A DNA stretch of 64,000 nucleotides from Candidatus Yanofskybacteria bacterium RIFCSPHIGHO2_01_FULL_44_24 (GTDB lineage Bacteria > Patescibacteriota > Minisyncoccia > 2-02-FULL-40-12 > GWA2-44-9). A model generated the notes under the pieces. The model was not told the DNA's origin. It saw nothing but the letters and a program-made list of their open reading frames with translations, and made no database searches. This document shows, one piece after another, positions 1 through 64,000 of this stretch. A program made the position numbers and the translations under genes. The DNA is taken from positions 1,016 through 65,015 of the forward strand of contig MGJK01000020.1 in NCBI GenBank assembly GCA_001794215.1. The letters run 5' to 3'. Position 1 is the stretch's first letter; each line of letters opens with the position of its first letter.

Positions 1-1161
1 CCGAGCAATAGATGACCCTATCGAATTGACCACCCCCAGAGTCAGGAGCCCCTTTCTTTTGATCTCCTTAAGCGCGCCGAGAGTATCGGCCGTCTCGCCA
101 GACTGGCTGACTGCCAATAAAGCGGTTTTTAAATCAAGGTTATGCTTTTTATACCTCAACTCCGAGGCATACTCTGTTTCCACGGGAATACCCGAATACT
201 CTTCGAGCATATATTCTCCGACTAAAGCAGCTAAATAGGCCGTTCCGCAAGCCGTCAAAATCAGCCGATTTATTTTTCTCAAATCATTCTGAACCAATTC
301 TAATCCCCCAAGCTTAGCCAGTCCGTCTTTCAAAACCAGACGCCCCCGAATCGCATTCGATACGGCTTCAGGCTCTTCAAAAATTTCCTTGAGCATAAAA
401 TGAGGAAAGTTGTTCTTGCGAACCATATCCTCGGACCACTCTATCCTTTCTTCGTTTCTCAAAACCGCCTTCCGATCAAGGGTAGCAATTCTAAAATCAT
501 TATGAGTCAGGATAGCGAACTCGCCGTCCTGCAGATACACAACCTTGCGCGTATATGGCAAAACGGCCGAGGCATCGGAAGCGACGTATTTTTCATTGTC
601 GGTGAAACCGACAAGAAGCGGACTGGAATTTCGAGCTACTATTATTTTGCCGGGATGATCAGCATGGATAAAGACAAAAGCATATGTTCCGACTATAGAC
701 TTGAGAGCAAGTCTTACCGCCTCTTCAAAGCTCACTCCCTCGTTTTTAGCAAAATCCTCAACCAGGTGGGCCACAACTTCCGTATCGGTATCGGACTGAA
801 ACTTATGCCCCCGCTTCAAGAGCCGGTCCTTTAATTCTCTGAAATTTTCGATTATACCGTTGTGGACCAAATAAATCTTCTTGCTACAGTCAAAATGAGG
901 GTGGGCATTCCTGTCTGTCGGCGCTCCATGGGTGGCCCAACGAGTATGGCCGATAGCGGCTTGGCTGTCCCATGTGTTATTCAGGATCTTTTCGACTTCA
1001 TGGATACGGCCCGACTTTTTCTTGCACAAAATTCTGCCGGAAACCACGGCTGCTATTCCGGACGAATCGTAGCCGCGGTACTCAAGACGCTTTAAGCCGT
1101 CCAGTATGACTGGTATTGCCCTTGTCTTATTCTTAGATACATACCCGAATATTCCGCACAT
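1..1161 (-). CDS. glmS: Glutamine--fructose-6-phosphate aminotransferase GlmS, N-terminal 387 codons; 3' end runs off the window
   Basis: Manual minus-strand translation from the ATG at 1161-1159 gives MCGIFGYVSKN...HTRWATHG...LVHNGIIENF (class II glutaminase domain), then a SIS domain. There is no stop before position 1. The gene is missing from the ORF track because it is incomplete. Confidence 0.9.
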   Translation of the reverse strand, partial: MCGIFGYVSKNKTRAIPVILDGLKRLEYRGYDSSGIAAVVSGRILCKKKSGRIHEVEKILNNTWDSQAAIGHTRWATHGAPTDRNAHPHFDCSKKIYLVHNGIIENFRELKDRLLKRGHKFQSDTDTEVVAHLVEDFAKNEGVSFEEAVRLALKSIVGTYAFVFIHADHPGKIIVARNSSPLLVGFTDNEKYVASDASAVLPYTRKVVYLQDGEFAILTHNDFRIATLDRKAVLRNEERIEWSEDMVRKNNFPHFMLKEIFEEPEAVSNAIRGRLVLKDGLAKLGGLELVQNDLRKINRLILTACGTAYLAALVGEYMLEEYSGIPVETEYASELRYKKHNLDLKTALLAVSQSGETADTLGALKEIKRKGLLTLGVVNSIGSSIAR

Positions 1162-1384
1162 GACGATTTTATCTGCGAGGAGTTGTGCTCTGCACAGACG
1201 AGCAGTTATAAAACTCGTCACCCCGCACTATCTGGGCTCAAAGTGCATGCTACCACACCATCAGAGCCGTAAGGCGGCTTCGCCTTATACTCTTCTGAAA
1301 TAAATGGCCTTGATTCCAGATAGTGCGGGGTTAAGTAACTGTTCCTGTGCTCGCTACGCTGCGCGCAGACATTTACATTCATTA

Positions 1385-1413
1385 TATCAATAAAAGCGCT
1401 GTTAGGCGCTTTT
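1385..1413 (-). promoter_or_regulatory. rpsP terminator hairpin (AAAAGCGCctaacaGCGCTTTT) followed by an extended -10 TTGATATAAT, the likely glmS promoter
   Basis: Inverted repeat 1392-1413. On the minus strand the -10 box TATAAT is preceded by TTGA. The same TTGATATAAT word precedes miaA, ssrA and the AbiEii cassette. Confidence 0.5.
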
Positions 1414-1439
1414 ATATCTTAGTTACCATTAGCTGACTA

Positions 1440-1760
1440 CTATACTGACGGAGCCGGAGCTGATTCTGTCTTTGGCGAATCTGTTTGAGCTTTTCTTTTG
1501 GGCTTCCAGCTCTGCATCTTGGGCTTATTCCATACCTTGTAGTTCACCATCAAATTATTGACTGTCGGGGATACTTGAGCGCCTTTTGAAATCCAATATT
1601 CAATCCGGTCTTTTTTAGCCTGAAATTGCTTCTGATGAGGATTATACGTACCCAAAAGCTCAAGGAATTCTCCCTTGGGTCTTGAGGTGTGCTCGGTAAC
1701 TATGATCCTAAAATGAGCCTGGCCTCTCTTTCCTATCCTTTGCAGTCTTACCATTAACAT
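1440..1760 (-). CDS. rpsP: 30S ribosomal protein S16
   Basis: MVRLQRIGKRGQAHFRIIV... is a typical bS16 N-terminus. The true start is probably the second M. Confidence 0.9.
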   Translation of the reverse strand: MLMVRLQRIGKRGQAHFRIIVTEHTSRPKGEFLELLGTYNPHQKQFQAKKDRIEYWISKGAQVSPTVNNLMVNYKVWNKPKMQSWKPKRKAQTDSPKTESAPAPSV

Positions 1761-1799
1761 GGGGTATATAATAACAAAAATTCTATACTATGCAACATG

Positions 1800-2165
1800 C
1801 TACACGCGGCTGACAATTTCCTTCATTTTTCGGACTTTTTCTTCTTCCAATCCTTGACTCATGAAATCGACATAGTTAGAAACAATTTTTTTGAAAACAA
1901 TACGGCTTCGGTCATACAAATCGTTCTCCGAGAATAATTCTGCGATCTTGTTTTTAATCTCGGCCACCTTGGGATTGGTCGGATCGGTTGATTTAATGTT
2001 TTCTGCAAGCCATTTCTGCTCATCTTCAGGAAGTTCTCCTTGAAGAGACTTAATAAGCTCTGCGGCAAGATATTTTTTGAAAATATCAAAAGCCCTATCC
2101 TTCTCGGGGGACGAAAGGCCCAAAACATTAAATAACTCAATTAAAACCGGCCTAAAGTTTTCCAT
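1800..2165 (-). CDS. hypothetical protein (121 aa)
   Basis: Complete ORF with no recognisable motif. Confidence 0.35.
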   Translation of the reverse strand: MENFRPVLIELFNVLGLSSPEKDRAFDIFKKYLAAELIKSLQGELPEDEQKWLAENIKSTDPTNPKVAEIKNKIAELFSENDLYDRSRIVFKKIVSNYVDFMSQGLEEEKVRKMKEIVSRV

Positions 2166-2344
2166 GACATCAAATAACTTATTTCTGCTCTAATAGCTTA
2201 TCGATAAAATCCCCTATCAAAAATATAGGTAATATTGGTAGCCATAACAAAAGCTCTGACTCCCAGGCGGACTGCCTTCCTCTTGATTCCTTTGATGGTG
2301 ATTTCTCTGACATATATCAATATTATATTGCTTTTATAAAATCC

Positions 2345-3037
2345 TTACCAGCCCTTTTTCTTTAGGGCATCCTCGGCGGCCATTTGCTGGGCTTCCTGCT
2401 TAGACGGCCCCCTGCCGGTTCCGATCAGATCCTTCTCAAGGAATACACCGACTTTAAAATTACGGGCATGATCGGGGCCCCATTCCTCTAAAACTTCGTA
2501 TGTGGGAGTAATCCCTACTTTATCCTGAGCTTGTTCCTGAAAAAGACTCTTCGAGTCGCGATAGAGGCGCTTTTCTATGATTACCGGGAGTTCCTTTAAT
2601 ATAAATTTATCTATAAATTTGGCCGCCGCCTCATAACCCCGGTCAAGATATGCGGCTCCGATAATCGCCTCGACGGCGTTGGCAAGGATATACTGTCGTG
2701 CCCGGCCGGTATCCCGGGCTTCGCCTCGGGATAAGAGCACAAAATCGTTGAGATCAAAATCGCTCGATATCTTCGATAACATATTGGCATTAACCAAGGC
2801 GGCGCGCCAATTGGTCATTTCCCCTTCCGGGTTAGGGTAGTTTTTATAAAGGTGGTCGGTCACGACTAACTCTAATACCGCATCGCCTAAAAACTCCAAG
2901 CGTTCGTTGTGATCAAGGTGCCAATTATGATTTTCGTTCAAGTAAGAACGGTGAGTAAGGGCCTGGAGCAAGAGGTTCTTGTCTATGAATTTAAGACCCG
3001 TTTTCTGTTCAAGCTGAGAAATTTTATCTTCGAACAT
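2345..3037 (-). CDS. rnc: Ribonuclease III
   Basis: ERLEFLGDAVL RNase III signature, followed by a C-terminal dsRBD. Confidence 0.9.
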   Translation of the reverse strand: MFEDKISQLEQKTGLKFIDKNLLLQALTHRSYLNENHNWHLDHNERLEFLGDAVLELVVTDHLYKNYPNPEGEMTNWRAALVNANMLSKISSDFDLNDFVLLSRGEARDTGRARQYILANAVEAIIGAAYLDRGYEAAAKFIDKFILKELPVIIEKRLYRDSKSLFQEQAQDKVGITPTYEVLEEWGPDHARNFKVGVFLEKDLIGTGRGPSKQEAQQMAAEDALKKKGW

Positions 3038-3147
3038 TTCTTCAATTTACAATTTACAATTTACAATTTACAATTAATTTTCAATAACTCAGTAATTGAG
3101 AAATTGAATTATTTAATGAAAATTGAAAACTGAAAACTGAAAATTAG
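3038..3147. repeat. AT-rich heptamer tandem repeats: (CAATTTA)x4.6 at 3043-3075 and (GAAAACT)x3 at 3125-3146
   Basis: Direct reading of the sequence; the repeats fill the spacer between rnc and nusB. Confidence 0.8.
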
Positions 3148-3651
3148 TTATTCTTTGCTTTCTTTATCTTTATCCTTTGGTTCTTCATTCCCTTCTTTAT
3201 CTTTTGCCGGGGGCGCATCATCTTTTCCGGGTTCTCCGATTTCTCGATAAACCGTACCTAAAACTCCGTTAACAAATTTCCCGGAAGACTCGCCGCCGAA
3301 AGACTTGGCTAATTCAATCGACTCGTTAATGGCGACCTTCGGAGGCACCTCTTCCCTGTTTCCGAAAAGCAATTCATAAAGCCCGACCCGCAAGACATTC
3401 CTATCCACCACCGCAATCTGTTCAAGGGGCCACTGAGGAGCGGCTTTTTCAATAATTAGATCGAGTTCTTTAATATGGCCCATTACGCCGTCAATGAGCT
3501 GGTGAACAAAGGTGCTGTCTTCAAGGCCGGCCGCAAATTCCTCCAAGTTTCTTTTGACTATCTCTGCCAACTCGTCATTTTTCCTGCCTCGAAAATCCCA
3601 CTCATAGAGTGATTGCATAGCTACGCTTCTTGAAAGGTGCCGTGATGCCAA
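3148..3651 (-). CDS. nusB: Transcription antitermination factor NusB (TTG start)
   Basis: [17 protein letters not shown] aligns to the NusB N-terminal RRRARExAxQALY motif. The start codon is TTG. Confidence 0.85.
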
Positions 3652-3759
3652 AATTCAATTTACAATTTACATTTTACAATTTACAATCGATGTCTCAATG
3701 ATCTAATTCTCAAAAATTGAAAATTCGATGAAAATTGGTACTTGAAAATTGAAAATTAT
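3652..3759. repeat. AT-rich heptamer tandem repeats: (CAATTTA)-like at 3656-3687 and (GAAAATT)-like at 3713-3759
   Basis: Direct reading of the spacer between rpmF and nusB. Confidence 0.8.
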
Positions 3760-3977
3760 TTCTGCCTGTGCTTCTGCTTCTCCTTCTTTTTCAGTTCCTT
3801 AGCCAAAACATTAATGATCTCTTTCCCCTTATAGTGGCCGCAATTTTTGCACACCAAATGAGGTAAAATCATTTTTTTACAGTGAGAACAGGCTGTCAAT
3901 TGTTTGGGCTTAAGGGCAAGGTGGCTTCGTCTTCGAAGCTGCTTGCCCTTGGCCATGTGGTGTCTTGGAACTGCCAT
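3756..3977 (-). CDS. rpmF: 50S ribosomal protein L32
   Basis: MAVPRHH...RRSH...CxxC...CxxC zinc-ribbon pattern of bL32. Confidence 0.9.
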   Translation of the reverse strand: MAVPRHHMAKGKQLRRRSHLALKPKQLTACSHCKKMILPHLVCKNCGHYKGKEIINVLAKELKKKEKQKHRQK

Positions 3978-4085
3978 AAGAAGTGGCCCAAAGCTTAAGG
4001 CCCCAGATCTAAAGATTTAAACGTTAAGCTTTAAGTGCAATACTAACACGAAATAATAATTTTTGCAATTGCCTAATCGGCCGAT

Positions 4086-4107
4086 CAAAAAGACCCGAAA
4101 AGGGTCT
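4086..4107 (-). terminator. Rho-independent terminator AAAGACCCgaaaaGGGTCTTT + T-run
   Basis: Perfect 8-bp stem. On the minus strand it is followed by TTTTTGAT, directly after the stop of the metalloprotease gene. Confidence 0.6.
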
Positions 4108-4719
4108 TTAGTCCGGTACGGCATTGATATGGGCAATCCGATCGTCGTATTCGGCATTATGATTGACCAGCCGAATAGCCAAAAAAAACAAATAGGGGTG
4201 CTTTCTCAAGAAATTCGTCTTCCGATCGCTTTCTTTTTTTAACTTTTTAACCACAGAGAGAATCCCCGATTTCCCGGCTATTTCCGCGGCACGAACATCA
4301 ACCATCCAATGAGGCCGAAAGTCATCGCCAAATCTCTCCGCCTCTTCCGCATGAGCAAATTCATGAGCCAATAAGCCCGCTAACTCATCAGGGGTAAACT
4401 CAATCAACGCTTTCTCGGTTATGTAAATGCATTTATAAACCCAGAAGTAATAAGCGTTGAGATAATCTGCTTTGAAAACAATGACATAGCACGGATCATG
4501 GATAGACAGCGAGACTTTAAATCTTTTTCTTGCCTCATTAATCTGCTCATAGTATCGGACGACCTGGTCATTATACAACGAAGCGGCCGGGAAATCGGTT
4601 TTATGCTCTTCTGTCTCAAGAAATCCAAGAGCATAAATATTTATAAGAAGAAAACAGCCAAGCAGACCCGCAAAAAAACGAAAAATCATCCGCCCAAGCC
4701 AGTTTTTATCAAAGAACAT
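4108..4719 (-). CDS. Membrane-anchored HExxH zinc metallopeptidase-like protein
   Basis: N-terminal TM helix; LAHEFAH motif followed by EEAERFGDD. Confidence 0.45.
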   Translation of the reverse strand: MFFDKNWLGRMIFRFFAGLLGCFLLINIYALGFLETEEHKTDFPAASLYNDQVVRYYEQINEARKRFKVSLSIHDPCYVIVFKADYLNAYYFWVYKCIYITEKALIEFTPDELAGLLAHEFAHAEEAERFGDDFRPHWMVDVRAAEIAGKSGILSVVKKLKKESDRKTNFLRKHPYLFFLAIRLVNHNAEYDDRIAHINAVPD

Positions 4720-4884
4720 GCCCTACCTCTGCCTCTAAGCGGACCCGGAAAGCTTAAAACAACAGCAAGATTTGTCTATTTTACTTGTCCACACCTTTTT
4801 CTCATTGCCGGCCTCGCCACTAATGCTAAAATAGAGTTATAGATCCTAAGTTCTAAATCCGAAATCCTAAACAATCTATGTTTA

Positions 4885-4914
4885 GAAATTAGAAATTAGA
4901 AATTAGAAATTATT
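4885..4914. repeat. (GAAATTA)x4 tandem repeat directly abutting the dnaE TTG start
   Basis: gaaattagaaattagaaattagaaattatttTTG. Confidence 0.8.
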
Positions 4915-7900
4915 TTGAGATTTACTCACCTCCACACCCATTCCCACTATTCACTCTTGGACGGACTCTCGAAAATAGATGAATTAGTGGCTAAAGCCAA
5001 AGAACTGGGAATGGAAGCGCTCGCTCTCACCGATCATGGCGTCATGTATGGCGCCATTGAGTTTTATAAGAAAGCCTCCGCGGCCGGGATCAAACCGATC
5101 ATAGGCTGTGAAATGTATATTTCCGAAAACGGAATGCACGAAAAAAGAACGGGCATAGATGATAAGAGATATCACCTAGTGATATTGGCGGAAAATAATA
5201 CCGGATACAGAAATTTAATCAAACTCGTAACCGCCGCCCACCTTGAGGGCTTCTACTATAAGCCGCGCATTGATAAAGAACTACTGCGCAGCCACTCTGA
5301 GGGCCTCATCGGTCTTTCCGCCTGCCTCGGAGGAGAAATTTCCAGAGCGGTTCTCGCAAAAAACAACGAGAAGGCCAAAAGAGTTGCATTAGAATATCAG
5401 GAGATTTTCGGAAAGGGAAACTTTTATCTTGAGGTTCAACAGCATCACCATATCGAAGAGCAGAATTTTGTCACACCCGAATTAATTAAGATATCAAAGG
5501 AAACCGGAATTCCTTTAGTCGCCACCCAAGACTCGCACTACACCCATACTGAAGACGCTCATGCCCACGATGTTCTGCTTGCGGTTCAAACCGGGAATAA
5601 ATTAGATGACAGCGACCGACTGACAATGAGAGATGATGACTTTTCATTGCTTAACGGAGAAATGATGCACGAAAAATTCAAGAATCTCGATCAGGAGTCA
5701 ATCAGTGAGGCATTTGAAAATACCAACAAGATCGCCGAACGATGCAACGTAAAAATAGACCTTGGCAAAACCCAGCTTCCTAACTTCGAATTGCCTAAAG
5801 GCTATCAATCAAGCGATGAGTATCTTCGAGAATTAAGCTCTGCCGGACTAAAGACGCGGTATGGAGATCAGATTGCCCCAGAAATACTGGACCGGCTGAA
5901 CTACGAGCTGAAAGTCATCAAACAAACGGGATTTGCTTCATATTTCTTAATCGTTCAGGACTTTGTAAACTGGGCGAAGAAAGGGGGTATCGTTGTCGGC
6001 CCGGGACGAGGATCAGCTGCCGGAAGCTTGGTTTCTTACCTACTCAATATAACCAATGTCGACCCGCTGAAATACGGACTGCTGTTTGAAAGGTTTCTAA
6101 ACCCTGAAAGGATTTCAATGCCCGACATAGACCTCGACTTTGATGACGCCAGAAGAAACGAGGTCCTGGAATATGTCGCCGAAAAGTACGGACACGATCA
6201 TTTCGCCCAGATCATAACTTTCGGTACTATGGCTGCCCGCGGCGGAATAAGGGACGCTGGAAGAGCTCTGGGATATTCCTACGATTTCTGCGATCAGATC
6301 GCTAAGATGATCCCCTTCAATCCTAACCAGGGAGAAAAGACCGGCCATCTTAAAAGATGCCTTGAGACCGTTGACGACCTAAGAAACATCTATAACACCA
6401 ACCTTGACGCCAAAAACCTGATAGATTCGGCCATGAAGCTTGAAGGAGTAGCCCGCCATGCCTCCACTCATGCCTGTGCTGTTATCATCACTCCTCAACC
6501 CCTGACCAACTACTTACCCCTTCAGCGCGGCACAAACGAGAGTGACATCATCACCCAATACGAAATGCACGCCGTTGAAGATTTGGGACTTTTAAAAATG
6601 GACTTCCTTGGATTGGCAAACCTGACTATTATCGAAAATACCCTGAAAGAAATAAAAAGAAACCACGGATTAGACCTGAATATCGATTCCATACCCCTTG
6701 ATGACAAAAAAACATATCAGCTTCTCCAAAAAGCCCAAACAACCGGAGTATTCCAATTAGAAAGCTCGGGAATGAAAAAATACCTGAAAGATTTAAAACC
6801 CAGCCAGTTTGAAGATATCGCTCTGATGATCGCTTTATACCGTCCCGGGCCGATGGATCTTATCCCCGAATTCATAGCCCGCAAGCATGGTCAGAGCAAA
6901 GTTACATATCTTCATCCAAGCCTTGAGCCCGTGCTAAACAGCACTTACGGCATTATGGTTTATCAAGAACAGCTTATGGCCGCCGCTCAGGCCTTAGCCG
7001 GCCTTTCACTGGCCCAAGCAGATATCCTTCGAAAGGCGGTAGGTAAAAAAATAAAAACCTTAGTCCAGGAGCAAAAAGACAAGGTTATAAACGGCTGTCT
7101 GAAAAATAACGTAAGGAAAGAGGTAGCTGAGAAATTTTGGCAGCTAATAGAGCCGTTCGATCGATACGGATTCAATAAAAGCCATGCCATCAGCTACGCC
7201 GCCATAGCTTATCAAACCGCCTATCTTAAAGCGCATTACCCCGTGGAATTCATGGCTGCGTTCATGAACAGTGAAACCGGAGACGTAGAGCGGGTGGCCT
7301 TCCTCATTGAGGAATGCAAAGAAATGGGCATCGAAGTCCTTCCCCCGTCTATCAACCACAGTTATGAAAAATTCGCGGTAGTTCCTTCAAACAGTTCCGG
7401 ACAGATGAAGCCGTCAATCAGATTCGGGCTGACGGCCGTTAAAAACGTAGGTGAGAATGTCGTTTCCGCAATTATTCAGGAAAGGGGAGAAAACGGTCCG
7501 TTCAAAGTAATCGATGATTTTATTTCAAGGATAAATAACAAAGACTTGAATAAGAAATCCCTTGAGAGTTTGATCAGATGCGGAGCCCTCGACATATTTG
7601 GAGAGCGCAATACGCTCCTGGCCAACATAGAACAATTGTTATACTACTCCAGGGAAAAACAGAAAAAATCTTCGATGGGCCAAGCCAGCCTCTTTGGAGA
7701 AGTGACGGATACGGAATTACCGCCCCTTCGTCTTGCCATAGCCGAACCGGCTCATAAATGGGAAAAATTATTGTGGGAGAAAGAGTTGTTGGGATTGTTT
7801 GTTTCCGATCACCCTCTCAACAGCTACCAAACTCAGCTTAGACTGGAAAAGGTTACGCCCATAAAGAGTATTTCAATCAATACTCCGGGGCCGATAAAAA

Positions 7901-8142
7901 TCGGGGGGGTTGTTACCAAAACTCAAAAAATAGTTACAAAAACCGGCAAACCGATGATATTCTCCTGGCTCGAAGACTTAACTTCAAAAATAGAGGTCGT
8001 GGTCTTTCCTAATGTTCTTGAGAAATACCCGGATGCCTGGAAAGAAAACACCGTAGTTATAGCTCAAGGAAAGGTTAACGACCGCGACGGCGTATTAAAG
8101 CTGTTATGCGATAAAGTAACTCCTCTTACGGTAAGGGCGTAG
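4915..8142 (+). CDS. dnaE: DNA polymerase III alpha subunit (TTG start)
   Basis: PHP domain HLHTHSHYSLLDG, a polymerase core, and a C-terminal OB fold. The start is TTG, bounded by an in-frame TAG 18 nt upstream. Confidence 0.95.
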   Translation: MRFTHLHTHSHYSLLDGLSKIDELVAKAKELGMEALALTDHGVMYGAIEFYKKASAAGIKPIIGCEMYISENGMHEKRTGIDDKRYHLVILAENNTGYRNLIKLVTAAHLEGFYYKPRIDKELLRSHSEGLIGLSACLGGEISRAVLAKNNEKAKRVALEYQEIFGKGNFYLEVQQHHHIEEQNFVTPELIKISKETGIPLVATQDSHYTHTEDAHAHDVLLAVQTGNKLDDSDRLTMRDDDFSLLNGEMMHEKFKNLDQESISEAFENTNKIAERCNVKIDLGKTQLPNFELPKGYQSSDEYLRELSSAGLKTRYGDQIAPEILDRLNYELKVIKQTGFASYFLIVQDFVNWAKKGGIVVGPGRGSAAGSLVSYLLNITNVDPLKYGLLFERFLNPERISMPDIDLDFDDARRNEVLEYVAEKYGHDHFAQIITFGTMAARGGIRDAGRALGYSYDFCDQIAKMIPFNPNQGEKTGHLKRCLETVDDLRNIYNTNLDAKNLIDSAMKLEGVARHASTHACAVIITPQPLTNYLPLQRGTNESDIITQYEMHAVEDLGLLKMDFLGLANLTIIENTLKEIKRNHGLDLNIDSIPLDDKKTYQLLQKAQTTGVFQLESSGMKKYLKDLKPSQFEDIALMIALYRPGPMDLIPEFIARKHGQSKVTYLHPSLEPVLNSTYGIMVYQEQLMAAAQALAGLSLAQADILRKAVGKKIKTLVQEQKDKVINGCLKNNVRKEVAEKFWQLIEPFDRYGFNKSHAISYAAIAYQTAYLKAHYPVEFMAAFMNSETGDVERVAFLIEECKEMGIEVLPPSINHSYEKFAVVPSNSSGQMKPSIRFGLTAVKNVGENVVSAIIQERGENGPFKVIDDFISRINNKDLNKKSLESLIRCGALDIFGERNTLLANIEQLLYYSREKQKKSSMGQASLFGEVTDTELPPLRLAIAEPAHKWEKLLWEKELLGLFVSDHPLNSYQTQLRLEKVTPIKSISINTPGPIKIGGVVTKTQKIVTKTGKPMIFSWLEDLTSKIEVVVFPNVLEKYPDAWKENTVVIAQGKVNDRDGVLKLLCDKVTPLTVRA

Positions 8143-8173
8143 GGGGAAGATGGAATTAGGCATTAGGAAAATC

Positions 8174-8206
8174 AAAAACCACCCATAGGGTGGTTAAAAC
8201 TTTTTA
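8174..8206. terminator. Bidirectional terminator AACCACCCataGGGTGGTT flanked by A/T runs
   Basis: Perfect 8-bp GC-rich stem between convergent dnaE (+) and the 8258-8623 ORF (-). Confidence 0.6.
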
Positions 8207-8257
8207 GAAACATCGAGTTAAAATGAGCCATACGCTTGAAATTGGTACCTACCAGCC

Positions 8258-8623
8258 TTAGACAGACGCCAACGACTCCGATATTCTTCCGACAGCATAG
8301 ACATATAAATCAGCAAGCGCCTGCAAGCCATGGCTAAAGCTTCTTCGAGCTACCATGGTTACTACTATAAAAACCCAGGCTACGGAGGTTATCAGCAAAG
8401 ATAAGGCCACCCAAGAAAAAACTAACTTATTTAAAAATTGATTATAGATTGGACTTTTTGAAATATCGATTTTATTACGCCACGTTTTAATAAGTACGAT
8501 CGATACTCCCAAAAGATAGACCACTATTGCTTCCACCGGCCAATTGGACATATCCGGTTTTCCCCTCTTTTCAATGAACTGAAATAGCTTCAAGATAATA
8601 CCAAGAATAATCACCCCGGTCAA
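8258..8623 (-). CDS. hypothetical small membrane protein
   Basis: Three predicted hydrophobic helices and no known motif. Confidence 0.35.
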   Translation of the reverse strand: MTGVIILGIILKLFQFIEKRGKPDMSNWPVEAIVVYLLGVSIVLIKTWRNKIDISKSPIYNQFLNKLVFSWVALSLLITSVAWVFIVVTMVARRSFSHGLQALADLYVYAVGRISESLASV

Positions 8624-8753
8624 GTCTTTTGGGTTACTGGAATTTTTGTTATCCTGATGAGATAGTTATAAAGTTGATCGGGTTCATAAAGCTAAAAGGT
8701 AATTAACGAAACTAAAACTTTAAGAACTTTACAAACTTTATAAACCTTAAACT

Positions 8754-10493
8754 ATGCCGAGAAATTCTATTGACGCAGTCCGCCACTCTCTTGCCCATCT
8801 TTTGGGTGCGGCTGTTTTAGAATTGTATCCCGGTTCTAAATTAGCCATCGGCCCGTCAATCGATGATGGTTTTTACTATGACATAGATGTACGAGGTAAG
8901 ATTTCTGATACCGACCTGCCCCGAATAGAAACAGAGATGAGGAAAATCCTGAAAACCTGGGACAAATTCGAAGAAATAAAGGAAACGGCTCAGTCTGCTA
9001 AAAAACGCTATGTCGGCAACGCCTTCAAGCTCGAACTGATTGAAGAATTAGCACAGAAGAAAGAGAAAATAACCTCCTACCAATCCGGAAAATTTATAGA
9101 TCTTTGCCGGGGAGGCCACGTAGAAAAAGCCTCGGACATAAAGCCTGATTCATTTAAGCTTTCGCGTGTCGCCGGCGCCTATTGGCGGGGAGATGAAAAA
9201 AATCCTCAGCTCACCCGTATTTACGGTTATGCTTTCGGAACTAAAAAGGAACTTGATGACTATGTAAAAATACTCGAAGAAGCCAAAAAGAGAGATCATA
9301 AAAAACTCGGTCCCGAATTAGATCTGTTCACCTTCTCTGACTTAGTCGGTCCGGGGCTTCCCTTATGGACGCCAAAGGGCACTCTGCTGAGAAATATTCT
9401 TGATGACTTCGTATGGAGTCTTAGAAAACAACATGACTATCAGCAAGTCGACATTCCTCACATCACCAAGAAGGAGCTCTACGAAAAAAGCGGCCACTGG
9501 GATAAGTTTCAGGATGAACTATTCAAAATAACTACCCGCGAGGGACATCTTTTCGCCATGAAACCGATGAATTGCCCTCACCATACCCAGATATACGCCC
9601 GCAAGCCCCACAGCTATCGTGAACTGCCCCAACGCTACGCCAATACCACCAAAGACTACCGAGACGAACAAACCGGGGAATTGTCCGGCCTATCGAGAGT
9701 TAGAGCCTTTACCCAGGATGATGCTCACGTTTTCTGCCGAATGAATCAGGTCAAAGAAGAATTCCTGAAGGTTTGGGATATCGTCCATGAATTCTATAAA
9801 TCTTTCGGTTTTGAACTTAAGGTACGTCTTTCCCGCCACGATCCCGAGCATATGGAAAAGTATCTGGGCGAGGAGAAAAAATGGCAGTCGGCCGAAAAAA
9901 TACTTAATGAAATAATAAAAGAAAAGAAGGTTAGAGCAATTGATGGACTCGGCGAAGCGGCTTTTTACGGACCCAAGCTGGATTTTCTGGCAAAAGATTC
10001 GATCGGACGAGAATGGCAGGTGGCAACCATACAGCTGGATATGAACATGCCGGAAAGGTTTGACCTGTCCTGTATTAATGAAAAGGGAGAAAAAGAGAGA
10101 ATTGTAATGATCCATGCGGCTATAATGGGTTCGATAGAGAGATTCATCTCGATAGCGATCGAGCACTACGCCGGAGCTTTTCCGTTATGGCTCTCCCCCG
10201 TTCAGGTCGCGATACTGCCGATATCAGAAAACCAGAATAAGTGGTCAGAGTCCATCGCCGAAGAATTAAGATCAGAGGGTATACGGGTCGAAATTAATTT
10301 CGACAACGAGACTCTCGGCAAGAAGATCCGTCAAGCCGAATTGCAGAAAATCCCCTATCTCCTGATAATCGGCGAAAAAGAGGTCGGCGCAAAAACGGTA
10401 TCCGTTCGCCAGAGGAGTAACGGCGACCTCGGCCAGATGACGATTGATAAACTAAAGGACCGGTTAAAGAGCGAGGTGATCAGTAAAAAGTAA
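8754..10493 (+). CDS. thrS: Threonyl-tRNA synthetase lacking the N-terminal TGS domain
   Basis: Begins in the N2 editing domain (HSLAHLL). Has class II motifs, MNCPHH and an anticodon-binding C-terminus. At 579 aa it is shorter than the usual ~640 aa. Confidence 0.9.
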   Translation: MPRNSIDAVRHSLAHLLGAAVLELYPGSKLAIGPSIDDGFYYDIDVRGKISDTDLPRIETEMRKILKTWDKFEEIKETAQSAKKRYVGNAFKLELIEELAQKKEKITSYQSGKFIDLCRGGHVEKASDIKPDSFKLSRVAGAYWRGDEKNPQLTRIYGYAFGTKKELDDYVKILEEAKKRDHKKLGPELDLFTFSDLVGPGLPLWTPKGTLLRNILDDFVWSLRKQHDYQQVDIPHITKKELYEKSGHWDKFQDELFKITTREGHLFAMKPMNCPHHTQIYARKPHSYRELPQRYANTTKDYRDEQTGELSGLSRVRAFTQDDAHVFCRMNQVKEEFLKVWDIVHEFYKSFGFELKVRLSRHDPEHMEKYLGEEKKWQSAEKILNEIIKEKKVRAIDGLGEAAFYGPKLDFLAKDSIGREWQVATIQLDMNMPERFDLSCINEKGEKERIVMIHAAIMGSIERFISIAIEHYAGAFPLWLSPVQVAILPISENQNKWSESIAEELRSEGIRVEINFDNETLGKKIRQAELQKIPYLLIIGEKEVGAKTVSVRQRSNGDLGQMTIDKLKDRLKSEVISKK

Positions 10494-10519
10494 AAGAGAC
10501 CCGGTTAGGTCTCTTTTGA
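10493..10519. terminator. Bidirectional terminator AAAGAGACCcggttaGGTCTCTTT
   Basis: Perfect 9-bp stem with flanking A/T runs between thrS (+) and the 10505-11191 ORF (-). Confidence 0.6.
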
Positions 10520-11191
10520 TTTCTTGAGAATGACTATGAGCAGCGCCAGAAATACGACGGAAAGAAGAATGAGCTGATGGATCGGCTGCATCCTGGAAAC
10601 TAACCCCCAAGCAAATACCATCATCGAGTTTTTCACCAAGTTTCCGGCAAGGACACAAAGCATGCCCTTTTTTGACTTCGACATACTGCAAATGAAAATA
10701 GCCGCTACCCTTGTTCCTGTTTCCGGAATCGAAGAGAACGAGAACAAGCCCCAATAGCCCAAACGCTTTAGTTTCGCGACGACCGGATTAGTATCTGAGA
10801 TAGACCAATGAAGCCATCGGTGCGAAATCTCTAAGATTCGGTCCTTAAGACCCGTTTCTTCGAGAACTGGCGCAGCTACCGTCTTGATCTCCTTACCAAG
10901 CTCGATAGTTTCCTTAACTAACGGCTTTTTATAGAAGGTTCGAAGCACCAAATCTCGAAACCAGACCAAAAAGTAAAACCAAAAAATCAGCTCAAGAGTA
11001 GAAACGATACAGATAATTACAAATATCTGCTTAAGGGTAAGGGCTGGTATAAGCCAAGAAAGATCGTATAGGCTGACCCCCCAAATACATAGGGCTCGCT
11101 TATGAAGACTCGGGATAACAACCCAATCGGTATTTAGGAACCAGACTACAAAAGCCAGTAGGAACGGCCAGACCTTCTGCCATTTTTTCAA
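10505..11191 (-). CDS. polytopic membrane protein, possibly VTT/DedA-like
   Basis: Multiple TM segments. Weak resemblance to the DedA G..R..P...AG motif region. Confidence 0.3.
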   Translation of the reverse strand: MKKWQKVWPFLLAFVVWFLNTDWVVIPSLHKRALCIWGVSLYDLSWLIPALTLKQIFVIICIVSTLELIFWFYFLVWFRDLVLRTFYKKPLVKETIELGKEIKTVAAPVLEETGLKDRILEISHRWLHWSISDTNPVVAKLKRLGYWGLFSFSSIPETGTRVAAIFICSMSKSKKGMLCVLAGNLVKNSMMVFAWGLVSRMQPIHQLILLSVVFLALLIVILKKSKET

Positions 11192-11202
11192 GGATCGCCC
11201 CC

Positions 11203-11232
11203 TTGTTAACTATACGGTGCTTGATATATAAT
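11203..11232 (+). promoter_or_regulatory. sigma70-like promoter TTGTTA-N18-TATAAT upstream of miaA
   Basis: Hexamers at 11203-11208 and 11227-11232. The site also contains the TTGATATATAAT word. Confidence 0.4.
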
Positions 11233-11241
11233 ACACCAAAA

Positions 11242-12264
11242 ATGAATAAAATCAACCGACCGGCTGGCAGAAAGAAAATTATCGTAATCGTAGGGCCCAC
11301 AGCTTCAGGAAAATCCGATTTAGGCGTTGAATTGGCCCGAAAATTTAATGGAGAAATAATATCGGCCGACTCAAGGCAGGTGTACAAAGGAATGGATATC
11401 GGCACCGGCAAAGTCCGAAGAGATCGGACTTTGCCGAAGTTAAAAGTTTTCTTAAAGAAGAATTTTTATTCAGAAGGAGTAAGGCATTATTTATTGGATA
11501 TGGTTTCGCCGAAAAAACAATTCACCGCTGATGATTTTAAAAAACTGGGAGAAAAAACCATTAAAAAAATCCTGGGAGAAAATAAAATTCCGATTATAGT
11601 CGGCGGAACCGGATTTTATATAGATATCCTCCTGGGCCGGATGAAAACGGCTTCGGTGCCGCCAAATTTAAAACTGAGAAAAACTCTCGATAATAAACCG
11701 GCTAAACGATTGTTCGAGATGCTGTTAAAGCTTGACCCCCAACGAGCTAAAACTATCGACCGCCATAATAAGCGCCGACTGATAAGAGCATTAGAGATTA
11801 TCCTCACCACAAAAAGACCTTCTCTGACTACCTACCACTTACTACCTACTACTAACTACAAGGTTTTATGGCTCGGTATAAACCCCGGAAAAGAAGTCCT
11901 GGCTAAGAAAATAAAAAAACGCCTCGACCAAAGATTGGATCAAGGAATGATTAAAGAAGTATTTAAGCTCCGTAAACAAGGAATGAGCTGGAAGAGGCTC
12001 GATAACTTCGGTCTCGAATACCGGTGGCTCTCGCGCTACCTAAAACAATTTTCAATTTTCAATTTTCAATTTTCAACAAAACCAAACGCCGAGAATTTTA
12101 AGAAATCAGAATATTATCAGAATCTTTTAAGGGATATTATCAAATACTCGAAACGCCAGATGACCTGGTTTAAGAGAAATAAAGAGATCCATTGGCTGAG
12201 CTCTAATGAGGCGAGTGAGCTCAGAAAGGCAGAGGGGCTGACGAGAAAATTTATTTATTCCTGA
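11242..12264 (+). CDS. miaA: tRNA dimethylallyltransferase
   Basis: P-loop IIVIVGPTASGKS and ...SADSRQVYKGMDIGTGK. The ORF in the track starts earlier; the ATG at 11242 is preferred. The coding (CAATTTT)x4 repeat at 12048-12078 lies in the C-terminal part. Confidence 0.85.
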   Translation: MNKINRPAGRKKIIVIVGPTASGKSDLGVELARKFNGEIISADSRQVYKGMDIGTGKVRRDRTLPKLKVFLKKNFYSEGVRHYLLDMVSPKKQFTADDFKKLGEKTIKKILGENKIPIIVGGTGFYIDILLGRMKTASVPPNLKLRKTLDNKPAKRLFEMLLKLDPQRAKTIDRHNKRRLIRALEIILTTKRPSLTTYHLLPTTNYKVLWLGINPGKEVLAKKIKKRLDQRLDQGMIKEVFKLRKQGMSWKRLDNFGLEYRWLSRYLKQFSIFNFQFSTKPNAENFKKSEYYQNLLRDIIKYSKRQMTWFKRNKEIHWLSSNEASELRKAEGLTRKFIYS

Positions 12265-12485
12265 GGCTCTTTTTCTGAAGGTCCGCGTATTTCTCCTTCG
12301 GTTGGAGTAGTGCGCTCGGATACGAATTTTGACCCCCTCTGTTCTACTCTTCTTTCCATAGTCGCATCGTATCTTTCTTTTTCAGTTAACGACTCCATGG
12401 CTGATTTCTCGTGGAACCTCTTTTCGCCCAGGTTCATTCTGGGTTGAAAATTAGTTACCAATCTTACTATAAGTTTTTTGATCAT
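12255..12485 (-). CDS. small charged hypothetical protein (76 aa)
   Basis: ORF only; it fills the miaA-gatB gap. Confidence 0.2.
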   Translation of the reverse strand: MIKKLIVRLVTNFQPRMNLGEKRFHEKSAMESLTEKERYDATMERRVEQRGSKFVSERTTPTEGEIRGPSEKEPQE

Positions 12486-12489
12486 AGTT

Positions 12490-14016
12490 TTATTTTAACA
12501 TACCTTTTAGAATCCCCTCGACCACCTGGGGATTAGCTTTGCCCTTGGTTTCTCTCATTGCCATACCGACAAGAAACCTGATTGAAGCTTCTTTCCCAGC
12601 CTTAAAATCCTCGACGGCTTTTGGATTATCCGTGATAACCTTCGCAACTGCCGAATTAAGATCCTCTACGTTAGAGACCTGCTCTAGATTTTTTTCTTTG
12701 ATTATCTGTCCAGGCGAAAAGCCCGTTGCAAACATTTCTTTTAGAACAGTCTGGGCGCCGGACGAGGAAACCTCTGAATGAAACACTCTGACCACTAAAT
12801 CAGCGAACATTTCCGGACTGATCTTAGTATCGGCCGGATCGGCGCCAACGCTGTCGGCCATTCTCTTCAGTTCGGTAATGACGTAGTTAGAAGCAAGCTT
12901 TAAAAGCCGGCCTTGGTGTTCCGGATCCGGTTTTTTAAGGTGATCAAGCCTATCAAAAGATAACAATTCGCTGGCAACATGCTCAAAGTAATCTCCTAAC
13001 GGCTTATTAACCGTAAACATCTCTACGTCATGGCCCGGCAATCCGTACTGTCTCACGAATCTTTCTCTCCTTTGCTGAGGCAATTCCGGCATTTCCGACC
13101 TGATCTTTTCGGCAGAAAACAGGGTTGGCGGCCCGCCCGTTGCGGGCGAGGCTCGCCCATTCGCAATGCGAATGGGCGGCAGATCAGGCTCCGGAAAATA
13201 GCGGTAATCATGGGCCTCTTCTTTGGAACGCTGGCTGAAGCTTTGTTTTTTAAACTCATCCCAGCCTCGGGTTTCCTGTTTTATCTTTTCTCCGGATTCC
13301 AACAACTCTCTCTGCCTTTTTATTTCATAGTCAACCGCGTCGGCCGCAAATTTAACCGAATTAATATTCTTAATCTCTACTTTGGTGCCCCAGCTTCCAT
13401 CAGGATTGGTTAAAGAAATATTGACCTCAATGCGCATCTGGCCCTTTTCCATATTTGCATCGGATACCTCAAGATACCGCCATATAAGTTGCAACTCTTC
13501 GGCGAATCTTTTAACTTGGTCGCCATTCTCAAAATCAGGCTCGGTTACTAATTCCATCAAGGGCACGCCAGCCCGATTGTAATCAACCAAAGAGTAATTT
13601 TTGTCCGGCAGATGATATAAACGTCCGGCATCTTCTTCTAAGTGAATCCGCGTTATACGAATTTTCTTTGATTGTGAGTTATTGGTCGTAGGTTGTAGGT
13701 TAAGGTATCCTTCATAGCACAAAGGTTTCTGATATTGGGATATCTGATAACCCTTAGGAAGATCCGGATAAAAATAATTTTTGCGTTCAAAAAACGTATC
13801 CTCGGCAATTTTACAGTTAAGAGCGAGGCCGGCGGTTATCACCTTTTCAATGGCCGCCATATTAATTACCGGAAGAGTTCCCGGATGACCCATGCAAATC
13901 GGACAAACGTTAATATTGGGATGCTTTTCATCCGGATCATTTAAAGAATCGCAGAACATCTTGGTCTTCGTTTTTAACTCTGCGTGTACCTCCAGTCCTA
14001 TAACAGGTTTGTACAT
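12490..14016 (-). CDS. gatB: Asp-tRNA(Asn)/Glu-tRNA(Gln) amidotransferase subunit B
   Basis: MYKPVIGLEVHAELKTKTKMFC... and the conserved ...YRYFPEPDLPP...PELP region. Confidence 0.9.
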   Translation of the reverse strand: MYKPVIGLEVHAELKTKTKMFCDSLNDPDEKHPNINVCPICMGHPGTLPVINMAAIEKVITAGLALNCKIAEDTFFERKNYFYPDLPKGYQISQYQKPLCYEGYLNLQPTTNNSQSKKIRITRIHLEEDAGRLYHLPDKNYSLVDYNRAGVPLMELVTEPDFENGDQVKRFAEELQLIWRYLEVSDANMEKGQMRIEVNISLTNPDGSWGTKVEIKNINSVKFAADAVDYEIKRQRELLESGEKIKQETRGWDEFKKQSFSQRSKEEAHDYRYFPEPDLPPIRIANGRASPATGGPPTLFSAEKIRSEMPELPQQRRERFVRQYGLPGHDVEMFTVNKPLGDYFEHVASELLSFDRLDHLKKPDPEHQGRLLKLASNYVITELKRMADSVGADPADTKISPEMFADLVVRVFHSEVSSSGAQTVLKEMFATGFSPGQIIKEKNLEQVSNVEDLNSAVAKVITDNPKAVEDFKAGKEASIRFLVGMAMRETKGKANPQVVEGILKGMLK

Positions 14017-14110
14017 TAAATTAATTTAAAATTTAAAAATTAAAATTAAAAATGACAATGTAAAATTCAAAGTTTTAAGATTTTAAACTATCATTTTCCA
14101 TTTTGATATT
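14017..14110. repeat. AT-rich low-complexity repeats (TTAAAAT-like), including the AAAATGACAATGTAAAATT word shared in inverted orientation with 44238-44257
   Basis: Direct reading. The same 19-mer occurs as its reverse complement upstream of htrA. Confidence 0.6.
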
Positions 14111-14157
14111 TGAACTTTACATTTTGTCTAGTTTATCACTATTTTTACAACAAAAAA

Positions 14158-14180
14158 AGCCCCGATTTGGGGCTAAGCTT
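14158..14180 (-). terminator. Terminator GCCCCaaatcGGGGC + T-run (minus strand, after thyX)
   Basis: Inverted repeat followed by TTTTTTTGTTG on the minus strand. Confidence 0.6.
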
Positions 14181-14181
14181 A

Positions 14182-15099
14182 CTATGCGACAAAGTTTAAT
14201 CTTTTCAATTTATCCAGAAATTCGCTTCTTTCGCGCTTATTTACTATCCCTCTTTCCAGTATGGCAGATAATCTTGGCATATCCATGGGCCATTGATTCT
14301 GGCTGAGTATATCCAGCTCAAGCCTTGAAAAGGACAAAGCGTAAAGCTGATAATCTTCAAAGGCTCCGTAAGATATGGGCATGGCATCTTTAATGATGCG
14401 AGCCATAGCCTCGCCGAACACCCTGATCTCATACTGGGCATGGGTATCGAGGCGCAATCTTAAGAAATGGAGAAGATTGTGCAGATCAATTTTCCAGTAC
14501 CATTGAGTGTAGTTAGCCACAGATAAGCCGATGCGGGAAAGCTCTTTTGCCAAACCGACATCATCAATAAACCGTTTGTAGGTTCGGTACTGACTGTTGT
14601 ATTCAGCCTTGAGTAAACCCAGAACAAAGCGCTGATCTTCTTCGCTTAAATTTTCGCTCCTGCCCTGGCGGTTATCGGCTGACTGCTTTTTCAGAACGGC
14701 CGGCTCAGGAAGATAAAATTCGTCCAACATTTTCGAATATCGTCCGGAGTATTCATTCACATTGGCGGTCCGGTGGCGGATCCATTGGCGGGCTACAAAA
14801 ATAGGCATCTTGCAATGGAACTTGAATTCCACCATCTCTGAAGGGGTAGTATGCAGGTGTCTCCGCAAATATCGGATAAGCCCCCTGTCTTCGTTTACTT
14901 TTTTAGTCCCCTTTCCGTATGAAACGCGAGCCGCCTGAGCGATCGACTCATCACAGCCCATATAGTCGACAAGATAAACAAAACCATGATCAAGACACTG
15001 AATCGGCCTATGCAACCACTTTTCCGCGCCTTCGCTAATTGGGCGGAAAGTTGAATGAGTTTCCTCAAATATTCGAGCCGGAAGATTTTCTTCGCTCAT
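14182..15099 (-). CDS. thyX: Flavin-dependent thymidylate synthase ThyX
   Basis: ThyX motif ARQWIRHRTANVNEYSGRY (RHR...S). The track ORF extends to 15156; the preferred start is MSEENLP at 15099. Confidence 0.85.
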   Translation of the reverse strand: MSEENLPARIFEETHSTFRPISEGAEKWLHRPIQCLDHGFVYLVDYMGCDESIAQAARVSYGKGTKKVNEDRGLIRYLRRHLHTTPSEMVEFKFHCKMPIFVARQWIRHRTANVNEYSGRYSKMLDEFYLPEPAVLKKQSADNRQGRSENLSEEDQRFVLGLLKAEYNSQYRTYKRFIDDVGLAKELSRIGLSVANYTQWYWKIDLHNLLHFLRLRLDTHAQYEIRVFGEAMARIIKDAMPISYGAFEDYQLYALSFSRLELDILSQNQWPMDMPRLSAILERGIVNKRERSEFLDKLKRLNFVA

Positions 15100-15159
15100 A
15101 TCGCTCCTCAATGTTAATGTACTGCTAAAGAATGTTATCAAAAAAGATATCAACAAAAA

Positions 15160-15182
15160 AGCCCCGCTGCAGCGGGGCAGAA
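15160..15182 (-). terminator. Terminator GCCCCGCTGCAGCGGGGC + TTTTTTGTT (minus strand, after tmk)
   Basis: Perfect GC hairpin followed by a T-run on the minus strand. Confidence 0.65.
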
Positions 15183-15184
15183 AA

Positions 15185-15862
15185 TCACAAGTCTGTACTA
15201 TCGGTCAGGCCCAAGATAAAGTAAAGAACATTCTTGGTCATCTCGAAGACTTCTTGAGGACTCTTACTGCCGTCGATAACATAGCAGTTATCGTAATCCT
15301 GGGCGAAAGCAAGATAATTATTCCTTACCCGCCTTAGATTCTCGATCTCTTCGAACTGATCAAGAACCTTGCCGGATTTGAGCATTCTATCCATCGCAAC
15401 CTCAACCGGAACATCGTAGATTATATTTCCGTCCGGCCAGATAAAATCAGTGCCTGAATACTTAAAAACCTGTTCCTGAATATTCATTAAATCATCGAAG
15501 TTGGCATAGGAATCGGCGCCGAAAACTACAGAAACCGGTCCGCGATCAGCTAAGACGTGAATCCCCGAAGAAATCCAAGGAATAACCCTGTTCCTGTAAT
15601 TCCAGACCCTGTCCCTGAAGTACATCTCCTGGAACTGATAGGAATGCATCTCCGATAACTTCAGGGTCGGGTGCTGCTTTCTCAAAATAGAATAGATCTC
15701 CCGACCGGAAGGTTGATCAGTCGGTTCCTTGGTAAGAGCGAGTTTTAGATCTTTAAAATAAGCCTTTAAAAAGTTGACTGCCCGGGCATACTGTTCGCTT
15801 TTACCGGAACCGTCGATCCCCTCAAAGGTTATAAATTTTCCGGGATACGGATTTGATATCAT
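15185..15862 (-). CDS. tmk: Thymidylate kinase
   Basis: P-loop FITFEGIDGSGKSEQ. Confidence 0.9.
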   Translation of the reverse strand: MISNPYPGKFITFEGIDGSGKSEQYARAVNFLKAYFKDLKLALTKEPTDQPSGREIYSILRKQHPTLKLSEMHSYQFQEMYFRDRVWNYRNRVIPWISSGIHVLADRGPVSVVFGADSYANFDDLMNIQEQVFKYSGTDFIWPDGNIIYDVPVEVAMDRMLKSGKVLDQFEEIENLRRVRNNYLAFAQDYDNCYVIDGSKSPQEVFEMTKNVLYFILGLTDSTDL

Positions 15863-15949
15863 ATCGATCTCCTTAAAAAGAACTGAACTAAAAGATTATA
15901 GAACTTTATAAATCAGGATGCAAGGAGCAATTCCGTCGGCTTCATAAAA

Positions 15950-16430
15950 ACCGCTCAACCTTAAGCTCCGCCGTAACCCATTCAGGGAGGGCACGACATA
16001 ACAGATCTTACTCGCCCCTTGTCCATCTTCAGCACGCCTCCGGCTTTTCCTGCGAAAACCTCGGCTATGTTCGCCCCGCCCTTTCAGATCCAAGCAAAGG
16101 GCGGGGTCTCAAATGCTTCAGATGGACAAGGGGCTTCGTCTTAGTTTTTCGTAGATCACTTAGTCGGATTAAATCTCTATAGACACTGAGCGAGGCCTTG
16201 ACCGTGAAGGGATCTACAGAAAATCATAACGAAGCCTTGGCTTATGAGAGGATTTGCGCAGGCTGACCGAGCCGAGTAAAAGACAAAATTTCAGCTCGCC
16301 TCGCCGAAGCCTACGGCGGAGCGCGGGCAGAAATTTATGGCGTGCCTCGAATAAGCCAAGGCTGAGTGGACTCTATGCCGTACCCTGAATGGGTTGAAGC
16401 AGAGCTTCTTTATGGTGTGTCCTTTATAGA
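15950..16430. repeat. GC-rich noncoding region built from ~34-nt repeat units (consensus roughly CTATGCCGTRCCCTGAATRGGTTRAGGCGRAGC) in both orientations, forming nested perfect inverted repeats
   Basis: Perfect pairings: 15975-15987/16383-16395 (13 bp); 16015-16028/16120-16133 (14 bp); 16074-16084/16096-16106 (11 bp); 16233-16245/16351-16363 (13 bp). Tandem units lie at 16335-16369 and 16373-16405. A homologous copy lies at 37330-37500. Confidence 0.7.
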
Positions 16431-16437
16431 TTGGGGG

Positions 16438-16474
16438 CTAAGCAAGTAAAAATCCCCTCTGGGGATTTTTACTT
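16438..16474 (-). terminator. Hairpin AGCAAGTAAAAATCCCCtctGGGGATTTTTACTTGCT overlapping the rplK stop
   Basis: 17-bp perfect palindrome. The inner GGGG/CCCC stem is followed by ATTTTTACTT on the minus strand. Confidence 0.5.
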
Positions 16475-16891
16475 GCTGACTTCTATGCCCATGGAGCGTG
16501 CCGTGCCTTCGACTATCTTCATCGCGGCATCGACATCATTTGCGTTGAGATCTCCTATTTTTTTCTCGGCTATTTTCCTGACCTGATCTTTGGTTACCTT
16601 TCCGATTTTTTCTTTATTTGGAGTCCCGGAGCCCTTTTCGATTCCGGCCGCAACTCTTAACAGATAGGCCGCTGGAGGAGTTTTTAATTTAAATTCAAAA
16701 GTCCGGTCTTCGTAGATCGTAATCTCAACGGGGATAACTTCGCCCTGCTGAGCCTTGGTTGCCTCGTTGACCTGCTGCATGAACTGTTGGAGATTGATCC
16801 CCTGAGGACCCAAAGCCTGACCGATCTTGGCCGGCTCCAGCGCTCCGCCGGTTACCTGAATTTTTACTATTGTTTTTATTTTCTTCGCCAT
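16469..16891 (-). CDS. rplK: 50S ribosomal protein L11
   Basis: [16 protein letters not shown]...[14 protein letters not shown] is the L11 family signature. The track ORF starts 21 nt further upstream at 16912. Confidence 0.9.
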
Positions 16892-17062
16892 AACTTGTTC
16901 GCCCTCCGCCAACTTTCGTTAGGCGGTACGGACCCTTCGGGTTCTCTCAACTTCTTTGTTAAAACCTGCGGTCCTCCCTCGCCATAGTTCACTATGGCTC
17001 GATCCGGTCCTCGGTTTTACCTCGAATTTGAGCAAACGACCTGCGTTATCAGTGCCACATAT

Positions 17063-17608
17063 TTATAATTTCTTAATCTGCAGAAAATCAAGCTCGACAG
17101 GTGTCTCTCTTCCGAAGATAGTCACCAACACTTTAACTCTTCCTCGCTCCATGTCAATCTCCGATATCTTCCCGTCAAAATCCTTGAACGGCCCGTCGGT
17201 AATCTTGACCCGGTCGCCCACCGCCACGTCAATTTTGTATTTAGGCTCCTCGACGCCCATCCTCTTCATAAGTATGTCGATTTCGGCAGCTGATAAAGGC
17301 GTAGGAATGGTCCCCGCTCCGATAAATCCGGTAACATTTGGGGTATTCCTGACCACGTACCAGGAATCATCATCGACAACCATTTCCACTAAAACGTACC
17401 CGGGATAGATCTTCTCTTCAATGACCTCTCTCTTTCCGCCCTTTATCTTGATCTTTTTTTCCTTGGGAACAAGAACGCTAAAAATCTTGTCCTCAAAACC
17501 GAGGGATTCTACTCTTTGTTTAAGATTACGGGCGACATTATCTTCATAGCCGGAATAGGTGTGAATGGCATACCAATGACGCTCTCCTGTTGTTACCTGT
17601 TTTGGCAT
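17063..17608 (-). CDS. nusG: Transcription termination/antitermination factor NusG
   Basis: NGN domain (WYAIHTYSGYE) plus C-terminal KOW (GDRVKITDGPFKDFDGKI). Confidence 0.9.
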   Translation of the reverse strand: MPKQVTTGERHWYAIHTYSGYEDNVARNLKQRVESLGFEDKIFSVLVPKEKKIKIKGGKREVIEEKIYPGYVLVEMVVDDDSWYVVRNTPNVTGFIGAGTIPTPLSAAEIDILMKRMGVEEPKYKIDVAVGDRVKITDGPFKDFDGKISEIDMERGRVKVLVTIFGRETPVELDFLQIKKL

Positions 17609-17609
17609 T

Positions 17610-17795
17610 TTATTTAAGTATGAGCTCCTTTAACAATGTTCCAAGGCCCAAATCGACTAATCCCAAAAAGACAGCCAAAAAGAGGCTGATACCGACCACT
17701 ATCAAGGTATACTGGGTTGTCTGCTTTCGAGTTGGCCAGTTGACCTTTGAGAGCTCCGTTTTAACGTCTTTTAAGAAATTGACTACTTTGTCCAT
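17610..17795 (-). CDS. secE: Preprotein translocase subunit SecE
   Basis: 61 aa with a single C-terminal TM helix, in the conserved position upstream of nusG. Confidence 0.8.
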   Translation of the reverse strand: MDKVVNFLKDVKTELSKVNWPTRKQTTQYTLIVVGISLFLAVFLGLVDLGLGTLLKELILK

Positions 17796-17823
17796 AGGTG
17801 AAATAAATAGTTAGAAAACCTTA

Positions 17824-17882
17824 CCCCGCACCAATTTCGTCCGCTGACCGCCATTAAGAAAAGAGGCGGAATTGGTGCGGGG
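17824..17882. promoter_or_regulatory. 59-nt near-perfect palindromic structure immediately upstream of secE
   Basis: 13-bp perfect outer stem CCCCGCACCAATT/AATTGGTGCGGGG enclosing an inner CCGCC/GGCGG stem. It is not a tRNA. Confidence 0.4.
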
Positions 17883-17925
17883 TTAAATGGCTGTAACCAA
17901 TCGCAAAAGCTCTTGGACATCCATT

Positions 17926-17950
17926 TAAAAACGCCCCGGGGCGTATTAAA
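17926..17950 (-). terminator. Terminator ACGCCccggGGCGT + TTTTTAAAT (minus strand)
   Basis: Perfect 5-bp GC stem with a CCGG loop, flanked by A5 and T5 runs; downstream of pyrH. Confidence 0.5.
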
Positions 17951-18136
17951 TTCATATTACTCCCTACCAAATAAAAAGTCAACGCCCTCACTTGAGGAGG
18001 ATTGGCTCTGCAACGGCAAAGATTTATAGACAAGGATTAATAAATTAACTGATGAATAATTTATAGACTCGGCTATTATACAGAGCAGCTGCTTTGCAGA
18101 TCCTCTTCAAGTGCAGGGGTCAACCACAGTACCGTC

Positions 18137-18856
18137 TCAAGAAGAGCTTATAATCGAGCCTATCTTGTCTCCGGCTATGGCCTTTTTTAAGTTTCCTTTT
18201 TCGAAAATATTAAAAACCTTTATATCCCAGTTAAGATTGCGGGCCAAAGCTACGGCGGCTGAATCAATAATTCTTAAATCCCTGGAAAGATAGTCTGTAT
18301 GGGTAATGACCTTTATCTTTTTGGCGGCGCTATCCTCTTTTGGATCACGATCATAAATCCCGTCCACCTTGGTTCCTTTGAGGGTCAGGTCTGCATTTAA
18401 CTCATGGGCTCTTAGAACCATGGCTGTATCGGTAGAAAAATTGGGGTTACCGGTTCCCCCGGCCAGAATAACCACCCGGCCCTTCTCAAGATGACGCATC
18501 GCTCTTCTCCGGATAAAGAGCTCCCCAAAAGATCTCATTTCGGTAGCGGTCATAACCCTTGTATGGATACCGAACTTTTGCTCCAGAACACCCTGAAAAA
18601 CAAGCGCGTTCATGGTGGTGGCCAGCATTCCTACGTGATCGCAGATCGTTGAGTCCTTAAGATCTAAGCCTTTCTGGATTTCTGATCCGCGCAGAAGATT
18701 ACCTCCGCCGACTACAATAGCAATTTCGGCCATATCGATCACGGAAAATATCTCATTGGCTATAAAATCTATGGCTTTTGCAGAAAAATGGGTCTTGGAG
18801 GATCTATCTCCCAAAACCTCCCCCGACATTTTTAGAAGTATCCGTTTCTTTGTCAT
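18137..18856 (-). CDS. pyrH: UMP kinase
   Basis: LLKMSGEVLG...IAIVVGGGNLLRG amino-acid kinase fold motifs. Confidence 0.9.
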   Translation of the reverse strand: MTKKRILLKMSGEVLGDRSSKTHFSAKAIDFIANEIFSVIDMAEIAIVVGGGNLLRGSEIQKGLDLKDSTICDHVGMLATTMNALVFQGVLEQKFGIHTRVMTATEMRSFGELFIRRRAMRHLEKGRVVILAGGTGNPNFSTDTAMVLRAHELNADLTLKGTKVDGIYDRDPKEDSAAKKIKVITHTDYLSRDLRIIDSAAVALARNLNWDIKVFNIFEKGNLKKAIAGDKIGSIISSS

Positions 18857-20986
<2,130 letters not shown>

Positions 20987-21122
20987 TCAAGAGTGAAGCG
21001 ATTGACCACAAAATTGAGCACCTCGCCGAAGCCCGAAGGGCAAAGGCGGGTAACCGCTAATTCACTCCTCTTTTAACTAATAAATCATAGCATTTCAGCT
21101 TATCTGAATCAAGCTTATTTTA

Positions 21123-21159
21123 GCATCAAAAAGGGGCTCAAATAGCCCTTTTTTGATGC
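21123..21159. terminator. Bidirectional terminator GCATCAAAAAGGGGctcaaataGCCCTTTTTTGATGC
   Basis: Near-perfect 14-bp hairpin between pheS (stop 21178) and the gyrB start. Confidence 0.6.
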
Positions 21160-21177
21160 TATCCACAAATCAATATT

Positions 21178-22308
21178 TCACCTCAGCTCCGCTCCAAATT
21201 GTTTGACGGTTTCTTTGTAAATCTTTCCTTGGATAGGATCGATCTCCTCGGTCGTAAGAGTCCTCTCATTAGAACGATAAACGATTCGATAAGTATAGCT
21301 CAGTTTCTCTTTTCCGAATTTTTCGGCATTTTCATATTTATCCAGAAGTTCGACTTGCTCCACTAAGTCCCCTCCTATATGGCGGATCAGATCAAAATAG
21401 TTATTCGGCACGAACGTTTTCTCAACCACAAAAGAAATATCCCGAGTAATGGGCGGAAATTTGGAAACTTCTTTAAATTTATTTCCGAGCTTAAGCTGTT
21501 TCTTCACCCGAGGATCATCGGACCATAATAACCGTATGTCGGGCAGTTCCATGGAAGCCATCGCCAAACGCTCTAATCCAAACCCGAAAGCCCAGCCGTT
21601 ATATCCGGTTACTCCGAAATTTGATAAAACGCTCTTTCTTGGTAAGCCTGATCCGACCATCTCCACCCATTTCCCGTTAATCTCCGCCTCCATCTCGTAG
21701 CTCGGATCGGTATAAGGGAAAGTATGCTCGTAAAAACGGAATTTAATATTTTCTCCAAAAATGCTTTTTCCAATCTTAGAAAGAGTATCTTTCAAATCAT
21801 CCGCCGCAACAGTTTGCTTACTGTCGGGAGCAAGGTAGAGTCCGCCGATCTGGTGAAAAACATTCATGTGGCTACGGTCGATTTCATCCTTTCTGTAGAC
21901 CTTGCCATAACAAACTGCCCCGAAGGATTCGTTTTTATTAATACGCCCTTGAATTTCTGGATGATTCAAATAATAGTACCAGAATGCGGTGTCATGGGTT
22001 CTTAAAACATTTTTCTCGTCAACATAATAAGTGTCCGACTTACTGCGGGCCGGATGACCTTCGGGCATATTAAAAAGATCGAATAGAATTTTTGTCGGAA
22101 TTATTTCCGGTATTTCAACGACATCGAACCCCCTCAGGACGCTTAGGGTCCGGTCGACTATTTCTTTCAAAGGGCTGTCTGAAGTCCGCGACAAGTCGGG
22201 CATATCTAAATACCTCTTTATCCTTCCACTTTCAAAATCACTTCTTTGATTAAGCTTGTCTCTTAGAATATGGGCTTCCTTGGAAACAATTTTGATATAT
22301 TTACCCAT
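21178..22308 (-). CDS. pheS: Monomeric phenylalanyl-tRNA synthetase: PheS catalytic core fused to a C-terminal FDX-ACB-like anticodon-binding domain
   Basis: Class II motifs (FNMPEGHPARSKSDTYY; GFGLERLAMA). The C-terminal ~95 aa (KFPPITRDISFVVEK...YTYRIVYRS) resemble the PheT/mitochondrial FDX-ACB domain. No pheT is adjacent. Confidence 0.8.
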   Translation of the reverse strand: MGKYIKIVSKEAHILRDKLNQRSDFESGRIKRYLDMPDLSRTSDSPLKEIVDRTLSVLRGFDVVEIPEIIPTKILFDLFNMPEGHPARSKSDTYYVDEKNVLRTHDTAFWYYYLNHPEIQGRINKNESFGAVCYGKVYRKDEIDRSHMNVFHQIGGLYLAPDSKQTVAADDLKDTLSKIGKSIFGENIKFRFYEHTFPYTDPSYEMEAEINGKWVEMVGSGLPRKSVLSNFGVTGYNGWAFGFGLERLAMASMELPDIRLLWSDDPRVKKQLKLGNKFKEVSKFPPITRDISFVVEKTFVPNNYFDLIRHIGGDLVEQVELLDKYENAEKFGKEKLSYTYRIVYRSNERTLTTEEIDPIQGKIYKETVKQFGAELR

Positions 22309-22510
22309 TATTATTTCTTCTGCTGATTATCCTCAAAGCCATAAAAGCGGTCAAAACCATACCGAGCATAGACATCAAAAACGAAGCGAAAAATAAGGCT
22401 TTTATTAAAAGCCCGACACGATAAGGATCGAAGTTGACCGCTATCATAGCAAGTCCGCCCAGTGAAAGGACGGTGATTAAAAAGACAATAAAAAACTGCC
22501 AATTAATCAT
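22301..22510 (-). CDS. hypothetical small membrane protein
   Basis: 69 aa with two hydrophobic helices. Confidence 0.3.
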   Translation of the reverse strand: MINWQFFIVFLITVLSLGGLAMIAVNFDPYRVGLLIKALFFASFLMSMLGMVLTAFMALRIISRRNNNG

Positions 22511-22532
22511 AGATAGTGGTAGAAATTTACTG

Positions 22533-22812
22533 CGCGGGCGACGGGGCTCGAACCCGCAACCTCATCCGTGCACTTATCTAATATTTTCATATTAGGGTGG
22601 ACTATATCTTGCTCGTGTCTCAATAGAATTAAGATTTAGAGTCTCTGGTATCTAGTCTCTACGGCGCCCCCGCCATAGCGGGGTTCCCACGGTATTACCC
22701 GAGCTTTCGCTGTAGGGCTTCACCGTTATCCCAAAGTTATTCATCTTATAGTTTCCTATAAGAGCTGCGTGACTCCACAGGGATGCGATCTAACCAATTG
22801 ATCTACGCCCGC
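22533..22812 (-). tRNA. tRNA-Asp(GUC) interrupted by a group I intron between positions 35 and 36 (exon 1 22812-22777, exon 2 22570-22533)
   Basis: Spliced sequence: GCGGGCGTAGATCAATTGGTTAGATCGCATCCCTGT|CACGGATGAGGTTGCGGGTTCGAGCCCCGTCGCCCGCG. The cloverleaf is perfect. T-arm GCGGGTTCGAGYCCCGT matches E. coli tRNA-Asp. The discriminator is G73. The anticodon loop is CUGUCAC. CCA is not encoded. Confidence 0.85.
22571..22776 (-). mobile_element. Group I self-splicing intron (IC3 / Azoarcus-like), ~206 nt, with no internal ORF
   Basis: P1 by exon CUGU|G pairing with IGS CGCAG, placing a U.G wobble at the splice site. P2 hairpin CTTATAG-GAAA-CTATAAG. A GCGAAAGC GNRA tetraloop. The conserved GUAGAGACUAGA (J8/7-P7) word. 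The S element AAGATATAGTCC. Terminal G before the 3' splice site. Confidence 0.8.
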
Positions 22813-23564
22813 AATAAATTTTTAAAATAATGCTCAAATATAACCTTTTTTCTGCTTAAATACAACTTCCCGGCATCCTTATACATAAAGTTATATAGAC
22901 CAAAGCTGTCGTTAGAAGAGAAACATAATCGATGACCTTGGGCATAGAATAGAGTCCCTCCCTTAACAACCGCGTACTTTTTTAATACGCCCCAAAGTCC
23001 TTTTAAAAATTTCTTACTTCCTGAGGTAAGGCCGGTTATAATAATTTTGCTTTTATGCTTGCGGTCTTTTTTCTGATATTCCGACGCAGATACATGTCCA
23101 TCACCATCAAAATAGCCTCTTAAAAAATGTGGGGCAAGCGCTCGAGGTATCTTTGGCATTTTTAGAATTAGGCTTTTATTCGGCATAAAGCCCAGACGTA
23201 GAAGATCCTTGAATATCTCCTTGCTTCCAATCTGTATTTGATATGCCTTTTTCCAGTTTTTATTTTGTAAGTTTTTCTTTCTGATATAAATTTTATGATC
23301 AGAGCCTAAACAAAACTTGATCTTCTCAAGAATATCTCGGTCGGTACTATAGAATGCGATAAAATGAGCGCCTCGCTTGTTTTTGATCATATTCCCATCA
23401 GCCGCAAAAAACCCTAAAACATAAGTCATTTCTGGCGACCAATTCTTGAAAAAATCCTCATTCTTAGCTTTAAATACGGGCATTTTACCAATAAATTCTA
23501 CCGCATTTCCGGCAAAATTAAAAGCCCGCATAAAGCGGGCTTTTGAAAATTTTATCTGTCCCAA
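22803..23564 (-). CDS. LAGLIDADG homing endonuclease (double-motif), free-standing, 3' end overlapping the tRNA-Asp 5' end by 10 nt
   Basis: Two LAGLIDADG motifs: LGFFAADGNM and LRGYFDGDGHV. The likely true start is MPVFKAKNEDF at about 23483. The stop TAG lies inside the tRNA acceptor stem. Confidence 0.8.
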   Translation of the reverse strand: MGQIKFSKARFMRAFNFAGNAVEFIGKMPVFKAKNEDFFKNWSPEMTYVLGFFAADGNMIKNKRGAHFIAFYSTDRDILEKIKFCLGSDHKIYIRKKNLQNKNWKKAYQIQIGSKEIFKDLLRLGFMPNKSLILKMPKIPRALAPHFLRGYFDGDGHVSASEYQKKDRKHKSKIIITGLTSGSKKFLKGLWGVLKKYAVVKGGTLFYAQGHRLCFSSNDSFGLYNFMYKDAGKLYLSRKKVIFEHYFKNLLRA

Positions 23565-25009
23565 GACTCTTTCTGGGCGGCCAAAGAAAGCTTAACCAAA
23601 TGCTTCCTTGGGTTCTTCATGAAAATCTCTCGAGCTTCCTGAAGAGACATCCCGCCCAAATAACTGACAGTGGATGCAAGGTGGCCGGCTATCTCTCTGA
23701 TGATCGGGATCACAGATCCTTTGTACTCTATCTTTTTCTCAAGTCCCTCTGGACTTAGTTTGGAAGAGGTTTCATAAGGATCGTCTACCTCTTCGGCTCG
23801 AAGCCTTTCATACATAGCCTCACGGGAAGCCATACCCCGGAATATCTTGGCCTTTCTGCCGGTTGAATCTCTGAAAACGAGACCGGGAGTTTCATCGGTT
23901 CCGGCAATAAGTCCTCCAACCATAACCGATTCTGCTCCCAAAAGAAGAGCCGAGGCGATGTGTCCGTCTCTCTTTATTCCCCCATCAGCTATGATTGGAA
24001 CATCAGAAACTCTGGCACAATCATAGATAGCCTGAGCCTGAGGAACGCCTATATTGGTATTAAATCTGGTCGTGCAAGCCGATCCCGGTCCAAGTCCGAT
24101 CTTCAGACCGTTTACGCCCAAATCCTGATAGACTTTCACTGCGTCCGGGTCAACAATATTGCCGACAACCAATTCTGCTTCTGGAAATTTACTCCTGAGA
24201 TTCTTAACCGCTTCAAGGCCAACATCCGATTGGAAGTTAGCGATATCCATAATTAGGACATCCGCTCCGATCTTGATCAGTTCAGCCGTACGCTCTATAT
24301 AATCTCCGGTGGCGCCGACAGCCGCACCGACCACGAGTCGTCCGTTGGTATCTTTGTTGGCTAATGGATAGAGTCCGAGATTTTCGATATCTTTAGAAGT
24401 TATCAGACCGACAAGTTTCCTATCTTTGTCGACCAAAGGAAGCTTCTCAAGTCGGTTTCTATCCAAAATCTGGCGAGCCTTTGAAAAAGAAACGTCCGGC
24501 GAGGCCGTAATCAAATCTTTTTCCGATTTCATCCTTTCAGCCACGAGCTGATCATCGGAAGCAAATCTGACATCCCTCGAGCTAAGCAGTCCGAGCAACT
24601 TGCCGCTGTCGTTTATGACGACCAAACAGCCGATTTTTTCTCTTTCCATTATTTTACGGGCTTCGCCGATAGTGCTCCCCTTGGAAATACTCCGGGGATT
24701 TTCAATTACTGAGCTCTCTTTACGCTTGACCTCTTCGACTTTTTTACATTGATCCCCTATGCCGAGGTACCGATGGATAATACCGATTCCGCCTTCTCTG
24801 GCGAAGGCAATAGCCATACGGGCACCCGTTATCGTGTCCATATTGGCGGAAACGACGGGCACATTAAGAGAAACATGCTCTGAAAACCGCGAAATCAGGG
24901 ATATTCCCTTTCTGCTTTTAGCCTTTCCCCAACCGGGAGGAACCAAAAAATCATCAAAAGTACAGCCTCTGAGCTGATTTAAAAGCCACTGATCCTGCCG
25001 GCTCTTCAC
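23552..25009 (-). CDS. guaB: IMP dehydrogenase
   Basis: CBS pair plus catalytic loop IGLGPGSACTTR and GGLIAGTDETPG. Confidence 0.9.
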   Translation of the reverse strand: MKSRQDQWLLNQLRGCTFDDFLVPPGWGKAKSRKGISLISRFSEHVSLNVPVVSANMDTITGARMAIAFAREGGIGIIHRYLGIGDQCKKVEEVKRKESSVIENPRSISKGSTIGEARKIMEREKIGCLVVINDSGKLLGLLSSRDVRFASDDQLVAERMKSEKDLITASPDVSFSKARQILDRNRLEKLPLVDKDRKLVGLITSKDIENLGLYPLANKDTNGRLVVGAAVGATGDYIERTAELIKIGADVLIMDIANFQSDVGLEAVKNLRSKFPEAELVVGNIVDPDAVKVYQDLGVNGLKIGLGPGSACTTRFNTNIGVPQAQAIYDCARVSDVPIIADGGIKRDGHIASALLLGAESVMVGGLIAGTDETPGLVFRDSTGRKAKIFRGMASREAMYERLRAEEVDDPYETSSKLSPEGLEKKIEYKGSVIPIIREIAGHLASTVSYLGGMSLQEAREIFMKNPRKHLVKLSLAAQKESWDR

Positions 25010-25050
25010 GAAATGACTCCTTCTGATTTAAAAGATCACCCCGTACTAAT

Positions 25051-25100
25051 ACCACAACAAAGGGCATCTTTGCAATTGCAAAGATGCCCTTTGTTGTGGT
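25051..25100. repeat. 50-bp perfect palindrome ACCACAACAAAGGGCATCTTTGCAA|TTGCAAAGATGCCCTTTGTTGTGGT
   Basis: 25-bp arms with no mismatch. It shares the core CAACAAAGGGCATCTTTGCAA with 25684-25719. Confidence 0.85.
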
Positions 25101-25145
25101 ATCCAAGATAGTTTTAAACTTTCGTATTTAAAATTTAGATATTGT

Positions 25146-25610
25146 TTAGGATTTTTCTTCGAGAGAGGGATGCCAATAAATTTTTTCTATTTTACGGGTG
25201 CCGTTATAGGTATAATGGTGCTTTGCAATAAATCCTGTATCGCGAGAGCTATTGCTAACGGCCATATCGTTGCCCATATAAAACCCGATGTGATAATGCT
25301 CTTGGCCGTCACCGGAAGAGACTTTTTTCTCCCAAACCAAAACAGCCCCCGGCCTCGGTTCCTTCGCCTCTTTCCAGCCGAACTTAATCATATCTTTTTC
25401 GGTACTCTTCACATTCGCATGCAGATCTGTGATCATTTTTGATAAATATAAAATCGAGGAAACAAAAAAGGCACAGCTCAAGCCTCCGTCTTTTAGAATA
25501 TCAATTTCTTTTCCGTCAATTTCCGCGTATAAATTCCTGAACATCCAGTTTTCACCCTTAACTGCGTTCTCTATCAGGGTTAAGTAGTTTTTTGTCAATG
25601 AAAGTTTCAT
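25146..25610 (-). CDS. hypothetical protein with a Cys...His pattern (possible NlpC/P60- or CHAP-like hydrolase)
   Basis: GLSCAFFVSSIL ... HIGFYMGND. The assignment is tentative. Confidence 0.3.
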   Translation of the reverse strand: MKLSLTKNYLTLIENAVKGENWMFRNLYAEIDGKEIDILKDGGLSCAFFVSSILYLSKMITDLHANVKSTEKDMIKFGWKEAKEPRPGAVLVWEKKVSSGDGQEHYHIGFYMGNDMAVSNSSRDTGFIAKHHYTYNGTRKIEKIYWHPSLEEKS

Positions 25611-25630
25611 ATGAGATTATTTAATCATAT

Positions 25631-25719
25631 AACCAGAAACTCCGCAAAAAGCGGAGTTTCTGGTTGTTCATTTTCTTATCCTCAACAAAGGGCATCTTTG
25701 CAAAGATGCCCTTTGTTGA
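25631..25719. repeat. Two adjacent perfect palindromes: AACCAGAAACTCCGCaaaaaGCGGAGTTTCTGGTT (25631-25665) and CAACAAAGGGCATCTTTG|CAAAGATGCCCTTTGTTG (25684-25719)
   Basis: Direct reading. The second is a copy of the core of the 25051-25100 palindrome. Confidence 0.85.
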
Positions 25720-25752
25720 TTTTGTTGATTGTTGAAGGCTGTTCCCTATTCC

Positions 25753-28245
25753 TTACTTTGGCCTGATTTCTTTCCAAATAGGAATCGCCTTGCCGACAGA
25801 AACCTGCCTTTGACTGCTCGTACAAGAGTAACCATTTACATCAGTAGACCTTACGGTAACTTGATAAATACCCTCTAACGTATACGTGTGAGTGGGGTTC
25901 TGAAGCGTGCTGGTCTGGGCATCGCCGAAATTCCAGAGCCAGGCCGAGGGAGCGGCGGAGAAATTAGTTCTATCGGTAAAAGTAGCCGGGAAACTCACTG
26001 GAGGAGCGGAAGGAAAAACGTTCGGATGATAATTCGGAGCACGATTATCCGGCCAGGCATTGACTGGCGTTCTCCAGCTCGTATTTCCAGCCTGACAACC
26101 TCCCGGACTTACAGGATAACCGTTACAAATTGTCATGTTAGCCCAAGTCGATGGCAAGCCTGCGTTATTCCAAGCCATGACACGGGCATAATAAATCGTG
26201 TTAAAGGCTAATACTCCTTGCGGAATAGTATAATTTCTGGAGGCTCCTCCTCCGCAATTAGAACCGGAAGGACAGGAATCGACTAAAGGACTGCTAAAAT
26301 TAGAGTCGTTATCTACCTGCACCCGACGGCCGCGCTGAGGATTTGATCCCGGATCCGAGTATGACCAGCTTACATCGCCTCCCGGCCCTCCTCCGCAATA
26401 AGTCGGCTCGGCAAGAGTTACATTGCTGACGGTCGGAGGTACGCTGAGGTTGAAATTAGTTTCAAAATTGACCCAACCAGATCCTTCCCATCCAGCGCTA
26501 TAAGCATAACCCGAAATATCGTTATTCGTTAACGGACCATCGACTCCAAAATTTGGATTGAAAGCCACCGTATAGACCACGGTGCGGCTGTTCCCGCTGA
26601 TTGAGCTTGAGCATGAAACAAGTTCTAAGTAATCATGACCATAGCCAGTGGATGACCCCGTATTTTGAATAGAAGCCCAGCCACCACTTCCTAAAGGTGA
26701 ACATGCTTGATTGTCTTTAGTGCCCGACCAACCGCCCCCATCAGTACTATCCCAGGCAATAAATCCTCGATAGGCACCGGAATTTGTACCCTGATAATTT
26801 ATAATGATGTACTGATGACGTATATTTGCCCCTCCGGTAGAAATCATGCTGGTTTCTGTAATGTTGTATGTGGTGACACCGTCGGGTATAACCGTCGGAG
26901 AACTAATAGTTATACTATTAACGGTCGGAGGGGGGAGATACATACCAAAGTCATGGCGTAAGGGAGGATTGCACTCAGCCTCACAGCCGGCTAAAGTCTG
27001 ATAACAAAATCCTGTCGTCTGACCAGGAAGGTATATAGCTAAATTAGCCTCGCAAGAAGCCCTATCCGCGTAATAACTCGAGGTCTGGTTGCAAGTATAA
27101 TTAAGATCTGTCCTGCAGGCATACATTTTTTGTTTAACCCTTATGCTACCGGTACACGTTTCGCCGAACCACTCAACACCATCCTGAACCATCGCCCAAT
27201 CAAACGGATAGACGCCCCCAAGAGTCGGAAAATCGGGAGCGATAAAATTATAGGTAAAAATAGTCGAAACTCCGGGACCTATCGGCTCCGAAGAAAGAGA
27301 CACTCTGCTGGTCCCCCACCTTGTATTGTCTCGGGAGTTTTGGGAACCAAGCCTGTAATCTGCCCCACTGGTCCAGCTGGTAGTGCCGTTATTCATCATG
27401 GTTATCGATGCGGAAAATGTCTGACCGGCATTAACCTCTGCGGGTGCGCTGATTCCTATACACTGAGCGCTATTAACCGAAAATACATTAACAGTGACTG
27501 AATCCTGGGGACTAGTTCCCCCGGGTCCGGTACAATCTATCGTAAATGTCGTCGGCGAGTTAATGGGTCCGGAAGATTCGCTGTTGTTGGGATTGGCTGT
27601 TTTTCCACCCGACCATCCCCCGGAAGCCGTACAAGAAGTAGCGTTACCGGAAACAGTCCAAGAGAGGTTACCGCTATAACCGGGATTAACAGTAACCGGA
27701 CCGTCAGATCCGTCAAAGAAAATATTTACTGAGGGCGGAGGGGGGGGGATGATAGTAAAGGGAATAAACTGATCGCTTGAATCGTCATTACTGTTGGCGG
27801 CACTCAGATGAATGGTATAGTCTCCGGGACCGAGACCCGATATATCAATATACTCTTGGAATGAGTAATTCCATTCCTGCAAATCGCTGCATTGGTTGGC
27901 GTAACCGTTCGTATTGTTTGTTGCGCTAACCGGCCCGGCCAAACCGGTGCCAAGGATATCGTAATATAATGACCCCAACTCAAATGCATAAGAATCATAG
28001 AACCCTGATCCGCACATGCACTCAACCGTACCGGCATCATAATCTCCATAAACAGAGATCGTTTGTGGCCCAACAAAATCAACAGCAGCAAAAGTTATCT
28101 CCGGTAAATTATCAATGCCTCCCTCAGGACAATTCCCGCCGGAATCTATGGCGTAAGCGATCGGAGCTTCGTAAATACCGTTAAGGAACATAAAAACAGC
28201 CAAGATCGAAAATATAATAAGGCTTAAAATTAAAGAAATACGCAT
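25753..28245 (-). CDS. Large secreted Gly/Ser/Thr/Asn-rich surface protein with a C-terminal PKD domain
   Basis: Signal peptide MRISLILSLIIFSILAVFMF. PKD motif near the C-terminus (NPTHTYTLEGIYQVTVRSTDVNGYS). Confidence 0.6.
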   Translation of the reverse strand: MRISLILSLIIFSILAVFMFLNGIYEAPIAYAIDSGGNCPEGGIDNLPEITFAAVDFVGPQTISVYGDYDAGTVECMCGSGFYDSYAFELGSLYYDILGTGLAGPVSATNNTNGYANQCSDLQEWNYSFQEYIDISGLGPGDYTIHLSAANSNDDSSDQFIPFTIIPPPPPSVNIFFDGSDGPVTVNPGYSGNLSWTVSGNATSCTASGGWSGGKTANPNNSESSGPINSPTTFTIDCTGPGGTSPQDSVTVNVFSVNSAQCIGISAPAEVNAGQTFSASITMMNNGTTSWTSGADYRLGSQNSRDNTRWGTSRVSLSSEPIGPGVSTIFTYNFIAPDFPTLGGVYPFDWAMVQDGVEWFGETCTGSIRVKQKMYACRTDLNYTCNQTSSYYADRASCEANLAIYLPGQTTGFCYQTLAGCEAECNPPLRHDFGMYLPPPTVNSITISSPTVIPDGVTTYNITETSMISTGGANIRHQYIIINYQGTNSGAYRGFIAWDSTDGGGWSGTKDNQACSPLGSGGWASIQNTGSSTGYGHDYLELVSCSSSISGNSRTVVYTVAFNPNFGVDGPLTNNDISGYAYSAGWEGSGWVNFETNFNLSVPPTVSNVTLAEPTYCGGGPGGDVSWSYSDPGSNPQRGRRVQVDNDSNFSSPLVDSCPSGSNCGGGASRNYTIPQGVLAFNTIYYARVMAWNNAGLPSTWANMTICNGYPVSPGGCQAGNTSWRTPVNAWPDNRAPNYHPNVFPSAPPVSFPATFTDRTNFSAAPSAWLWNFGDAQTSTLQNPTHTYTLEGIYQVTVRSTDVNGYSCTSSQRQVSVGKAIPIWKEIRPK

Positions 28246-28257
28246 AGCAAAAAAGGC

Positions 28258-29754
28258 CTATGGAACATTTATAAGAATCGAGTCATCGGTTGTTCTAACA
28301 TATCCGCTTAATACGGTATGCGAAAGAAGATATTGTCCGGACTGTACTCCGGTAAATACATAATAGCCGCTCGCATCCGTAATCGCAGTCAAAACGGCGC
28401 CGGAAGACTGATTAGTCAAAGTTACGGTTTCTCCGGCAAAGACGGGCTCGGTACCCTGATTATAAACTCCGCCGCAACAAGTGGTTGTATCTAAATCATG
28501 ATAAACATAACCCGAAACAACCGATCCGATTGACGAGCTTACGTTCACCGTAACCGAAGCATTGGCGCTTCCGCCTGGGCCAGAACAACTAAGGGTATAT
28601 GTGGTGGTCTGATTCAATGGCCCAGTATTTTGCGGTCCGGAAGTACCGCTCCATGGACCTATCGTACAGGAAGTCGCATTAGCGGTACTCCAATTGATAG
28701 TCGCGCTCTGACCGGAGGTTATATTGCATGAAGAAATCTGGCCGTTACAGTTAAGCGAAAGGCTCGGAGGAGGCGATCCGCACGAACCGTCGGAAGTATA
28801 GACGATATTAAAGGTTATTGTTTCTCCGGGATTAACGGTTTGGGTTGCCGGCCCGGACAAGCTGAATGAATTGCAAGATTGCGGATCGGGATGAATCGTA
28901 TATGCGCCGGGAGGAACGTCAAAATAAGAATTATTCTGACCCGAAAGCCACGATGGACCGGATATCAGTGAAGCTCCGTCGATATAACCGGAAGTATCAA
29001 GGTTTGTCGTAATATTTATATTTGCCGGCTGAGAAGATGTTACCTCGAAAACCAAACCCGGCGAGTGAACATAGATTAACTCATAATAATTACACGGCGG
29101 ATCCGGATTTTCCGGACTGTCCCAGTAGGCTGTATCGCAATTACCAAATTCTTCTCCCGGACTTTCCGTTGAGTTAAATGCGACTTCGTATATTCCTGGC
29201 GATAACCCGCCAATCGGAATGGGAATATTGTTGAATCTGAATATATTTGGTTTCCAGGGACCGGGAGGAGGGCCAGACCCGCTCGGACCGTCAGGATCAT
29301 CGGGATTGCCCGAAGAAAAGTTCGTAGGACAAGCTATCAGAATATCTCCGCCTTCAGCCCTGTTGAACTTTCCAGACGATTGCACATAATCAGGGCCTCT
29401 TTGGAAATTTGATCCTGTAATGACAACTGCGCTACTACTGTCAATGATGTCATAGCCGAGCTGAGGAAGACCAAACCCCCCTAAAGGACTTCGCGGAAAG
29501 TAACCGTATGTATTGGAGCCCTGGTTGCCGCAATCCGGTATCCAGGGTTCGGTATAAAACTTATCGTTTAAGTAGAGAGTTGATGTGCCCACCGGAACCA
29601 CATAAGAATTGAGTGTGACTCCAGTACCGTACTTACCTCCGCCATACATGCCTTGAATTGCAAAGGATTGAGGTGTAACCAAAAAATAGACTCCGACTAG
29701 TATAGTTAAAATAAGGATGGATTTCTTTATGGCCATACAAGATAATTGTACCAT
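28258..29754 (-). CDS. Secreted Gly/Ser-rich protein with a C-terminal SdrD-B/Cna-B-like domain
   Basis: Signal peptide, then VSGYVYHDLD...DASGYYVFTGVQSGQY at the C-terminus. Confidence 0.55.
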   Translation of the reverse strand: MVQLSCMAIKKSILILTILVGVYFLVTPQSFAIQGMYGGGKYGTGVTLNSYVVPVGTSTLYLNDKFYTEPWIPDCGNQGSNTYGYFPRSPLGGFGLPQLGYDIIDSSSAVVITGSNFQRGPDYVQSSGKFNRAEGGDILIACPTNFSSGNPDDPDGPSGSGPPPGPWKPNIFRFNNIPIPIGGLSPGIYEVAFNSTESPGEEFGNCDTAYWDSPENPDPPCNYYELIYVHSPGLVFEVTSSQPANINITTNLDTSGYIDGASLISGPSWLSGQNNSYFDVPPGAYTIHPDPQSCNSFSLSGPATQTVNPGETITFNIVYTSDGSCGSPPPSLSLNCNGQISSCNITSGQSATINWSTANATSCTIGPWSGTSGPQNTGPLNQTTTYTLSCSGPGGSANASVTVNVSSSIGSVVSGYVYHDLDTTTCCGGVYNQGTEPVFAGETVTLTNQSSGAVLTAITDASGYYVFTGVQSGQYLLSHTVLSGYVRTTDDSILINVP

Positions 29755-29827
29755 AACTCCTTTATCTGATGCTAATAAAAAACTAAAAGGGACAGGTCAT
29801 AGACCTGTCCCTCCTTTGTTGAAAATA

Positions 29828-30346
29828 CTATCCCCCTCCTTTTGTCACCCTGATCCTCAGGAACCGGAAGTCCCCACCGGTTCCTGAACCCTGTCCGGTA
29901 ACCTGAAAGTTAGCCCCCGAGATGTTGTCGATATAGGGCGAGGGTGGATTGCCTCCGTCGGCTTCGTACCTTCCTCCATCCAAGACCCTGAGGAGGTACT
30001 CTTTGCCTACTTCGAGAGAAGGAAATACGCACATCCAACTATTACCGGACCCCTTCCACTCAAGAGGATACCTGGATGGACCTGCTGTCGGATAGTAGGG
30101 CCAGGTACACTCCTTGATCCCACTGAATTTGCCCGTGAAAGACATCTCGCCCAGCTCAACAATCGGTCCAAGCGACGGCAGGGCTTCGTAGTTCGGCCTT
30201 GGCCAACTGTACAGAACCGACACATCCACGAACTCTACCGGAGGTGGGGGCGGGGGCGGAGGTGGGGGCGGAGTGGGAGCAACCTTATCGCAGGCTGCCA
30301 CCAATAGAATAGAAAAAATAGCTATTAGAACCCTCTTCTTGGTCAT
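29828..30346 (-). CDS. Lipoprotein with a poly-proline linker
   Basis: Lipobox LVAAC followed by a P13 tract. Confidence 0.5.
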   Translation of the reverse strand: MTKKRVLIAIFSILLVAACDKVAPTPPPPPPPPPPPVEFVDVSVLYSWPRPNYEALPSLGPIVELGEMSFTGKFSGIKECTWPYYPTAGPSRYPLEWKGSGNSWMCVFPSLEVGKEYLLRVLDGGRYEADGGNPPSPYIDNISGANFQVTGQGSGTGGDFRFLRIRVTKGGG

Positions 30347-30497
30347 ACAACACCTCTTTTGAAAGAAACTGTCTTAACTATATCACTGTTTTATAAGAAA
30401 ATCAAGAGGTCGGGAGGTTCACTACGGGGGTTGTAAAACCGGCCTTTTTCTGGCCTGTTTTTTAAAAAAAAATTAAAACTTAAAAATTCTATCTACC

Positions 30498-30932
30498 CTA
30501 CCTCCCATTGATAACAATTTTCCTTACCCTAACCGGCTCGTCCTCATACGGATTACTTATATTAGTATAGGCGGTGACCTTGTCGCCCACTCTGAAATAG
30601 TCGGGGCCTACTCCAACCGTTCTCCCGGCCGTAACGCTCAGTATCAAGACATGGGAATCAACTATTATCTTCTTCTCTTTTTTTACGAATTGAGTACCCT
30701 GAGTGGTTCTCTCCACCCAGCCTGTATCTATGACGATATACCCGTCGCCAGCTTCGTTGACGGTCCCGCTCAGAGAACTATTAACGTTCTCAAGGTTTTT
30801 AATTTTCTCAGAGGCTATTTCCGGCCTCGTAAACACATGCCATAGCCTAAATCCTACGAAGATCAAGACCGCTAAAACCAAAGCTATGATAGTGGTCACA
30901 ATATGCACTTTCTGAAGTTTTATGGTATTCAT
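30498..30932 (-). CDS. membrane-anchored hypothetical protein
   Basis: N-terminal TM helix; no motif. Confidence 0.35.
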   Translation of the reverse strand: MNTIKLQKVHIVTTIIALVLAVLIFVGFRLWHVFTRPEIASEKIKNLENVNSSLSGTVNEAGDGYIVIDTGWVERTTQGTQFVKKEKKIIVDSHVLILSVTAGRTVGVGPDYFRVGDKVTAYTNISNPYEDEPVRVRKIVINGR

Positions 30933-30950
30933 ATTTGATTTATACAGACA

Positions 30951-31054
30951 TTAACTTATTATACCAGAAATATCACCCGCCTTCACCCTCTCTTGTTTCG
31001 CCGAATCCCTGTCCCGCACGGTAACCGTATCATCCTCGAGGGTTTGGAAGTCAA
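30951..31054 (-). pseudogene. Displaced duplicate of the glyQS 3' end (82-bp repeat copy A at 30973-31054 plus an alternative tail ...VKAGDISGIIS*)
   Basis: 82 bp is identical to 32032-32113 except for one A/G difference. It is in frame with a TAA at 30951-30953. Confidence 0.6.
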
Positions 31055-31065
31055 TGGCTGGATAT

Positions 31066-31722
31066 TTAATCCAGTATTTCTGTCTTGAATTTCTTAGCCT
31101 CCTCCATGAAAAAATTCTGCCAATCTTGGATCGGTAGATTCTTAATCATTCTCGGATAATCTTCAGCCTCTGTCGCTTTAACGAACTGGGTCCCAAGCTG
31201 GATAAGGTCGAGGTGCCAATCAAATTTGATTCTGGCCTTCTTTATTAGGTCGCTGACTAAATACCCTTTATGCCGACAAATGGAATATAGATCTATAAAA
31301 TCTCGGGCTTTCGTTCTTTGGTATATCGTAAATAATTTATTTACTCCGATATCTAAAATACTGTCTATCGCTAGGTCTTTCTGTTTCTCTCCTCGATCAA
31401 GTCTGGGAAATGGGAAAAAAGTGAATTCTGCCTTCAAGATCTCATTGTCGAAGTGCAGAAAAAATAGGTTTCTGTTATAGCTCTGCTGAAAATCGATTTT
31501 TTTTATCCGCAAATTTTTCTTTATTTGACTGAAAAAAACATTCAAGTTAAAGATATCGAATTCTTTTTCAGAAAAAAAATCCAGATCTTCCGAGTAACGA
31601 TGGTTGAGATAAAAAGCCGCCAGAGCCGTACCTCCGGTAAGATAAAAATTCTCTGTAATGAACCTGTCGCTCCCAATCTTATCAAGAACAGTAATCTGGT
31701 TTTTAGTAAGTATTTCTTTCAC
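31066..31722 (-). CDS. AbiEii-type nucleotidyltransferase (DUF1814 / type IV toxin-antitoxin toxin family)
   Basis: YLTGGTALAAFYLNHRYSEDLDFF matches the AbiEii NTase signature (GGTAL...HRxSxDLDF). Confidence 0.75.
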   Translation of the reverse strand: MKEILTKNQITVLDKIGSDRFITENFYLTGGTALAAFYLNHRYSEDLDFFSEKEFDIFNLNVFFSQIKKNLRIKKIDFQQSYNRNLFFLHFDNEILKAEFTFFPFPRLDRGEKQKDLAIDSILDIGVNKLFTIYQRTKARDFIDLYSICRHKGYLVSDLIKKARIKFDWHLDLIQLGTQFVKATEAEDYPRMIKNLPIQDWQNFFMEEAKKFKTEILD

Positions 31723-31909
31723 CTAAAAGTAGCTTGAGAAATTTCCTGCGATAAGGATCAATGCTGATTCTATCCCAATGTAACTTGAGTTCCGATATTT
31801 TTATTTTCTCGCCACCGGCTCCATAATCAATCATCTGTTCCAGCTTCCAAATACCATATTTCCCCGGATTTTTTGCTAACTCTTTTTCGTTAGTTGACCA
31901 ATTATACAT
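31703..31909 (-). CDS. Small partner ORF of the NTase (candidate antitoxin/regulator), 68 aa, overlapping the NTase start by 20 nt
   Basis: Operonic overlap with the NTase gene and its own promoter. No HTH was recognised, so it may be a minimal or truncated AbiEi-like partner. Confidence 0.4.
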   Translation of the reverse strand: MYNWSTNEKELAKNPGKYGIWKLEQMIDYGAGGEKIKISELKLHWDRISIDPYRRKFLKLLLGERNTY

Positions 31910-31945
31910 GCGTATATTATATCAAAAATCCTTTATTTTGCATAG
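31910..31945 (-). promoter_or_regulatory. Extended -10 promoter TTTTTGATATAATAT ending 6 nt before the ATG of the small ORF (likely leaderless)
   Basis: The minus strand reads ...GGATTTTTGATATAATATACGCATG. The same 15-mer precedes ssrA. Confidence 0.5.
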
Positions 31946-31981
31946 TGCGTTGTTGAGATTGGTCGATCTAAAATTAGCTGC

Positions 31982-33301
31982 TTAGACTTGCTTGATACTG
32001 CGGCTAATAATTTCTTGAAGCTCACCCGCCTTCACCCTCTCTTGTTTCGCCGAATCCCTGTCCCGCACGGTAACCGTATCGTCCTCGAGGGTTTGGAAGT
32101 CAACGGTAAAACACATCGGGGTTCCGATTTCGTCTTGGCTATAATATCGCTTACCAATATTCCCCCTATCGTCCCAAGCGATCGGAAGTAGTGAGTGGTT
32201 AGTAGTAAGTAGTTTGTAGACGGAACGGGCCTTTTCAATTAACTGAGGCTTATTAGCTAATAGTGGAAATACCGCGGCTTTATAGGGAGCGAGCTTGGGA
32301 TGCAATTTGAGAACAACCCTGTCTCCATCTTCATGATAGGCATCACACAAAACAGCAAGAAGTGTCCGATTCAATCCAAATGTGGGTTCGACCACATGCG
32401 GCAGAAATTTTTCTCCCGTGTCTGGATCGGTATAATTCAAGTCTTGGCCGCTTTTTTCCATGTGATTTTTTAAGTCAAAATCGGTTCGATAGGCAAGGCC
32501 GTAAAGTTCTTCCTGGCCAAATGGAAAATCATATTCCAAATCAACAGTACGCTTTGAGTAATGGGCCAGGTCTTTTTTCTCAAACTCGTGAACATTGTTC
32601 TTATTAATACCGAGCATTTCAATCCAGCGATGCATTTCTTTCTTCCACATCTCAAATACATCTTCCCAGTCTGATTCTTTGATAAAATATTCAAACTCCA
32701 TTAGATCAAATTCGCGAGTGCGGAAAATGAAATTTCCCGGCGTGATTTCATTGCGAAAAGCTTTGCCTTGCGACGCAATGCCGAATGGAAGTTTTACACG
32801 GGTAGAATCAAGTATGTTTTTAAAATTTACAAACATCGCCTGAGCAATCTCGCCGCGCAAATATGACTGTGTCGAACTGTCTTCTGATGCCCCCAGACGA
32901 ACCGGGAACATAAGGTTGAATTGTTTGGCTTTAGTGAATTCTTTGTTGCCGCAATTTGGACACTGATCACCGATCTGATCAGCCCGATATCGCTGATGGC
33001 ATTTCTTGCATTCTACAAGCGGATCAGTAAAACCAGAAACATGACCAGAAGCTTCCCAGACCTTAGGATTCATGATAATGGCGGCATCAATGCCGACCAT
33101 GTCGTCCCGACTTTGAACAAAATGCTTCCACCAGAGTTGTTGAATATTATTCTTTAGTTCAACGCCCAACGGCCCGTAATCCCAAGAATTGGCCAACCCG
33201 CCGTAAATTTCCGACCCGGGAAATATAAATCCCCTCCTCTTACAGAGACTGACGATCTTCTCGAGCAGGTTATCCTGATTGTTGTTCTTAATATTCTGCA
33301 T
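31982..33301 (-). CDS. glyQS: Glycyl-tRNA synthetase (alpha2, GlyQS type)
   Basis: N-terminus MQNIKNN...KRRGFIFPGSEIYGGLANSWDYGPLGVELKNN, class II motifs and an anticodon-binding C-terminus. The 3' end contains repeat copy B (32032-32113). Confidence 0.9.
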   Translation of the reverse strand: MQNIKNNNQDNLLEKIVSLCKRRGFIFPGSEIYGGLANSWDYGPLGVELKNNIQQLWWKHFVQSRDDMVGIDAAIIMNPKVWEASGHVSGFTDPLVECKKCHQRYRADQIGDQCPNCGNKEFTKAKQFNLMFPVRLGASEDSSTQSYLRGEIAQAMFVNFKNILDSTRVKLPFGIASQGKAFRNEITPGNFIFRTREFDLMEFEYFIKESDWEDVFEMWKKEMHRWIEMLGINKNNVHEFEKKDLAHYSKRTVDLEYDFPFGQEELYGLAYRTDFDLKNHMEKSGQDLNYTDPDTGEKFLPHVVEPTFGLNRTLLAVLCDAYHEDGDRVVLKLHPKLAPYKAAVFPLLANKPQLIEKARSVYKLLTTNHSLLPIAWDDRGNIGKRYYSQDEIGTPMCFTVDFQTLEDDTVTVRDRDSAKQERVKAGELQEIISRSIKQV

Positions 33302-33309
33302 AATATGCG

Positions 33310-33465
33310 CTATTTAAATTCCAAATCCCAAGCACCAAATCACAAACAATGTCTAAATCTCAAATTCTGAATCTTAAACTTTTTATAGATGGGCCATTGG
33401 AAGTTGGGACTTATTTGGAATTTGTCATTTGGTATTTGGTATTTTCCAATAAAAACCTCTGGTTT
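33310..33465. repeat. Imperfect palindromic element of CCAAAT/ATTTGG repeats plus a terminator hairpin CCAATAAAAACCtctGGTTTTTATTGG
   Basis: Direct reading between the surface-protein gene and the glyQS start. No T-box motif is present. Confidence 0.5.
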
Positions 33466-35190
33466 TTATTGGACGGTTCCTTCTTTGGGCCTATCGGTAA
33501 GCTCCTCGGTATTTAAATCCTTCTTTCGTATTATAACATTAAGCTTCGTAAAATTATCAGTCCCCAAGAACTGAAACTCTTCCAAGATATTCACAAAGCT
33601 TCCTCTTTGAATGCTCGATGGTTTAATTTTTACCCTGAAAACGCCCTCGTATTTAGGGGTAAAGACCCCTATCCCAAACGGTACCACAGGCAAAGACCAC
33701 GAAACTTCTTGCGTATTGGGGTTAAAAGACGGCCGCATATCATCGGGCACGGCGCTCGTTTGATCCATCCAGGAGACACCGGAAGATAGTTTGGCCTTGA
33801 CGACTGCATTGCCGATATCATTCCCGGGATTTGTGATCTGCCAATGAATTGTAAAAATCGTTTCTTCTCCGGCTCTTGGAGGCAAAGGCCCCGAAGAACC
33901 AAAAACAGGATCATTGTAATAAGCCAATTGATTTACCGTCGGCTGGGTGCCTATTTTCGTAATCGAACTTATTGAAACAGCAATCTCTTCGACATTCGAA
34001 TCGGGAAGGACATTGGGCGTATTCAGGAGCGCAATCACTTTGACAAAACGGTCGCGGGAAGAACCGCCGGAGGCAAAAGCCTGCTTAAGAGCAATTCTGA
34101 AATTAACCTGTCCCCTTGCTCCCGGACTAAGATTTATAAAATCAGGCAGAGTGCTGGCATTCCATAAAATAGTCTTAGTGGAATCGTCGAAAAACCCTCC
34201 GCCGGCATTGAGCGATGCGAAATCAAACATTTCTCCCTCAAGCTTTACACTTAAATTCAGCCCGGAGATATTGAAATTGGAATTGTTGGCATATTGGACT
34301 ACGTACCTTAAACTATCGCCCGGATAAGCTGAATATTCGCTCGATTCATTAACCGATATACCCACTCCGAGAATCGGACTGGAAATCATGGTCACCGAAG
34401 ACGCTCTTTCATAATCTACGTAAATATCTCCGATTTTTCTTTTTAGCTTCAGAGTGATCGATTTAGCCTCTCCTTCTTTTCCTTCTAAAATTCCCTGAAT
34501 CGAAATCCTCTCTCCTGAACCGCGGTCAAGCATCGGAACAATCCATGCATTATTCCCCTGATCCGGCTGAGGATCATAACTTCTGACCGAAAATCCTTCG
34601 GGATAAGCAACCTCAAAAAACAAATCGGAAATGTCCTCTCCTGAAATATTGCGATAATCGAGAATATAGGTAATCGGCTGGCCCGATGTAATATTCGGCG
34701 GAGCGACGAGAGTAAGCTCCACCGGCATAGAAACAATCGTGGTTGAAGTATTGGCCGCTTTCTCAAATGAAGACTGGAGATTGCCGGCCCTGAAAGAAAG
34801 AGTTACCTTGGCGGTCTTGATATTACCCCGATCCCCGACGATAAAAACCTTTATTTCCTTCTCGCCCTTCTGCCCGGGAGCCAATTCTTCCACTTCAAAA
34901 CCTTCAGTATCTCCTTCAACGGTTAGGCCGTCTTTGATGAACGTCGCTCCTTCGGGATAGAAGAACAGAAAGTTAAGACCATGAAGAGTAGTCTTAGTCG
35001 CATTGGCATATTTTATCTTATAGACAACCTCGTCTCCGGCCGAAGCCTGAAGAGGGCTTTCAAGCTCAAGCTTAACGTCTTTCTCGCTAAAAGAACTTTT
35101 GCCACCGAACCAAAAAGAAGATATGGCAACAACCAGCAGAAGAGCGGCGAATAAAATAAGGTATTTTAGGGCTTTGTTGGCGAAAATCAT
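33466..35190 (-). CDS. Large membrane-anchored extracellular protein
   Basis: N-terminal TM/signal sequence (LILFAALLLVVAISSF). Repetitive beta-rich sequence with no catalytic motif. Confidence 0.45.
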   Translation of the reverse strand: MIFANKALKYLILFAALLLVVAISSFWFGGKSSFSEKDVKLELESPLQASAGDEVVYKIKYANATKTTLHGLNFLFFYPEGATFIKDGLTVEGDTEGFEVEELAPGQKGEKEIKVFIVGDRGNIKTAKVTLSFRAGNLQSSFEKAANTSTTIVSMPVELTLVAPPNITSGQPITYILDYRNISGEDISDLFFEVAYPEGFSVRSYDPQPDQGNNAWIVPMLDRGSGERISIQGILEGKEGEAKSITLKLKRKIGDIYVDYERASSVTMISSPILGVGISVNESSEYSAYPGDSLRYVVQYANNSNFNISGLNLSVKLEGEMFDFASLNAGGGFFDDSTKTILWNASTLPDFINLSPGARGQVNFRIALKQAFASGGSSRDRFVKVIALLNTPNVLPDSNVEEIAVSISSITKIGTQPTVNQLAYYNDPVFGSSGPLPPRAGEETIFTIHWQITNPGNDIGNAVVKAKLSSGVSWMDQTSAVPDDMRPSFNPNTQEVSWSLPVVPFGIGVFTPKYEGVFRVKIKPSSIQRGSFVNILEEFQFLGTDNFTKLNVIIRKKDLNTEELTDRPKEGTVQ

Positions 35191-35194
35191 ATTT

Positions 35195-35863
35195 TTATAT
35201 CGTCACTGCTTTTATCAGATTTAAAGAATCAAATTTCTTTTCAGCTATACCTTGGAAGATAATTTCAGATACGGAAGAGTCGTTCATTTTAATAAATATT
35301 CCCTTCTGGCCCGATAAAAAGCAGTCGGAACATAGAGCTCCGCCCAAATCCTGGCTGTAGGCTCTGTGGTTTCCGCTTGTCGGACTAAGGCACAGGCAGC
35401 ATTCGCTAAGATTAGGCGCATAGCCCATAATCTTCAAAAGTTCGGCTTGTTTTTCATGAATAAATTCAGAAAAGTCATTCTCTCCCTCTTTGACCTTTTT
35501 ATCAAGCAGTCTGAATACATTCTCGATGAACCTCCACAGCAAGGGGTCCTTTTCGTTATCAAAAACGATTTTATCGATAGCCTCAAGAAAAAAATAAGCT
35601 GCCGCTAAAGCGTTTAGGTTGGATTTAATGAATCCGTGGCCATTCTCTAATTGGGCTCCGGCTATGATAGGGGTTGCTCTTCCGCTGACAAGGTCGAAGT
35701 CAACCAAGTTGAAAAGATCGACATGCATGGCCTGAATGGATTCTTTCTTAAGACTGCCCTTGGCCATCGCCGTTAGTTTGCCGAATTCTTCGGTGTAACA
35801 GCTGATGAGCTGATCATGTTCTTTGACCGGCTGTTTTTTTATAATTATCGCCCTCGTCCTCAT
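35195..35863 (-). CDS. recO: DNA repair protein RecO
   Basis: N-terminal OB fold (RTRAIIIKKQPVKEHDQLISCYTEEFGKLTAMAKG). C-terminal zinc motif CxxC...CxxC. Confidence 0.8.
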   Translation of the reverse strand: MRTRAIIIKKQPVKEHDQLISCYTEEFGKLTAMAKGSLKKESIQAMHVDLFNLVDFDLVSGRATPIIAGAQLENGHGFIKSNLNALAAAYFFLEAIDKIVFDNEKDPLLWRFIENVFRLLDKKVKEGENDFSEFIHEKQAELLKIMGYAPNLSECCLCLSPTSGNHRAYSQDLGGALCSDCFLSGQKGIFIKMNDSSVSEIIFQGIAEKKFDSLNLIKAVTI

Positions 35864-36435
35864 TTGATCATTTTTAGTAATTCCCTCAAAACAACGGGCA
35901 ACTCTATTATCCCGTCGTCTTTATCAAAATGCCCCTTATGGCCGTCCAAAATGGTTTTGGCCCCGAGATTTTCTTCAAAAAGAGTTTTATTTTCTAAATC
36001 GACATAGGGGTCGTTTTCAGAAAAAACCGCAACCAAACTATGAGCATGCCGTTTAACTTTTTCAAAATTAATAATTCTTTCCATCCATGGCTTGGCTATA
36101 TCCCAGTCTTCTTCGGTAGTAAGATTTTTCAGCTTAAACCACCCGGCCACAAACACGCATCCGCCTACCTTGATATCCTCCGGCAACTTCTCAAGATATC
36201 TCATTATCGCCTGACTACCGCTTGAATGTCCGACAAAGTAAGTGTTCTTATCCGGAGAATCAATCAGATTTTCGAGAAACTGAACCCAGACTTCTATCTT
36301 CGGGTAGTCAGGATCCGGCATAGCCGGGGCAAAAACTTCGAAGTCTTTTTCCTCAAGCTGCTTCCGGATCCAAGGGAACCAAGCCTCGTCAGGTCTCCCC
36401 GCCCAACCATGAATTATATAGACTCTCTTAGCCAT
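35860..36435 (-). CDS. Alpha/beta serine hydrolase of the YdeN/RBBP9 family
   Basis: VYIIHGWAG...FVGHSSGSQA nucleophile elbow and a C-terminal GHF motif. Confidence 0.7.
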   Translation of the reverse strand: MAKRVYIIHGWAGRPDEAWFPWIRKQLEEKDFEVFAPAMPDPDYPKIEVWVQFLENLIDSPDKNTYFVGHSSGSQAIMRYLEKLPEDIKVGGCVFVAGWFKLKNLTTEEDWDIAKPWMERIINFEKVKRHAHSLVAVFSENDPYVDLENKTLFEENLGAKTILDGHKGHFDKDDGIIELPVVLRELLKMIK

Positions 36436-36439
36436 GTGT

Positions 36440-36637
36440 CTATTTTGCCATATTTAACAGCTCTTCCAAAGCAACAGGTAAGTCCAAAACTCCATCGCTT
36501 CCGCTAAAATGACCACCGCCTTTTACAATTATAAGCTTCGCGCTCAGTCTATTCCTCAACTCTTCAGCTCTTTCCATCGGAACCCATTCATCATTATCTC
36601 CATGAATTACAAAAACTCGTTTAGGCATTGGGGTCAA
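36440..36637 (-). pseudogene. C-terminal fragment of a second YdeN-family hydrolase (tandem paralog remnant)
   Basis: 65-aa ORF VFVIHGDNDEWVP...GGGHFSGSDGVLDLPVALEELL is parallel to the C-terminus of the 35860-36435 protein but lacks the nucleophile region. Confidence 0.5.
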
Positions 36638-37205
36638 ATAAAAGTTTGAGTTCCTTCATTTTTTTACCATCCATTTTTGCCTCAAAAAGCTTATAAACAA
36701 TCTCTTTTTCCGCAAAGCGTTGATAGATTCCTAATTCCAAAAATTCATCGAAAGTCACCATCTTCAAAGTAATCTTTTCTCCGGCATCAAGACTAGGGTC
36801 GGAAACCCTTTTAAGATCTTTGGCTATGAACGAATATACGGCCCAATCAATTTTACTAGTTGGCTGCTGGGCATCCCAAAGAATAAACCGACCGGCAGCA
36901 TATCCGCTCTCCTCTAATAACTCTCTTTTAGCTGCCGATAGTACATCTTCGCCATCCTCAATTCGTCCGCCAGTTGCTCCTATAAACGACTCCCTCCCCG
37001 GTTGTTGCTGTTGCGTCAGAACAATTCTACCATCGGAGAGAACCGGAAAAACTACCACCGTATCCGGTCTTTTTAATTTTTCGAAAATGGTCTTAGTCCC
37101 ATCAAAAAGCTCTTGTTCCCATTGATAAACATCAAATATTTTACCGCTAAAAACCTTTGTGGCCGATTCTGGAATAGGTTGTTTTGATTCTGGTCGCTTG
37201 ATCAT
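36621..37205 (-). CDS. NUDIX hydrolase
   Basis: Nudix box GGRIEDGEDVLSAAKRELLEESGY. Confidence 0.8.
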   Translation of the reverse strand: MIKRPESKQPIPESATKVFSGKIFDVYQWEQELFDGTKTIFEKLKRPDTVVVFPVLSDGRIVLTQQQQPGRESFIGATGGRIEDGEDVLSAAKRELLEESGYAAGRFILWDAQQPTSKIDWAVYSFIAKDLKRVSDPSLDAGEKITLKMVTFDEFLELGIYQRFAEKEIVYKLFEAKMDGKKMKELKLLFDPNA

Positions 37206-37329
37206 TATTAAGATTAATAAACTCTTTCAAATAATTAGGTGACCTATTTGAAGCATTCGGGACCCCATCTCTTGATCATAAGGGTATTCGCACGGGTTTT
37301 TATCTAAAACACCAAGCGAAGCTTTAACC

Positions 37330-37500
37330 TATGAAGGGATTTACGGACCGCGACTGGCGGGAGTAAAAGGCAAGATTTTATCAAAAATCTATGCCGTGCC
37401 CTGAATAGGTTAAGGCGAAGCGTCTTTATATCATGCCCTTCATTGGCTAAATCCGAGTAAGATTTTATGACGCGCGCCCAATAACCCAAGACTGAGCGCC
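37330..37500. repeat. Second copy of the ~34-nt GC-rich repeat family (units at 37389-37422 and 37465-37500)
   Basis: ctatgccgtgccctgaataggttaaggcgaagcg matches ctatgccgtaccctgaatgggttgaagcagagc at 16373-16405. The flanking gaagggatttac and gagtaaaaggcaag words are also shared with 16208-16290. Confidence 0.7.
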
Positions 37501-40500
37501 TATTTTCTGACTCCCACCCAAATCTTTTTCTGCGGAGCCAATTCTAATTCTTTTTCTACATCGTATGCCTTAGTTCCGGTCTGACCGGCGATAAACTCTT
37601 TTAATAAAACCTCTTTCTTAATCTCCTCGGCCCATTGATTAACCGCCGCCGCCACGTCTTGGTCGTCTGAATGCCATCGGCTGAAAACTTTTTCATCCAG
37701 TCTGTATTTGGCTTCCTTTCGCATATCTTGCATCTGCCTGATCAACTCCCTCACATAACCTTCATGGATAAGCGCCGGATCAAGATCAAAATCAAGCGCA
37801 ATCTCCGCTTCTTGTTTTCTATTGTAGGCTAATTTCTTCACATTTAACTCGTCCTCAATCAAAACCTCGATGTCCTTCTGAAACTTGCCGCTTCTTTTGA
37901 TACTCGCCGAACGAATAGGCTGACGAACTTTCACCTGTTTTTCTTTTCTCAGAGCCAACCCCGCAGCCACAACATTTCGAGCTTCATCCATCTCAGCCTC
38001 CAATTTGAGGTTTATGGATTTCTTATCGGCCGATAGCCAATCGTGGAGGTGTACGCTTAAGGTTCCTGCTTTATAGCCACGATGCATTCTCCTATGGATA
38101 TCTTCGGCAAGAAAAGGAGCAAAAGGGGCTAAGATCTTGGATAAATCCAAAAGTAAAGACCTCAAAAGAACGAGGGCTTCTTTTCTTTTTCGGGAGCGTC
38201 TCAACCACCAATTAGACAGATCTTCGACGACAAATTTCTCCAGACTCCTTGAGGCCGAAGTCGGATCATACTTATCTAAATCAGACGTAACTTGGTCAAC
38301 CAAACCATTGAATTTAGAGAGCATCCATTTGTCTAATAGGTTAGAACTTGAGGCGAACGATTTGTAACTGGAGACTTCTTGCGAGTAAAGTTCGTAAAAT
38401 CTTACACAATTTTGCAAAGTAAATATAAACCCTTTAAGGCGGTCTTGGGCGCTCTTTTTACTTACGACTATGGATTCGCCTAAGGTGCTGGCGGTGTAGA
38501 AATACCAGCGAGTTGCGTCCACTCCGACTAAATCCATTATCTCATCAGGCCTGACCACATTGCCCAAAGATTTGGACATCTTCTTGCCATGCTCATCGAG
38601 GGCATGGCCGTTAACCATAACATTTCTGTAAGGAATCCCTTTGCCAAGCAATGTTGATATGGCCAATAAAGTGTAAAACCAGCCCCGAGTTTGATCGATG
38701 CCTTCTATGATGTAATCTGCCGGAAACTGATCTTTGAATGTTTTTGTATTTTCAAAAGGCCAGTGCCATTGGGCGTAAGGCATCGCTCCGGAATCAAACC
38801 AGACATCGATAAGGTCAGGAACTTTTTTCATAACTGCTCCGCATTTCTGACACTTGATGGAAATTTTATCGATAAATGGCCGATGAAGATCTAATTCTCC
38901 ATATTCATTTCGAGGAAGTGATTTCCATTCTAACGGTTCGAGCGAAGCCAAAGGAGGATACCAGCCTTTTTGCCTGTTTTCCAAAATTTCTTTTTGATCT
39001 TTTCCGGAGGCCATATTGTACAGGAGCCAAAGAGGATCTCCGTGTCCGACGATAAGTATCCGCTTTCCCGAATATTTAGATTCCAGATCGTTAATGAAAT
39101 CCTCCGTCCTCTTTCTGACATCGTTCCAGCTTTCTCCGTCGGGATGAGTTTTAAAATTAAAATCTGGTCTTAGGTCTTTAACCGGACAAAGCCTGTGGGC
39201 TTTGTCCTCGCAGCTTACGCCGTGAACTATTTCTGCAAGCCTTTGATCTTCTTCTACTTTCACATGGATTAGTCTGCCGATAATTTCTGCCGTTTCTTTG
39301 GTACGCATGAAAGGAGAGGTGAAAATGATATCCGCCCCGCCCTTTCGGTCAAGTTCTTTGGCGGCCTTTTCAACCTGCTTTTTCCCAATCGAAGTAAGCA
39401 GGTACTTGTCTGATTTCAACACGGAACTGATTATCATTTTCCCCGATTCATCCCGAGTAGTACTGCCGTGCCGAATAATATAGTATGTATTTTTCCGGCC
39501 TATCGCCCTGCTTTCAATTTCCTTAACCGAACCCAAAACTTCATGGCTCTGGCACTTTACACATTCCCAAACCGGCAACGGAGTACCCCAGTACCGTTCC
39601 CGGGAAAAAGCCCAATCCTTTCCTTCTTTGAGCCACTGGCCGAATCTCCCCTCTTTTATATGCTCGGGAATCCAATTAACCTTGGAGTTATCCTTGATCA
39701 GCTGATCCCGGACTGCCGATATTTTTATAAACCAGGAGCTCTTGGCGTAATAAAGGAGCGGGGAATGGCATCGCCAGCAGAACGGATAATCATGCTCGTA
39801 CTCCTCTTCTTTCAAAAGAGCGTTTTTTGCCTTGAGACTGTCCATTATTTTCTGGGTGGTTTTTTCTTCGGTCGGCTTGTCTTTGTGTTTTACGATCATC
39901 CCGTCAAAGTCCTTCCCCACGCCGGTGAATCTCCCCTGCTCATCAACAGTATGAAATTTGGGCAGGCCTAATTTTGTTCCAAGGACATAATCGTCTTCTC
40001 CGTACATCACGGCCGTATGGACCACGCCCGTACCGTCATCGGTAGAAACAAAATCAGCTTCATAAACTTTATAGGAAGTTTTTGATTTCAGCTCTTTGAT
40101 ATCGAAAAGGGGCTCGTACTCTAAACCAACCAGGTCGCTGCCCTTGAATTTGGAGTCGTGAATTTTCAATCCAGGATCGGCCCTGAAAACTTTCTCAACT
40201 AAATCCGAGGCGAGAATATATCTCTCCCCCTCTTTCTCGACAACTGCATATTCGATGTCCTTGCCCACCGCTAAAGCAACGTTACCCGGAAGCGTCCAGG
40301 GCGTGGTTGTCCAAGCCAGAATATAAGTCATTGCCGGAGACAACTCCTTAATTTTTAGTTTTAAATTTTTAATTTTAAACTTAATAATAACCGACCTGTC
40401 TTTTACTTTTTCATATCCCTGAGCAACCTCATGCGAAGAAAGCGGAGTTCCGCATCTGACGCAAAAAGGCAGAACCTTATGGGCGCGGTACAGTAGCTTT

Positions 40501-40985
40501 TTTTTCCAAATTTGCTGAATGATATACCAGAGAGTTTCTATATAATTATTCTCATAAGTTATATAGGGGTCTTTCATGTCAAGCCAAAAACCCATTTTCC
40601 GGGTCATGGCCTCCCATTCTTCTTTGTATTTCCATACGCTTTCTCTGGCTTTCTTGTTGAATTTCTCGATTCCATAGTTCTCGATGTCTTTTTTGCTTTT
40701 GAACCCAAGTTCTTTCTCGATTTCGATTTCAACCGGCAAACCATGAGTATCCCAGCCCGCCTTTCTTAAAACAAAAAATCCCCGCATAGTTTTATAGCGG
40801 CAATACAGGTCCTTATAAACCCGAGTCAAAAAGTGTCCGATATGAGCCCTCCCGTTAGCAGTCGGCGGTCCTTCAAAAAAAACGAACCTCTTGCCCTTCC
40901 GGCGCAGATCTAAAGACTTTTTAAAAATATCGTTTTTATGCCAAAAATCGAGTGTTTCCGACTCAACTCTCTTGAAATCATACAT
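37500..40985 (-). CDS. ileS: Isoleucyl-tRNA synthetase carrying an inserted histidine-phosphatase (PGAM-like) domain
   Basis: HIGH (PPTANGRAHIGH), the editing-domain TTTPWTLP motif, WFDSG and KMSKS. Residues ~500-695 (nt ~38901-39488) read YYIIRHGSTTRDESGKM ... SPFMRTKETAEII ... ILIVGHGDPLWLL, the RHG / second-His pattern of the His_Phos_1 superfamily. They sit between the CxxC zinc motifs. Confidence 0.9.
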   Translation of the reverse strand: MYDFKRVESETLDFWHKNDIFKKSLDLRRKGKRFVFFEGPPTANGRAHIGHFLTRVYKDLYCRYKTMRGFFVLRKAGWDTHGLPVEIEIEKELGFKSKKDIENYGIEKFNKKARESVWKYKEEWEAMTRKMGFWLDMKDPYITYENNYIETLWYIIQQIWKKKLLYRAHKVLPFCVRCGTPLSSHEVAQGYEKVKDRSVIIKFKIKNLKLKIKELSPAMTYILAWTTTPWTLPGNVALAVGKDIEYAVVEKEGERYILASDLVEKVFRADPGLKIHDSKFKGSDLVGLEYEPLFDIKELKSKTSYKVYEADFVSTDDGTGVVHTAVMYGEDDYVLGTKLGLPKFHTVDEQGRFTGVGKDFDGMIVKHKDKPTEEKTTQKIMDSLKAKNALLKEEEYEHDYPFCWRCHSPLLYYAKSSWFIKISAVRDQLIKDNSKVNWIPEHIKEGRFGQWLKEGKDWAFSRERYWGTPLPVWECVKCQSHEVLGSVKEIESRAIGRKNTYYIIRHGSTTRDESGKMIISSVLKSDKYLLTSIGKKQVEKAAKELDRKGGADIIFTSPFMRTKETAEIIGRLIHVKVEEDQRLAEIVHGVSCEDKAHRLCPVKDLRPDFNFKTHPDGESWNDVRKRTEDFINDLESKYSGKRILIVGHGDPLWLLYNMASGKDQKEILENRQKGWYPPLASLEPLEWKSLPRNEYGELDLHRPFIDKISIKCQKCGAVMKKVPDLIDVWFDSGAMPYAQWHWPFENTKTFKDQFPADYIIEGIDQTRGWFYTLLAISTLLGKGIPYRNVMVNGHALDEHGKKMSKSLGNVVRPDEIMDLVGVDATRWYFYTASTLGESIVVSKKSAQDRLKGFIFTLQNCVRFYELYSQEVSSYKSFASSSNLLDKWMLSKFNGLVDQVTSDLDKYDPTSASRSLEKFVVEDLSNWWLRRSRKRKEALVLLRSLLLDLSKILAPFAPFLAEDIHRRMHRGYKAGTLSVHLHDWLSADKKSINLKLEAEMDEARNVVAAGLALRKEKQVKVRQPIRSASIKRSGKFQKDIEVLIEDELNVKKLAYNRKQEAEIALDFDLDPALIHEGYVRELIRQMQDMRKEAKYRLDEKVFSRWHSDDQDVAAAVNQWAEEIKKEVLLKEFIAGQTGTKAYDVEKELELAPQKKIWVGVRK

Positions 40986-41056
40986 TCCGCCATTATAGCT
41001 GAACTTGAGCCAAAATTCAATTTGAAAAAAGAGCCTTTTTGTGTTAAATTATTTGA

Positions 41057-41509
41057 ATGAAGAGAGCGTTATTGTATCTATCTCTCCTTTTCGCCTCAAA
41101 TGTGGTCAGCATGTACTATAGCCTCTACATCAAGTGGTGGTGGTTTGACGCGGTACAGCATTTTTTAGGAGGATTTTTCATAGCCATGCTGATAGCCTCT
41201 TACTTAAAGGACCATATGGTTTCCGGCAAAACATTTAAGAATATGCTGGTTGTCACAGGCGCTACAGCCCTCATAGGAGTATTCTGGGAATTCACCGAGT
41301 ATACGGCCAACCAAACATTGCCCGGCTGGATTTATGAGCAATTTCAAATAAAAACCTACTTCATCGGCGATCTAAAAGACACCCTGTCTGACTTATTTCT
41401 CGATATAGCAGGGGCCGCGTGCTTTTACGGCCTACATCTTCTCAACCGCAGAAATTCCCATGAGTCCAAGGCAGTTTTTGAGAACAAGATCAACGGCCCA
41501 ACAAAGTAA
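41057..41509 (+). CDS. small membrane protein, possibly VanZ-like
   Basis: Four hydrophobic segments; IGDLKDTLSDLFLDIAGA resembles the VanZ family. It overlaps the argS 3' end by 78 nt in a convergent arrangement. Confidence 0.3.
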   Translation: MKRALLYLSLLFASNVVSMYYSLYIKWWWFDAVQHFLGGFFIAMLIASYLKDHMVSGKTFKNMLVVTGATALIGVFWEFTEYTANQTLPGWIYEQFQIKTYFIGDLKDTLSDLFLDIAGAACFYGLHLLNRRNSHESKAVFENKINGPTK

Positions 41510-43051
41510 AAGCCGCGCCTCTTCGAGTTTTTTGTTATCATGCATAACTCGGTGTTTTTCGTAAAAATTGTGGAAATCCCCCGCCAGCTCGAATGCGTAC
41601 TGGGCTAATTGGTGAATCTGATAAGTCTCGGAGACTTCCTCGATCAACTCCGGAAATTTGGACATCTTTCTCATCAACCCCAGCTCTTCTTTCTCTTTGA
41701 GCAAACCCGCATCTGCCCTTTTTATGACTCCGGACTCCCGGCTCTCCTGAGATTTATTGAATATGCTGTTCAGTCTGGCAGAGGCGTATTGAATATAGAA
41801 TACGGGGTTTTTCTTGGACTGCTCCTCGGCCAAATCGATATCAAAATCCATATGCGTACTCAAGTCCTTGGCCATAAAAAAGAACCTGATTGCATCCCGG
41901 CCGACTTCTTTCAGCAAGTCAGAGAGCAAAACGAACTCTCCTTTTCTTTTGGACATTCTCTGGAATTCATCTTGTTTTTTTATCAAAACCAACTGATGAA
42001 GAAGAACTTTGAGCTTATCGGGACTGAAGCCCAACGCCTCCGATCCGGCTAAGAGCCTCGGCACATCGCCATGATGATCGGCTCCCCAGATATTGATAGC
42101 CCGATCAAAGCCTCTTTTGAATTTATTTTTAGTATAAGCGATGTCGTTCATCAGATAGGACGTGGATCGGTCGCTTTTGACCAAGACGGCTTCTTTATCG
42201 CCGCCGAACACCAGCCAAATCGCCCCGTCTTTTTCTTTGGTATGGCCCGCCTTTTTCAGATCACTAAGAACTGCCGCCACCTCTCCTGATTCATGCAGTT
42301 TACTTTCCGAAAACCAAACATCAAATTTTACACCTAAATCACCCAAAGAGCTCCGAGCCGAATCTATGAATTTTTGAGTTGCATACTTACGGCATTTATC
42401 CGCCACCTCATCGAAGTTTTCATCGGGACCGATCAGATTACTTTCTTTTATCTCTTTAGCTGCCTGAATAATATATTCCCCTTGATAAAGATTTTCTTCG
42501 AAATCAATATCCTTGCCCTTTAATTGAAGGTAGCGCTTGGCAACCGATTCCCCCAAAGTTCGGATCTGAACACCGACATCATTGATGTAGTACTCTTTTG
42601 TAACTTGGTAGCCGGCCTTTTTCAGAACATTCCCAAGCGCATCACCGAAAGATGCCGCCCTTATATTGGCGACGGTCAAAGGGCCGGTCGGATTAGCCGA
42701 TACGAATTCGAGGTTGATCTTAAAATTCTTTTCCTTGGCCGAACCGAAGCCATCTTTTTCTTGAACTATTTTTAAAAGTTCTCTATGCAAAAAGCTCTCC
42801 GATAAAAAGAAGTTGATAAAACCTCCGGCCGGCTCTATCTTCTCGAAATATTTATTGAGTTCGGTATCTCGCGAAAACTGATCCGCCATTTGGCGGGCCA
42901 TATCTTCGGGGTTCTTCTTCTCTTTTTTGGCCACAATAAAAGCCAGGTTGACCGAATAGTCTCCCATATTCGGGTCGGGAGGGATAAGAATGCCGAAATC
43001 TGCTCCAGGATATTCCCGAGAAATTATCTGTCTGATTAGATGTTTAACCAT
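41432..43051 (-). CDS. argS: Arginyl-tRNA synthetase
   Basis: N-terminal Add-1 domain, class I ANPTGPLTVANIRAASFGD, and a DALR anticodon-binding C-terminus. Confidence 0.9.
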   Translation of the reverse strand: MVKHLIRQIISREYPGADFGILIPPDPNMGDYSVNLAFIVAKKEKKNPEDMARQMADQFSRDTELNKYFEKIEPAGGFINFFLSESFLHRELLKIVQEKDGFGSAKEKNFKINLEFVSANPTGPLTVANIRAASFGDALGNVLKKAGYQVTKEYYINDVGVQIRTLGESVAKRYLQLKGKDIDFEENLYQGEYIIQAAKEIKESNLIGPDENFDEVADKCRKYATQKFIDSARSSLGDLGVKFDVWFSESKLHESGEVAAVLSDLKKAGHTKEKDGAIWLVFGGDKEAVLVKSDRSTSYLMNDIAYTKNKFKRGFDRAINIWGADHHGDVPRLLAGSEALGFSPDKLKVLLHQLVLIKKQDEFQRMSKRKGEFVLLSDLLKEVGRDAIRFFFMAKDLSTHMDFDIDLAEEQSKKNPVFYIQYASARLNSIFNKSQESRESGVIKRADAGLLKEKEELGLMRKMSKFPELIEEVSETYQIHQLAQYAFELAGDFHNFYEKHRVMHDNKKLEEARLLLCWAVDLVLKNCLGLMGISAVEKM

Positions 43052-43093
43052 TATAAATACTATACATGAAAAACGGCAAAATAAAAAAGGCGG

Positions 43094-43522
43094 TTAACGC
43101 CTTTCCCCCCTCGGGGCATTGTCAATAAACGACTGAAGCATTTTCTTCTGCCGCCCCGAAAGACTGTTATAAAAGCAGGCTTCCCATTCCAAAATTCTTA
43201 ATTCACCGTATCTAAAAAATTTATCGGGGTTTTTAATCTTAGCTAAATCTTTTTTGGGTCTTGATCTTGCTTCGTCGTCTAATAATTCGTCCAAAAGAAC
43301 ATGGCCAATCTCGTGTACCAAAATCTTCGCGTGGGCATGCCTTCTGTCCAAATATATAACCTCGTCTTCAAGGTCAACGCAGCCCCAATAACTCCTTTCG
43401 TCTTTATTTTTAGACTTCCTGAAATCAGTCACAACAACCTTCCAGGCACTGTTGCTCAGAAATAACATAGCCCTTTGAAACCACCAGTCCCTAAACGGTG
43501 CATGACTTTTGGATCTGGCCAC
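43094..43522 (-). CDS. Small HExxH zinc metallopeptidase-like protein
   Basis: ILVHEIGHVLLDEL motif. Confidence 0.4.
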   Translation of the reverse strand: MARSKSHAPFRDWWFQRAMLFLSNSAWKVVVTDFRKSKNKDERSYWGCVDLEDEVIYLDRRHAHAKILVHEIGHVLLDELLDDEARSRPKKDLAKIKNPDKFFRYGELRILEWEACFYNSLSGRQKKMLQSFIDNAPRGERR

Positions 43523-43574
43523 CGTACAGCCTCTTTAAATATCAAGAGTCTGCCCCTATATTAACTGAATAATC

Positions 43575-44183
43575 CTAAATGTAAAACCGCCACAATTTAT
43601 GTCGCCACGCTCCGGCGTAGTCAACTCCTATGCGCTTTCCCTTTTTGATCTGGCCCGGTTTCACTTCCTCTCCGCCTTCCTCGATCCATAACTCTTTAAC
43701 TTTACAGATGTCGACTCCATTCAAATGCTTGTCGATTTTTAATTCCCGACAAATAATCCCCGGACCTTTTAATTGCAAGTTCAAATCTGTTTTAAATTTA
43801 GAATTTCTAATTTTCGGTCTTTGTTTAGTATTTAGTGCTTCGAATTTCGGATTTATTATTTCTGCCTTGCGGATTAGAACCGCGGCTGGGTATCCTTCTT
43901 TCTCGGTTACGACATTAAGGCAGTGATACATACCGTAAATCATATAAACATAGGCATGGCCCGGCGGTCCAAACATAATTTTTGTCCTTGAGGTCAATCC
44001 CCGGGAAGCGTGGCTGGCTTTATCCTTAAACCCGCAATAAGCTTCGGTTTCAGTAATCTTCGCTCTAATCAGATTTCCTCCTATGCGCCTAACCAAGTAT
44101 TTACCCAATAATTGGCGGGCGACGACAACGGTGGACCTATTGAAGAACGAGGTTTTTAATCGTATACTGTATTTATAATTCAA
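43575..44183 (-). CDS. mpg: DNA-3-methyladenine glycosylase (AAG/Mpg family)
   Basis: ARQLLGKYLVRR...ITETEAYCGFKDKASHASRGLTSRTKIMFGPPGHAYVYMIYGMYHCLNVV. Contains an AT-rich in-frame insert of about 30 aa, encoded at 43786-43870. Confidence 0.8.
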   Translation of the reverse strand: MNYKYSIRLKTSFFNRSTVVVARQLLGKYLVRRIGGNLIRAKITETEAYCGFKDKASHASRGLTSRTKIMFGPPGHAYVYMIYGMYHCLNVVTEKEGYPAAVLIRKAEIINPKFEALNTKQRPKIRNSKFKTDLNLQLKGPGIICRELKIDKHLNGVDICKVKELWIEEGGEEVKPGQIKKGKRIGVDYAGAWRHKLWRFYI

Positions 44184-44277
44184 AAGGTAAATTTCAAAAT
44201 GGAAAATGACGGAGTAAAATCATTAAATTTAAATTTTACATTGTCATTTTGATTTTTGAATTTTAAATTTTTCACTC

Positions 44278-45318
44278 ATGATGAATAGCGTTGAATACGA
44301 TAAATTAGCAATCGATGCGGTCAAAAAAGTCGCTCCTTCGGTCGTCAGTATTGTTATATCAAAATATATGCCTAAGATTAAGGGCATATATCCCGCTCCG
44401 TTCTTTAATCCTTTTATGTACGGGGAGGTTGAGGGCGGAGAAAAGGAAAAGGTCAAAGTCGGAGGCGGATCAGGCTTTATCGTCCACCCCGACGGATTAG
44501 TTCTTACGAACAAGCATGTCGTTTTCGATCCCGACTCCGAATACACGGTCTTGACCATGGATGGAAGCGAATATCAGGGCAAGGTCATTTCCCGCGATCC
44601 CATCAATGATATTGCCGTTTTGAAAATAAATGCCAAGGGTCTACCGGCGGTAAGGTTGGGAAATTCGGTAAAACTTGAACTCGGCCAAACCGTGATAGCC
44701 ATAGGCAATGCTTTGGGGCTTTTTTCAAATACCGTTTCCAAGGGCATCATTTCGGGACTTTCAAGAAAAATTTCCGCTTCACTGGGAACAGGCGGACAGA
44801 TGGAGCATCTCCGAGGAGTTCTCCAGACTGATGTTGCGATTAATCAGGGAAATTCGGGCGGTCCGCTCATAAACCTCGATGGCGAAGTAATCGGAATCAA
44901 TACTGCCATAATTTTCGGCGCTCAGAATATAGGCTTTTCCATTCCGATCAACTGGGCTAAGCAGGATTTGGAAGATATCATCAAGCACGGCCGAATCATC
45001 AAGCCGTTTATCGGTCTGCAATATGTGATGCTCAGCAAAGAACTGCAGAAAAAATACTCTTTGCCGGTTGAGTACGGAGCTTTGGTCGTCAGGGATCATA
45101 TCCCCAATTCAGTGGCAGTCGTTCCTGGTTCTCCGGCCGACAAAGCGGGCGTACAAGAAAATGACATAATTCTTGCGTTAAACGGGGAGAAGCTGACCGA
45201 AGACAAGGACTTGAGCGACAAGCTTCAGGGTTTCAAGGTGGGCGAAGAGATCGATATGTCTGTTTTGAGAAAAAGTGAAAATCTTTCGTTGAAAGCTCGT
45301 CTCGAGGAAAGAAAGTAG
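44278..45318 (+). CDS. htrA: HtrA/DegP-family serine protease with a PDZ domain
   Basis: Catalytic triad context TNKHVV / DIAVLKI / GNSGGPL, plus a C-terminal PDZ domain. Confidence 0.85.
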   Translation: MMNSVEYDKLAIDAVKKVAPSVVSIVISKYMPKIKGIYPAPFFNPFMYGEVEGGEKEKVKVGGGSGFIVHPDGLVLTNKHVVFDPDSEYTVLTMDGSEYQGKVISRDPINDIAVLKINAKGLPAVRLGNSVKLELGQTVIAIGNALGLFSNTVSKGIISGLSRKISASLGTGGQMEHLRGVLQTDVAINQGNSGGPLINLDGEVIGINTAIIFGAQNIGFSIPINWAKQDLEDIIKHGRIIKPFIGLQYVMLSKELQKKYSLPVEYGALVVRDHIPNSVAVVPGSPADKAGVQENDIILALNGEKLTEDKDLSDKLQGFKVGEEIDMSVLRKSENLSLKARLEERK

Positions 45319-45370
45319 ATCTCTCTACCTAATCTATTATCAAGACCATAATTGACATCACGTATTAAAG

Positions 45371-45568
45371 ATGCTACCGTATAAAAACGGCTGGAGCCGG
45401 GAGGGGAAAATGAGCGAACACTATAAGGAAATCTGTCGAGATTGCGAAACAGTCATCAGTCAGTGCCGCTGTGCCGGACCCAAAACCATCCGCCTAGGTC
45501 TATGCCAAAACCGCAAGACTTGCCGAAAGAGAAAGAACGCTCTCAAATTTGTCGCACTGCAAAAATAA
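45371..45568 (+). CDS. small Cys-rich (zinc-ribbon-like) protein
   Basis: CRDCETVISQCRCAGPKTIRLGLCQNRKTC. The start may be MSEHYKE at 45410. Followed by the terminator AGCCTGCtttttGCGGGCT + T7 at 45583-45610. Confidence 0.3.
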   Translation: MLPYKNGWSREGKMSEHYKEICRDCETVISQCRCAGPKTIRLGLCQNRKTCRKRKNALKFVALQK

Positions 45569-45639
45569 CCCGGACTACACGCTACCAGCCTGCTTTTTGC
45601 GGGCTTTTTTATTGCTACAAAACAGGATAGTATTGACCT

Positions 45640-46083
45640 ATGAGCGAATACGCTAATAACCCGAAAGCTAACTTTGATTATGAGATCCTCGAAACAATCG
45701 AGGCCGGCATTGTATTGACCGGACAGGAGGTAAAATCGATTAAAAATGGAATGGCGTCGATCAGGGGTTCCTACGTCAAAATAATCAACGAGGAGCCTTT
45801 TCTGATAGGATCTGCGATCCCTCCCTATCAAGCCGCCAACGCCCCGCCCGATTACGAACCGCAAAGATCAAGGAAACTATTAATGTCGAAGAGGCAGATA
45901 GCCTCGCTTATCGGGACATCGAAAGCTCACGGCCTCACCCTCGTACCCCTAAAACTCTACGGTAAAAAAGGCTTCGTAAAACTTCTTGTCGGAGTTGCCA
46001 GAGGTAAGAAAAAATACGATAAGCGCGAAACAATAAAAAAGAAGGACATAGCCCGCGCTAAACAGAGAGGACTCGGGGTTTAG
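45640..46083 (+). CDS. smpB: SsrA-binding protein SmpB
   Basis: NFDYEILETIEAGIVLTGQEVKSIK...YVKIINEEPFL is the SmpB family pattern. The C-terminal tail is basic. Confidence 0.9.
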   Translation: MSEYANNPKANFDYEILETIEAGIVLTGQEVKSIKNGMASIRGSYVKIINEEPFLIGSAIPPYQAANAPPDYEPQRSRKLLMSKRQIASLIGTSKAHGLTLVPLKLYGKKGFVKLLVGVARGKKKYDKRETIKKKDIARAKQRGLGV

Positions 46084-46211
46084 CGCGGCAGAAAGGGATC
46101 GGGAAAACACAATTGTTTTCCCGGAGCGGAAGAATTGAAACCGAGGGGTTTCAAGGAGGGAAGCTCCGTCGCGGCGGAGCGAACGACGATCAATACAAAG
46201 AAGTGTAGAAA

Positions 46212-46232
46212 TTTAAAATCCCGCTTAGCGGG
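46212..46232 (-). terminator. Terminator AAATCCCGCttaGCGGGATTT + T-run (minus strand)
   Basis: Perfect 9-bp stem, followed by TTTTAAATTT on the minus strand after the 46235 stop. Confidence 0.55.
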
Positions 46233-46234
46233 AT

Positions 46235-46681
46235 TTAGTTTAAATCAAGCGTGAGCTCTTTCGGGCCGTCGAAGGTATCGAGAGTCATTTTCACTCCGGT
46301 CGGTTTTCCAGTCGAGTCGTAAACAGCCATAAAAACCGGCGACTTATTTTTATCCTTGGCAACATGCCATTTTCCATTAACCTTGATGGCAAAGCGACGG
46401 TCTGCGTCACTGGCGCCGAAAACCATAGCTACTTCCGACCCCCTCCATAGGAGAGTGTTGGCATACATCTTCTCCGTATCGTTGTAGTAAAACTTGGCAC
46501 TGGTCTGGAGATCCGCCTGCTGGTTGTTGGTCTGGACAGAAACTAACACACCGCTCTCACCCTCAAACTTCCAATTCTTACTCGTCAAATCAGGGACTGT
46601 GGGATTGACTGGCGTCTGACCAAAGCAACTCGTCACAAATACAAGCGACAGGACCAAGGAAAGGGTTGCGATTCTGCGCAT
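46235..46681 (-). CDS. Lipoprotein, hypothetical
   Basis: MRRIATLSLVLSLVFVTSC lipobox. The track ORF extends to 46750. Confidence 0.45.
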   Translation of the reverse strand: MRRIATLSLVLSLVFVTSCFGQTPVNPTVPDLTSKNWKFEGESGVLVSVQTNNQQADLQTSAKFYYNDTEKMYANTLLWRGSEVAMVFGASDADRRFAIKVNGKWHVAKDKNKSPVFMAVYDSTGKPTGVKMTLDTFDGPKELTLDLN

Positions 46682-46826
46682 CTTTTTATTCTCTCTTTTT
46701 CTGATTTCAATGAGCTCCTTAAGTGTCGCAAATATGATTATTGAAGTCAATATATCGTATAGGCCTCTCTATATACAGCTAATGAGGGATTTTGACTGAA
46801 GTAGGGCCATTTAGTACATTTACCCT

Positions 46827-47930
46827 ATGCCTAAAGTACTAATCACCGTTGGTCCGATTCCTGCCCGCTTAGATTCTGTTAAATACATCACCAACAGATT
46901 CCAAGGCGGACTTGCCCTGAAAACTTCAGAAAAGTTAAGCAACCTCAAACATCAAGTTACCTTAGTGGCTTGGGAATACCTAAAAATAGAAACCAACCTA
47001 CCCATTATCCGGGTTAAAGATGTCTATGATTACTTTCAAAAAGTCACTTCTTTCAAGGCTGATGCCTACATACTTGCCGCAGCTGTAGCCAATCTCGCAC
47101 CCTTCAGTCCCTTTGTTGGGAAATTTCCATCTCATAAGTATAAAGTTGGCGACAAATTTTCGATAGACTTTACCATCGCTCCCAGAACCATTGATGAAAT
47201 TAAGAAAAGATATCCCGTCACAACTCTTATAGGATACAAGCTTTTTGACGGAACTCGAGATGAACTTATCAGGGCCGGACAAAAAACTCTTTTCGAAAGT
47301 CGGGCGAATATAATCTTCGCCAACCACCCCGACTGGGCTAAGGAGAAAAAAATTGCAATCACGGCCGACGGAGCATGCTTTGATATTACCTTCGATGAGC
47401 ACATCAAACTCATAGATAGCCTCTTAAAGTCGAGATTCTATAAAACCAAGATGGCAGCATTCCCAAGCCCGACCTTGGATGAAGAGACCGAGTTTGTTAT
47501 TGAGAACTACCCAAGGGATAGAAAGGCTGACCTGGTATTCGGTACTTTCGCGGTCAGAATAGGGGCGGGATTCATCACAACCACCAGAGGAAAGAGGGCG
47601 GGAGAGAAATCCTTATCTTTCGTTAAAAAGGTCGATCATCGAAAAAGGATCGTTTATACGAACCGAAAGGCCACCCTTAACGCTCCCCTGCTCGATATGC
47701 TGTTTCAAAGGAATCCCCACATAAAATTTCTGATTCACGGCCATGAACTAATCGGAAAAAAAATACAAAAAGAATACCAATTCCCGGGTACTGACGGTGA
47801 TCTTAAAAACTCTTTCCAAACCAAGAAAAAATCTTTTATCATCCGCTTGCCTTACCACGGATATATAGCCGGTTTTGCCGATTTCTCTGATTGCAAGCAA
47901 TTTGTTAACAAGCACCGCAATGTGGACTAA
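46827..47930 (+). CDS. Phosphopantothenate--cysteine ligase (CoaB)-like N-terminal domain fused to a class II aldolase/adducin-like C-terminal domain
   Basis: N-terminus VLITVGPIPARLDSVKYITNRFQGG...ADAYILAAAVANLAP matches the DFP/CoaB pattern ITxGPTxEPIDPVRxISNxSSG...AAVADY. The C-terminus FGTFAVRI...NPHIKFLIHGH...YHGY resembles aldolase-II GNxSxR...AVxHTHS. Confidence 0.6.
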   Translation: MPKVLITVGPIPARLDSVKYITNRFQGGLALKTSEKLSNLKHQVTLVAWEYLKIETNLPIIRVKDVYDYFQKVTSFKADAYILAAAVANLAPFSPFVGKFPSHKYKVGDKFSIDFTIAPRTIDEIKKRYPVTTLIGYKLFDGTRDELIRAGQKTLFESRANIIFANHPDWAKEKKIAITADGACFDITFDEHIKLIDSLLKSRFYKTKMAAFPSPTLDEETEFVIENYPRDRKADLVFGTFAVRIGAGFITTTRGKRAGEKSLSFVKKVDHRKRIVYTNRKATLNAPLLDMLFQRNPHIKFLIHGHELIGKKIQKEYQFPGTDGDLKNSFQTKKKSFIIRLPYHGYIAGFADFSDCKQFVNKHRNVD

Positions 47931-48513
47931 CTATCGAAAAACGTTTCCCGCAAGGTACATTAAGTCTGGATACTTTGATCAGTATATCCAAAGGGTTATT
48001 TCCGAAAAAAAGCCGAAAACCATTCTTGATATTGGAGGGGGCCCTCAAGGAACCGAGACTCTTAAAGGATCTGGGGGCAGAGTTTACTTACTCGACCCAT
48101 TCATCCCCCATAAACCAAGATGGATATATAAAAAGGTTGGCTGGGATGCTAAAGAAAAATTTGATGCCATCGTTTGCAGAGGGAGTATCAACTACCTGAC
48201 AAAGGGTGAATTATTAAAAATAAAAGGCTTTCTAAAAATTAGGGGCTTCTTTATCGCTAATTCTTTTTTAAATCCTCCCCCTGAAACTTGGACAGAGAGA
48301 CAGTACCAGACCATCTCCGATCGGATCGGAATCGAGCGTTTTCGATATAACCGCAAGAAAATAGTTATTGAACATGAACTAATTCCGGACAGAGGAGGGA
48401 TTATCAAGCATTCATTCTTCTATTATTCTCTCTCAGATTACAAGAAGATATTTCCCGGACTAAAACTAATGAATTATAAAAATAACTCGATAATTTTATA
48501 TTTCGAAAAATAG
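47920..48513 (+). CDS. SAM-dependent methyltransferase
   Basis: Motif I ILDIGGGPQG. The preferred start is MWTNYRK; the track ORF starts at 47875. Confidence 0.55.
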   Translation: MWTNYRKTFPARYIKSGYFDQYIQRVISEKKPKTILDIGGGPQGTETLKGSGGRVYLLDPFIPHKPRWIYKKVGWDAKEKFDAIVCRGSINYLTKGELLKIKGFLKIRGFFIANSFLNPPPETWTERQYQTISDRIGIERFRYNRKKIVIEHELIPDRGGIIKHSFFYYSLSDYKKIFPGLKLMNYKNNSIILYFEK

Positions 48514-48567
48514 CGTAGTGGCTCTATGCCCTGACACCACCGAGGTACTGAGATAGAACGGTACCCC

Positions 48568-48595
48568 TTGAAATTATCCTGTTTTTTGATATAAT
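48568..48595 (+). promoter_or_regulatory. ssrA promoter TTGAAA-N16-TGaTATAAT
   Basis: -35 at 48568-48573 and extended -10 at 48587-48595. The RNA 5' GGGG starts 9 nt downstream. Confidence 0.6.
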
Positions 48596-48604
48596 ATGGC
48601 TATT

Positions 48605-48970
48605 GGGGATGTCGGGCTTCGACGAAGCTTACGACCGATAAATGCTGGGGGTGGCATGATCGTTCAGCCACGGAAATCACATCCGATCAATTGAATAGGT
48701 GCCAAAAATTCACCTAATTACGCTTTCGCCTAACATCGTTTAGGTAAGCCATTCCACCGCGGTGTCTACTGGCGGATCATGGAGTGTCATATTGTAGACT
48801 GGACAGTTTTCGTTTTTTTTCTTCCGGAGGCTGTTGAATAAATTAAAAGAAATAGCCGTAGATTATTTTGTCGGTTTTCTACTTTACGGCGAAAGACTAA
48901 ATCGTCTATCTCGGTACACATTTATCGGTATAACTTTCGGACGTGGATTCAACTTCCACCATCTCCACCA
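48605..48970 (+). ncRNA. ssrA: tmRNA (SsrA), one-piece, ~366 nt; tag peptide AKNSPNYAFA
   Basis: 5' GGGGAUGUCGGGCUUCGACG fits the tmRNA 5' consensus. 3' GGACGUGGAUUCAACUUCCACCAUCUCCACCA matches the E. coli 3' end GGACGCGGGUUCAACUCCCGCCAGCUCCACCA. Resume codon GCC at 48701; reading frame GCC AAA AAT TCA CCT AAT TAC GCT TTC GCC TAA with the stop in a hairpin. Confidence 0.9.
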
Positions 48971-48987
48971 AGCTAAGCTCGGTTCAT

Positions 48988-49030
48988 CTGAGCTCAGCAA
49001 AAAGCAACTTTTAGTTGCTTTTTGCTTTTT
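48988..49030 (+). terminator. Terminator hairpins after ssrA (AGCTCggttcatctGAGCT; GCAACttttaGTTGC + T-runs)
   Basis: Direct reading. Confidence 0.5.
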
Positions 49031-49113
49031 ACCAAGCAACTATCTGAGGCTATTGATAAGAATTATAAATATCTTAATATTACCGCAGTATATTGAAATA
49101 AGGGGTATATTCG

Positions 49114-49917
49114 ATGCCAAGGACCGCCCTCCTGCTCATGACTGCTCTGTTACTGCCTACTGCTTTGGCCACTGCTCAAGAATTGCCTGATAGCCCGATA
49201 GTTACGAAGAGGGTCATAGAGAAAAGAAATTTTTACCCGGAAAATCTTTTTGAAAATACATCGGCGGACAGACCTCGCTTCAAGATCAGATTTCCCGATC
49301 CATTCATAGCGACCAAGCCTAAGACGACAAATTACCGTAACATCGTCATACAAAGCGGAGTTTTCTTGGGAATCCAAACTTCCATCAGACTAACCGAAGA
49401 AAAAACTATCAGAGAACTTAAAGGACCCTTCCTTAAAGACTGGTTCGAGTCTGTCCGGTCTATCAGAGGATGGAACGACGGCAATACGTCTCTGACAAAC
49501 TGGGTCGGCCATCCTTTAATGGGCTCGACGGCCGCCTTTATTTTCGCCCAAAACCATGAACCTTCAAAAAGAGCCAAGCCCGGGTGGAACAAGGCCTACT
49601 GGAACTCCAAGAAGAAGCAGTTGATTTTCTCATTTATATACAGTGAAAACTTCGAGTTCGGACCCGTATCGGAAAGCTCTATCGGAAACGTCGGTCTCCG
49701 CCGCAAAGGCGAACAGTCGTACATGGATCATGTTGTCACTCCGCTGGCCGGCACGCTCCTTTCCATCGGAGAGGATCTGATAGACTACAAGCTTATACGG
49801 CCGGTAATGAAAACACATAAGGCCTGGGGTGCCATACTTGCATTCTTTTTGAATCCGACCAGGTCCGCCGCCAACATGCTCGCATTTAAGTGGCCGTGGC
49901 ATAGAAGTTACAACTAA
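49114..49917 (+). CDS. secreted hypothetical protein
   Basis: Signal peptide MPRTALLLMTALLLPTALATAQE. Local GC is higher than in the surrounding sequence. Confidence 0.45.
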   Translation: MPRTALLLMTALLLPTALATAQELPDSPIVTKRVIEKRNFYPENLFENTSADRPRFKIRFPDPFIATKPKTTNYRNIVIQSGVFLGIQTSIRLTEEKTIRELKGPFLKDWFESVRSIRGWNDGNTSLTNWVGHPLMGSTAAFIFAQNHEPSKRAKPGWNKAYWNSKKKQLIFSFIYSENFEFGPVSESSIGNVGLRRKGEQSYMDHVVTPLAGTLLSIGEDLIDYKLIRPVMKTHKAWGAILAFFLNPTRSAANMLAFKWPWHRSYN

Positions 49918-50076
49918 GTCAAACACCTCCTATATGGGAGGTGTTTTAAAATCACGCCACCCTTTATGATATATCATAAAGGGTGGCTGTTCACTATATC
50001 ATTGCCAAATTCGATTTGAAATTAAAATCCATAGTAAAGGCGGGTTTTTAATTAACAAAACCGCCTTAAGCGGCGG

Positions 50077-50691
50077 TTAAAAAACAACTCCAAAAGTTCC
50101 GGCAAGGTGATTCTTTCGATTAGTAAAGCGCAAGTAACTGATGCCCATATAAATAGGGTGATTAGCGCTGGGGAAATAATTTAAGCCTAATCCGTAATTG
50201 CCCAAGAGGTCCCAATCGGTCTGGCAAGAATTATAAAAATAGTAGTAACGACAAACATTTTGCCATTGGTTGTAGTAACCCCGCAAGGAAATGGTCTGAA
50301 CCTGGCCGTAAAGAGTAAACCCTCCGTTCAAATACAAATTCACCCTACGATTCTTGATAACATCAAGCCCCATGCTCGGACTGAAATATAAGCCGTGCTT
50401 GTTCACTCTTGCAACGCCGATATAATCGATGAAAACCTCCTCCTTAGACACGGAGACGTAGTCAAAGGCGAAGTCCAAGCTTAGCTTCTTAGTAACGGAC
50501 CCCCGGCCTAAATGATCCCCGACTTTAAATCCTACTGAAAAATTACCTTCGTTGCCGGAAACAGCGGCGTTGGAATTAAAGATCCCTCCAACCCTTGCTT
50601 CGGCTTTCCCGCTTCTATCGCCTTGATCCTGAGCCCAGGCCGGAACAGCAAAAGATGTAAGCAAAATTGCGAAACCAATCACTCTCTTCAT
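50077..50691 (-). CDS. Outer-membrane beta-barrel-like protein (OmpW/OmpA-beta-barrel type)
   Basis: Signal peptide ...AVPAWAQ, alternating hydrophobic beta-strand pattern, and a C-terminal aromatic residue (..GVVF). Confidence 0.4.
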   Translation of the reverse strand: MKRVIGFAILLTSFAVPAWAQDQGDRSGKAEARVGGIFNSNAAVSGNEGNFSVGFKVGDHLGRGSVTKKLSLDFAFDYVSVSKEEVFIDYIGVARVNKHGLYFSPSMGLDVIKNRRVNLYLNGGFTLYGQVQTISLRGYYNQWQNVCRYYYFYNSCQTDWDLLGNYGLGLNYFPSANHPIYMGISYLRFTNRKNHLAGTFGVVF

Positions 50692-50806
50692 TCGAATCTC
50701 CTTATTTAAGTATCAAAGAGCCTATACTTTTTATAAAAAATATCAAGTTGTGTCAACTAACCGCCGAACAAGAACACAAAAGTCCCGCATTGGCGGGACG
50801 TATAAG

Positions 50807-51667
50807 TTACTTTTTCACCTTGAGCATTTTCTTGGCTTGCTCCCATTCCTGACGCTGTTCTCTTGAAATTGAGGGATAGTCTAAGTCTAAAGCTTTAAGT
50901 CTTTTAACGATAACATCCGCAATCACCGCCCGAGTGAACCATTTGCGATCTGCTGGAATAACATACCACGGCGCCCAAGGAGTGCTGGTATTGGAAATCG
51001 CACTTTCGTAAGCTCTCATATACTTAGGCCAAAACCTTCTTTCTTTAATATCAGACAGAGAGAACTTCCATCTTTTAGAGGGCCGGTGCCGGCGCTCTAA
51101 AAATCTTTTCCTCTGCTCCTCTTTGGAAACATGGAGAAAGAATTTCAAGACAATGATTCCATTTTCTGTTAAGAATTTCTCAAAATTACTTATCTGCTCA
51201 AATCTCCTTTTCCAGATATTCCTCTTTCTTAGCCCAGATGGAATCTTTTGCTTCTCTAAAAATTCAGGGTGCACCCTTACGACAACAACTTCTTCATAGT
51301 GGGAGCGGTTGAATACCCCGATCTTTCCCCGCCTTGGCAGTGCCTTAACATGCCTCCATAAAAAGTCATGATCCAACTCTTCACTCGTGGGAGATTTGAA
51401 ACTATTAACATCAAAGCCGGCGGGATTAACTTCCCATAAAACATGCTTAACTGCACTATCCTTACCGGAAGCATCCATACCCTGAAGAATAATAAGTACG
51501 GCATGAGTGCCTCGAGAAAACAAACGATTCTGAAGTTTTCTTATTTTTGCGACATCTGTCGAGAGCTGCTTTTCGGCATCTCTCTTAGTTAAGCGTCCGG
51601 TAAAATCTGGGTTACAATCCTTAAGCCTGAATTTCTTAGCAGAAACGAGAAAACGATTTGAGTTCAA
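50807..51667 (-). CDS. ppk2: Polyphosphate kinase 2 family protein
   Basis: Walker A ILQGMDASGKDS and PPK2 lid motifs. Confidence 0.85.
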   Translation of the reverse strand: MNSNRFLVSAKKFRLKDCNPDFTGRLTKRDAEKQLSTDVAKIRKLQNRLFSRGTHAVLIILQGMDASGKDSAVKHVLWEVNPAGFDVNSFKSPTSEELDHDFLWRHVKALPRRGKIGVFNRSHYEEVVVVRVHPEFLEKQKIPSGLRKRNIWKRRFEQISNFEKFLTENGIIVLKFFLHVSKEEQRKRFLERRHRPSKRWKFSLSDIKERRFWPKYMRAYESAISNTSTPWAPWYVIPADRKWFTRAVIADVIVKRLKALDLDYPSISREQRQEWEQAKKMLKVKK

Positions 51668-51839
51668 ATCTAACTCCTTCTTGAAAGGTATTTAAAGGAA
51701 CCTTCTGATTATATAAAAAATTCGTAAAAAGTCAACCCCCGTGTAACTGCCCCTCTCCGGGAGGAATCGGTGATCTCTCTCCCGGACATCCTCAACTAAC
51801 CGGTACTCGCCGAAGGCCTCGCTAAACCGAAGCCATTTC

Positions 51840-52604
51840 TCATCTAAAAAATTCCTTCCACTCTGCGGGATAATCTATTTTTATGGTCTTAAACTCTTCC
51901 GTCGTAGCCGTTCTGAACGTAACCTCGGTAGCACATAAGGCTATATCTCTGCCATTCTTAAATCGTAAATCTTCATTCTTAAATCCATATTTAGTATCCC
52001 CCGCTATCGGGTGGCCCGATTCGGAAAGCTGAACCCTTATCTGATGAAACCGACCTGTCTTCGGTTCTATTTTTAGAAGGGAAAATTTATCATTCGCCCT
52101 TACTGTTTCATAATAAAGTTCCGACTCTTTGCCCTCATCGGAAACCTCAGCGATTCTTTCGTCCTCTTTTTTTACCAAAGAATGACGCAATATGCCATTG
52201 GCCGGATCCATTCGTCCGACTACCACTGCATGATATATTTTGCTTACATCCCGGCTCCTGAACTGTTCAGATAACCTTGAAGCGCCCTTGGAGGTCTTGG
52301 CAAATAAAACAATGCCCGCAACTGGCCGGTCTAAACGATGCACGATCCCCAAGAATACATTGCCTGGCTTATTATATTTTTTCTTTAAATATTCCTTAAC
52401 CTCCCCGAAAAGACTGTGGTCGCCGATACTTTTCGAAGAAGCGGGTTGGAACCCGTTAGAAGTCCGACTTGCCAAAGGCATGTCGGCAGACATCCTAAAG
52501 GATGTCTTACTTCTAACGGGTTGAACTAAAACGCCCGCAGGCTTATAAACCGCAATCAGATGATTGTCTTCGTATAATATTTCGAGATTCTTGGCGGAAA
52601 GCAT
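51840..52604 (-). CDS. rluA: RluA-family pseudouridine synthase with an in-frame palindromic-element insertion
   Basis: Catalytic GIVHRLDRPVAG. About 100 nt of nested palindromes (52436-52540) is inserted in frame upstream of the catalytic motif. Confidence 0.8.
   Translation of the reverse strand: MLSAKNLEILYEDNHLIAVYKPAGVLVQPVRSKTSFRMSADMPLASRTSNGFQPASSKSIGDHSLFGEVKEYLKKKYNKPGNVFLGIVHRLDRPVAGIVLFAKTSKGASRLSEQFRSRDVSKIYHAVVVGRMDPANGILRHSLVKKEDERIAEVSDEGKESELYYETVRANDKFSLLKIEPKTGRFHQIRVQLSESGHPIAGDTKYGFKNEDLRFKNGRDIALCATEVTFRTATTEEFKTIKIDYPAEWKEFFR
52436..52540. repeat. RPE-like palindromic element inside the rluA coding sequence
   Basis: Perfect inverted repeat AACCCGTTAGAAGT (52450-52463) / ACTTCTAACGGGTT (52509-52522). 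Inner palindromes GACATCCtaaaGGATGTC, TGCCaaaGGCA and CGGGTTggAACCCG. Confidence 0.75.
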
Positions 52605-54302
52605 CTATTTAATCGGCGGCTGCGCCGGTTTCCTGATCAATTTGAGAAGTCTATCCCTAAACACAAAGAGGATCAAGGCCGCTATGACAACCGTCAAATA
52701 CGGCCATAGGGCCAGCAATCTGCCCGTAAAATCTTCATCGCCGATTTTTAAACTGGTCGGAGGACCGACTTTCTCCATCACCCTTCCCTCGTCGGCATAA
52801 ACCACGGCATAGTATTCGCCATCCGGAATGCCGGTAATCGTCGCTTCCGAAACCCCCCTGGGCAGGGTGATCTGCTTTATTAGGTTTTTATTATTATCAA
52901 AAATATCAACCCGATAGCCTTCTTCCGGTTCTCCTCCCGAAGATGTGCTCCACTGAACCGTATAAAACCCGTTCCCGCTTTGGATATAAAGAACATTATT
53001 TTCCGGCAAAGGAGTAGGCGCGGGGGTCGGACTGCCGTCCGGAGGCGGAATCGGAGACGGCGGGATGGGTGATGGCGGAGGAGGCGGGGTCGGAGTCAGT
53101 AAGGGAGTCGGAGTCAGCGAAGGAACCTTCAGGGTAGTAAAAGCTATGGTCTGACTGGCCACACTACCAAAGGCATCATAAGAAGTGACTCTGGCAAAAT
53201 ATGTCTTGTTCGGATCAAGAACGTCACCGGTTTTTAATAAGTGCTCTAATTCAAAAGTATTATCGGATACGGCCGTAACAGTTATAAAATCAGAACTGAA
53301 ACTTATAAGAAGGTATGAATTAGCCGCTCGATCAGTATGCCAAGAAACCTCCACCGACCTGTCTGTAGCTTCGTTAATGAAAAAATCTGAGATAACTAAG
53401 GGTGAACTATCCGGAGTTCCCGAAGGAATCGGGGTTGGGGTCGGTGAAACGGTTTGAGCAGGACTGACTTCTCCCGAATCAAATGAACCGGCAGCCTGAA
53501 CCTGATTTCCCCAGATATCCCGCACCGTCAAAATATAATTATAGGTCTGATCCGGAATCGTGGACATGGCTATGCTGCAGAAATCTATTCCCGGGCCACA
53601 ATATTGATAGGCTCCGCTGAAATTTATGTTTTGATTGTATCCCTGCCCCGCCAAACCGTAAGCCATGCTATAATCAACCGGCTCGGTTGAATTGAAATCA
53701 AGACGAGTTTGATTCGTGGAAACAGGAGTTGTTGAAATATTAGACAACACCGGCGGAACAGTTTCGAATGTTTCATAAAGAGCGAATTTAAAGCTGAACT
53801 CTCTCTCTTCTGAATCTATGTTGGCGACGCCGTTTATGTATTGTGAAGAATAAGGAGCGTTGTGGCCGATAAACTGAATCCGACTGGAGTAATGAATCCT
53901 CAGATTAGGCATGCCGGTTATTATCCTGAGAGTATAATTGCTGTTATTGGTTACGGCTATCTGGTTAAAGTCTATATGGAACCTCTGGCCTCCGGCAATC
54001 GGACTGATGGTTGGAATTGTCGCCGTCTTTGAGGCCACAAGAGTACCGGCCTGATTTCTCAATTCAAAAGTGGCGGTTCCGCTTGAACCGCTATTATCAA
54101 GCCAGAGATCCAATCCGCCCAAGAAATCGTTCTGGGGCATAAATATTTCCGACGGAGAATCGACGCTAACCGGGTATAAAAACGATGAGTTATCGGGATT
54201 AAATTCGAAAAAAGGACTTCCGTGGCCGAAAGATACGAGGGGCGTAAAAACAAAAATAAGTACTAAAAAGCTTATTTTTTTCACATACTTATTATAACAC
54301 AA
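52605..54302 (-). CDS. Cell-surface protein with a Pro-rich linker and a C-terminal TM anchor
   Basis: Signal peptide; PTPLLTPTPPPPPSPIPPSPIPPPDGSPTPAPTPLP; C-terminal hydrophobic helix plus a basic tail. Confidence 0.5.
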   Translation of the reverse strand: MCYNKYVKKISFLVLIFVFTPLVSFGHGSPFFEFNPDNSSFLYPVSVDSPSEIFMPQNDFLGGLDLWLDNSGSSGTATFELRNQAGTLVASKTATIPTISPIAGGQRFHIDFNQIAVTNNSNYTLRIITGMPNLRIHYSSRIQFIGHNAPYSSQYINGVANIDSEEREFSFKFALYETFETVPPVLSNISTTPVSTNQTRLDFNSTEPVDYSMAYGLAGQGYNQNINFSGAYQYCGPGIDFCSIAMSTIPDQTYNYILTVRDIWGNQVQAAGSFDSGEVSPAQTVSPTPTPIPSGTPDSSPLVISDFFINEATDRSVEVSWHTDRAANSYLLISFSSDFITVTAVSDNTFELEHLLKTGDVLDPNKTYFARVTSYDAFGSVASQTIAFTTLKVPSLTPTPLLTPTPPPPPSPIPPSPIPPPDGSPTPAPTPLPENNVLYIQSGNGFYTVQWSTSSGGEPEEGYRVDIFDNNKNLIKQITLPRGVSEATITGIPDGEYYAVVYADEGRVMEKVGPPTSLKIGDEDFTGRLLALWPYLTVVIAALILFVFRDRLLKLIRKPAQPPIK

Positions 54303-54345
54303 AACGCGCCCTCGGGCGCGTTTTGTTCGGAATCATAATAATTCC

Positions 54346-54813
54346 TTATCGAGTGACCGAGATGGCCTCGTTTAATTCTGCGAGAGGAGCGGTAACGGTA
54401 ATTCTACCTGCGGCACCAGCCTGCATGATAGTGTAGCCGGTATTGGCCGCTGTTCCGCTTGACGGATCCATTACCATCGTCGAAACATAGGTCGGAACAA
54501 TACAGGGGTCAAGATCAATATTTCCTGACGCAGTATCATCTCCGATATTTGTTGCCGTAGCCGGCAATGTTACCGTATCCGTACCGCAAGCGGAGAGCCA
54601 GACCCCTCTTGCGTCAGCCATTCTCTGGGTAACGGCATTCAAGATAGTATTGACATTTGACCATCGCTGGGTGTTTCGAGCCTGGGCAAATTGCCTGGCC
54701 GGATTCAAGGCAACGATGACGACCGCCGCCAAAATAGCGATGATGCCGATAACGACTAAGATTTCGATAAGAGTGAATCCTTTTTGATTTCTCATAAATT
54801 TCATAAAATTCAA
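54346..54813 (-). CDS. Type IV pilin (prepilin-type N-terminal cleavage/methylation domain)
   Basis: MNFMKFMRNQKG|FTLIEILVVIGIIAILAAV class III signal peptide. Confidence 0.75.
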   Translation of the reverse strand: MNFMKFMRNQKGFTLIEILVVIGIIAILAAVVIVALNPARQFAQARNTQRWSNVNTILNAVTQRMADARGVWLSACGTDTVTLPATATNIGDDTASGNIDLDPCIVPTYVSTMVMDPSSGTAANTGYTIMQAGAAGRITVTAPLAELNEAISVTR

Positions 54814-54945
54814 TATTTATTTATATATTAGGTTTTAATTATACCTTTATCCGCCCAAGCGCTTTGGAGCAGATAAATCGACCATTAGTACTAATTTTAC
54901 CATCCCGAGGCTCACTTTAGGATAAGCACTTATCAACATATCCCC

Positions 54946-56397
54946 CTAAAGCTCCTCCCATGATATCTGCTCGTACTGGCTTCCAGTCGGAAAACTCGGC
55001 GGAGGGGAGAAGAGAAGATTGGGATCATAGATGATATTCCTCTGCTGATAGCCGGTGCCGTCGGTATAGGAGAACCCATATTCATCAAAAGTGGCAAGAA
55101 TACCGTAAGTGGTGATAACGGCCCGAGTATGATACGGAGAGCATCTTGGCTGATTACCTTCCGGACCACGGTAATAATTCCTACCGATGCGCCTGTTCTG
55201 CGAAACAATAGCGGCATCAATCCGAAGATCGTCCTCGCTTACCCATCCAACGGTAAAATCTCCCTGAGCAATCAGCCCAATGACATCAGTCCCGTCATAA
55301 TTCGTGTACAGAAGATCTTTATTAACCATAATATCCTTCAGCTTGGAGGGATTCTCGGGCAGAAGACCGGCAGAAATTGTCAGGCGAGCGCCATCAATCT
55401 GGCCGTCGATCCAAAGATGATCCTCCACGAAAATAACCCGATTGGCCGGAAAGGCATAATTTTGAACGAAAACTTCCTGATCGATGCTCCAGCTCCCCCA
55501 ATCCTGCTGACCCTGAACATTTATACAGCCGTTCGGCGTATTAACGGTTTTTTTAACTTTATACAAATCGAAGGTGTCGTCAGTCTTTAAAACTATATGA
55601 TATCCTTCGAATCCCTGTCCGGAAGGACCGAAATAATGTCCGCCTGACTGGGCGTCGCCCTTGATTGCCGCGATACTTGAAGTAATCCCGGCAAAATCTA
55701 CAGCCGGAACGGGAAACTGCCTGCCGGCCATGAAAACATCGGGCCTGTCCGGCACGGCAGCCGGCGGCATCGGATCTGCCGGAGCAACATGCGTATGGAC
55801 GCCGAACTCTTCATTTCCGGAATGTTCGGGATCGTTATAGTCGGTTCTGGCGCTGGTAACTATGTTATGGGCAAGGCCGTCAAAATGAACTCCCCCGTTC
55901 GAATGAACCGGCCCGAAAACTTCCGTACCCGGCGGAAAATATATATCTGAATTAGATACAGCCGCATATTTCACGAACGATGAGCGTCCCATTTTTACCC
56001 TGACCGATCTCTCAATATCGGGGTTAGTTGTAATCTTACCGGTTGACTTTATTGTGACCACTGTTGATCCTTGAACCGGAGAAGTAATGTCGAGAATGAA
56101 TTGACCGATTACATTGCCGTCCTTGTCTTTATAGTCATGCACATACGGTCCGGTCTGGCCGGTGCCATCCTGAAAATCAGCCGGATCATGGGCAAGATGC
56201 CAGCGATAATATTCGGCGCCGGCTTCAGCGATCATAAGCGCCAAAGCCCCGTCATTGCTTCGATGGGAATTTTTTAGCTGAGCATCCACCCAGATAACCA
56301 ATCCGCCTAAAATGACTATGGCAATCGAGCTGAACAATAAAACCATCAGCGCAAGCTGACCTTTCTGTCCTTCTTTGCTTAAAAATTTATTCATCAT
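54946..56397 (-). CDS. Pilus-associated protein with a non-canonical pilin-like N-terminus
   Basis: KGQLALMVLLFSSIAIVILGG hydrophobic N-terminus lacking Glu5; its position is inside the pilin gene cluster. Confidence 0.4.
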   Translation of the reverse strand: MMNKFLSKEGQKGQLALMVLLFSSIAIVILGGLVIWVDAQLKNSHRSNDGALALMIAEAGAEYYRWHLAHDPADFQDGTGQTGPYVHDYKDKDGNVIGQFILDITSPVQGSTVVTIKSTGKITTNPDIERSVRVKMGRSSFVKYAAVSNSDIYFPPGTEVFGPVHSNGGVHFDGLAHNIVTSARTDYNDPEHSGNEEFGVHTHVAPADPMPPAAVPDRPDVFMAGRQFPVPAVDFAGITSSIAAIKGDAQSGGHYFGPSGQGFEGYHIVLKTDDTFDLYKVKKTVNTPNGCINVQGQQDWGSWSIDQEVFVQNYAFPANRVIFVEDHLWIDGQIDGARLTISAGLLPENPSKLKDIMVNKDLLYTNYDGTDVIGLIAQGDFTVGWVSEDDLRIDAAIVSQNRRIGRNYYRGPEGNQPRCSPYHTRAVITTYGILATFDEYGFSYTDGTGYQQRNIIYDPNLLFSPPPSFPTGSQYEQISWEEL

Positions 56398-56978
56398 AGA
56401 TTTCTTATATTAACCGAGGCTGATAAATTGATCTGGGATATCGTATCGGCCGGATTCTGATCAACGGTGATGTTTATTTTTATAAGCCGGACGAGAGGGA
56501 TATTAACGGGGAAATTCAGAGCCGCCTGGCTGCCCGTGTAGCTTGAGTCGTAGTAACTGAAAATATTGCCGGCCGAAGCTAAAACATTATGGACCGTCTC
56601 GTCTATGTCTTCATCGCCGGCAGGATATGCAAGCGGAGATCCGCTGGCCTTGGTCAATCCCCTTTTCAGGATATTGCCGTCTAAAAAGTACCTGATCTTT
56701 TCGGTTAAGCCGTCCCCGTCGATATCGCTGTAAAATGTGATTGAGTTCTGAGAAACAGATTCGATCGCATAAGCTCCGCTTACCGATTGGTTCATTGATT
56801 TCATCTCAGAAACCATTCCCCTCAAAGTAAGCTGTATTTCATACTGGCCGGTGACGCTTTCCCCGAGAAATATTCCAAAATCAGAAATATCCAGGCCGAA
56901 AGAACTTATCGTTAAAGCAAGCCCGGTAAAAATGGTGATGGCGATGATTATTTCTATTAATGTGAAGCCCTTGCTCAA
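56394..56978 (-). CDS. Pseudopilin/minor pilin (TTG start)
   Basis: MSKG|FTLIEIIIAITIFTG. Confidence 0.7.
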   Translation of the reverse strand: MSKGFTLIEIIIAITIFTGLALTISSFGLDISDFGIFLGESVTGQYEIQLTLRGMVSEMKSMNQSVSGAYAIESVSQNSITFYSDIDGDGLTEKIRYFLDGNILKRGLTKASGSPLAYPAGDEDIDETVHNVLASAGNIFSYYDSSYTGSQAALNFPVNIPLVRLIKINITVDQNPADTISQINLSASVNIRNL

Positions 56979-56979
56979 A

Positions 56980-57012
56980 GAATTATGAATTATGAATTAT
57001 GAATTATGAATT
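56980..57012. repeat. (GAATTAT)x4 heptamer tandem repeat upstream of the pseudopilin gene; a degenerate copy at 58803-58845
   Basis: gaattatgaattatgaattatgaattatgaatt. Confidence 0.8.
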
Positions 57013-57043
57013 TAAAATCCATAATTCATAAGCCCATAAATCG

Positions 57044-58813
57044 CTATGGCTGCAATACCGCCCTGTAATCTTCCCAGTTGGAATTAACTATCGCGTCCGT
57101 ATCGGTAAAAGTCTGATAGCCTCCCTTTTCAATGGTTACCGTGTAGGTGTCCTGGGTCAATCCGTCAAAATAAACCTGGCCATCCGGAATGCAGGATGAA
57201 TGAAAATCAACGGTCAGATCATCGAGGCTTGGCGTAACGGAGTCGTCAACGGTTTTTAAGAAAACTTTATAACGCAGATATCTGTTGCCGTCATGGCCGG
57301 AATATATATCCGTTCCGCTGACCGTATAAAAAGAACCGGGCGTTCCGTCAGGACCTATAAAATTCCAAGTACTGTTGTCGTTGTTGGCGGCTATCTGAAA
57401 AGAGAGGCTGTCAGGACCGGCCTGAGGCGGTTGAGAAACCGGATTCCAGCTTAAGCCGTAAAAGACCGTAACCGATGTTCCGAAATCAACAGTTGAAGAG
57501 ATCAATTCCTGGCTTGAAGTCGCATACTTTCCGTTTATCTGGCCTAAGACGAGCTGGCCGGCCGGATTATCGGTTTCAACGAGTCCGGTCTTGGAGGAAT
57601 ACTGGCCGCCCGACCAATCACTCTTGTTCAAAAATTTCTGGCCGGAATATTTAATCTGACTGAGGCCCGGCCTGGAAAGAGTCACCTTGGCGTCATTTAT
57701 CATCTGGCCGTTCTGATTCTTTACGGATATTAAAATCCCCGAAGGGTTCTTGGGAGCGGTTAACCAGGTAAACCCATAGCTGCCGTTAGGATCGACAACT
57801 ACCGGGGGCATCGGCGAAGATCCAGAAATTTCAAAATTCAAATCCTGATTTCGAAAATCATATGTATCGAACTCCAAATTATAGACGGCTCTGTTACCGC
57901 TAATGTCGGTGGCGTGGGCAACGGAATATTTTAAAATATCGGGATTGGTTCCGATAAGTTTGAATCCGTCCTGGATAAAATCCATGCCCGGAATCCCCGC
58001 ACAAAATTCATCCTGAGCCCTGAAATTAAGAGTACTGACCCGATCGATAACAAAACTTATCTGAGTAACCTGCTGGCTGACGACGGTGGCATGGGGCTTA
58101 AGGGGGTTGGGATTGGCTAAGTCTCCGGGATTATATGTCCTGTCGATAGAATATCCTGACTTAGAGACGGTGATCGCATATCCGACATTGCTGACCGGAA
58201 CATCAATTAACTTAAGCGTTCCGCTTATATCGGTAACGTCGCTTATATTAACGGCCGGACTGACATTATTATTAACAACCGAAACGCCGGCCCCTGCAAC
58301 GGGTTGGCCCGAGGCGTTTATTACCTGAATAAGAAGCGTTCCCCTGTTGGTGACGCTTTCAAGGCCCTGGGGAGCGACCGTGGTGGTTATTTTTGCCGGA
58401 ATATATCTTAAACAGGCCGGACAGCTTACCTCCACCTCAATCAATTTATAATCGGCCGGCGTGCTGTCGTTGGGGCTCCCGCCCTGAAGTCCGTCAAAAG
58501 GGTCGTCCACATTCCTTACCAAAGTTTTTACGACAAAATCCACTTCCCCTAAAACAATGTTCTTTTCGGCCACTAAAACTCCAGCCGGCAATCCGCCCTG
58601 GATGCCAACATCGCCATAGGACATGTTACGGATAATCTCCAATTCATTTTCAATGGCCGATAGAGCCGTCAAATTCAAATACGACGCCGAAAAAATATCC
58701 AGTATATTCGAGTAGGCAAGGTATATGGATACTGAGACAACGGCAAAAATGGCAACGGCTATCAAGGATTCGATCAGGGTAAACCCCCCGTTCTTCTTTG
58801 AATTATGAAGCAT
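57044..58813 (-). CDS. Large prepilin-type protein (589 aa; pilin N-terminus plus a large extracellular domain)
   Basis: NGG|FTLIESLIAVAIFAVVSV. Confidence 0.65.
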   Translation of the reverse strand: MLHNSKKNGGFTLIESLIAVAIFAVVSVSIYLAYSNILDIFSASYLNLTALSAIENELEIIRNMSYGDVGIQGGLPAGVLVAEKNIVLGEVDFVVKTLVRNVDDPFDGLQGGSPNDSTPADYKLIEVEVSCPACLRYIPAKITTTVAPQGLESVTNRGTLLIQVINASGQPVAGAGVSVVNNNVSPAVNISDVTDISGTLKLIDVPVSNVGYAITVSKSGYSIDRTYNPGDLANPNPLKPHATVVSQQVTQISFVIDRVSTLNFRAQDEFCAGIPGMDFIQDGFKLIGTNPDILKYSVAHATDISGNRAVYNLEFDTYDFRNQDLNFEISGSSPMPPVVVDPNGSYGFTWLTAPKNPSGILISVKNQNGQMINDAKVTLSRPGLSQIKYSGQKFLNKSDWSGGQYSSKTGLVETDNPAGQLVLGQINGKYATSSQELISSTVDFGTSVTVFYGLSWNPVSQPPQAGPDSLSFQIAANNDNSTWNFIGPDGTPGSFYTVSGTDIYSGHDGNRYLRYKVFLKTVDDSVTPSLDDLTVDFHSSCIPDGQVYFDGLTQDTYTVTIEKGGYQTFTDTDAIVNSNWEDYRAVLQP

Positions 58814-58874
58814 GAATCATGAATTATGAGAATTCATAATTATCCTGATTCCCGCCTCCTAACCCGCGGCCCTC

Positions 58875-59936
58875 CTACCGCCCCAATGTCTGAGTGATTT
58901 TATATATCGGAGTTATAATGGCTAAAGCCACGAAACTGACTATCAGGCCCATTATCAAAAGCATGATCGGCTCCAAAATATTGGACATGGCTTTAGTGGC
59001 CTCGTCGAGTTCTGATTCGTAAAAATCAGCCAAAAACAAGATTGACTCGTCTAACTTACCCGTATTCTCTCCGACAACAATCATCTGGGAGAAGATAGAC
59101 GGAAAAATTTTGGGATTATCAATAAAATACTTAGACATCTGATCTCCCTTGCGGACACCTTCGGCAACGCTTCTAACCTCTTTTCTGTAAACAAGGTTGG
59201 TCATGGTTGAACTTGTTATTTCAAGCGCCTCGACTATCTTGATGCCGGCCCGCAGAAGAAGGCCGACCGTCCTTGCTAAGCTTATAATATTGACTGTTTG
59301 TACCATATTCCCGACATAAGGAGTGGCCAAGAGAAGTTTGTGCCATTGAAAACGAACGACCGGAATTCTTAGAATAAGAAACAGAGCAATAAACAACGCG
59401 GCTATGCCGGCAAAAACCAAAGCGCCGTAGCTTATCATAAAGGTCGAAACGGCGACGAAAACAACCGTTACCATGGGAAGTTCGACGTTAATACTTTTAA
59501 GAATCGGGAGGATCTTCGGAAAAATTACAAAAGTCATCAAAGACGTGATGCCGATAGTCGCTACGAAAATCACGATCGGATAGATCATCGCTCCGCGCAC
59601 CTTCTTCTTGAGCTCATCCTTTTTCTTTAATTCTTCGGTCAGGTACTGAAGGTTTTCGGCCAATGTTCCACTGGTTTCGCCGACTCTTACAAGATTTATA
59701 AAAAAGTCGCCGAAAACGTTGCGGTATCGTTCCAGTCCCGAAGACAAAAAATGGCCGTTCTTAACGTCGCCGATAATCTGTTCCAATATTTTTTTAAAAG
59801 CCGCGGACTTGGTTTGCTTTTTTAGAATTTCGAGACTCTGAAGAATCTGCATGCCCGACTTAACCATGACCTCCATATGGCGGGAAAAGAGCATCTTTTC
59901 TTTAAGCGACAATCTAAAGAAAATATTTTCTAACAT
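58875..59936 (-). CDS. pilC: Type IV pilus / T2SS platform protein (PilC/GspF family)
   Basis: Two T2SSF repeats, three TM segments, and the conserved ...FPxLxxxMIxVGExTGxL motif (FPSIFSQMIVVGENTGKL). Confidence 0.85.
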   Translation of the reverse strand: MLENIFFRLSLKEKMLFSRHMEVMVKSGMQILQSLEILKKQTKSAAFKKILEQIIGDVKNGHFLSSGLERYRNVFGDFFINLVRVGETSGTLAENLQYLTEELKKKDELKKKVRGAMIYPIVIFVATIGITSLMTFVIFPKILPILKSINVELPMVTVVFVAVSTFMISYGALVFAGIAALFIALFLILRIPVVRFQWHKLLLATPYVGNMVQTVNIISLARTVGLLLRAGIKIVEALEITSSTMTNLVYRKEVRSVAEGVRKGDQMSKYFIDNPKIFPSIFSQMIVVGENTGKLDESILFLADFYESELDEATKAMSNILEPIMLLIMGLIVSFVALAIITPIYKITQTLGR

Positions 59937-59942
59937 GTGATT

Positions 59943-61691
59943 TTACTCTCGAACCACCCTCAGAATTTCTTCAATGGTCGTAAATCCGGCCAATGCTTTT
60001 TTAAAACCGTCTTCAAGCAACGGAACCATGCCGTTCTTTATGGCAATCTTCTTCACCTCGCCGGCATCGGCTCTGCGCATAATAGCTTCTCTGATAAAAT
60101 CGTTCATCTCTAAGACTTCGTATATACCCATACGGCTGAAATATCCGCTTTGATTGCAAACCGAACATCCTTTGCCGTAATAAAAATCTTTGTGATTATC
60201 CAGAACTTCCTTGGGAATGTACTCGGCTAAATTATTAAACTCGGCCTCGGTGATCCTCTTCTTTGTTTTGCACTTCTGGCAAATCATACGGACCAAACGC
60301 TGGCCGATGGCAACATTAATCGTGGAGGCAACCAAAAATGGTTCGACGCCCATATCCAACAATCTCGGTAAGGTAGTGGCGGCGTCGTTCGTATGAATAG
60401 TGGACAGGAGTTTATGTCCGGTTAAGGCGGCGTTAACGGCTATGCCCGCCGTTTCTTCGTCTCTAATTTCTCCGACCATGATCACGTTGGGATCCTGTCT
60501 GAGTATCGAACGAAGTCCGTTGGCAAAAGTAAGGCCGGTTCTTTGGTTGACTTGAATCTGATCAATGCCTTCAAGAGAATACTCGATCGGATCTTCAATG
60601 GTAATGATCGAAACTTCCCGAGTATTTATTTCCTTAAGGATGGTGTACAGGGTTGTCGTCTTGCCGGAACCGGTCGGTCCGGTGGCAAGGATCATGCCAT
60701 GGGGTTTGCTCGTCGCTTTCTTTATTTTTAGCTTATCGCTATCGGTAAGAGCCATATCGTCAAGCTTTGATATCTTGGTCTGCTCGGCCAATAAACGCAG
60801 CACGGCATTTTCACCATAAAAAGTAGGGATAATGGAAACACGAACGTCGAACTCAACGCGAGGCTCTTTGGTAGTCATCTTAAAACGTCCGTCTAAGGCA
60901 GCCTGGTGCTCATCGGTTCGTATTCCGCCGAGAACTTTTATCCTGGTGATAATTCCCGAATGTAATCCTTTGCTGAACTTAAATGAATCCTGGAGTATTC
61001 CATCAATTCTCAAGCGGGCAAGAAGACTTTCTCCGAAGGGTTCCAAGTGAATATCGGAAGCACGAGCCCAGAAAGCATACTCCATCATATCATCAACCAA
61101 ATTGATGATCGATATTTCGGTCTCGGGAGATTTAAGGGCCGCTTCAACCTTAGACTTGAATTTGTTGGCCAGCTCTATAGTAAGTTCAGCCCCAACCTCC
61201 GGCGCCTTGGATGTCGTCTTGGGTTGAACTATCTTCGGCGCCTCAACGCCGGATTCGTCGGGAACCTTGGATTTTCCAACAATGAGTTTATCTTTATTCT
61301 TTAGGGCATCTTTAACGCTCGCTATTATCTCCTCCGTGCTGGTAAAAGCTTTGATAAGGTAACCGTTAGCCCCAAGCTTCATAACCTGATCTATAACCTT
61401 GGGATCGTTTACACTGAACAGGGCAATGACCGGAAGAGATTTTTTATCATGCAACTTCCTGAGCCGACGAAGCAATTCGGTGCCGTCGATATCGCCCGAC
61501 AAAGAAATATCGAGCAGCACTAAACCTGGTTTTTCCTTTCCGATTATGCTGATCGCCCCTTCTGCGTCGTATATGCTTAGAGCGTTTAACCCTTCATTGC
61601 TCATCTTTTCTACCAACAACTCGGCCATGAAAAGATTGTCCTCGATGATGAGAATGCTTTCTTTGGGCTTAAGTGCTTTTTTTGCATCCAT
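59943..61691 (-). CDS. pilB: Response-regulator receiver domain fused to a PilB/GspE-type secretion ATPase
   Basis: N-terminal REC (ILIIEDN...VLLDISLSGDIDG...K). C-terminal Walker A ILATGPTGSGKTTTLY, Asp box, Walker B and tetracysteine motif. Confidence 0.85.
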   Translation of the reverse strand: MDAKKALKPKESILIIEDNLFMAELLVEKMSNEGLNALSIYDAEGAISIIGKEKPGLVLLDISLSGDIDGTELLRRLRKLHDKKSLPVIALFSVNDPKVIDQVMKLGANGYLIKAFTSTEEIIASVKDALKNKDKLIVGKSKVPDESGVEAPKIVQPKTTSKAPEVGAELTIELANKFKSKVEAALKSPETEISIINLVDDMMEYAFWARASDIHLEPFGESLLARLRIDGILQDSFKFSKGLHSGIITRIKVLGGIRTDEHQAALDGRFKMTTKEPRVEFDVRVSIIPTFYGENAVLRLLAEQTKISKLDDMALTDSDKLKIKKATSKPHGMILATGPTGSGKTTTLYTILKEINTREVSIITIEDPIEYSLEGIDQIQVNQRTGLTFANGLRSILRQDPNVIMVGEIRDEETAGIAVNAALTGHKLLSTIHTNDAATTLPRLLDMGVEPFLVASTINVAIGQRLVRMICQKCKTKKRITEAEFNNLAEYIPKEVLDNHKDFYYGKGCSVCNQSGYFSRMGIYEVLEMNDFIREAIMRRADAGEVKKIAIKNGMVPLLEDGFKKALAGFTTIEEILRVVRE

Positions 61692-61787
61692 TAACTGATA
61701 TTATACCACACAATAAGGGGCGCATAAAAACATTGATACCCACCCCTTTCCCTTTCCGATGAATTCTGATAAAATAACCCTTAACCG

Positions 61788-62315
61788 ATGCAAAAGCCCT
61801 TCCGCGTAAACAACCAGATAAGAATTCTCGAAGTAACCGTCATAGACGATCAGGGGAAACAGCTTGGAAAGATGCGGACTTTTGACGCCCTGCAGATGGC
61901 TAAAGAAAGAGGTCTTGATCTGGTAGAGGTCGGCCCCAATGTTCAGCCGCCTATTGCGAAAATCATGGATTATGGTAAATATATCTACCAGAAGGAACGC
62001 CAGGAGAAGAAGGCCAAGAACAAGCAAAAGGATCAAGAACTTAAGACCGTGAGGGTGGGATTCAAGACCGGGAATCATGACTTGAACTTTAAGGCCAGCC
62101 ATGTGAATGAGTTTTTGAAAGAAGGTCATATGGTAAAAATTGAGCTTACCCTGAGGGGACGCGAAAAGGCTCTGAGCCACATTGGACGAGAAAAACTTGA
62201 TAAATTCCTAAAAACTATCACCGAACCGCATATCATGGGCGACCCGCCCAAAAGATCCCCTTTTGGATGGATAGTAGTGATAAGAAAAGATGCTAAACTA
62301 AAAAATCAGAACTAA
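61788..62315 (+). CDS. infC: Translation initiation factor IF-3
   Basis: NNQIRILEVTVIDDQGKQLG...DLVEVGPNVQPPIAKIMDYGKY. Confidence 0.85.
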   Translation: MQKPFRVNNQIRILEVTVIDDQGKQLGKMRTFDALQMAKERGLDLVEVGPNVQPPIAKIMDYGKYIYQKERQEKKAKNKQKDQELKTVRVGFKTGNHDLNFKASHVNEFLKEGHMVKIELTLRGREKALSHIGREKLDKFLKTITEPHIMGDPPKRSPFGWIVVIRKDAKLKNQN

Positions 62316-62319
62316 AATC

Positions 62320-62514
62320 ATGGTTAAAACAAACAAATCACTGCACAAAAGAATCAAGATCACCGGAAGAAGCAAAATACTAAAACGACCGCCGGGCCAG
62401 AATCATTTTAACGCAAAAGATTCCGGAAATGCCACCCGCCAGAAAAAGGGCGATAAAACCGCACCCGGAGATCTTAATCGGACAGTGAAAGCATTGGTTA
62501 ACTTCCACTACTAA
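62320..62514 (+). CDS. rpmI: 50S ribosomal protein L35
   Basis: MVKTNKSLHKRIKITGRSKILKR. Confidence 0.9.
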   Translation: MVKTNKSLHKRIKITGRSKILKRPPGQNHFNAKDSGNATRQKKGDKTAPGDLNRTVKALVNFHY

Positions 62515-62515
62515 A

Positions 62516-62860
62516 ATGACCCGAGTCAAAAGAGGCGTACAAGCTAATCGAAGGAGAAAGAGGCTGCTGAAACATGCAAAGGGTTTTATGTGGACCCGCG
62601 ATTCCAAGTACCGCCAAGCCAAAGAAGCCCTTCTCCATGCCTGGTCATTCCAATTCGTAGGAAGAAAGAACAAGAAAAGAGACTTTCGAAGATTATGGCA
62701 GGTCAAGATAGGAGCCGCGGCCAAAGAAAACGGAATAAGCTACAGCAGACTGATCGACCGGCTTCATAAGGCCAAGATAGAGCTCGATAGGAAGATACTC
62801 GCCGATCTGGCGGAAAACCATCCGGAGACGTTTAAGAAAATAATCTCCCAGTCACAATAA
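62516..62860 (+). CDS. rplT: 50S ribosomal protein L20
   Basis: MTRVKRGVQANRRRKRLLKHAKGF. Confidence 0.9.
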   Translation: MTRVKRGVQANRRRKRLLKHAKGFMWTRDSKYRQAKEALLHAWSFQFVGRKNKKRDFRRLWQVKIGAAAKENGISYSRLIDRLHKAKIELDRKILADLAENHPETFKKIISQSQ

Positions 62861-62899
62861 ATCCCCGATCGGGGATTTATTGTGACTGGGAGAGTTCTT
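62856..62899. repeat. 44-bp perfect palindrome CCCAGTCACAATAAATCCCC|GATC|GGGGATTTATTGTGACTGGG that supplies the last codons and stops of both convergent ORFs
   Basis: Each arm encodes ...SQSQ* for rplT (+) and for the 62877-63131 ORF (-). It acts as a bidirectional terminator. Confidence 0.85.
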
Positions 62900-63131
62900 G
62901 CTCTAACTTTGTAATTTGATTCTGAAGATTTTCAGCTAAGTTCCGGTCTTCAATCGTCCAGTGGTTGCTCCATTGTTTCAACTCCTCAAGTCTATCTCTG
63001 TAGCCTTGAAGCATCTCGGCTTTTGAAACCTCTTTTTGGGATTCCTCAGCTGGTTGCCTCTGGCCAAGCATACGCTCAAATATATTCTTCCTCATATACT
63101 CCATTGTATCAAAATATTCACAAAAAGTCAA
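62877..63131 (-). CDS. small coiled-coil hypothetical protein
   Basis: ORF only, with charged heptad-like sequence. Confidence 0.3.
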   Translation of the reverse strand: MTFCEYFDTMEYMRKNIFERMLGQRQPAEESQKEVSKAEMLQGYRDRLEELKQWSNHWTIEDRNLAENLQNQITKLEQELSQSQ

Positions 63132-63216
63132 ATTTTAGCGAAAAAGTATTTTAAAAAATCCTCGATAATATAATTAGATAGATACTTCCTTGCTTTGCCC
63201 TCCATAGGCGGGCGGG

Positions 63217-63263
63217 CATTCTCCTTGGGTAGGGCCAATAGAGAACATTGGAAAACTTTAATG
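63217..63263. repeat. Direct repeat (~47 bp) copy 1: CATTCTCCTTGGGTAGGGCCAATAGAGAACATTGGAAAACTTT
   Basis: Matches 63869-63915 with 2 mismatches. Confidence 0.8.
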
Positions 63264-63344
63264 TCGAATATTTATAGATATTTTATCAAAAACCCAGATA
63301 TCTTGTCACTGGACTTTTAGATAAAATTATATATGATATGAGGG

Positions 63345-63758
63345 TTGTTCTCGTCTCGGGAGGCAAATGTGAGTAGATTTAGTCAGACATTGCAAAAGTT
63401 ATTTGATAATACAGAATTATTTACGAGATCTGAATGGGCTAGATTTCTGGGTATTCCAGAATCATCCATCTCCGAATGGCTGGAAGATAAATCGTTACCT
63501 CGTCCCGATCTAATTCGAATGACAATCGATCTTGTTGAAAATAGTGCCGAGGCCAAGAAAGAGTACCTAAATGAGTTCGAGGGCATGACTAATCTTCCAT
63601 CGGCAGAAATATCTCCATTATTTCATTTAATGGGCAATACCTTGAATGATTATATGAATGAGACTTTTATGGATCTCGGGCGGAGACTCAGAAATCTTTC
63701 GGTATCTCAGCAAATAAAAGTTTTAGAGAAAGGCTGTATAGGCCCGGTAACGTCTTAA
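63345..63758 (+). CDS. HTH (XRE-like) DNA-binding protein, hypothetical
   Basis: RSEWARFLGIPESSISEWLEDKSLP is helix-turn-helix-like. It is bracketed by 47-bp direct repeats. Confidence 0.4.
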   Translation: MFSSREANVSRFSQTLQKLFDNTELFTRSEWARFLGIPESSISEWLEDKSLPRPDLIRMTIDLVENSAEAKKEYLNEFEGMTNLPSAEISPLFHLMGNTLNDYMNETFMDLGRRLRNLSVSQQIKVLEKGCIGPVTS

Positions 63759-63868
63759 ATTCTAAGACGTTTTTTATTCTAGAGTTTTCCATTCCCCTTG
63801 GGGGTAAAACAAAGTCCATTTTTGGAAAACCAGAATAATCGAAGTAAAGGCTTACTTCCCTGGTCATT

Positions 63869-63915
63869 TCATGCTGACCATTCTCCTTGGGCAGGGCCAG
63901 TAGAGAACATTGGAA
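63869..63915. repeat. Direct repeat copy 2
   Basis: CATTCTCCTTGGGCAGGGCCAGTAGAGAACATTGGAAAACTTT. Confidence 0.8.
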
Positions 63916-64000
63916 AACTTTGTTACAGAATATCTACCAAAGCTTTATCAGTGAACCCTTGTTAATTCCCGATTCCTACGCATTCAGTCAATAATGATGG

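Follow-up and report, generated by a model that had tools for sequence, protein, structure and literature searches.

Among the described systems with which the locus reported here can be compared, phage collaborative homing has been reviewed for F-CphI and the psbA intron of cyanophage S-PM2, for the DNA polymerase intron of T3/T7-like phages, and for mobE and I-TevIII of phage T4 (PMC3984707; PMC2790892). As in these phages, co-conversion would carry both elements at the present locus; however, the host here is a bacterial chromosome, the interrupted gene is a tRNA gene, the enzyme is a LAGLIDADG protein with a putative target site, and loci that have the endonuclease gene but no intron outnumber those with both by two to one. 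A second parallel is offered by the intronless homing of the seg/mob genes, and in particular by SegB, a GIY-YIG enzyme of the T4 tRNA gene cluster (PMC2988022, PMC13096335). SegB is likewise encoded by a free-standing gene among tRNA genes, is considered to cut the tRNA-region DNA of relatives that lack it, and is inherited by marker exclusion or co-conversion; in contrast to the present gene, it belongs to another enzyme family and a phage genome, its ORF is not known to overlap a tRNA, phylum-wide docking on one tRNA species is not known, and scars composed of tRNA halves are not reported. [quoted passage not shown] 2024, PMC11270868); those genes are intron-encoded in rRNA, whereas the one described here is free-standing and would rely on tRNA processing instead of splicing, and tRNA is not mentioned in that study. 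The closest solved relative in both fold and sequence is of the I-Tsp061I/I-DmoI type (PDB 2dch), a compact single chain of ~200 aa with two motifs, although identity to the present endonuclease is ~20% and the genes of this type are intron-encoded in archaeal rRNA genes.

Nakagawa et al. (2026, PMC13011429) have described patescibacterial tRNA-Asp and tRNA-Asn genes that carry group I introns at position 35/36, and concluded that tRNA introns of Patescibacteria mostly lack homing endonucleases and hence move little; this survey looked inside the introns only. The same work shows that protein is not needed for the self-splicing of a homologous tRNA-Asp intron in vitro, and documents the mis-call of such intron-bearing tRNA-Asp genes as Ala(UGC) by ARAGORN. 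The intron examined here resembles those introns in its site, in the Ala(UGC) mis-call and in a length of ~200 nt, whereas a LAGLIDADG gene directly upstream of tRNA-Asp is not reported there. The 35/36 intron is thus already published, and the family-wide docking of an endonuclease gene on tRNA-Asp is the main new result of the present analysis.

The window, i.e., the whole stretch of 64,000 nucleotides that was analysed, comes from contig MGJK01000020.1 of Candidatus Yanofskybacteria bacterium RIFCSPHIGHO2_01_FULL_44_24, and the features of the locus are collected in Table 1.

Table 1. Features of the endonuclease/tRNA-Asp locus, in window coordinates
Feature	Position	Strand	Basis and remarks
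LAGLIDADG homing endonuclease gene	22803..23483	minus	226 aa; Pfam, AlphaFold, Foldseek; start fixed by homologues
tRNA-Asp(GUC) exon 1, through U35, 36 nt	22777..22812	minus	sequence, ARAGORN intron option, homologous loci
tRNA-Asp exon 2, C36 to discriminator G73	22533..22570	minus	sequence, ARAGORN
ORF/tRNA overlap, 10 nt	22803..22812	minus	last ORF codons ..G CGG GCG TAG = tRNA nucleotides 1-10
ORF-less group I intron, 206 nt, anticodon-loop position 35/36	22571..22776	minus	Rfam RF00028, alignment
guaB (IMP dehydrogenase), upstream neighbour and synteny anchor	23552..25009	minus	ORF; Pfam IMPDH and CBS domains on identical locus
guaB intrinsic terminator hairpin, GCCCGC TTTAT GCGGGC + T run	23524..23540	minus	terminator scan 23518-23546, sequence
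-10-like box TAGAAT, 11 nt upstream of ATG	23495..23500	minus	sequence

The original prediction placed a double-motif LAGLIDADG gene at 22803-23564, and such a gene is indeed present. Both motifs (LGFFAADGNM and LRGYFDGDGHV) are found in the translation, and each ends in a conserved acidic residue followed by glycine; the predicted catalytic residues are D29 (GFFAADG) and D128 (YFDGDG), of which D128 is invariant and D29 at least 90% conserved among 29 aligned sequences. Pfam LAGLIDADG_3 (PF14528) matches the ORF across two stretches with an E value of 7.8e-16, and a profile search of the PDB retrieves 2dch at 2.7e-8. The AlphaFold model of the 226-aa protein (pLDDT 91, pTM 0.88) consists of two repeats, each of one helix and four strands, in the pseudo-dimeric alpha-beta-beta-alpha-beta-beta-alpha fold; its best Foldseek match is I-Tsp061I (E 2.9e-11), followed by I-AniI, bI3, I-OnuI and I-SceI, and every one of the 50 PDB matches listed is a LAGLIDADG enzyme or an intein. 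Judged from sequence and model, the ORF product is an intact single-chain, two-motif LAGLIDADG endonuclease with predicted site-specific double-strand cleavage activity, which in this class of enzyme leaves 3' overhangs of 4 nt.

The predicted minus-strand end at 22803 stands, but the predicted start does not. The longest reading of the ORF (253 aa) begins with the TTG at 23564 and thereby runs over both the stop codon (23552) and the terminator hairpin of guaB, and the ATG at 23531, used in the 242-aa NCBI model, likewise lies within the guaB stop/terminator region; both were rejected, because every homologue begins M-P-[IV]-x-K, which corresponds to the ATG at 23483. The ORF did not arise by chance, since 1149 homologues were found by sequence search and dN/dS is 0.06-0.13 in close pairs. 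Its GC content is 36.4%, compared with 44.1% for the whole window, and lies 8 points under that of the neighbouring genes. The stems of the guaB terminator (23540-23535 and 23529-23524) are read here as separating guaB from a transcription unit formed by the endonuclease and tRNA-Asp genes. The allele of the window is represented by 21 contigs with an identical protein, among which the 10 places listed have the arrangement of the window. The endonuclease gene is free-standing and outside the intron, as originally claimed: the intron starts 26 nt past the end of the ORF, which falls at tRNA nucleotide 10, an Rfam scan over the ORF detects no RNA family, and neither intein nor intron structure surrounds it.

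Exon 1 of the adjoining tRNA gene reads GCGGGCG TA GATC AATTGGTTA GATC G CATCC CUGU, and the sequence bears out the claim that the last 10 nt of the ORF, including its stop, form the 5' end of the tRNA on the same strand. These nucleotides comprise the 7-nt acceptor strand together with U8, A9 and G10, the latter three being the stop codon TAG (22805..22803); with the stop at tRNA nucleotides 8-10, the overlap reaches past the 7-nt acceptor strand. CCA is not encoded in exon 2. ARAGORN at default settings misses the tRNA, and with the intron option it recovers the cloverleaf of the interrupted tRNA, which is then called tRNA-Ala(UGC) with an intron at 33/34. This call reflects a 2-nt shift of the splice register and was rejected on account of G3-C70, G73, the guide-sequence pairing, synteny and the published artefact (PMC13011429). 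The assignment to tRNA-Asp(GUC), with the intron after U35, follows from G3-C70, G73, C38, the GCAG/CUGU pairing, and the presence of tRNA-Asp in this position at 77 homologous loci.

The intron itself matches Rfam Intron_gpI (RF00028) at 22788..22578 with 57.8 bits against a gathering score of 50. Its boundaries read CUGU/GG...GUG/CAC, so that it is preceded by U and terminates in G, its guide sequence GCAG pairs with the exon CUGU, and the predicted spliced product is a canonical tRNA-Asp(GUC) cloverleaf with a 7-nt anticodon loop. It shares 58-72% identity and a conserved core with 26 same-site introns of other loci, and the guide sequence and core are conserved across the alignment of all 27 introns. 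At the gathering score, Rfam flags only one tRNA-Asp intron (L034, 53.3 bits) among 20 intron-bearing loci, and the homology of introns below this score was established by alignment. By homology, the window intron can be placed in the published patescibacterial 35/36 class and is expected to be self-splicing.

At least 494 relatives of the endonuclease were found in GTDB species genomes, and the best 80 of these are all from CPR. In all 77 evaluable homologous loci of CPR genomes, the endonuclease gene lies directly 5' of tRNA-Asp(GUC) on the same strand. The stop codon falls inside the tRNA in 50 of 74 homologous loci, with overlaps of 10 nt in 24, of 15 nt in 18, and of 21-24 nt in 6. The position of the endonuclease is fixed within 0-27 nt of the tRNA-Asp gene. 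These genes probably constitute a large, Patescibacteria-wide family of free-standing LAGLIDADG genes for which the 5' flank of tRNA-Asp(GUC) is the one genomic niche; the family is apparently undescribed so far, as no report of this arrangement was found among open-access papers and bioRxiv preprints. Among phages, more than 559 relatives were also retrieved; carriage of the cassette by phages was considered and rejected, because these relatives are only 30-39% identical and have no tRNA-Asp neighbour. Phage relatives at other places are as expected of an endonuclease family with varied targets.

Relatives of the window host by PheS (67-78% identity) carry the endonuclease gene in 5 loci and lack it in 13 distinct tRNA-Asp loci. 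Three of the latter (L081, L088, L156) have an empty guaB / tRNA-Asp / TM / pheS site that is otherwise like that of the window; in these and in L082, guaB is followed directly by tRNA-Asp, and other empty loci consist of tRNA-Met / tRNA-Asp pairs with spacers of 16-87 nt. No endonuclease remnants were detected in the empty sites by hmmsearch at E<10, and the long gaps at L099 and L102 contain pyrH. The tRNA-Asp exons of the empty L088 and the filled L001 differ at 1 nt, and upstream of the insertion point the two loci have promoter and leader in common. The endonuclease gene is shown to be polymorphic for presence and absence at an otherwise identical site in related genomes. The comparison that the original prediction had called for, with loci lacking the endonuclease, the intron or both, yields all four states on nearly identical tRNA-Asp alleles. 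The gene is also shown to decay at times: in the copy at L092, profile positions 123-184 are deleted in frame and the second catalytic motif, DGDG, is lost with them, and L003 and L073 carry one nonsense codon each. An in-frame TGA in L045 was rejected as a further case of decay, since it falls on the invariant Gly86, and is probably UGA read as glycine under genetic code 25.

The -10-like box in front of the endonuclease gene recurs as T(G)nTAnAAT, 11-14 nt before the ATG, in L001, L092 and L038, and an equivalent box stands 17-23 nt before tRNA +1 in the empty alleles L088 and L081; a promoter consensus scan requiring a -35 element did not call the box of the window. Coupled transcription of the endonuclease gene and the tRNA, which had been proposed from their overlap, is thus plausible, given that the same -10 box appears to drive tRNA-Asp directly in relatives that lack the gene, and we infer that the endonuclease mRNA is leaderless or nearly so. 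The reading that we favour, and consider fairly probable, is that of a selfish free-standing homing endonuclease specialised on tRNA-Asp, with the intron as a separate element that may hitch-hike. The endonuclease gene would sit between the promoter of tRNA-Asp (or an upstream tRNA-Met) and tRNA +1, would form a 5' leader of ~0.7 kb on the pre-tRNA transcript, and would be translated in a near-leaderless manner, after which RNase P would cut the leader off tRNA-Asp. RNA processing would thereby take the part that splicing plays for intron-borne endonucleases and render the insertion harmless; as the stop codon belongs to the tRNA sequence, an in-frame stop would be present only in transcripts that have escaped processing. 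For its spread, the enzyme would cut tRNA-Asp alleles without the gene, and double-strand-break repair would copy the gene in.

Where the element might integrate is suggested by a decayed tRNA-Asp 5' half, which lies just upstream of the ATG in about a quarter of the loci. The pattern GGTTA-N9-11-CTGTCA stands no more than 80 nt from the ATG in 19 of 79 loci, whereas 0.0008 occurrences are expected per stretch searched. The relics retain GGTTA and CTGTCAC while their stems decay, and end at tRNA nucleotides 38-45, i.e., 3-10 nt from the 35/36 intron site. Relics of the 3' half downstream of the functional tRNA do not rise above background, so that the duplication in the scar is confined to the 5' half. 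This pattern suggests integration within the tRNA gene, immediately past the anticodon loop on its 3' side, by an element that brings a replacement 5' half; alternatively, the relics could be carried along by the element as its promoter, in which case they would not necessarily record every integration event. Replacement of part of the host gene by a mobile endonuclease ORF is exemplified by the element of the Allomyces mitochondrial atp6 gene. In elements of this type, as may be the case here, a displaced and decaying fragment lies beside the element and a complete gene is regenerated, although the duplication there concerns the 3' end of a protein-coding gene, whereas here it is the 5' half of a tRNA.

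A more elaborate version of the selfish reading, in which the locus is a natural 'cut-and-rescue' element on an essential single-copy tRNA gene, appears rather unlikely as a whole. The enzyme would cut in the anticodon-loop region, and a complete, resistant tRNA-Asp would be restored through either the replacement 5' half or the 35/36 intron. The original 5' half, once displaced, would persist as a relic that serves the element as a promoter and might also act as an operator or provide microhomology for homing; RNase P would gate expression, since the stop codon lies inside the tRNA, and processed transcripts would become non-stop messages handled by tmRNA.

The relation between the endonuclease gene and the intron bears on the strict form of collaborative (trans) homing, in which the endonuclease targets the intronless 35/36 site, the intron immunises, and both move as one unit. 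Besides the phage precedent (PMC3984707), this explanation gains from the small clade of the window, in which the intron adjoins every endonuclease copy (the window, L001, L002 and the deleted copy L092), from the ends of the relics beside the 35/36 site, and from the higher frequency of the intron beside the gene, present in 28 of 82 loci with the endonuclease and in 1 of 13 without (one-sided p 0.047). However, the two-sided Fisher test gives p 0.10, 51 of the 77 tRNA-Asp genes adjoining an endonuclease gene are intronless and only 26 contain the intron, L091 keeps the intron in the absence of the endonuclease gene, and hardly any correlation is seen between the sequence distances of endonuclease and intron (rho 0.16, Mantel p ~0.1). 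The gene and the ORF-less intron are thus not consistently inherited together: the endonuclease gene has the tRNA-Asp gene and not the intron as its partner, its link to the latter being loose. On these grounds (the intronless majority, L091 and the weak distance correlation), strict collaborative homing is not the rule of the family and, as an account of it, is improbable; the original suggestion of collaborative or trans homing finds partial support, with the intron enrichment in its favour. Its companion, that the intron serves the endonuclease host as self-protection, fails as a general account for the same reasons.

What the intron enrichment and the position of the relic ends make plausible is that both elements converge on the anticodon loop and that the intron hitch-hikes on the endonuclease. 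Under the favoured reading of a selfish endonuclease specialised on tRNA-Asp, the 35/36 intron is a separate, predicted self-splicing element that begins 36 bp into the tRNA gene, just downstream of the ORF, and would be co-converted with the endonuclease gene; it would protect the resident tRNA-Asp from being cut, provided that the recognition site extends across the anticodon loop. The residence of the endonuclease gene beside tRNA-Asp is shown to be independent of the intron. If the target does lie in the anticodon arm, the 51 intronless filled loci would be exposed to self-cutting, which counts against this reading; inspection by eye of loci with and without the gene revealed no obvious differences in the anticodon or variable region that would give immunity.

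Still less probable is domestication, in which the LAGLIDADG protein would have taken on a role for the host in connection with tRNA-Asp, as a regulator or a processing factor of the tRNA operon, and would be inherited vertically with repeated loss and no longer be mobile. The strong purifying selection recorded above is in keeping with it, as is the conservation of GGTTA and CTGTCAC in the relics while the stems decay, as an operator might behave. Synteny is conserved across deep CPR lineages, and broken copies are few, which is unusual for a purely selfish gene gone to fixation. Moreover, the endonuclease diverges roughly in step with flanking genes: L038 has 41% identity in guaB and 46% in the endonuclease, and L029 and L072 share 54-67% identity in flanking genes and 45% in the endonuclease. 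Much of the distribution could therefore reflect old vertical descent and loss instead of recent transfer. On the other hand, hosts with 69-71% identical PheS have endonucleases just 43-51% identical to that of the window, whereas L008, at 59% PheS identity, has one of 55%, which may point to horizontal spread (the endonuclease tree was built by neighbour-joining). Against domestication, the gene is dispensable, being absent from the 13 distinct tRNA-Asp loci of relatives, its GC content is atypical, its relatives abound in phages, and a trans-acting factor needs no fixed place beside one gene. Domesticated LAGLIDADG relatives such as WhiA have lost the catalytic aspartates, whereas both are conserved here in a protein of 226 aa that has a single Pfam family and lacks the additional helix-turn-helix domain of WhiA-like proteins; the gene is also missing from most related loci. 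One source names a homologue 'WhiA', a label that the present results do not support. An intron maturase that aids folding or splicing of the tRNA-Asp intron, as I-AniI and bI3 do in fungal mitochondria, is very improbable, for although the gene adjoins the intron in the window and both of these proteins are among the best structural matches, two thirds of the family stand beside intronless tRNA-Asp genes, L091 keeps the intron without the gene, and the homologous intron needs no protein for splicing in vitro (PMC13011429).

The presence of an intact LAGLIDADG gene next to tRNA-Asp in hundreds of species means that intron mobility by co-conversion needs to be re-examined, and revises the conclusion of the 2026 survey on the low mobility of patescibacterial tRNA introns. 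The arrangement also represents another route to harmlessness: the gene occupies the 5' leader of a pre-tRNA, with a stop codon that in many loci is supplied by the tRNA itself, and would be removed by RNase P and not by splicing. The four combinations of presence and absence of the two elements, found on nearly identical tRNA-Asp alleles, constitute a natural test bed for the way in which free-standing endonucleases and ORF-less introns come together. In addition, the family could supply single-chain meganucleases of compact size (~225 aa) whose target is likely to be a tRNA gene.

An intact LAGLIDADG homing endonuclease gene occupies a fixed site 5' of tRNA-Asp in the window, and comparison with other loci shows it to be dispensable and polymorphic. 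As the original prediction held, the open reading frame contains both LAGLIDADG motifs, lies immediately 5' of the tRNA on the same strand and overlaps it by 10 nt; its 3' end stands, and its 5' end has been moved to ATG 23483, since every homologue begins with M-P-[IV]-x-K, which matches this codon. Two longer starts, TTG 23564 and the ATG 23531 of a 242-aa NCBI model, were rejected for falling within the region of the guaB stop codon and terminator hairpin. The overlap is real because the stop codon of the frame constitutes part of the tRNA itself. The gene has a GC content of 36.4%; the window as a whole has 44.1% and the neighbouring guaB 47.7%.

Features of the endonuclease and tRNA-Asp locus, in window coordinates
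Feature	Coordinates	Strand	Remarks
Mechanical ORF	22803..23564	-	253 aa, TTG start, both predicted motifs present
Corrected endonuclease gene	22803..23483	-	226 aa, ATG 23483
Stop codon TAG	22805..22803	-	tRNA nucleotides 8-10
tRNA exon 1	22812..22777	-	from sequence
Intron, 206 nt	22776..22571	-	from sequence
tRNA exon 2	22570..22533	-	from sequence

The predicted LAGLIDADG fold was detected by Pfam, AlphaFold and Foldseek alike: LAGLIDADG_3 matches two stretches of the ORF (E 7.8e-16), the AlphaFold model (pLDDT 91, pTM 0.88) contains two helix-plus-strands repeats, as expected for the fold, and each of the top 50 Foldseek matches in the PDB is a LAGLIDADG enzyme, a maturase or the endonuclease domain of an intein. 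A profile built from 29 members of the family matched I-Tsp061I, an archaeal intron endonuclease (PDB 2dch), at E 2.7e-8 and, weakly, I-AniI. The acidic residues that end both motifs are conserved (D128 invariant, D29 at >=90%), and purifying selection acts strongly on the intact copies (dN/dS 0.06-0.13, dS being close to saturation). Databases contain 1149 homologues, each about 225 aa long; of the 120 best, nearly all that bear a name belong to CPR/Patescibacteria. One protein, that of Candidatus Yanofskybacteria GW2011_GWA2_44, is 100% identical to the window's.

Scanning GTDB with a single genome for each species yielded at least 494 relatives, the best 80 of which (42-68% identity) were fetched; loci obtained from other genomes, metagenomes and viral contigs bear L-numbers here. 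In 77 of these 80, the gene is followed directly on its own strand by tRNA-Asp(GUC), and the other three contigs stop 8-22 nt past the protein match, before any tRNA is visible. The ORF enters the tRNA and ends at an internal TAG in 50/74 loci, with an overlap of 10-11 nt in 24 (the window's class), 15 nt in 18, 21-24 nt in 6 and more in 2, and most loci without overlap have a gap of 1-27 nt. Upstream, a tRNA-Met(CAU) on the same strand stands within 700 nt in 43/76 loci, 8 of them with it at most 30 nt from the start codon. Phage contigs carry more than 559 relatives at 30-39% identity, and none of the 80 phage relatives examined has a tRNA-Asp beside it. The sole one of these 80 adjoining any tRNA, at 3001-3672 of L218 (the 427-kb viral contig IMGVR_UViG_3300028920_000001; 32% identity), lies within a cluster of jumbo-phage tRNA genes and precedes tRNA-Trp by 33 nt.

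The window's tRNA-Asp is interrupted by a group I intron (Rfam model at 22788..22578, 57.8 bits, gathering score 50). Default ARAGORN called no tRNA at this locus; with introns allowed, it found a cloverleaf, called this Ala(UGC) and placed the intron two bases closer to the 5' end. The Ala(UGC) call was rejected on the grounds that the tRNA has G3-C70 instead of G3-U70 in its acceptor stem, together with discriminator G73 and C38, that the intron guide sequence GCAG pairs with exon CUGU to give a U-G pair at U35, and that tRNA-Asp(GUC) occupies the homologous position in other genomes. Such mis-annotation is documented in a study of group I introns at 35/36 of tRNA-Asp and tRNA-Asn in Patescibacteria that also showed self-splicing in vitro (Nakagawa et al., mSystems 2026, PMC13011429); the window's intron class is therefore already known. 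Only 26/77 of the tRNA-Asp genes adjoining an endonuclease gene contain an intron, and all 26 introns are homologous to the window's (58-72% identity), with the guide sequence TGCAGCT and the catalytic core conserved. Some tRNA-Asp genes (L071 ~4690-4990, L044, L049) have an unusual T arm (GTGGGGTCAGCACCCAT, no TTCRA), and that of L071 goes unreported by ARAGORN in both default and intron-mode runs. Intron-containing tRNA-Met(CAU) genes lie within 1-2 kb of the endonuclease/tRNA-Asp locus in L009 (~6174-6495, +), L059 (~3126-3427, -) and L120 (2677-2978, -); these introns are group I (Rfam 62-69 bits for L009 and L059), so that some lineages have a cluster of tRNA introns in this region.

Using the window's PheS as the query, 80 related metagenome loci (67-78% identity) were retrieved, with tRNA-Asp visible in 19: five are filled, carrying the endonuclease gene, and 14 are empty, without any endonuclease remnant in a profile search at E<10. 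The comparison of related genomes suggested with the original prediction thus yields 13 distinct loci lacking the gene (L081 equals L082). Empty L081 and L088 keep the window's context of guaB, tRNA-Asp, a small membrane protein and pheS; L156 shares at least guaB followed directly by tRNA-Asp, and L095, L097 and L142 are empty tRNA-Met/tRNA-Asp pairs with a spacer of 16-87 nt. Between tRNA-Asp and pheS, the window has a 69-aa hydrophobic ORF (22301-22510, -), whose conserved counterparts in L081, L088 and L091 occupy the equivalent position (36-47% identity).

The tRNA exons of L088 (empty, no intron) and L001 (gene and intron) differ by one base, and both loci are preceded by guaB, a terminator and an extended -10 box; the layout is TGATAAAAT-23 nt-|tRNA in L088 and TGATAAAAT-13 nt-[ATG...ORF...AATG]TTTT|tRNA in L001, and the insert in this clade is essentially the ORF alone, set a few bases ahead of tRNA +1. 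Among near-identical tRNA alleles, L091 retains the intron without the gene, and L092 has the intron with a gene in which an in-frame deletion removes the second-motif DGDG; the L092 guaB, 62% identical to the window's, is the closest among the relatives fetched. One nonsense codon each interrupts the genes of L003 and L073. In the L045 homologue (4001-4639), an in-frame TGA falls exactly at invariant Gly86 (QIGSK -> QL*SK), so UGA is probably read as Gly (genetic code 25) and this copy is probably intact. The aquifer metagenomes Ga0209542 and C687J35174 contain the window's filled allele (L242, L244) and related empty alleles (L081, L082, L088); donor and potential recipient populations therefore coexist.

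The fixed site, presence/absence polymorphism, occasional decay, odd composition and relatives with other targets are together the hallmarks of a homing endonuclease lineage that has specialised on a single target, and we infer homing from this comparison. However, there is counter-evidence, as L038 has guaB at 41% identity and the endonuclease at 46%, and L029 and L072 have flanks 54-67% identical and endonucleases at 45%; because the endonuclease diverges about as much as its neighbours, a good deal of vertical descent is likely. Some incongruence is seen, with hosts of 69-71% PheS identity carrying endonucleases at 43-51% and L008, at 59% in PheS, carrying one at 55%. The sole endonuclease tree is a neighbour-joining one, and horizontal transfer is not regarded as demonstrated.

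About a quarter of loci hold a decayed tRNA-Asp 5' half in the 20-60 nt before the start codon, for example GCAGCCGTGGTGTAGCCCGGTTAACACAACATCCTGTCA|TAGCGTATAATGAAAGC-ATG in L015, ...GGTTAGGATAATGCCCTGTCACGGGGTATAC...ATG in L075 and ...GGTTAGTGTATAATACTGTCAC-ATG in L062. Within 80 nt of the ATG, 19/79 loci have the motif G[GA]T[TA][AG]-N9-11-[CAT]TGTCA, against an expected background of 0.0008 per window. These relics extend to tRNA nucleotide 38 in one clade of the endonuclease and to ~42-45 in others, one reaching ~54; three well-preserved ones end at nucleotides 24-40. The well-preserved relics upstream of the endonuclease gene in L015 (3066-3104), L039 (525-548) and L074 (3965-3991) are of the type GCNGCCG / GTGGTGTAGCC-GGTTAACAC or GCGGGCGTAGCTTAG and differ from the functional downstream tRNA-Asp (GGGCCNG...GGAG type), a mismatch that hints at import of either relic or functional gene from another lineage. 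A search for a matching tRNA-Asp 3'-half relic downstream found none.

The simplest reading is that at least some integrations occurred within tRNA-Asp itself, immediately 3' of the anticodon loop, and that the element brought a new 5' half, which would put the cut only a few bases away from where the intron is inserted; with such an anticodon-arm target, however, intronless loci carrying the endonuclease gene would need some escape from self-cleavage. Alternatively, since the relics have gained -10 boxes and keep GGTTA and CTGTCAC with their stems decayed, they may act as promoter, operator or homing microhomology, or they may travel with the element.

The intron is patchily distributed on the endonuclease tree, intron and endonuclease pairwise identities are almost uncorrelated (rho 0.16, Mantel p ~0.1; L029 and L072 have introns 83% identical and endonucleases at 45%), and the intron occurs in 28/82 distinct loci with the gene versus 1/13 without it (Fisher one-sided p 0.047, two-sided p 0.10). 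The endonuclease gene thus does not require the intron, nor does the intron depend strictly on the gene, and a modest enrichment beside the gene is possible. Of the collaborative homing originally proposed, a free-standing LAGLIDADG endonuclease tied to tRNA-Asp survives; the intron as an obligatory partner does not (26/77). Because the intron begins only a short way downstream of the ORF, at 36 bp into the tRNA gene, the general workings of homing imply that any conversion copying the gene from an intron-bearing donor should, as a rule, transfer the intron as well.

The tRNA-Asp intron and the LAGLIDADG enzymes of CPR are already known. Endonuclease genes inside CPR rRNA introns were treated by Tsurumaki et al. 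2024, with no mention of tRNA (PMC11270868); the tRNA intron study sought endonuclease genes only within introns >500 bp, and its text does not mention a LAGLIDADG gene upstream of tRNA-Asp (PMC13011429). In open-access papers and preprints, no description was found of a free-standing LAGLIDADG family docked on the tRNA-Asp leader across the phylum, of the recurrent stop codon inside the tRNA, or of the tRNA-half relics.

For expression, it is proposed that the tRNA-Asp promoter would drive the endonuclease gene, the window's putative box being TAGAAT at 23500..23495, 11 nt before the ATG, with an apparently equivalent box directly preceding the tRNA in empty alleles; elsewhere, read-through transcription from tRNA-Met may serve. 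The near-leaderless mRNA would then be the 5' leader of pre-tRNA-Asp, and RNase P cutting at +1 would release the tRNA, which would be the reason the insertion is tolerated. Because the tRNA contains the stop codon, leaders would become non-stop messages once processed, which could, speculatively, hold enzyme levels low; the window has a tmRNA gene (48605-48970, +; tag peptide AKNSPNYAFA; Rfam 132 bits) that bears only on this idea. The gene would spread through the cutting of empty alleles and gene conversion, often carrying the intron along.

Follow-up and report, generated by a model that had tools for sequence, protein, structure and literature searches.

REP-RAYT units consist of an HUH/Y1 gene flanked by inverted copies of a dispersed palindrome, and the enzyme and its repeat co-vary (PMC2817692, PMC6006769). 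In REPINs, conserved inverted ends enclose a spacer and the ends undergo compensatory changes (PMC3116915). REPs have been found just after genes and also within them, many of these being replication and repair genes, and the ends of REPs can supply stop codons (PMC3733652). REPs without the GT[AG]G head are known in one RAYT subclass (PMC6006769). The literature searched held nothing specific on palindromic insertions in the Candidate Phyla Radiation (CPR), nor on RAYTs or REPINs in Patescibacteria.

The locus described here comes from the genome of a Candidatus Yanofskybacteria from Rifle groundwater. The whole stretch of DNA that was analysed, 64 kb long, is referred to as the window. Its relevant features, including two related palindromes called P1 and P2, are the following:

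23552-25009, minus strand: IMP dehydrogenase (IMPDH) gene, guaB, downstream of P1
25049-25102, no strand: P1, a probable REP/REPIN-like element; 54-bp perfect palindrome, specific to this lineage
25146-25610, minus strand: 154-aa gene, resident and syntenic, outside the mobile element
25631-25665, minus strand: hairpin with a 15-bp stem, unrelated to P1 and P2, between P2 and the start of the 154-aa gene
25682-25719, no strand: P2, of the same family as P1; 38-bp perfect palindrome with an orthologous copy in relatives
25753-28245, minus strand: gene of an 830-aa PKD-domain surface protein; its 3' untranslated region carries P2
62844-62893, no strand: third palindrome, 50 bp, perfect, unrelated in sequence to P1 and P2

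Read along the minus strand, the order is surface protein, P2, small hairpin, 154-aa gene, P1, IMPDH and a LAGLIDADG open reading frame, with all the genes pointing the same way. P2 lies 33 nt past the stop codon of the surface-protein gene, within its 3' untranslated region. P1 lies 43 nt past the stop codon of the 154-aa gene and 39 nt ahead of the IMPDH start. Both palindromes are intergenic, which is where REPs are expected. P1 is equivalent to P2 with CAATTG added at the centre and with other outer flanks, the common sequence amounting to 36 bp. The core CAACAAAGGGCATCTTTGCAA is found four times in the window, once in each arm of P1 and P2, compared with 0.00 expected from 100 shuffles. 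The palindromes are real and far above chance expectation. There is no third copy of P1 or P2 in the window, even with up to three mismatches allowed.

A sequence-only reading of this DNA had described the two palindromes, their shared core and the hairpin between them, and inspection of the sequence finds all of these to be present, apart from small errors in coordinates. The P1 given there (25051-25100) is a perfect sub-palindrome of the full 54 bp. The palindrome given as P2 (25684-25719) exists, but is asymmetric in that form and becomes perfect as the 38 bp listed above. The hairpin at 25631-25665 was placed correctly, with 15-bp arms and a 5-nt loop. It was seen in this species only, without a second copy among the loci compared, and probably represents a stem-loop of the ordinary 3' or leader type.

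Nine independent assemblies of this species carry P1 and P2 without any difference, and a tenth, short contig has P2 alone. The exact 154-aa protein is encoded on 22 independently assembled contigs from Rifle groundwater, two Candidatus Yanofskybacteria genome assemblies among them, and the comparison of P1 and P2 covered ten of these contigs. An assembly artefact is therefore ruled out. When folded as RNA, P1 reaches -46.2 kcal/mol (z = -11.9), and the region comprising P2 and the small hairpin -54.9 kcal/mol (z = -10.5). Like REPs, P1 and P2 are thus short palindromic repeats with the potential to form a stable hairpin. Searches of Rfam returned only sub-threshold matches to generic, microRNA-like hairpins at the locus, and no family over the hairpins of sixteen related loci.

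The position of P1 and P2, between co-directional genes and 33-43 nt past stop codons, would suit ordinary bidirectional intrinsic terminators that resemble each other owing to one local duplication and do not belong to any mobile family. The stems show an A-tract, a G+C core and a T-tract, and unrelated terminator hairpins fill the same spacers in three relatives (L068, L069 and L074). A terminator scan flagged P2 and the 25631-25665 hairpin, on the plus strand only, which is opposite to the genes; P1 was not flagged. On the gene-sense strand, however, the U-rich stretch falls inside the stem, and no T-run follows either P1 or P2.

P1 and P2 are members of a dispersed family. Its arms are CAAAGGGCATCTTTG / CAAAGATGCCCTTTG, while the centre and the flanks are variable. 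The ends of the unit are two inverted conserved stretches of 15-20 nt, ..ACAAAGGGCATCTTTG.. and ..CAAAGATGCCCTTTGT.., and each arm is itself a small palindrome, CAAAG-N5-CTTTG. The spacer between the arms measures from 0 to 41 nt across the family. A scan of reference genomes, one per species, with a 19-nt arm gave 11 matches. Four of these belong to complete hairpins and come exclusively from Patescibacteria (Saccharibacteria, two Yanofskybacteria and one unclassified); the other seven, from other phyla, are isolated chance matches outside any hairpin. Metagenomes were scanned with a pattern that required both arms to be perfect and was written to leave out this species' own copies. This yielded 44 loci with about 45 hairpins, mostly from Rifle and Hainich groundwater and with unrelated flanks. 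Their centres are 0, 5, 6, 10, 16 or 26 nt long, and their 15-nt arms are identical by design of the pattern, so that the apparent conservation of the arms stems partly from how the copies were found. Variants that were not selected by the pattern are present in the same contigs. In these, both arms have changed and the palindromes are still perfect; one has its arms swapped. Many copies are palindromic right through the centre. In having conserved inverted ends around a variable spacer, and compensatory changes, the family shows REPIN anatomy. Some relatives hold up to three copies per 12-kb locus. The family hairpin was not found in viral contigs.

The earlier notion of a class of palindromes confined to one genome does not survive these results, since the family spans several lineages of Patescibacteria. 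Nor are the palindromes unique to this locus, related copies occurring in both genomes and metagenomes. That about 45 unrelated contexts, in several lineages, share these 30 nt of arms also argues against locally duplicated terminators.

Three rearranged family members were observed. The arms are in swapped order at L030 9743-9792, one arm is triplicated at L049 1203-1249, and L038 3167-3206 is a shortened CAAG/CTTG version. These forms suggest that the four CAAAG/CTTTG blocks recombine with one another or undergo template switching.

Several kinds of site can be set aside. A DNA uptake sequence is rejected because the arms never occur alone in CPR genomes: every CPR match to one arm is part of a full hairpin. 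A duplex site of the parS, operator or telomere-resolvase type is rejected on account of the spacer, which varies from 0 to 41 nt, and of the many non-palindromic centres. The more general proposal that the palindromes bind a cellular protein, as operators or chromosome-organising sites, and are kept by selection and not by mobility, is very improbable. Arm sequences are conserved across lineages, and a site in TypA described below persists with compensated changes, as such a function would require. Nevertheless, half-sites spaced by 0 to 41 nt are ill-suited to a dimer on double-stranded DNA, the copies within unrelated genes use all three frames, and the outer flanks vary.

The family is associated with genes for a transposase. 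In L023, hairpins at 3996-4031 and 4678-4719 bracket a 210-aa open reading frame that matches Y1_Tnp (Pfam E = 6.6e-13). The best NCBIfam model for four homologues is the REP-associated tyrosine transposase (REP_Tyr_transpos), with scores of 44-73 bits relative to a curated cut-off of 80. The NCBIfam IS200 model scores about 16-17 bits on these RAYT-like proteins, far under the REP model. Alignment of 18 RAYT sequences shows that HxH and Y-I-H-x-N-P are invariant (H78, H80, Y138, H140, N142, P143), so that the HUH motif, the catalytic Tyr and the adjoining NP motif typical of RAYTs are all present. The profile made a single match in the PDB, to 4ER8, the TnpA-REP of E. coli (E = 5.5e-4), and none to the TnpA proteins of IS608 or ISDra2; a lone RAYT sequence gave no match in the PDB. 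There are 4190 homologues at E below 1e-10, found in Patescibacteria, for which the RayT name comes from one source. Many of the RAYT-type transposase genes are on contigs of about 1 kb. A profile search found no RAYT gene in the 64-kb window.

Family hairpins lie 0-16 nt off both sides of the RAYT gene in L023, L041, L070/L071 and L072, the distances in L041 being 14 nt ahead of the start and 2 nt past the stop. A family hairpin overlaps the 3' end of the RAYT gene, on one side, in L060. These are five independent loci, and RAYT homologues adjoin family hairpins in every locus that has one. The variant of the hairpin is the same on both sides of each RAYT gene: both flanking hairpins have the GGGCACC variant in L070/L071 and the CAATGGGCATC variant in L072, which is a Yanofskybacteria genome. 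Variant hairpins are paired with variant transposases, and in L070 the hairpin that immediately follows the RAYT gene is one compensated pair away from P2. More distant RAYT-like genes have different flanking hairpins, CCAAGGGCGGCCCTTGG in L038 and ATCTTTCGAC/GTCGAAAGAT around L041 1380-1961. The position of the RAYT gene is fixed, in the order DUF4012-RAYT-LepA in L041, L070 and L072, and next to LepA in L023. An IS200/IS605 insertion sequence is rejected on the basis of this fixed position, of hairpins that occur without the gene, and of the score of only about 16-17 bits with the IS200 model.

Two further observations concern these loci. The RAYT genes themselves hold one repeat arm in frame (L023 4036-4665; L041 8760-8784), encoding QRASLQ, in a variable loop of the alignment. 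Genes for an AbiEii toxin of a type IV toxin-antitoxin system are found in the window (31066-31722) and directly beside the RAYT unit in L023 (4829-5506).

Flanked RAYT genes with matched hairpin variants, together with the dispersed arms, are the hallmark of REP-RAYT and therefore point to a known kind of mobile DNA in a new host group. P1 and P2 are probably two copies of a REP/REPIN-like, RAYT-linked repeat family of Patescibacteria (CPR). The suggestion that the palindromes are protein-binding or recombination sites was right in spirit only, inasmuch as family hairpins flank the gene of a RAYT-type HUH transposase.

The family might also have spread without a transposase, by template switching or gene conversion as proposed for the Rickettsia palindromic elements, in which case the proximity of RAYT genes would be incidental. 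Perfect palindromy through the centre of many copies fits this mechanism, as do the swapped-arm (L030 at 9743) and triplicated-arm (L049) variants, the equal-length replacements in RecO, MiaA and Tgt discussed below, and a window without a RAYT gene. It is nonetheless unlikely. In each of the five independent loci, family hairpins flank the RAYT gene at close range, the arm variant is alike on both sides of that gene, and other RAYT clades have other flanking hairpins, as is characteristic of REP-RAYT units (PMC2817692).

About half of the copies are located in long open reading frames. Outside the window, 19 of about 42 copies, a biased sample, are in frame in housekeeping genes. The hosts identified by Pfam are RecG, aminopeptidase N, Dus, Tgt, RNase HII, two GT2 glycosyltransferases, RecO, MiaA and RuvA; a class II aldolase, a DUF4012 protein and a TPR protein were likewise confirmed. 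In these assignments the Pfam domain matches cross the hairpin-encoded segment or stand on both sides of it. Intragenic copies occur in at least 14 protein-coding genes and use all three reading frames, the arms having no stop codon in any frame. The palindromes had been thought to rewrite the 3' ends of genes, a description that is too narrow given that copies are also found in frame within genes. Termination would be harmful at such places. Considering also the copies on both sides of RAYT genes, it is quite unlikely that P1 and P2 are mere terminators.

Five TypA genes have a copy at one shared site. The 120 closest TypA homologues were classified by pattern, and 37 fell outside the pattern. 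The site is empty in about 60 of the 120, which read VPPASLNENGKMSAQVF and are about 600 aa long, and filled in about 19-24, which are 11 to 15 aa longer, about 607-618 aa in all. Sites in this family are thus gained or lost at defined positions, as seen from the filled and empty TypA sites and from the seven relatives that are missing P1. Spreading of the palindromes by insertion, as first supposed, is upheld in spirit by the same two observations and by the occurrence of the arms in dozens of unrelated contexts. A stricter pattern matched 19 filled homologues. Comparison of first-arm with second-arm residues in these gave QG..PL nine times, QR..PF eight times and mixed combinations not once. 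Gln-Gly/Pro-Leu is the translation of CAAGGGG/CCCCTTG, and Gln-Arg/Pro-Phe that of CAAAGGG/CCCTTTG. The residue pairs therefore translate matched arms, showing that the hairpin is kept by paired changes within the coding region. A larger non-coding RNA, considered for the subfamily with the ACAAGCTTGT centre, is rejected because its conserved flanks are TypA coding sequence.

The orthologues of RecO, MiaA and Tgt that lack the family hairpin are equal in length at that place, and simple insertion does not account for this. Two other hairpins in coding regions were noted. At L018 1490-1534 a variant hairpin, TTACAATGGGCACCTTTGC ... GCAAAGGCGCCCATTGTAA, is in frame in the adenylation domain of the NAD-dependent DNA ligase, LigA. 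The window has a perfect hairpin with a 13-bp stem at 11406-11436, inside MiaA (11203-12264). One of its arms corresponds to the conserved G-K-V codons, and it adjoins the site of the family hairpin in the L054 orthologue. Both the window and the L054 MiaA appear to be about 13 residues longer here than E. coli MiaA.

The surroundings of P1 and P2 were compared in seven relatives (L017, L066, L067, L068, L069, L073 and L074). The order surface protein, 154-aa gene, IMPDH is kept in all of them, sometimes with a C39 peptidase intervening between the 154-aa gene and IMPDH. The synteny of the 154-aa gene holds in relatives with or without palindromes, including those with the upstream palindrome only. 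This gene has 190 homologues, and its product matches the NlpC/P60 and CHAP families of Pfam weakly, both under the curated cut-offs. Judged from gene order, it is a bystander that does not move and was probably bracketed by chance.

It had been proposed that the palindromes confer cassette-like mobility on the gene between them. This fails in the comparison of the seven relatives, in which the gene has the same neighbours throughout. Sites resembling the attC of integrons, bounding a mobile cassette with the 154-aa gene, are scarcely credible for the same reason, and an attC gene cassette is rejected by synteny. The arrangement of one gene between two related palindromes, among co-directional genes, does recall a cassette; against this, the gene is syntenic in relatives that have no palindrome or the upstream one alone. 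attC sites need unpaired bases. P1 and P2 are perfect, without such bases, and there is no integrase among the neighbouring genes that were scanned or among the genes and Pfam matches on record for the 20-kb locus.

The site of P2 is occupied by the family in the closer of these relatives. L017 has the same arms around a 35-nt centre. L066 and L067 read ACAACTGGCACCTTTGCGAT|ATCGC... and ATAAGGGGCATCTTTG|CAAAG..., respectively, with changes on both arms that leave the palindrome perfect. A single arm is left in L073, and unrelated, terminator-like hairpins are found in L068, L069 and L074. P1 is not present at the orthologous spacer in any of the seven, which have an unrelated hairpin there or none. 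Orthologous copies of P2 with compensated changes, and the lack of P1 in relatives, therefore indicate that P2 is old and that P1 is a new copy confined to this lineage.

Some other properties of the locus may be recorded here. The LAGLIDADG open reading frame (22803-23564) encodes a free-standing homing endonuclease and overlaps with the IMPDH gene at the latter's 3' end; all the strain contigs have it, but L066 and L067 lack it at that place. The motif GTGAaCTTTTAAA, situated within 25010-25040 just upstream of the IMPDH ribosome-binding site, is conserved in L017, L067 and L073, and is 9 nt from the end of P1. The first part of L017 (1-2400) translates like very G+C-rich DNA, unlike the remainder of this Yanofskybacteria contig, and could result from chimeric assembly or be of foreign origin.

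The following mechanism may be envisaged for the proposed REP/REPIN-like family. If the family behaves like E. coli TnpA-REP and REPINs, the unit would form a hairpin when its DNA is single-stranded. This hairpin would be recognised, and copied or moved to new sites, by a RAYT-type HUH/Y1 transposase whose gene is single-copy and vertically inherited. P2 would be long established in the 3' untranslated region of the surface-protein gene. The simplest source of P1 is P2 or a sister copy, and P1 may have landed in the next spacer through the RAYT or through local copying; the resident 154-aa gene would therefore have become bracketed by chance. P1 and P2 would be transcribed as very stable 3' stem-loops, which may terminate transcripts or protect their 3' ends. 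As no frame of the arms contains a stop codon, copies inserted in frame into tolerant protein loops could survive.

A further reading goes beyond this mechanism and is doubtful: the hairpins would be more than selfish passengers, a domesticated RAYT keeping up perfectly symmetric mini-hairpins that the genome-reduced CPR host puts to use, as stem-loops at 3' ends and as in-frame RNA or DNA hairpins. Equally tentative is its placing of the in-frame hairpins in genes for translation and DNA repair, within inter-domain loops. Such use by the host would explain why the TypA copy persists throughout a clade with strictly compensated changes, and also the equal-length replacement in RecO, MiaA and Tgt.

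Two other palindromes of the window have sequences of their own. The arms of the third palindrome provide the last codons and the stop (SQSQ-stop) of two convergent open reading frames, as had been stated, although it is the 50 bp at 62844-62893 and not 44 bp at 62856-62899. One of these frames, 62516-62860, resembles ribosomal protein L20 by eye, and its convergent partner is a small coiled-coil open reading frame. The palindrome has no other copy in the loci compared. A 32-bp perfect palindrome at 49956-49987, GCCACCCTTTATGATA|TATCATAAAGGGTGGC, recurs with unrelated flanks at L052 361-404 in a CPR contig from Rifle, which points to a second dispersed palindrome family.

The striking palindromes of this locus would thus be explained by a REP/RAYT-type system in the Candidate Phyla Radiation. 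Such CPR repeats have not been described in the literature searched, although the transposase is already labelled as such by annotation pipelines. Even at a size of about 1 Mb, genomes accommodate a miniature mobile repeat, including in-frame copies in core genes such as TypA, RecG, RuvA and MiaA, and conserved proteins are lengthened by it by 11-15 residues. The repeats probably break metagenome assemblies and could serve as strain markers.

P1 and P2 resemble bidirectional intrinsic terminators in their position after stop codons, in the succession of A-tract, G+C stem and T-tract, and in the great stability of their RNA hairpins. They differ from these in having a sequence common to unrelated loci and lineages, in having copies in coding regions, and in having no free T-run on the gene-sense strand. 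With IS200/IS605 elements, which have a Y1 transposase (TnpA) and subterminal hairpins, the CPR unit shares an HUH/Y1 enzyme with hairpins at both ends of the gene. The CPR gene, however, is syntenic and single-copy instead of multi-copy, and its hairpins spread without it.

As with the intragenic REPs and the Rickettsia palindromic elements described in PMC3733652 and the work it cites, CPR copies lie in frame in functional genes and add a short peptide to a tolerant loop. The hosts of intragenic REPs are often replication and repair genes, to which RecG, RecO, RuvA, LigA and RNase HII correspond in the CPR. RPE-1 is 100-150 bp long and has no transposase assigned to it, whereas the CPR elements lengthen proteins by 11-15 residues and have a RAYT linked to them; the two have no similarity in sequence.

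The closest systems are the REP/REPIN-RAYT systems of Enterobacteria, Pseudomonas and Stenotrophomonas (PMC2817692, PMC3116915, PMC3333891, PMC5581495). The CPR family differs from them in its host, a genome-reduced member of the CPR/Patescibacteria, and in the size of its units, 30-60 bp as opposed to about 70-110 bp for REPINs. Its units are perfectly symmetric and often loopless, unlike REPs. Canonical REPs have a GT[AG]G or CGTC head, which is missing from most CPR copies: P1 and P2 show GTTG instead, the ends elsewhere are GTAA, GTAT, GTGA, GACA or GGC, and GTAG is seen only in L023, L038, L046, L052 and L070. A large share of the CPR copies is intragenic, an exception already described among REPs (PMC3733652). 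A genome typically holds more than 100 classical REPs, compared with two copies in the 64 kb of the window, a count for the window only. The palindrome anatomy and the compensatory changes, on the other hand, are alike, and the CPR repeats, like REPs and REPINs, are mostly situated just downstream of co-directional or convergent genes. As in those systems, the HUH/Y1 gene is single-copy, has a fixed place in the chromosome and is bracketed by its own repeats, which are specific to each clade.

Follow-up and report, generated by a model that had tools for sequence, protein, structure and literature searches.

AbiE is an abortive-infection and type IV toxin-antitoxin system, recently proposed to be of type VII. 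In M. tuberculosis, the antitoxin of the DUF1814 tRNA nucleotidyltransferase toxin MenT1 (Rv0078A), MenA1 (Rv0078B), is 68 aa long (PMC10435456), and antitoxin-induced auto-phosphorylation has precedents (PMC10435456, PMC11375011, bioRxiv 10.64898/2026.01.19.700257). Displaced 3' ends have been described for arrays of T6SS effector and immunity genes and for Rhs loci, where they are attributed to homology-facilitated illegitimate recombination (PMC5361080), and transformation can make tandem duplications (PMC3784515).

Here we analysed a window of 64,000 nucleotides from the genome of a groundwater Candidatus Yanofskybacteria, where glyQS carries at its 3' end a 1,049-bp segment with a self-contained two-gene operon, consisting of a promoter, a 68-aa ORF and a 218-aa ORF; the insert contains these two ORFs only. 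The features are as follows.

30498-30932, minus strand: gene for a 144-aa predicted membrane protein, the right-hand boundary of the insertion.
30951-30972, minus strand: tail A (DISGIIS and stop), in frame after copy A, an alternative and probably displaced end of glyQS.
30973-31054, minus strand: repeat copy A, a 5'-truncated second copy of a glyQS segment.
31066-31722, minus strand: 218-aa DUF1814/AbiEii-type nucleotidyltransferase, the putative toxin, with a GTG start.
31703-31909, minus strand: 68-aa partner of the MYNWS... family, a putative antitoxin or regulator, upstream of the toxin gene.
31916-31924, minus strand: extended -10 promoter TGATATAAT, whose hexamer ends 6 nt before the ATG of the 68-aa ORF; no Shine-Dalgarno sequence.
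31982-33301, minus strand: glyQS, an intact ORF for glycine--tRNA ligase of 439 aa with the Pfam domains tRNA-synt_2b and HGTP_anticodon.
31985-32021, minus strand: tail B, the functional C-terminal end of glyQS (ELQEIISRSIKQV and stop), the last 13 codons, after copy B.
32022-32103, minus strand: repeat copy B, within glyQS, encoding VDFQTLEDDTVTVRDRDSAKQERVKAG.

An earlier note on this DNA had recognized the larger ORF as an AbiEii/DUF1814 nucleotidyltransferase, and our searches bear this out. The protein matches Pfam PF08843 over residues 18-197 (E = 7.2e-18, 65.8 bits against a cut-off of 22.5) and 21 PADLOC AbiEii models. Its AlphaFold2 model (pLDDT 91.4, pTM 0.88) was compared with the PDB using Foldseek, and the best match was JHP933 (4ok0/4o8s; E = 4e-8, TM 0.6), with further matches to TglT/MenT3 (6j7n) and MenT1 (8an4). 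The lack of a nucleotidyltransferase fold, which the note had named as a possible objection, is not what the model predicts. Pfam, PADLOC and the predicted fold all identify the 218-aa protein as a nucleotidyltransferase of the DUF1814/AbiEii type. Residues G30, G31, S44, D46, D48, K129, R140, D141 and D144 are invariant in an alignment of 29 sequences, and the protein contains the GGTALAAFYLNHRYSEDLDFF motif. The catalytic G[GS]...DxD motif reads LTGGTALAAFYLNHRYSEDLDFF and is accompanied by the Ser/Thr two residues before the first Asp; the motif region with G30, G31, S44, D46 and D48 aligns with SEDLDF of JHP933.

The family of the partner is unannotated. The protein is short (68 aa), helical and strongly conserved in sequence, and it has no DNA-binding domain. 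No match to AbiEi (COG5340) was found for it in Pfam, NCBIfam or PADLOC, no similarity to MenA1 was detected, and comparison with solved structures revealed no detectable similarity of sequence or fold. A member of its family precedes the toxin gene in 80/80 related loci, and a natural fusion of partner and toxin exists (P0291). Such a strictly conserved adjacent pair in one operon, seen at all 80 loci, is the general mark of a toxin-antitoxin system. The arrangement had been described as a toxin-antitoxin or abortive-infection module; it is not canonical AbiE, because no AbiEi is present, and under the two-gene definition of PADLOC it would not count as an AbiE system. Homology with MenT1, MenT3 and AbiEii suggests that the enzyme would add nucleotides to the 3' ends of tRNA and so block translation. 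The small protein would probably bind the enzyme and hold it inactive, be it by occlusion of the active site or through induced auto-phosphorylation of Ser44, a residue two positions ahead of the catalytic Asp46. The partner had also been called far smaller than AbiEi antitoxins, but this does not make it new in kind, as MenA1 likewise has 68 aa (PMC10435456). As to the suggestion that the pairing may be novel, the partner family is unannotated, but a small DUF1814 antitoxin was already known. The present analysis defines a large family of DUF1814-toxin partners of ~65 aa that had no annotation, with 244 representatives of 50%-identity clusters in an exhaustive search and more than 7,000 toxin homologues in an indexed search. 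This family could serve for direct testing of the antitoxin-induced auto-phosphorylation recently proposed for MenT and AbiEii.

The 20-nt overlap of the two ORFs and the promoter 6 nt before the first ATG were both found as previously described. Judged from the sequence, the cassette mRNA is probably leaderless, and 71 related cassettes agree with this: their promoters have the consensus AAAATnTGnTATAATnnnnnTATG, 37 of them have the end of the hexamer exactly 6 nt ahead of the ATG, and just 5 have a Shine-Dalgarno-like motif. Upstream of about -21 there is no conservation among these 71 cassettes, and the conserved unit is sharply bounded, from -21 to the toxin stop. The GC content of the cassette is 0.364 vs 0.441 in its surroundings, which, like the lack of a cassette at the glyQS locus of the nearest relative, speaks for DNA that is foreign or was added. 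A hairpin at the toxin stop (31057-31075) was considered as a feature of the cassette and rejected, as other cassettes lack it, and an Rfam search of the cassette and repeat region gave no match.

The flanking duplication of 82 bp with one mismatch that the note had reported is a true direct repeat. Its two copies are identical at 81/82 positions, far above chance expectation, and the sole mismatch (31032 T, 32081 C on the coding strand) is synonymous, GAT/GAC. A repeat search stretches the pair to 85 nt with 2 mismatches. The copy within glyQS lies at 32022-32103, about 10 nt from where it had been placed (32032-32113), and it is not the last 82 bp of the gene, since 37 coding nt and the stop come after it. 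The copies are spaced 1049 nt from start to start; copy A begins 11 nt past the stop codon of the toxin gene and is read in a different frame from that gene. In the nearest relative, L096, whose GlyRS is 88% identical and which has the same upstream synteny, one glyQS end and no cassette, the orthologous segment is just ~82% identical to copy B.

The glyQS gene ends at a stop codon at 31982-31984, after tail B, and exactly this 439-aa protein is annotated in the database as glycine--tRNA ligase of Cand. Yanofskybacteria. Copy A does continue in frame to a different short C-terminus, as had been noticed: it runs into DISGIIS with a stop at 30951-30953, 18 nt ahead of the ATG of the next gene at 30932. 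The two tails differ at 12 of 21 aligned nt (9/21 identical), and the contrast with the 81/82 identity of the repeat core is strong (Fisher p = 2e-9). Both tails match the GlyRS C-terminal pattern. For tail A the match is to [ED][LIV]xx[FYILV][ILV], with a chance probability of ~0.002, and by this pattern it is a genuine alternative or displaced end, in line with the earlier view of copy A as an original or alternative end of glyQS. Counted past the RDRDxxxQER motif, tail B has 17 residues, within the usual range (family mode 15-16), and tail A has 11, near the lower limit for the family. A stretch of 13 nt that starts 12 nt past the tail B stop (AGATCGACCAATC) matches L096 at 12/13 positions in the same post-glyQS position (shuffle p = 0.015). 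The 91 nt that separate the repeat from the conserved boundary of the cassette derive from glyQS, being made up of the tail and of sequence with this motif common to L096, and they are not conserved among related cassettes. Tail A also contains a perfect extended -10, TGGTATAAT, at 30958-30966, and a TATAAA downstream of it ends 6 nt ahead of the ATG of the next gene, for whose 144-aa protein no family match was found.

A near-identical core beside sharply different but genuine tails favours recombination within glyQS, and we lean, with some reserve, towards a toxin-antitoxin cassette that was placed by recombination within this gene and displaced one of its ends. As read from the DNA, the architecture is that of a displaced 3' end, with two copies of one segment, each followed by a different genuine end, and the module between them. 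The cassette probably arrived on DNA that already bore the 3' tail of a glyQS gene, and recombination would have taken place within the conserved segment of 82 nt. The route could have been homology-facilitated illegitimate recombination, possibly bridging sister chromatids, or a Campbell-type crossover. As an outcome, glyQS would end in ELQEIISRSIKQV and the truncated copy (82 nt plus DISGIIS and stop) would have been pushed downstream of the cassette, where it has probably been kept for its promoter, which would serve the next gene. The 81/82 core beside diverged tails needs one extra assumption, namely a crossover at the edge of the core, the origin of both copies from the recipient, or later conversion. 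Which of the two is the displaced resident end? Tail A is slightly favoured over tail B; tail B is of the usual length and followed by the motif common to L096, so the functional end could be ancestral and the downstream copy the incomer.

The locus is one case of a recurrent pattern in the cassette family. The end of the neighbouring gene is duplicated beside the cassette in 15/68 related loci vs 3/264 shifted controls (p = 6e-9), where a flank duplication was counted if it started within 70 nt of the stop of the toxin gene. The duplicated genes include SpoU, ksgA, rplT, rpsA, rpsJ, atpG, an ABC transporter gene and a probable methionyl-tRNA synthetase gene. The repeats are locus-specific, their sequences and lengths being unrelated between loci, and their length ranges from 17 to >140 nt. 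Other cassettes adjoining glyQS were not found among the 80 related loci. Apparent duplications in L017 and L027 were rejected as insertion footprints; they are actually paralogous secreted-protein motifs.

Could the repeats instead be target-site duplications? A discrete element of ~0.87 kb would then have inserted at variable staggered cuts, giving an exact duplication of 82 nt, with all the sequence from one copy to the other, tail B too, borne by the element. We think this unlikely, although several observations are in its favour: the direct repeats differ from locus to locus and many are short and perfect (23-24 nt, 100% identical, in L018 and L081), their spacing is exactly 897 nt in three related loci, the downstream copy begins 0-21 nt past the toxin stop in most loci, and the sharp limits of the conserved unit would suit an element. 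However, neither of the two ORFs encodes a transposase, no terminal or inverted repeats were found at the ends of the insert, related cassettes have no conserved ends, and the spread of repeat lengths is unlike any fixed-stagger transposase. In L036, L059 and L074, only one copy has a terminator hairpin between the host gene and the cassette, which is a further difficulty. At our locus, a fixed transposon-type target duplication fits poorly because the tails are genuine yet diverged beside a near-identical core. Since tail B is a true GlyRS end and has downstream sequence of the glyQS type after it, the supposed element would also have to carry a piece of another glyQS.

It is still less probable that the partial duplication is old, arose in situ and is unrelated to the arrival of the cassette, with gene conversion having homogenized the core while the tails drifted. 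Gene conversion does seem to occur in the family: the S1 remnant of L041 is 86% identical to its own gene, and all other comparisons give ~70%. The S1 insertion also appears to be older than the split of two species, because cassette and host gene have diverged in step. In favour of recombination, the S1 remnant of L059 is 68% identical to its own gene, as distant as from the gene of another species, and mismatches between the copies fall on the three codon positions as 9/5/28 in L059 and 1/1/12 in L062, which is divergence of a coding type. Neutral decay of both copies is rejected by a codon-position test (p = 1e-5), but selection on one copy with decay of the other is not, so this test does not by itself separate the models; the bias alone is compatible with an old in-situ duplication in which a single copy is under selection. 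Against the in-situ reading, the association of duplications with the cassette boundary is ~20-fold above controls, which means that duplication and cassette are not independent. Moreover, tail A keeps the GlyRS end pattern and does not look like random decay, and a conversion tract that ends exactly at the left edge of the remnant is hard to explain.

A miniature integrative element, in which the 82-nt pair would be attL and attR, a recombinase would act in trans and the insert would bring a replacement 3' end as in tRNA and guaA islands, seems to us a little more doubtful again. The architecture fits, with an identical core, an element-borne replacement tail and a displaced native tail, and so does the sharp boundary of identity. 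Against it, the 1,049 bp contain no integrase gene, and the repeats elsewhere are unrelated in sequence and length, so the related loci have no common att core. An excised circle or an empty site, such as glyQS with a single 82-bp segment followed by the gene at 30932, for which the note had proposed to look, was likewise not detected in our searches of contigs and proteins. The DNA pattern of the empty junction had no matches in metagenome contigs, and the predicted empty-site GlyRS with tail A was absent in an exact-sequence look-up. All contigs with the exact 144-aa downstream protein are either occupied by the upstream cassette or broken at the repeat, and a protein-level scan of metagenome contigs with the downstream gene confirmed no empty site. 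Contig searches found no excision junction or circular form; a Logan contig of 1050 bp was considered as a circle and rejected, its ends being those of a k = 31 unitig bounded by the 59-nt exact shared part of the repeat. Nor was a cassette seen in two contexts, the widely sampled homologues P0016 and P0044 each having a single fixed context in many samples. The earlier proposal that the module was acquired by recombination is plausible, but these negative results count against it too, as its expected empty site or excised form did not turn up.

Finally, an assembly artefact, which the note had named as a possible refutation, is highly improbable, whether as a collapsed or as a chimeric repeat: beyond the general risk of metagenome-assembled genomes nothing speaks for it, a fixed SNP separates the two copies, and the same two-repeat layout recurs in more than 20 contigs that come from different samples and were built with different assemblers and k-mer sizes, among these k = 141, a value above the length of the repeat (the contigs include GCA_001794475.1 and GCA_001795655.1 at NCBI, 3300002502 at JGI and several MEGAHIT k141 contigs at ENA), so that independent assemblies argue against an artefact.

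A donor allele for the favoured recombination within glyQS did not come to light. Identity to L096 along glyQS is mosaic, with 85-88% in the middle and 64-72% at both ends. A breakpoint within glyQS was considered on this ground and rejected: the ends match the genome-wide level of ~65-70% (IleRS, RecO), so the 3' part is not thereby shown to be foreign. The GlyRS P0166 has its last ~135 residues identical to those of the window's GlyRS and the rest at ~70%. It is present only as an 'SRC' record without a contig, a source which we take to be a protein-level soil-metagenome assembly, so the mosaic may be chimeric and P0166 was not accepted as a donor allele. As to vehicles, the searches also count against the favoured reading: nothing was found on aligning the family to viral contigs or in a search of GenBank phages with the 218-aa protein, and its only plasmid matches were two distant AbiEii homologues (34% identical) on Campylobacter plasmids.

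The genomes of Patescibacteria (CPR) are tiny and densely packed, and little is understood of how these bacteria acquire genes. That related cassettes are often flanked alike in bacteria with such small genomes suggests a recombination-based route of gene acquisition. A bolder reading, which we regard as tentative, is that the ~0.9-kb operon is a minimal selfish module that spreads without a recombinase of its own, and that the small protein represents a new class of DUF1814 antitoxins. The module would have spread among Patescibacteria and some other uncultured phyla by riding on transforming DNA, with recombination anchored at the end of an adjoining gene, often an essential one, and a partial duplicate of that gene end left behind. 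The addictive nature of a toxin-antitoxin pair, together with the promoter in the remnant, would fix the insertion. Our locus and the 15/68 related loci provide a sequence-level footprint of gene gain beside essential genes without a dedicated mobility enzyme. If remnant ends persist as promoters of downstream genes, this would be a simple rule for the survival of insertions in compact genomes.

How does this locus compare with the described systems? It shares with AbiE the PF08843 and PADLOC AbiEii matches and the bicistronic, overlapping order with the antitoxin gene first, but AbiEi, with its winged helix and C-terminal domain (COG5340), is missing and the upstream gene here encodes only 68 aa. 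It is similar to MenAT1 in being a two-gene operon for a DUF1814-fold nucleotidyltransferase and a helical upstream partner of 68 aa without a DNA-binding domain. It also resembles MenAT1 in having a Ser/Thr phospho-acceptor two residues before the catalytic Asp, S44-E-D46 here and T39/D41 in MenT1 (PMC10435456, PMC11375011), although its partner has no detectable similarity to MenA1. Genomic islands at the 3' ends of genes are similarly flanked by direct repeats, restore the gene with sequence borne by the insert and have a lower GC content, but our insert is 1 kb long and lacks an integrase, the repeats vary from locus to locus, and no excision product was seen. The orphan ends of Rhs, CDI and T6SS loci are alike in that the incoming module, its homologous segment first, replaces the end of a gene, while the resident 3' end is kept further downstream along with a stretch of the conserved region (PMC5361080). 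Here, in contrast, the split gene is an essential housekeeping gene whose tail is a helix of 7-13 residues rather than a toxin domain, and the module is an unrelated toxin-antitoxin pair rather than a cognate immunity gene.

The region downstream of glyQS had been read in the earlier note as a nucleotidyltransferase cassette set into a duplicated gene end, and this reading is real and right in outline; its repeat coordinates and its statement about the gene end were wrong. The features of the locus are these:

33301 to 31982, minus strand: glyQS
32022-32103: repeat copy B, inside glyQS
31916-31924, minus strand: TGATATAAT, cassette promoter element, ending 6 nt before the ATG of the 68-aa ORF
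31909 to 31703, minus strand: 68-aa ORF, putative antitoxin
31722 to 31066, minus strand: 218-aa ORF, putative toxin
31054 to 30973, minus strand: repeat copy A, second copy of the glyQS segment
30958-30966, minus strand: TGGTATAAT, perfect extended -10 read from the sequence inside the probably displaced tail A
30953-30951, minus strand: stop of DISGIIS*, the in-frame continuation of copy A
30932, minus strand: start of a 144-aa membrane-protein gene, 18 nt past the DISGIIS* stop

The claimed direct repeat is present, 82 nt long with 81 nt identical, the copies lying 1049 nt apart from start to start. Its glyQS copy had been placed at 32032-32113 and is in fact at 32022-32103; it is not the gene end, because 13 further codons (ELQEIISRSIKQV*) still come after it. 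Could the repeat be an assembly artefact, as the earlier note had allowed? This is ruled out by more than 20 contigs with the identical two-copy arrangement, from two NCBI genome assemblies, a JGI metagenome, several ENA assemblies and Logan; the ENA contigs include MEGAHIT assemblies at k = 141, which exceeds the repeat length. A 1050-bp Logan contig proved to be merely a unitig bounded by the exact 59-nt part of the repeat.

The putative toxin belongs to a known family and is an ordinary member of it. The 218-aa protein matches PF08843 (AbiEii, E = 7e-18) and 21 PADLOC AbiEii models, and its confident structure model (pLDDT 91.4, built from 29 homologues) finds its best solved-structure matches in the DUF1814 proteins JHP933 of H. 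pylori, TglT/MenT3 and MenT1. A GG...YSEDLDF motif, invariant across the family, aligns with JHP933. These matches and the invariant motif show the nucleotidyltransferase fold whose absence would have spoken against the assignment. Ser44, two residues ahead of Asp46, lies where MenT1 (T39/D41) and MenT3 (S78) have the phospho-acceptor by which antitoxins inactivate them (PMC10435456, PMC11375011); the same mechanism has been reported for AbiEii (bioRxiv preprint 10.64898/2026.01.19.700257).

For the 68-aa partner no match was found in Pfam, NCBIfam or the sequences of solved structures, and the sole PADLOC match, to an AbiEii model, was non-significant (E = 0.029). Its predicted structure, four short helices of moderate confidence, had no significant structural neighbour. 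Judged from its sequence relatives it is clearly a real, conserved protein: the MYNWS N-terminus, W21, L23, E24, Q25 and G30 are all invariant in 29 close homologues, an exhaustive profile search gave 244 representatives of 50%-identity clusters, nearly all of 60-90 aa, and a member lies directly upstream of the toxin gene in 80/80 loci from species-representative genomes. In at least one protein, P0291 (282 aa), the small protein and the nucleotidyltransferase are naturally fused. The shorter P0386 and P0415 join the MYNWS protein's N-terminus to the C-terminal part of the enzyme only; all three may be fused or degenerate toxin-antitoxin variants. The module is not a canonical AbiE system, since AbiEi is absent. 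As a functional precedent MenAT1 comes nearest: its antitoxin, MenA1, is likewise 68 residues long and lacks a DNA-binding domain (PMC10435456); no homology between the two small proteins was detectable. From gene order, strict co-occurrence and this precedent we infer that the small protein would neutralise the toxin. The pairing had been thought possibly novel, and the partner family is indeed new, widespread and uncharacterised; it may fairly be described as a new family of partners to a known family of toxins, with MenA1 as the short partner's known functional analogue.

The promoter claimed 6 nt ahead of the ATG was found there as TGATATAAT. The consensus of 71 related cassettes reads AAAATnTGnTATAATnnnnnTATG. 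Of these, 37 have exactly 6 nt between hexamer and ATG and only five carry a Shine-Dalgarno-like motif; no conservation was seen upstream of about -21. The cassette transcript is likely leaderless and read from an extended -10 promoter. Past tail A, a TATAAA read from the sequence (30933-30946 region, minus strand) stops 6 nt short of the 144-aa gene's ATG, in the same geometry as the cassette promoter; this genome may have many leaderless genes. The remnant (copy A with tail A) probably carries the promoter of this downstream gene, which would account for its retention.

What are the two ends of glyQS? In 112 relatives with a locatable C-terminal motif, out of 120 listed, the GlyRS tail after RDRDxxxQER reads x-x-x-x-(E/D)-(L/I)-x-x-hydrophobic-hydrophobic and is usually 15-16 residues long (range 4-27). 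Tail B, the present end (VKAG-ELQEIISRSIKQV, 17 residues), is typical, and tail A (VKAG-DISGIIS, 11 residues) stands at the short end of the range, its fit to the pattern having a probability of about 0.002 by chance. Both read as genuine GlyRS ends, since both fit the family pattern. As DNA they share only 9/21 nt beside the 81/82-identical core (Fisher p = 2e-9). The orthologous core in the nearest relative, L096, is only 82% identical, so that both core copies in the window share one lineage or have undergone homogenisation. The 91 nt from the core to the conserved cassette boundary consist of tail B and a short downstream stretch, in which a 12/13 motif is shared with the sequence after the L096 glyQS (shuffle p = 0.015) at a nearly equal offset from the stop (12 nt in the window, 15 nt in L096). 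The cassette is thus preceded by glyQS-type sequence lying outside the conserved cassette.

L096 (GlyRS 88% identical) was the closest relative found. It shares the upstream genes (IleRS ... RecO, a DUF11-type protein, glyQS) and has a single glyQS end and no cassette, and its downstream genes differ; it serves as an empty site only at roughly genus level, and four routes yielded no empty allele within the species. Wholly different from the region downstream of glyQS in L096 is the window's block of large surface-protein genes (SdrD_B, PKD), within which lies a gene (29828-30346, minus strand) for a predicted lipoprotein of 172 aa, with 12 consecutive prolines behind the signal-peptide cysteine and no family match. 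Identity between the window glyQS (31982-33301) and L096 6001-7287 varies along the gene as a mosaic, with 85-87% over codons 100-300 (third positions 0.64-0.71) against 64-72% over the first 100 and last 140 codons (third positions 0.35-0.44), the latter close to what adjacent genes show; the pattern suggests that glyQS has recombined internally in the past. Another GlyRS, P0166 (source SRC, SRR3989344), is 77% identical overall to the window's GlyRS and 100% identical to it over its last ~135 residues, tail B included. Either the 3' part of glyQS has recently passed from one lineage to another, or this protein is a chimera of protein-level assembly; the record has no contig. Elsewhere in the window, an Rfam group I intron (22578-22788, in region 22522-22812, minus strand) sits inside an apparent tRNA gene (5' half GCGGGCGTAGATCAATTGGTTAGATCGCATCC, 3' half GGATGAGGTTGCGGGTTCGAGCCCCGTCGCCCGCGCA) that ARAGORN did not call, with a LAGLIDADG-type ORF (22803-23564) immediately upstream and pheS (21178-22308) downstream. 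The sole tRNA-like gene ARAGORN finds in the 64 kb is a tmRNA gene (48605-48970, plus strand; tag peptide AKNSPNYAFA*).

The segment has a GC of 0.364 against 0.441 for the window. The offset recurs in 73/75 related loci, and the GC of cassette and host is correlated (r = 0.8), so low GC is partly a family property and not proof of recent arrival. We compared DNA upstream and downstream of the cassette in 80 related loci (L016-L095, other Patescibacteria), 68 of them testable. A direct duplication whose downstream copy starts at most 70 nt from the toxin stop was present in 15/68, against 3/264 position-shifted controls at the same loci (p = 6e-9); one, L027, is a paralogue false positive, leaving 14/68 (p = 3e-8). 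Example positions of the copies are:

L018: 5764 and 6661
L028: 1739 and 2667
L036: 5578 and 6657
L059: 5609 and 6674
L062: 4874 and 6666
L074: 5626 and 6668
L081: 5755 and 6652

Most repeats are 3' ends of co-oriented upstream genes: SpoU methyltransferase, KsgA, ribosomal proteins L20 and S1 (the latter in two species), an ABC transporter, a surface protein and, by its C-terminus, a probable methionyl-tRNA synthetase. Others come from the 3' end of convergent rpsJ (one), the 5' end of atpG (one) and promoter regions (one or two), and two loci carry whole-gene duplicates. By names read off translated sequences alone, the targets are mostly housekeeping genes (SpoU, ksgA, rplT, rpsA, rpsJ, atpG). 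The flanking repeats are locus-specific, from 17 to ~145 nt. In the related loci the cassette comes with no conserved termini, inverted repeats or additional genes.

L028 resembles the window, with a near-perfect core followed by a tail similar as protein and diverged as DNA. L081 has a perfect 24-nt core and tails only marginally alike (9/27 nt, our count). Between the L059 copies 42/126 coding positions differ; 28 of these fall on third-codon positions, and neither indels nor stops occur. The L059 remnant is 68% identical to its own gene and equally distant from another species' gene. The L041 remnant, at 86% identity to its own gene, points to gene conversion. In the two S1-linked cassettes host gene (75%) and cassette (67-76%) have diverged in step, so this insertion is old and vertically inherited. 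Two widely sampled homologues have one fixed context each. Viral contigs and phage records yielded no homologue, and plasmid records only two distant ones, from Campylobacter. The cassettes are stable residents, not elements visibly jumping now. In one Cand. Niyogibacteria species (L116-L125; AbiEii 4001-4660) the toxin 3' end overlaps the rplO start by 8 nt, and the cassette is wedged without spacer into a ribosomal-protein operon directly upstream of secY. Close homologues occur outside Patescibacteria too (L106-L115; L034, L063, L064, L071, L094), one between type IIG restriction-modification enzyme and acyl-CoA dehydrogenase genes in an organism that bears LptD, others in bins assigned to Acidobacteria, Bacteroidota and Omnitrophota. 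Provided that the bins are correct, cross-phylum transfer is implied.

We favour an origin in which recombination inside the conserved glyQS segment would have brought in a glyQS tail with the cassette and displaced the other end downstream, because the structure matches orphan-end precedents and transformation offers a duplication route. Less favoured, though possible, origins are a target duplication of variable stagger, the action of an integrase in trans, and an old duplication whose copies conversion has kept alike. Is tail A then the displaced resident end? The architecture argues for it; the usual length of tail B and the motif shared with L096 argue against it. As far as our searches show, a link between this cassette family and duplicated gene ends has not been described; they turned up only the analogous cases from type VI secretion (T6SS) and transformation. 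Natural transformation can make tandem duplications by bridging sister chromatids (PMC3784515); by this route both cores would be recipient-derived, hence identical, and the tail beside the module foreign. [quoted passage not shown]
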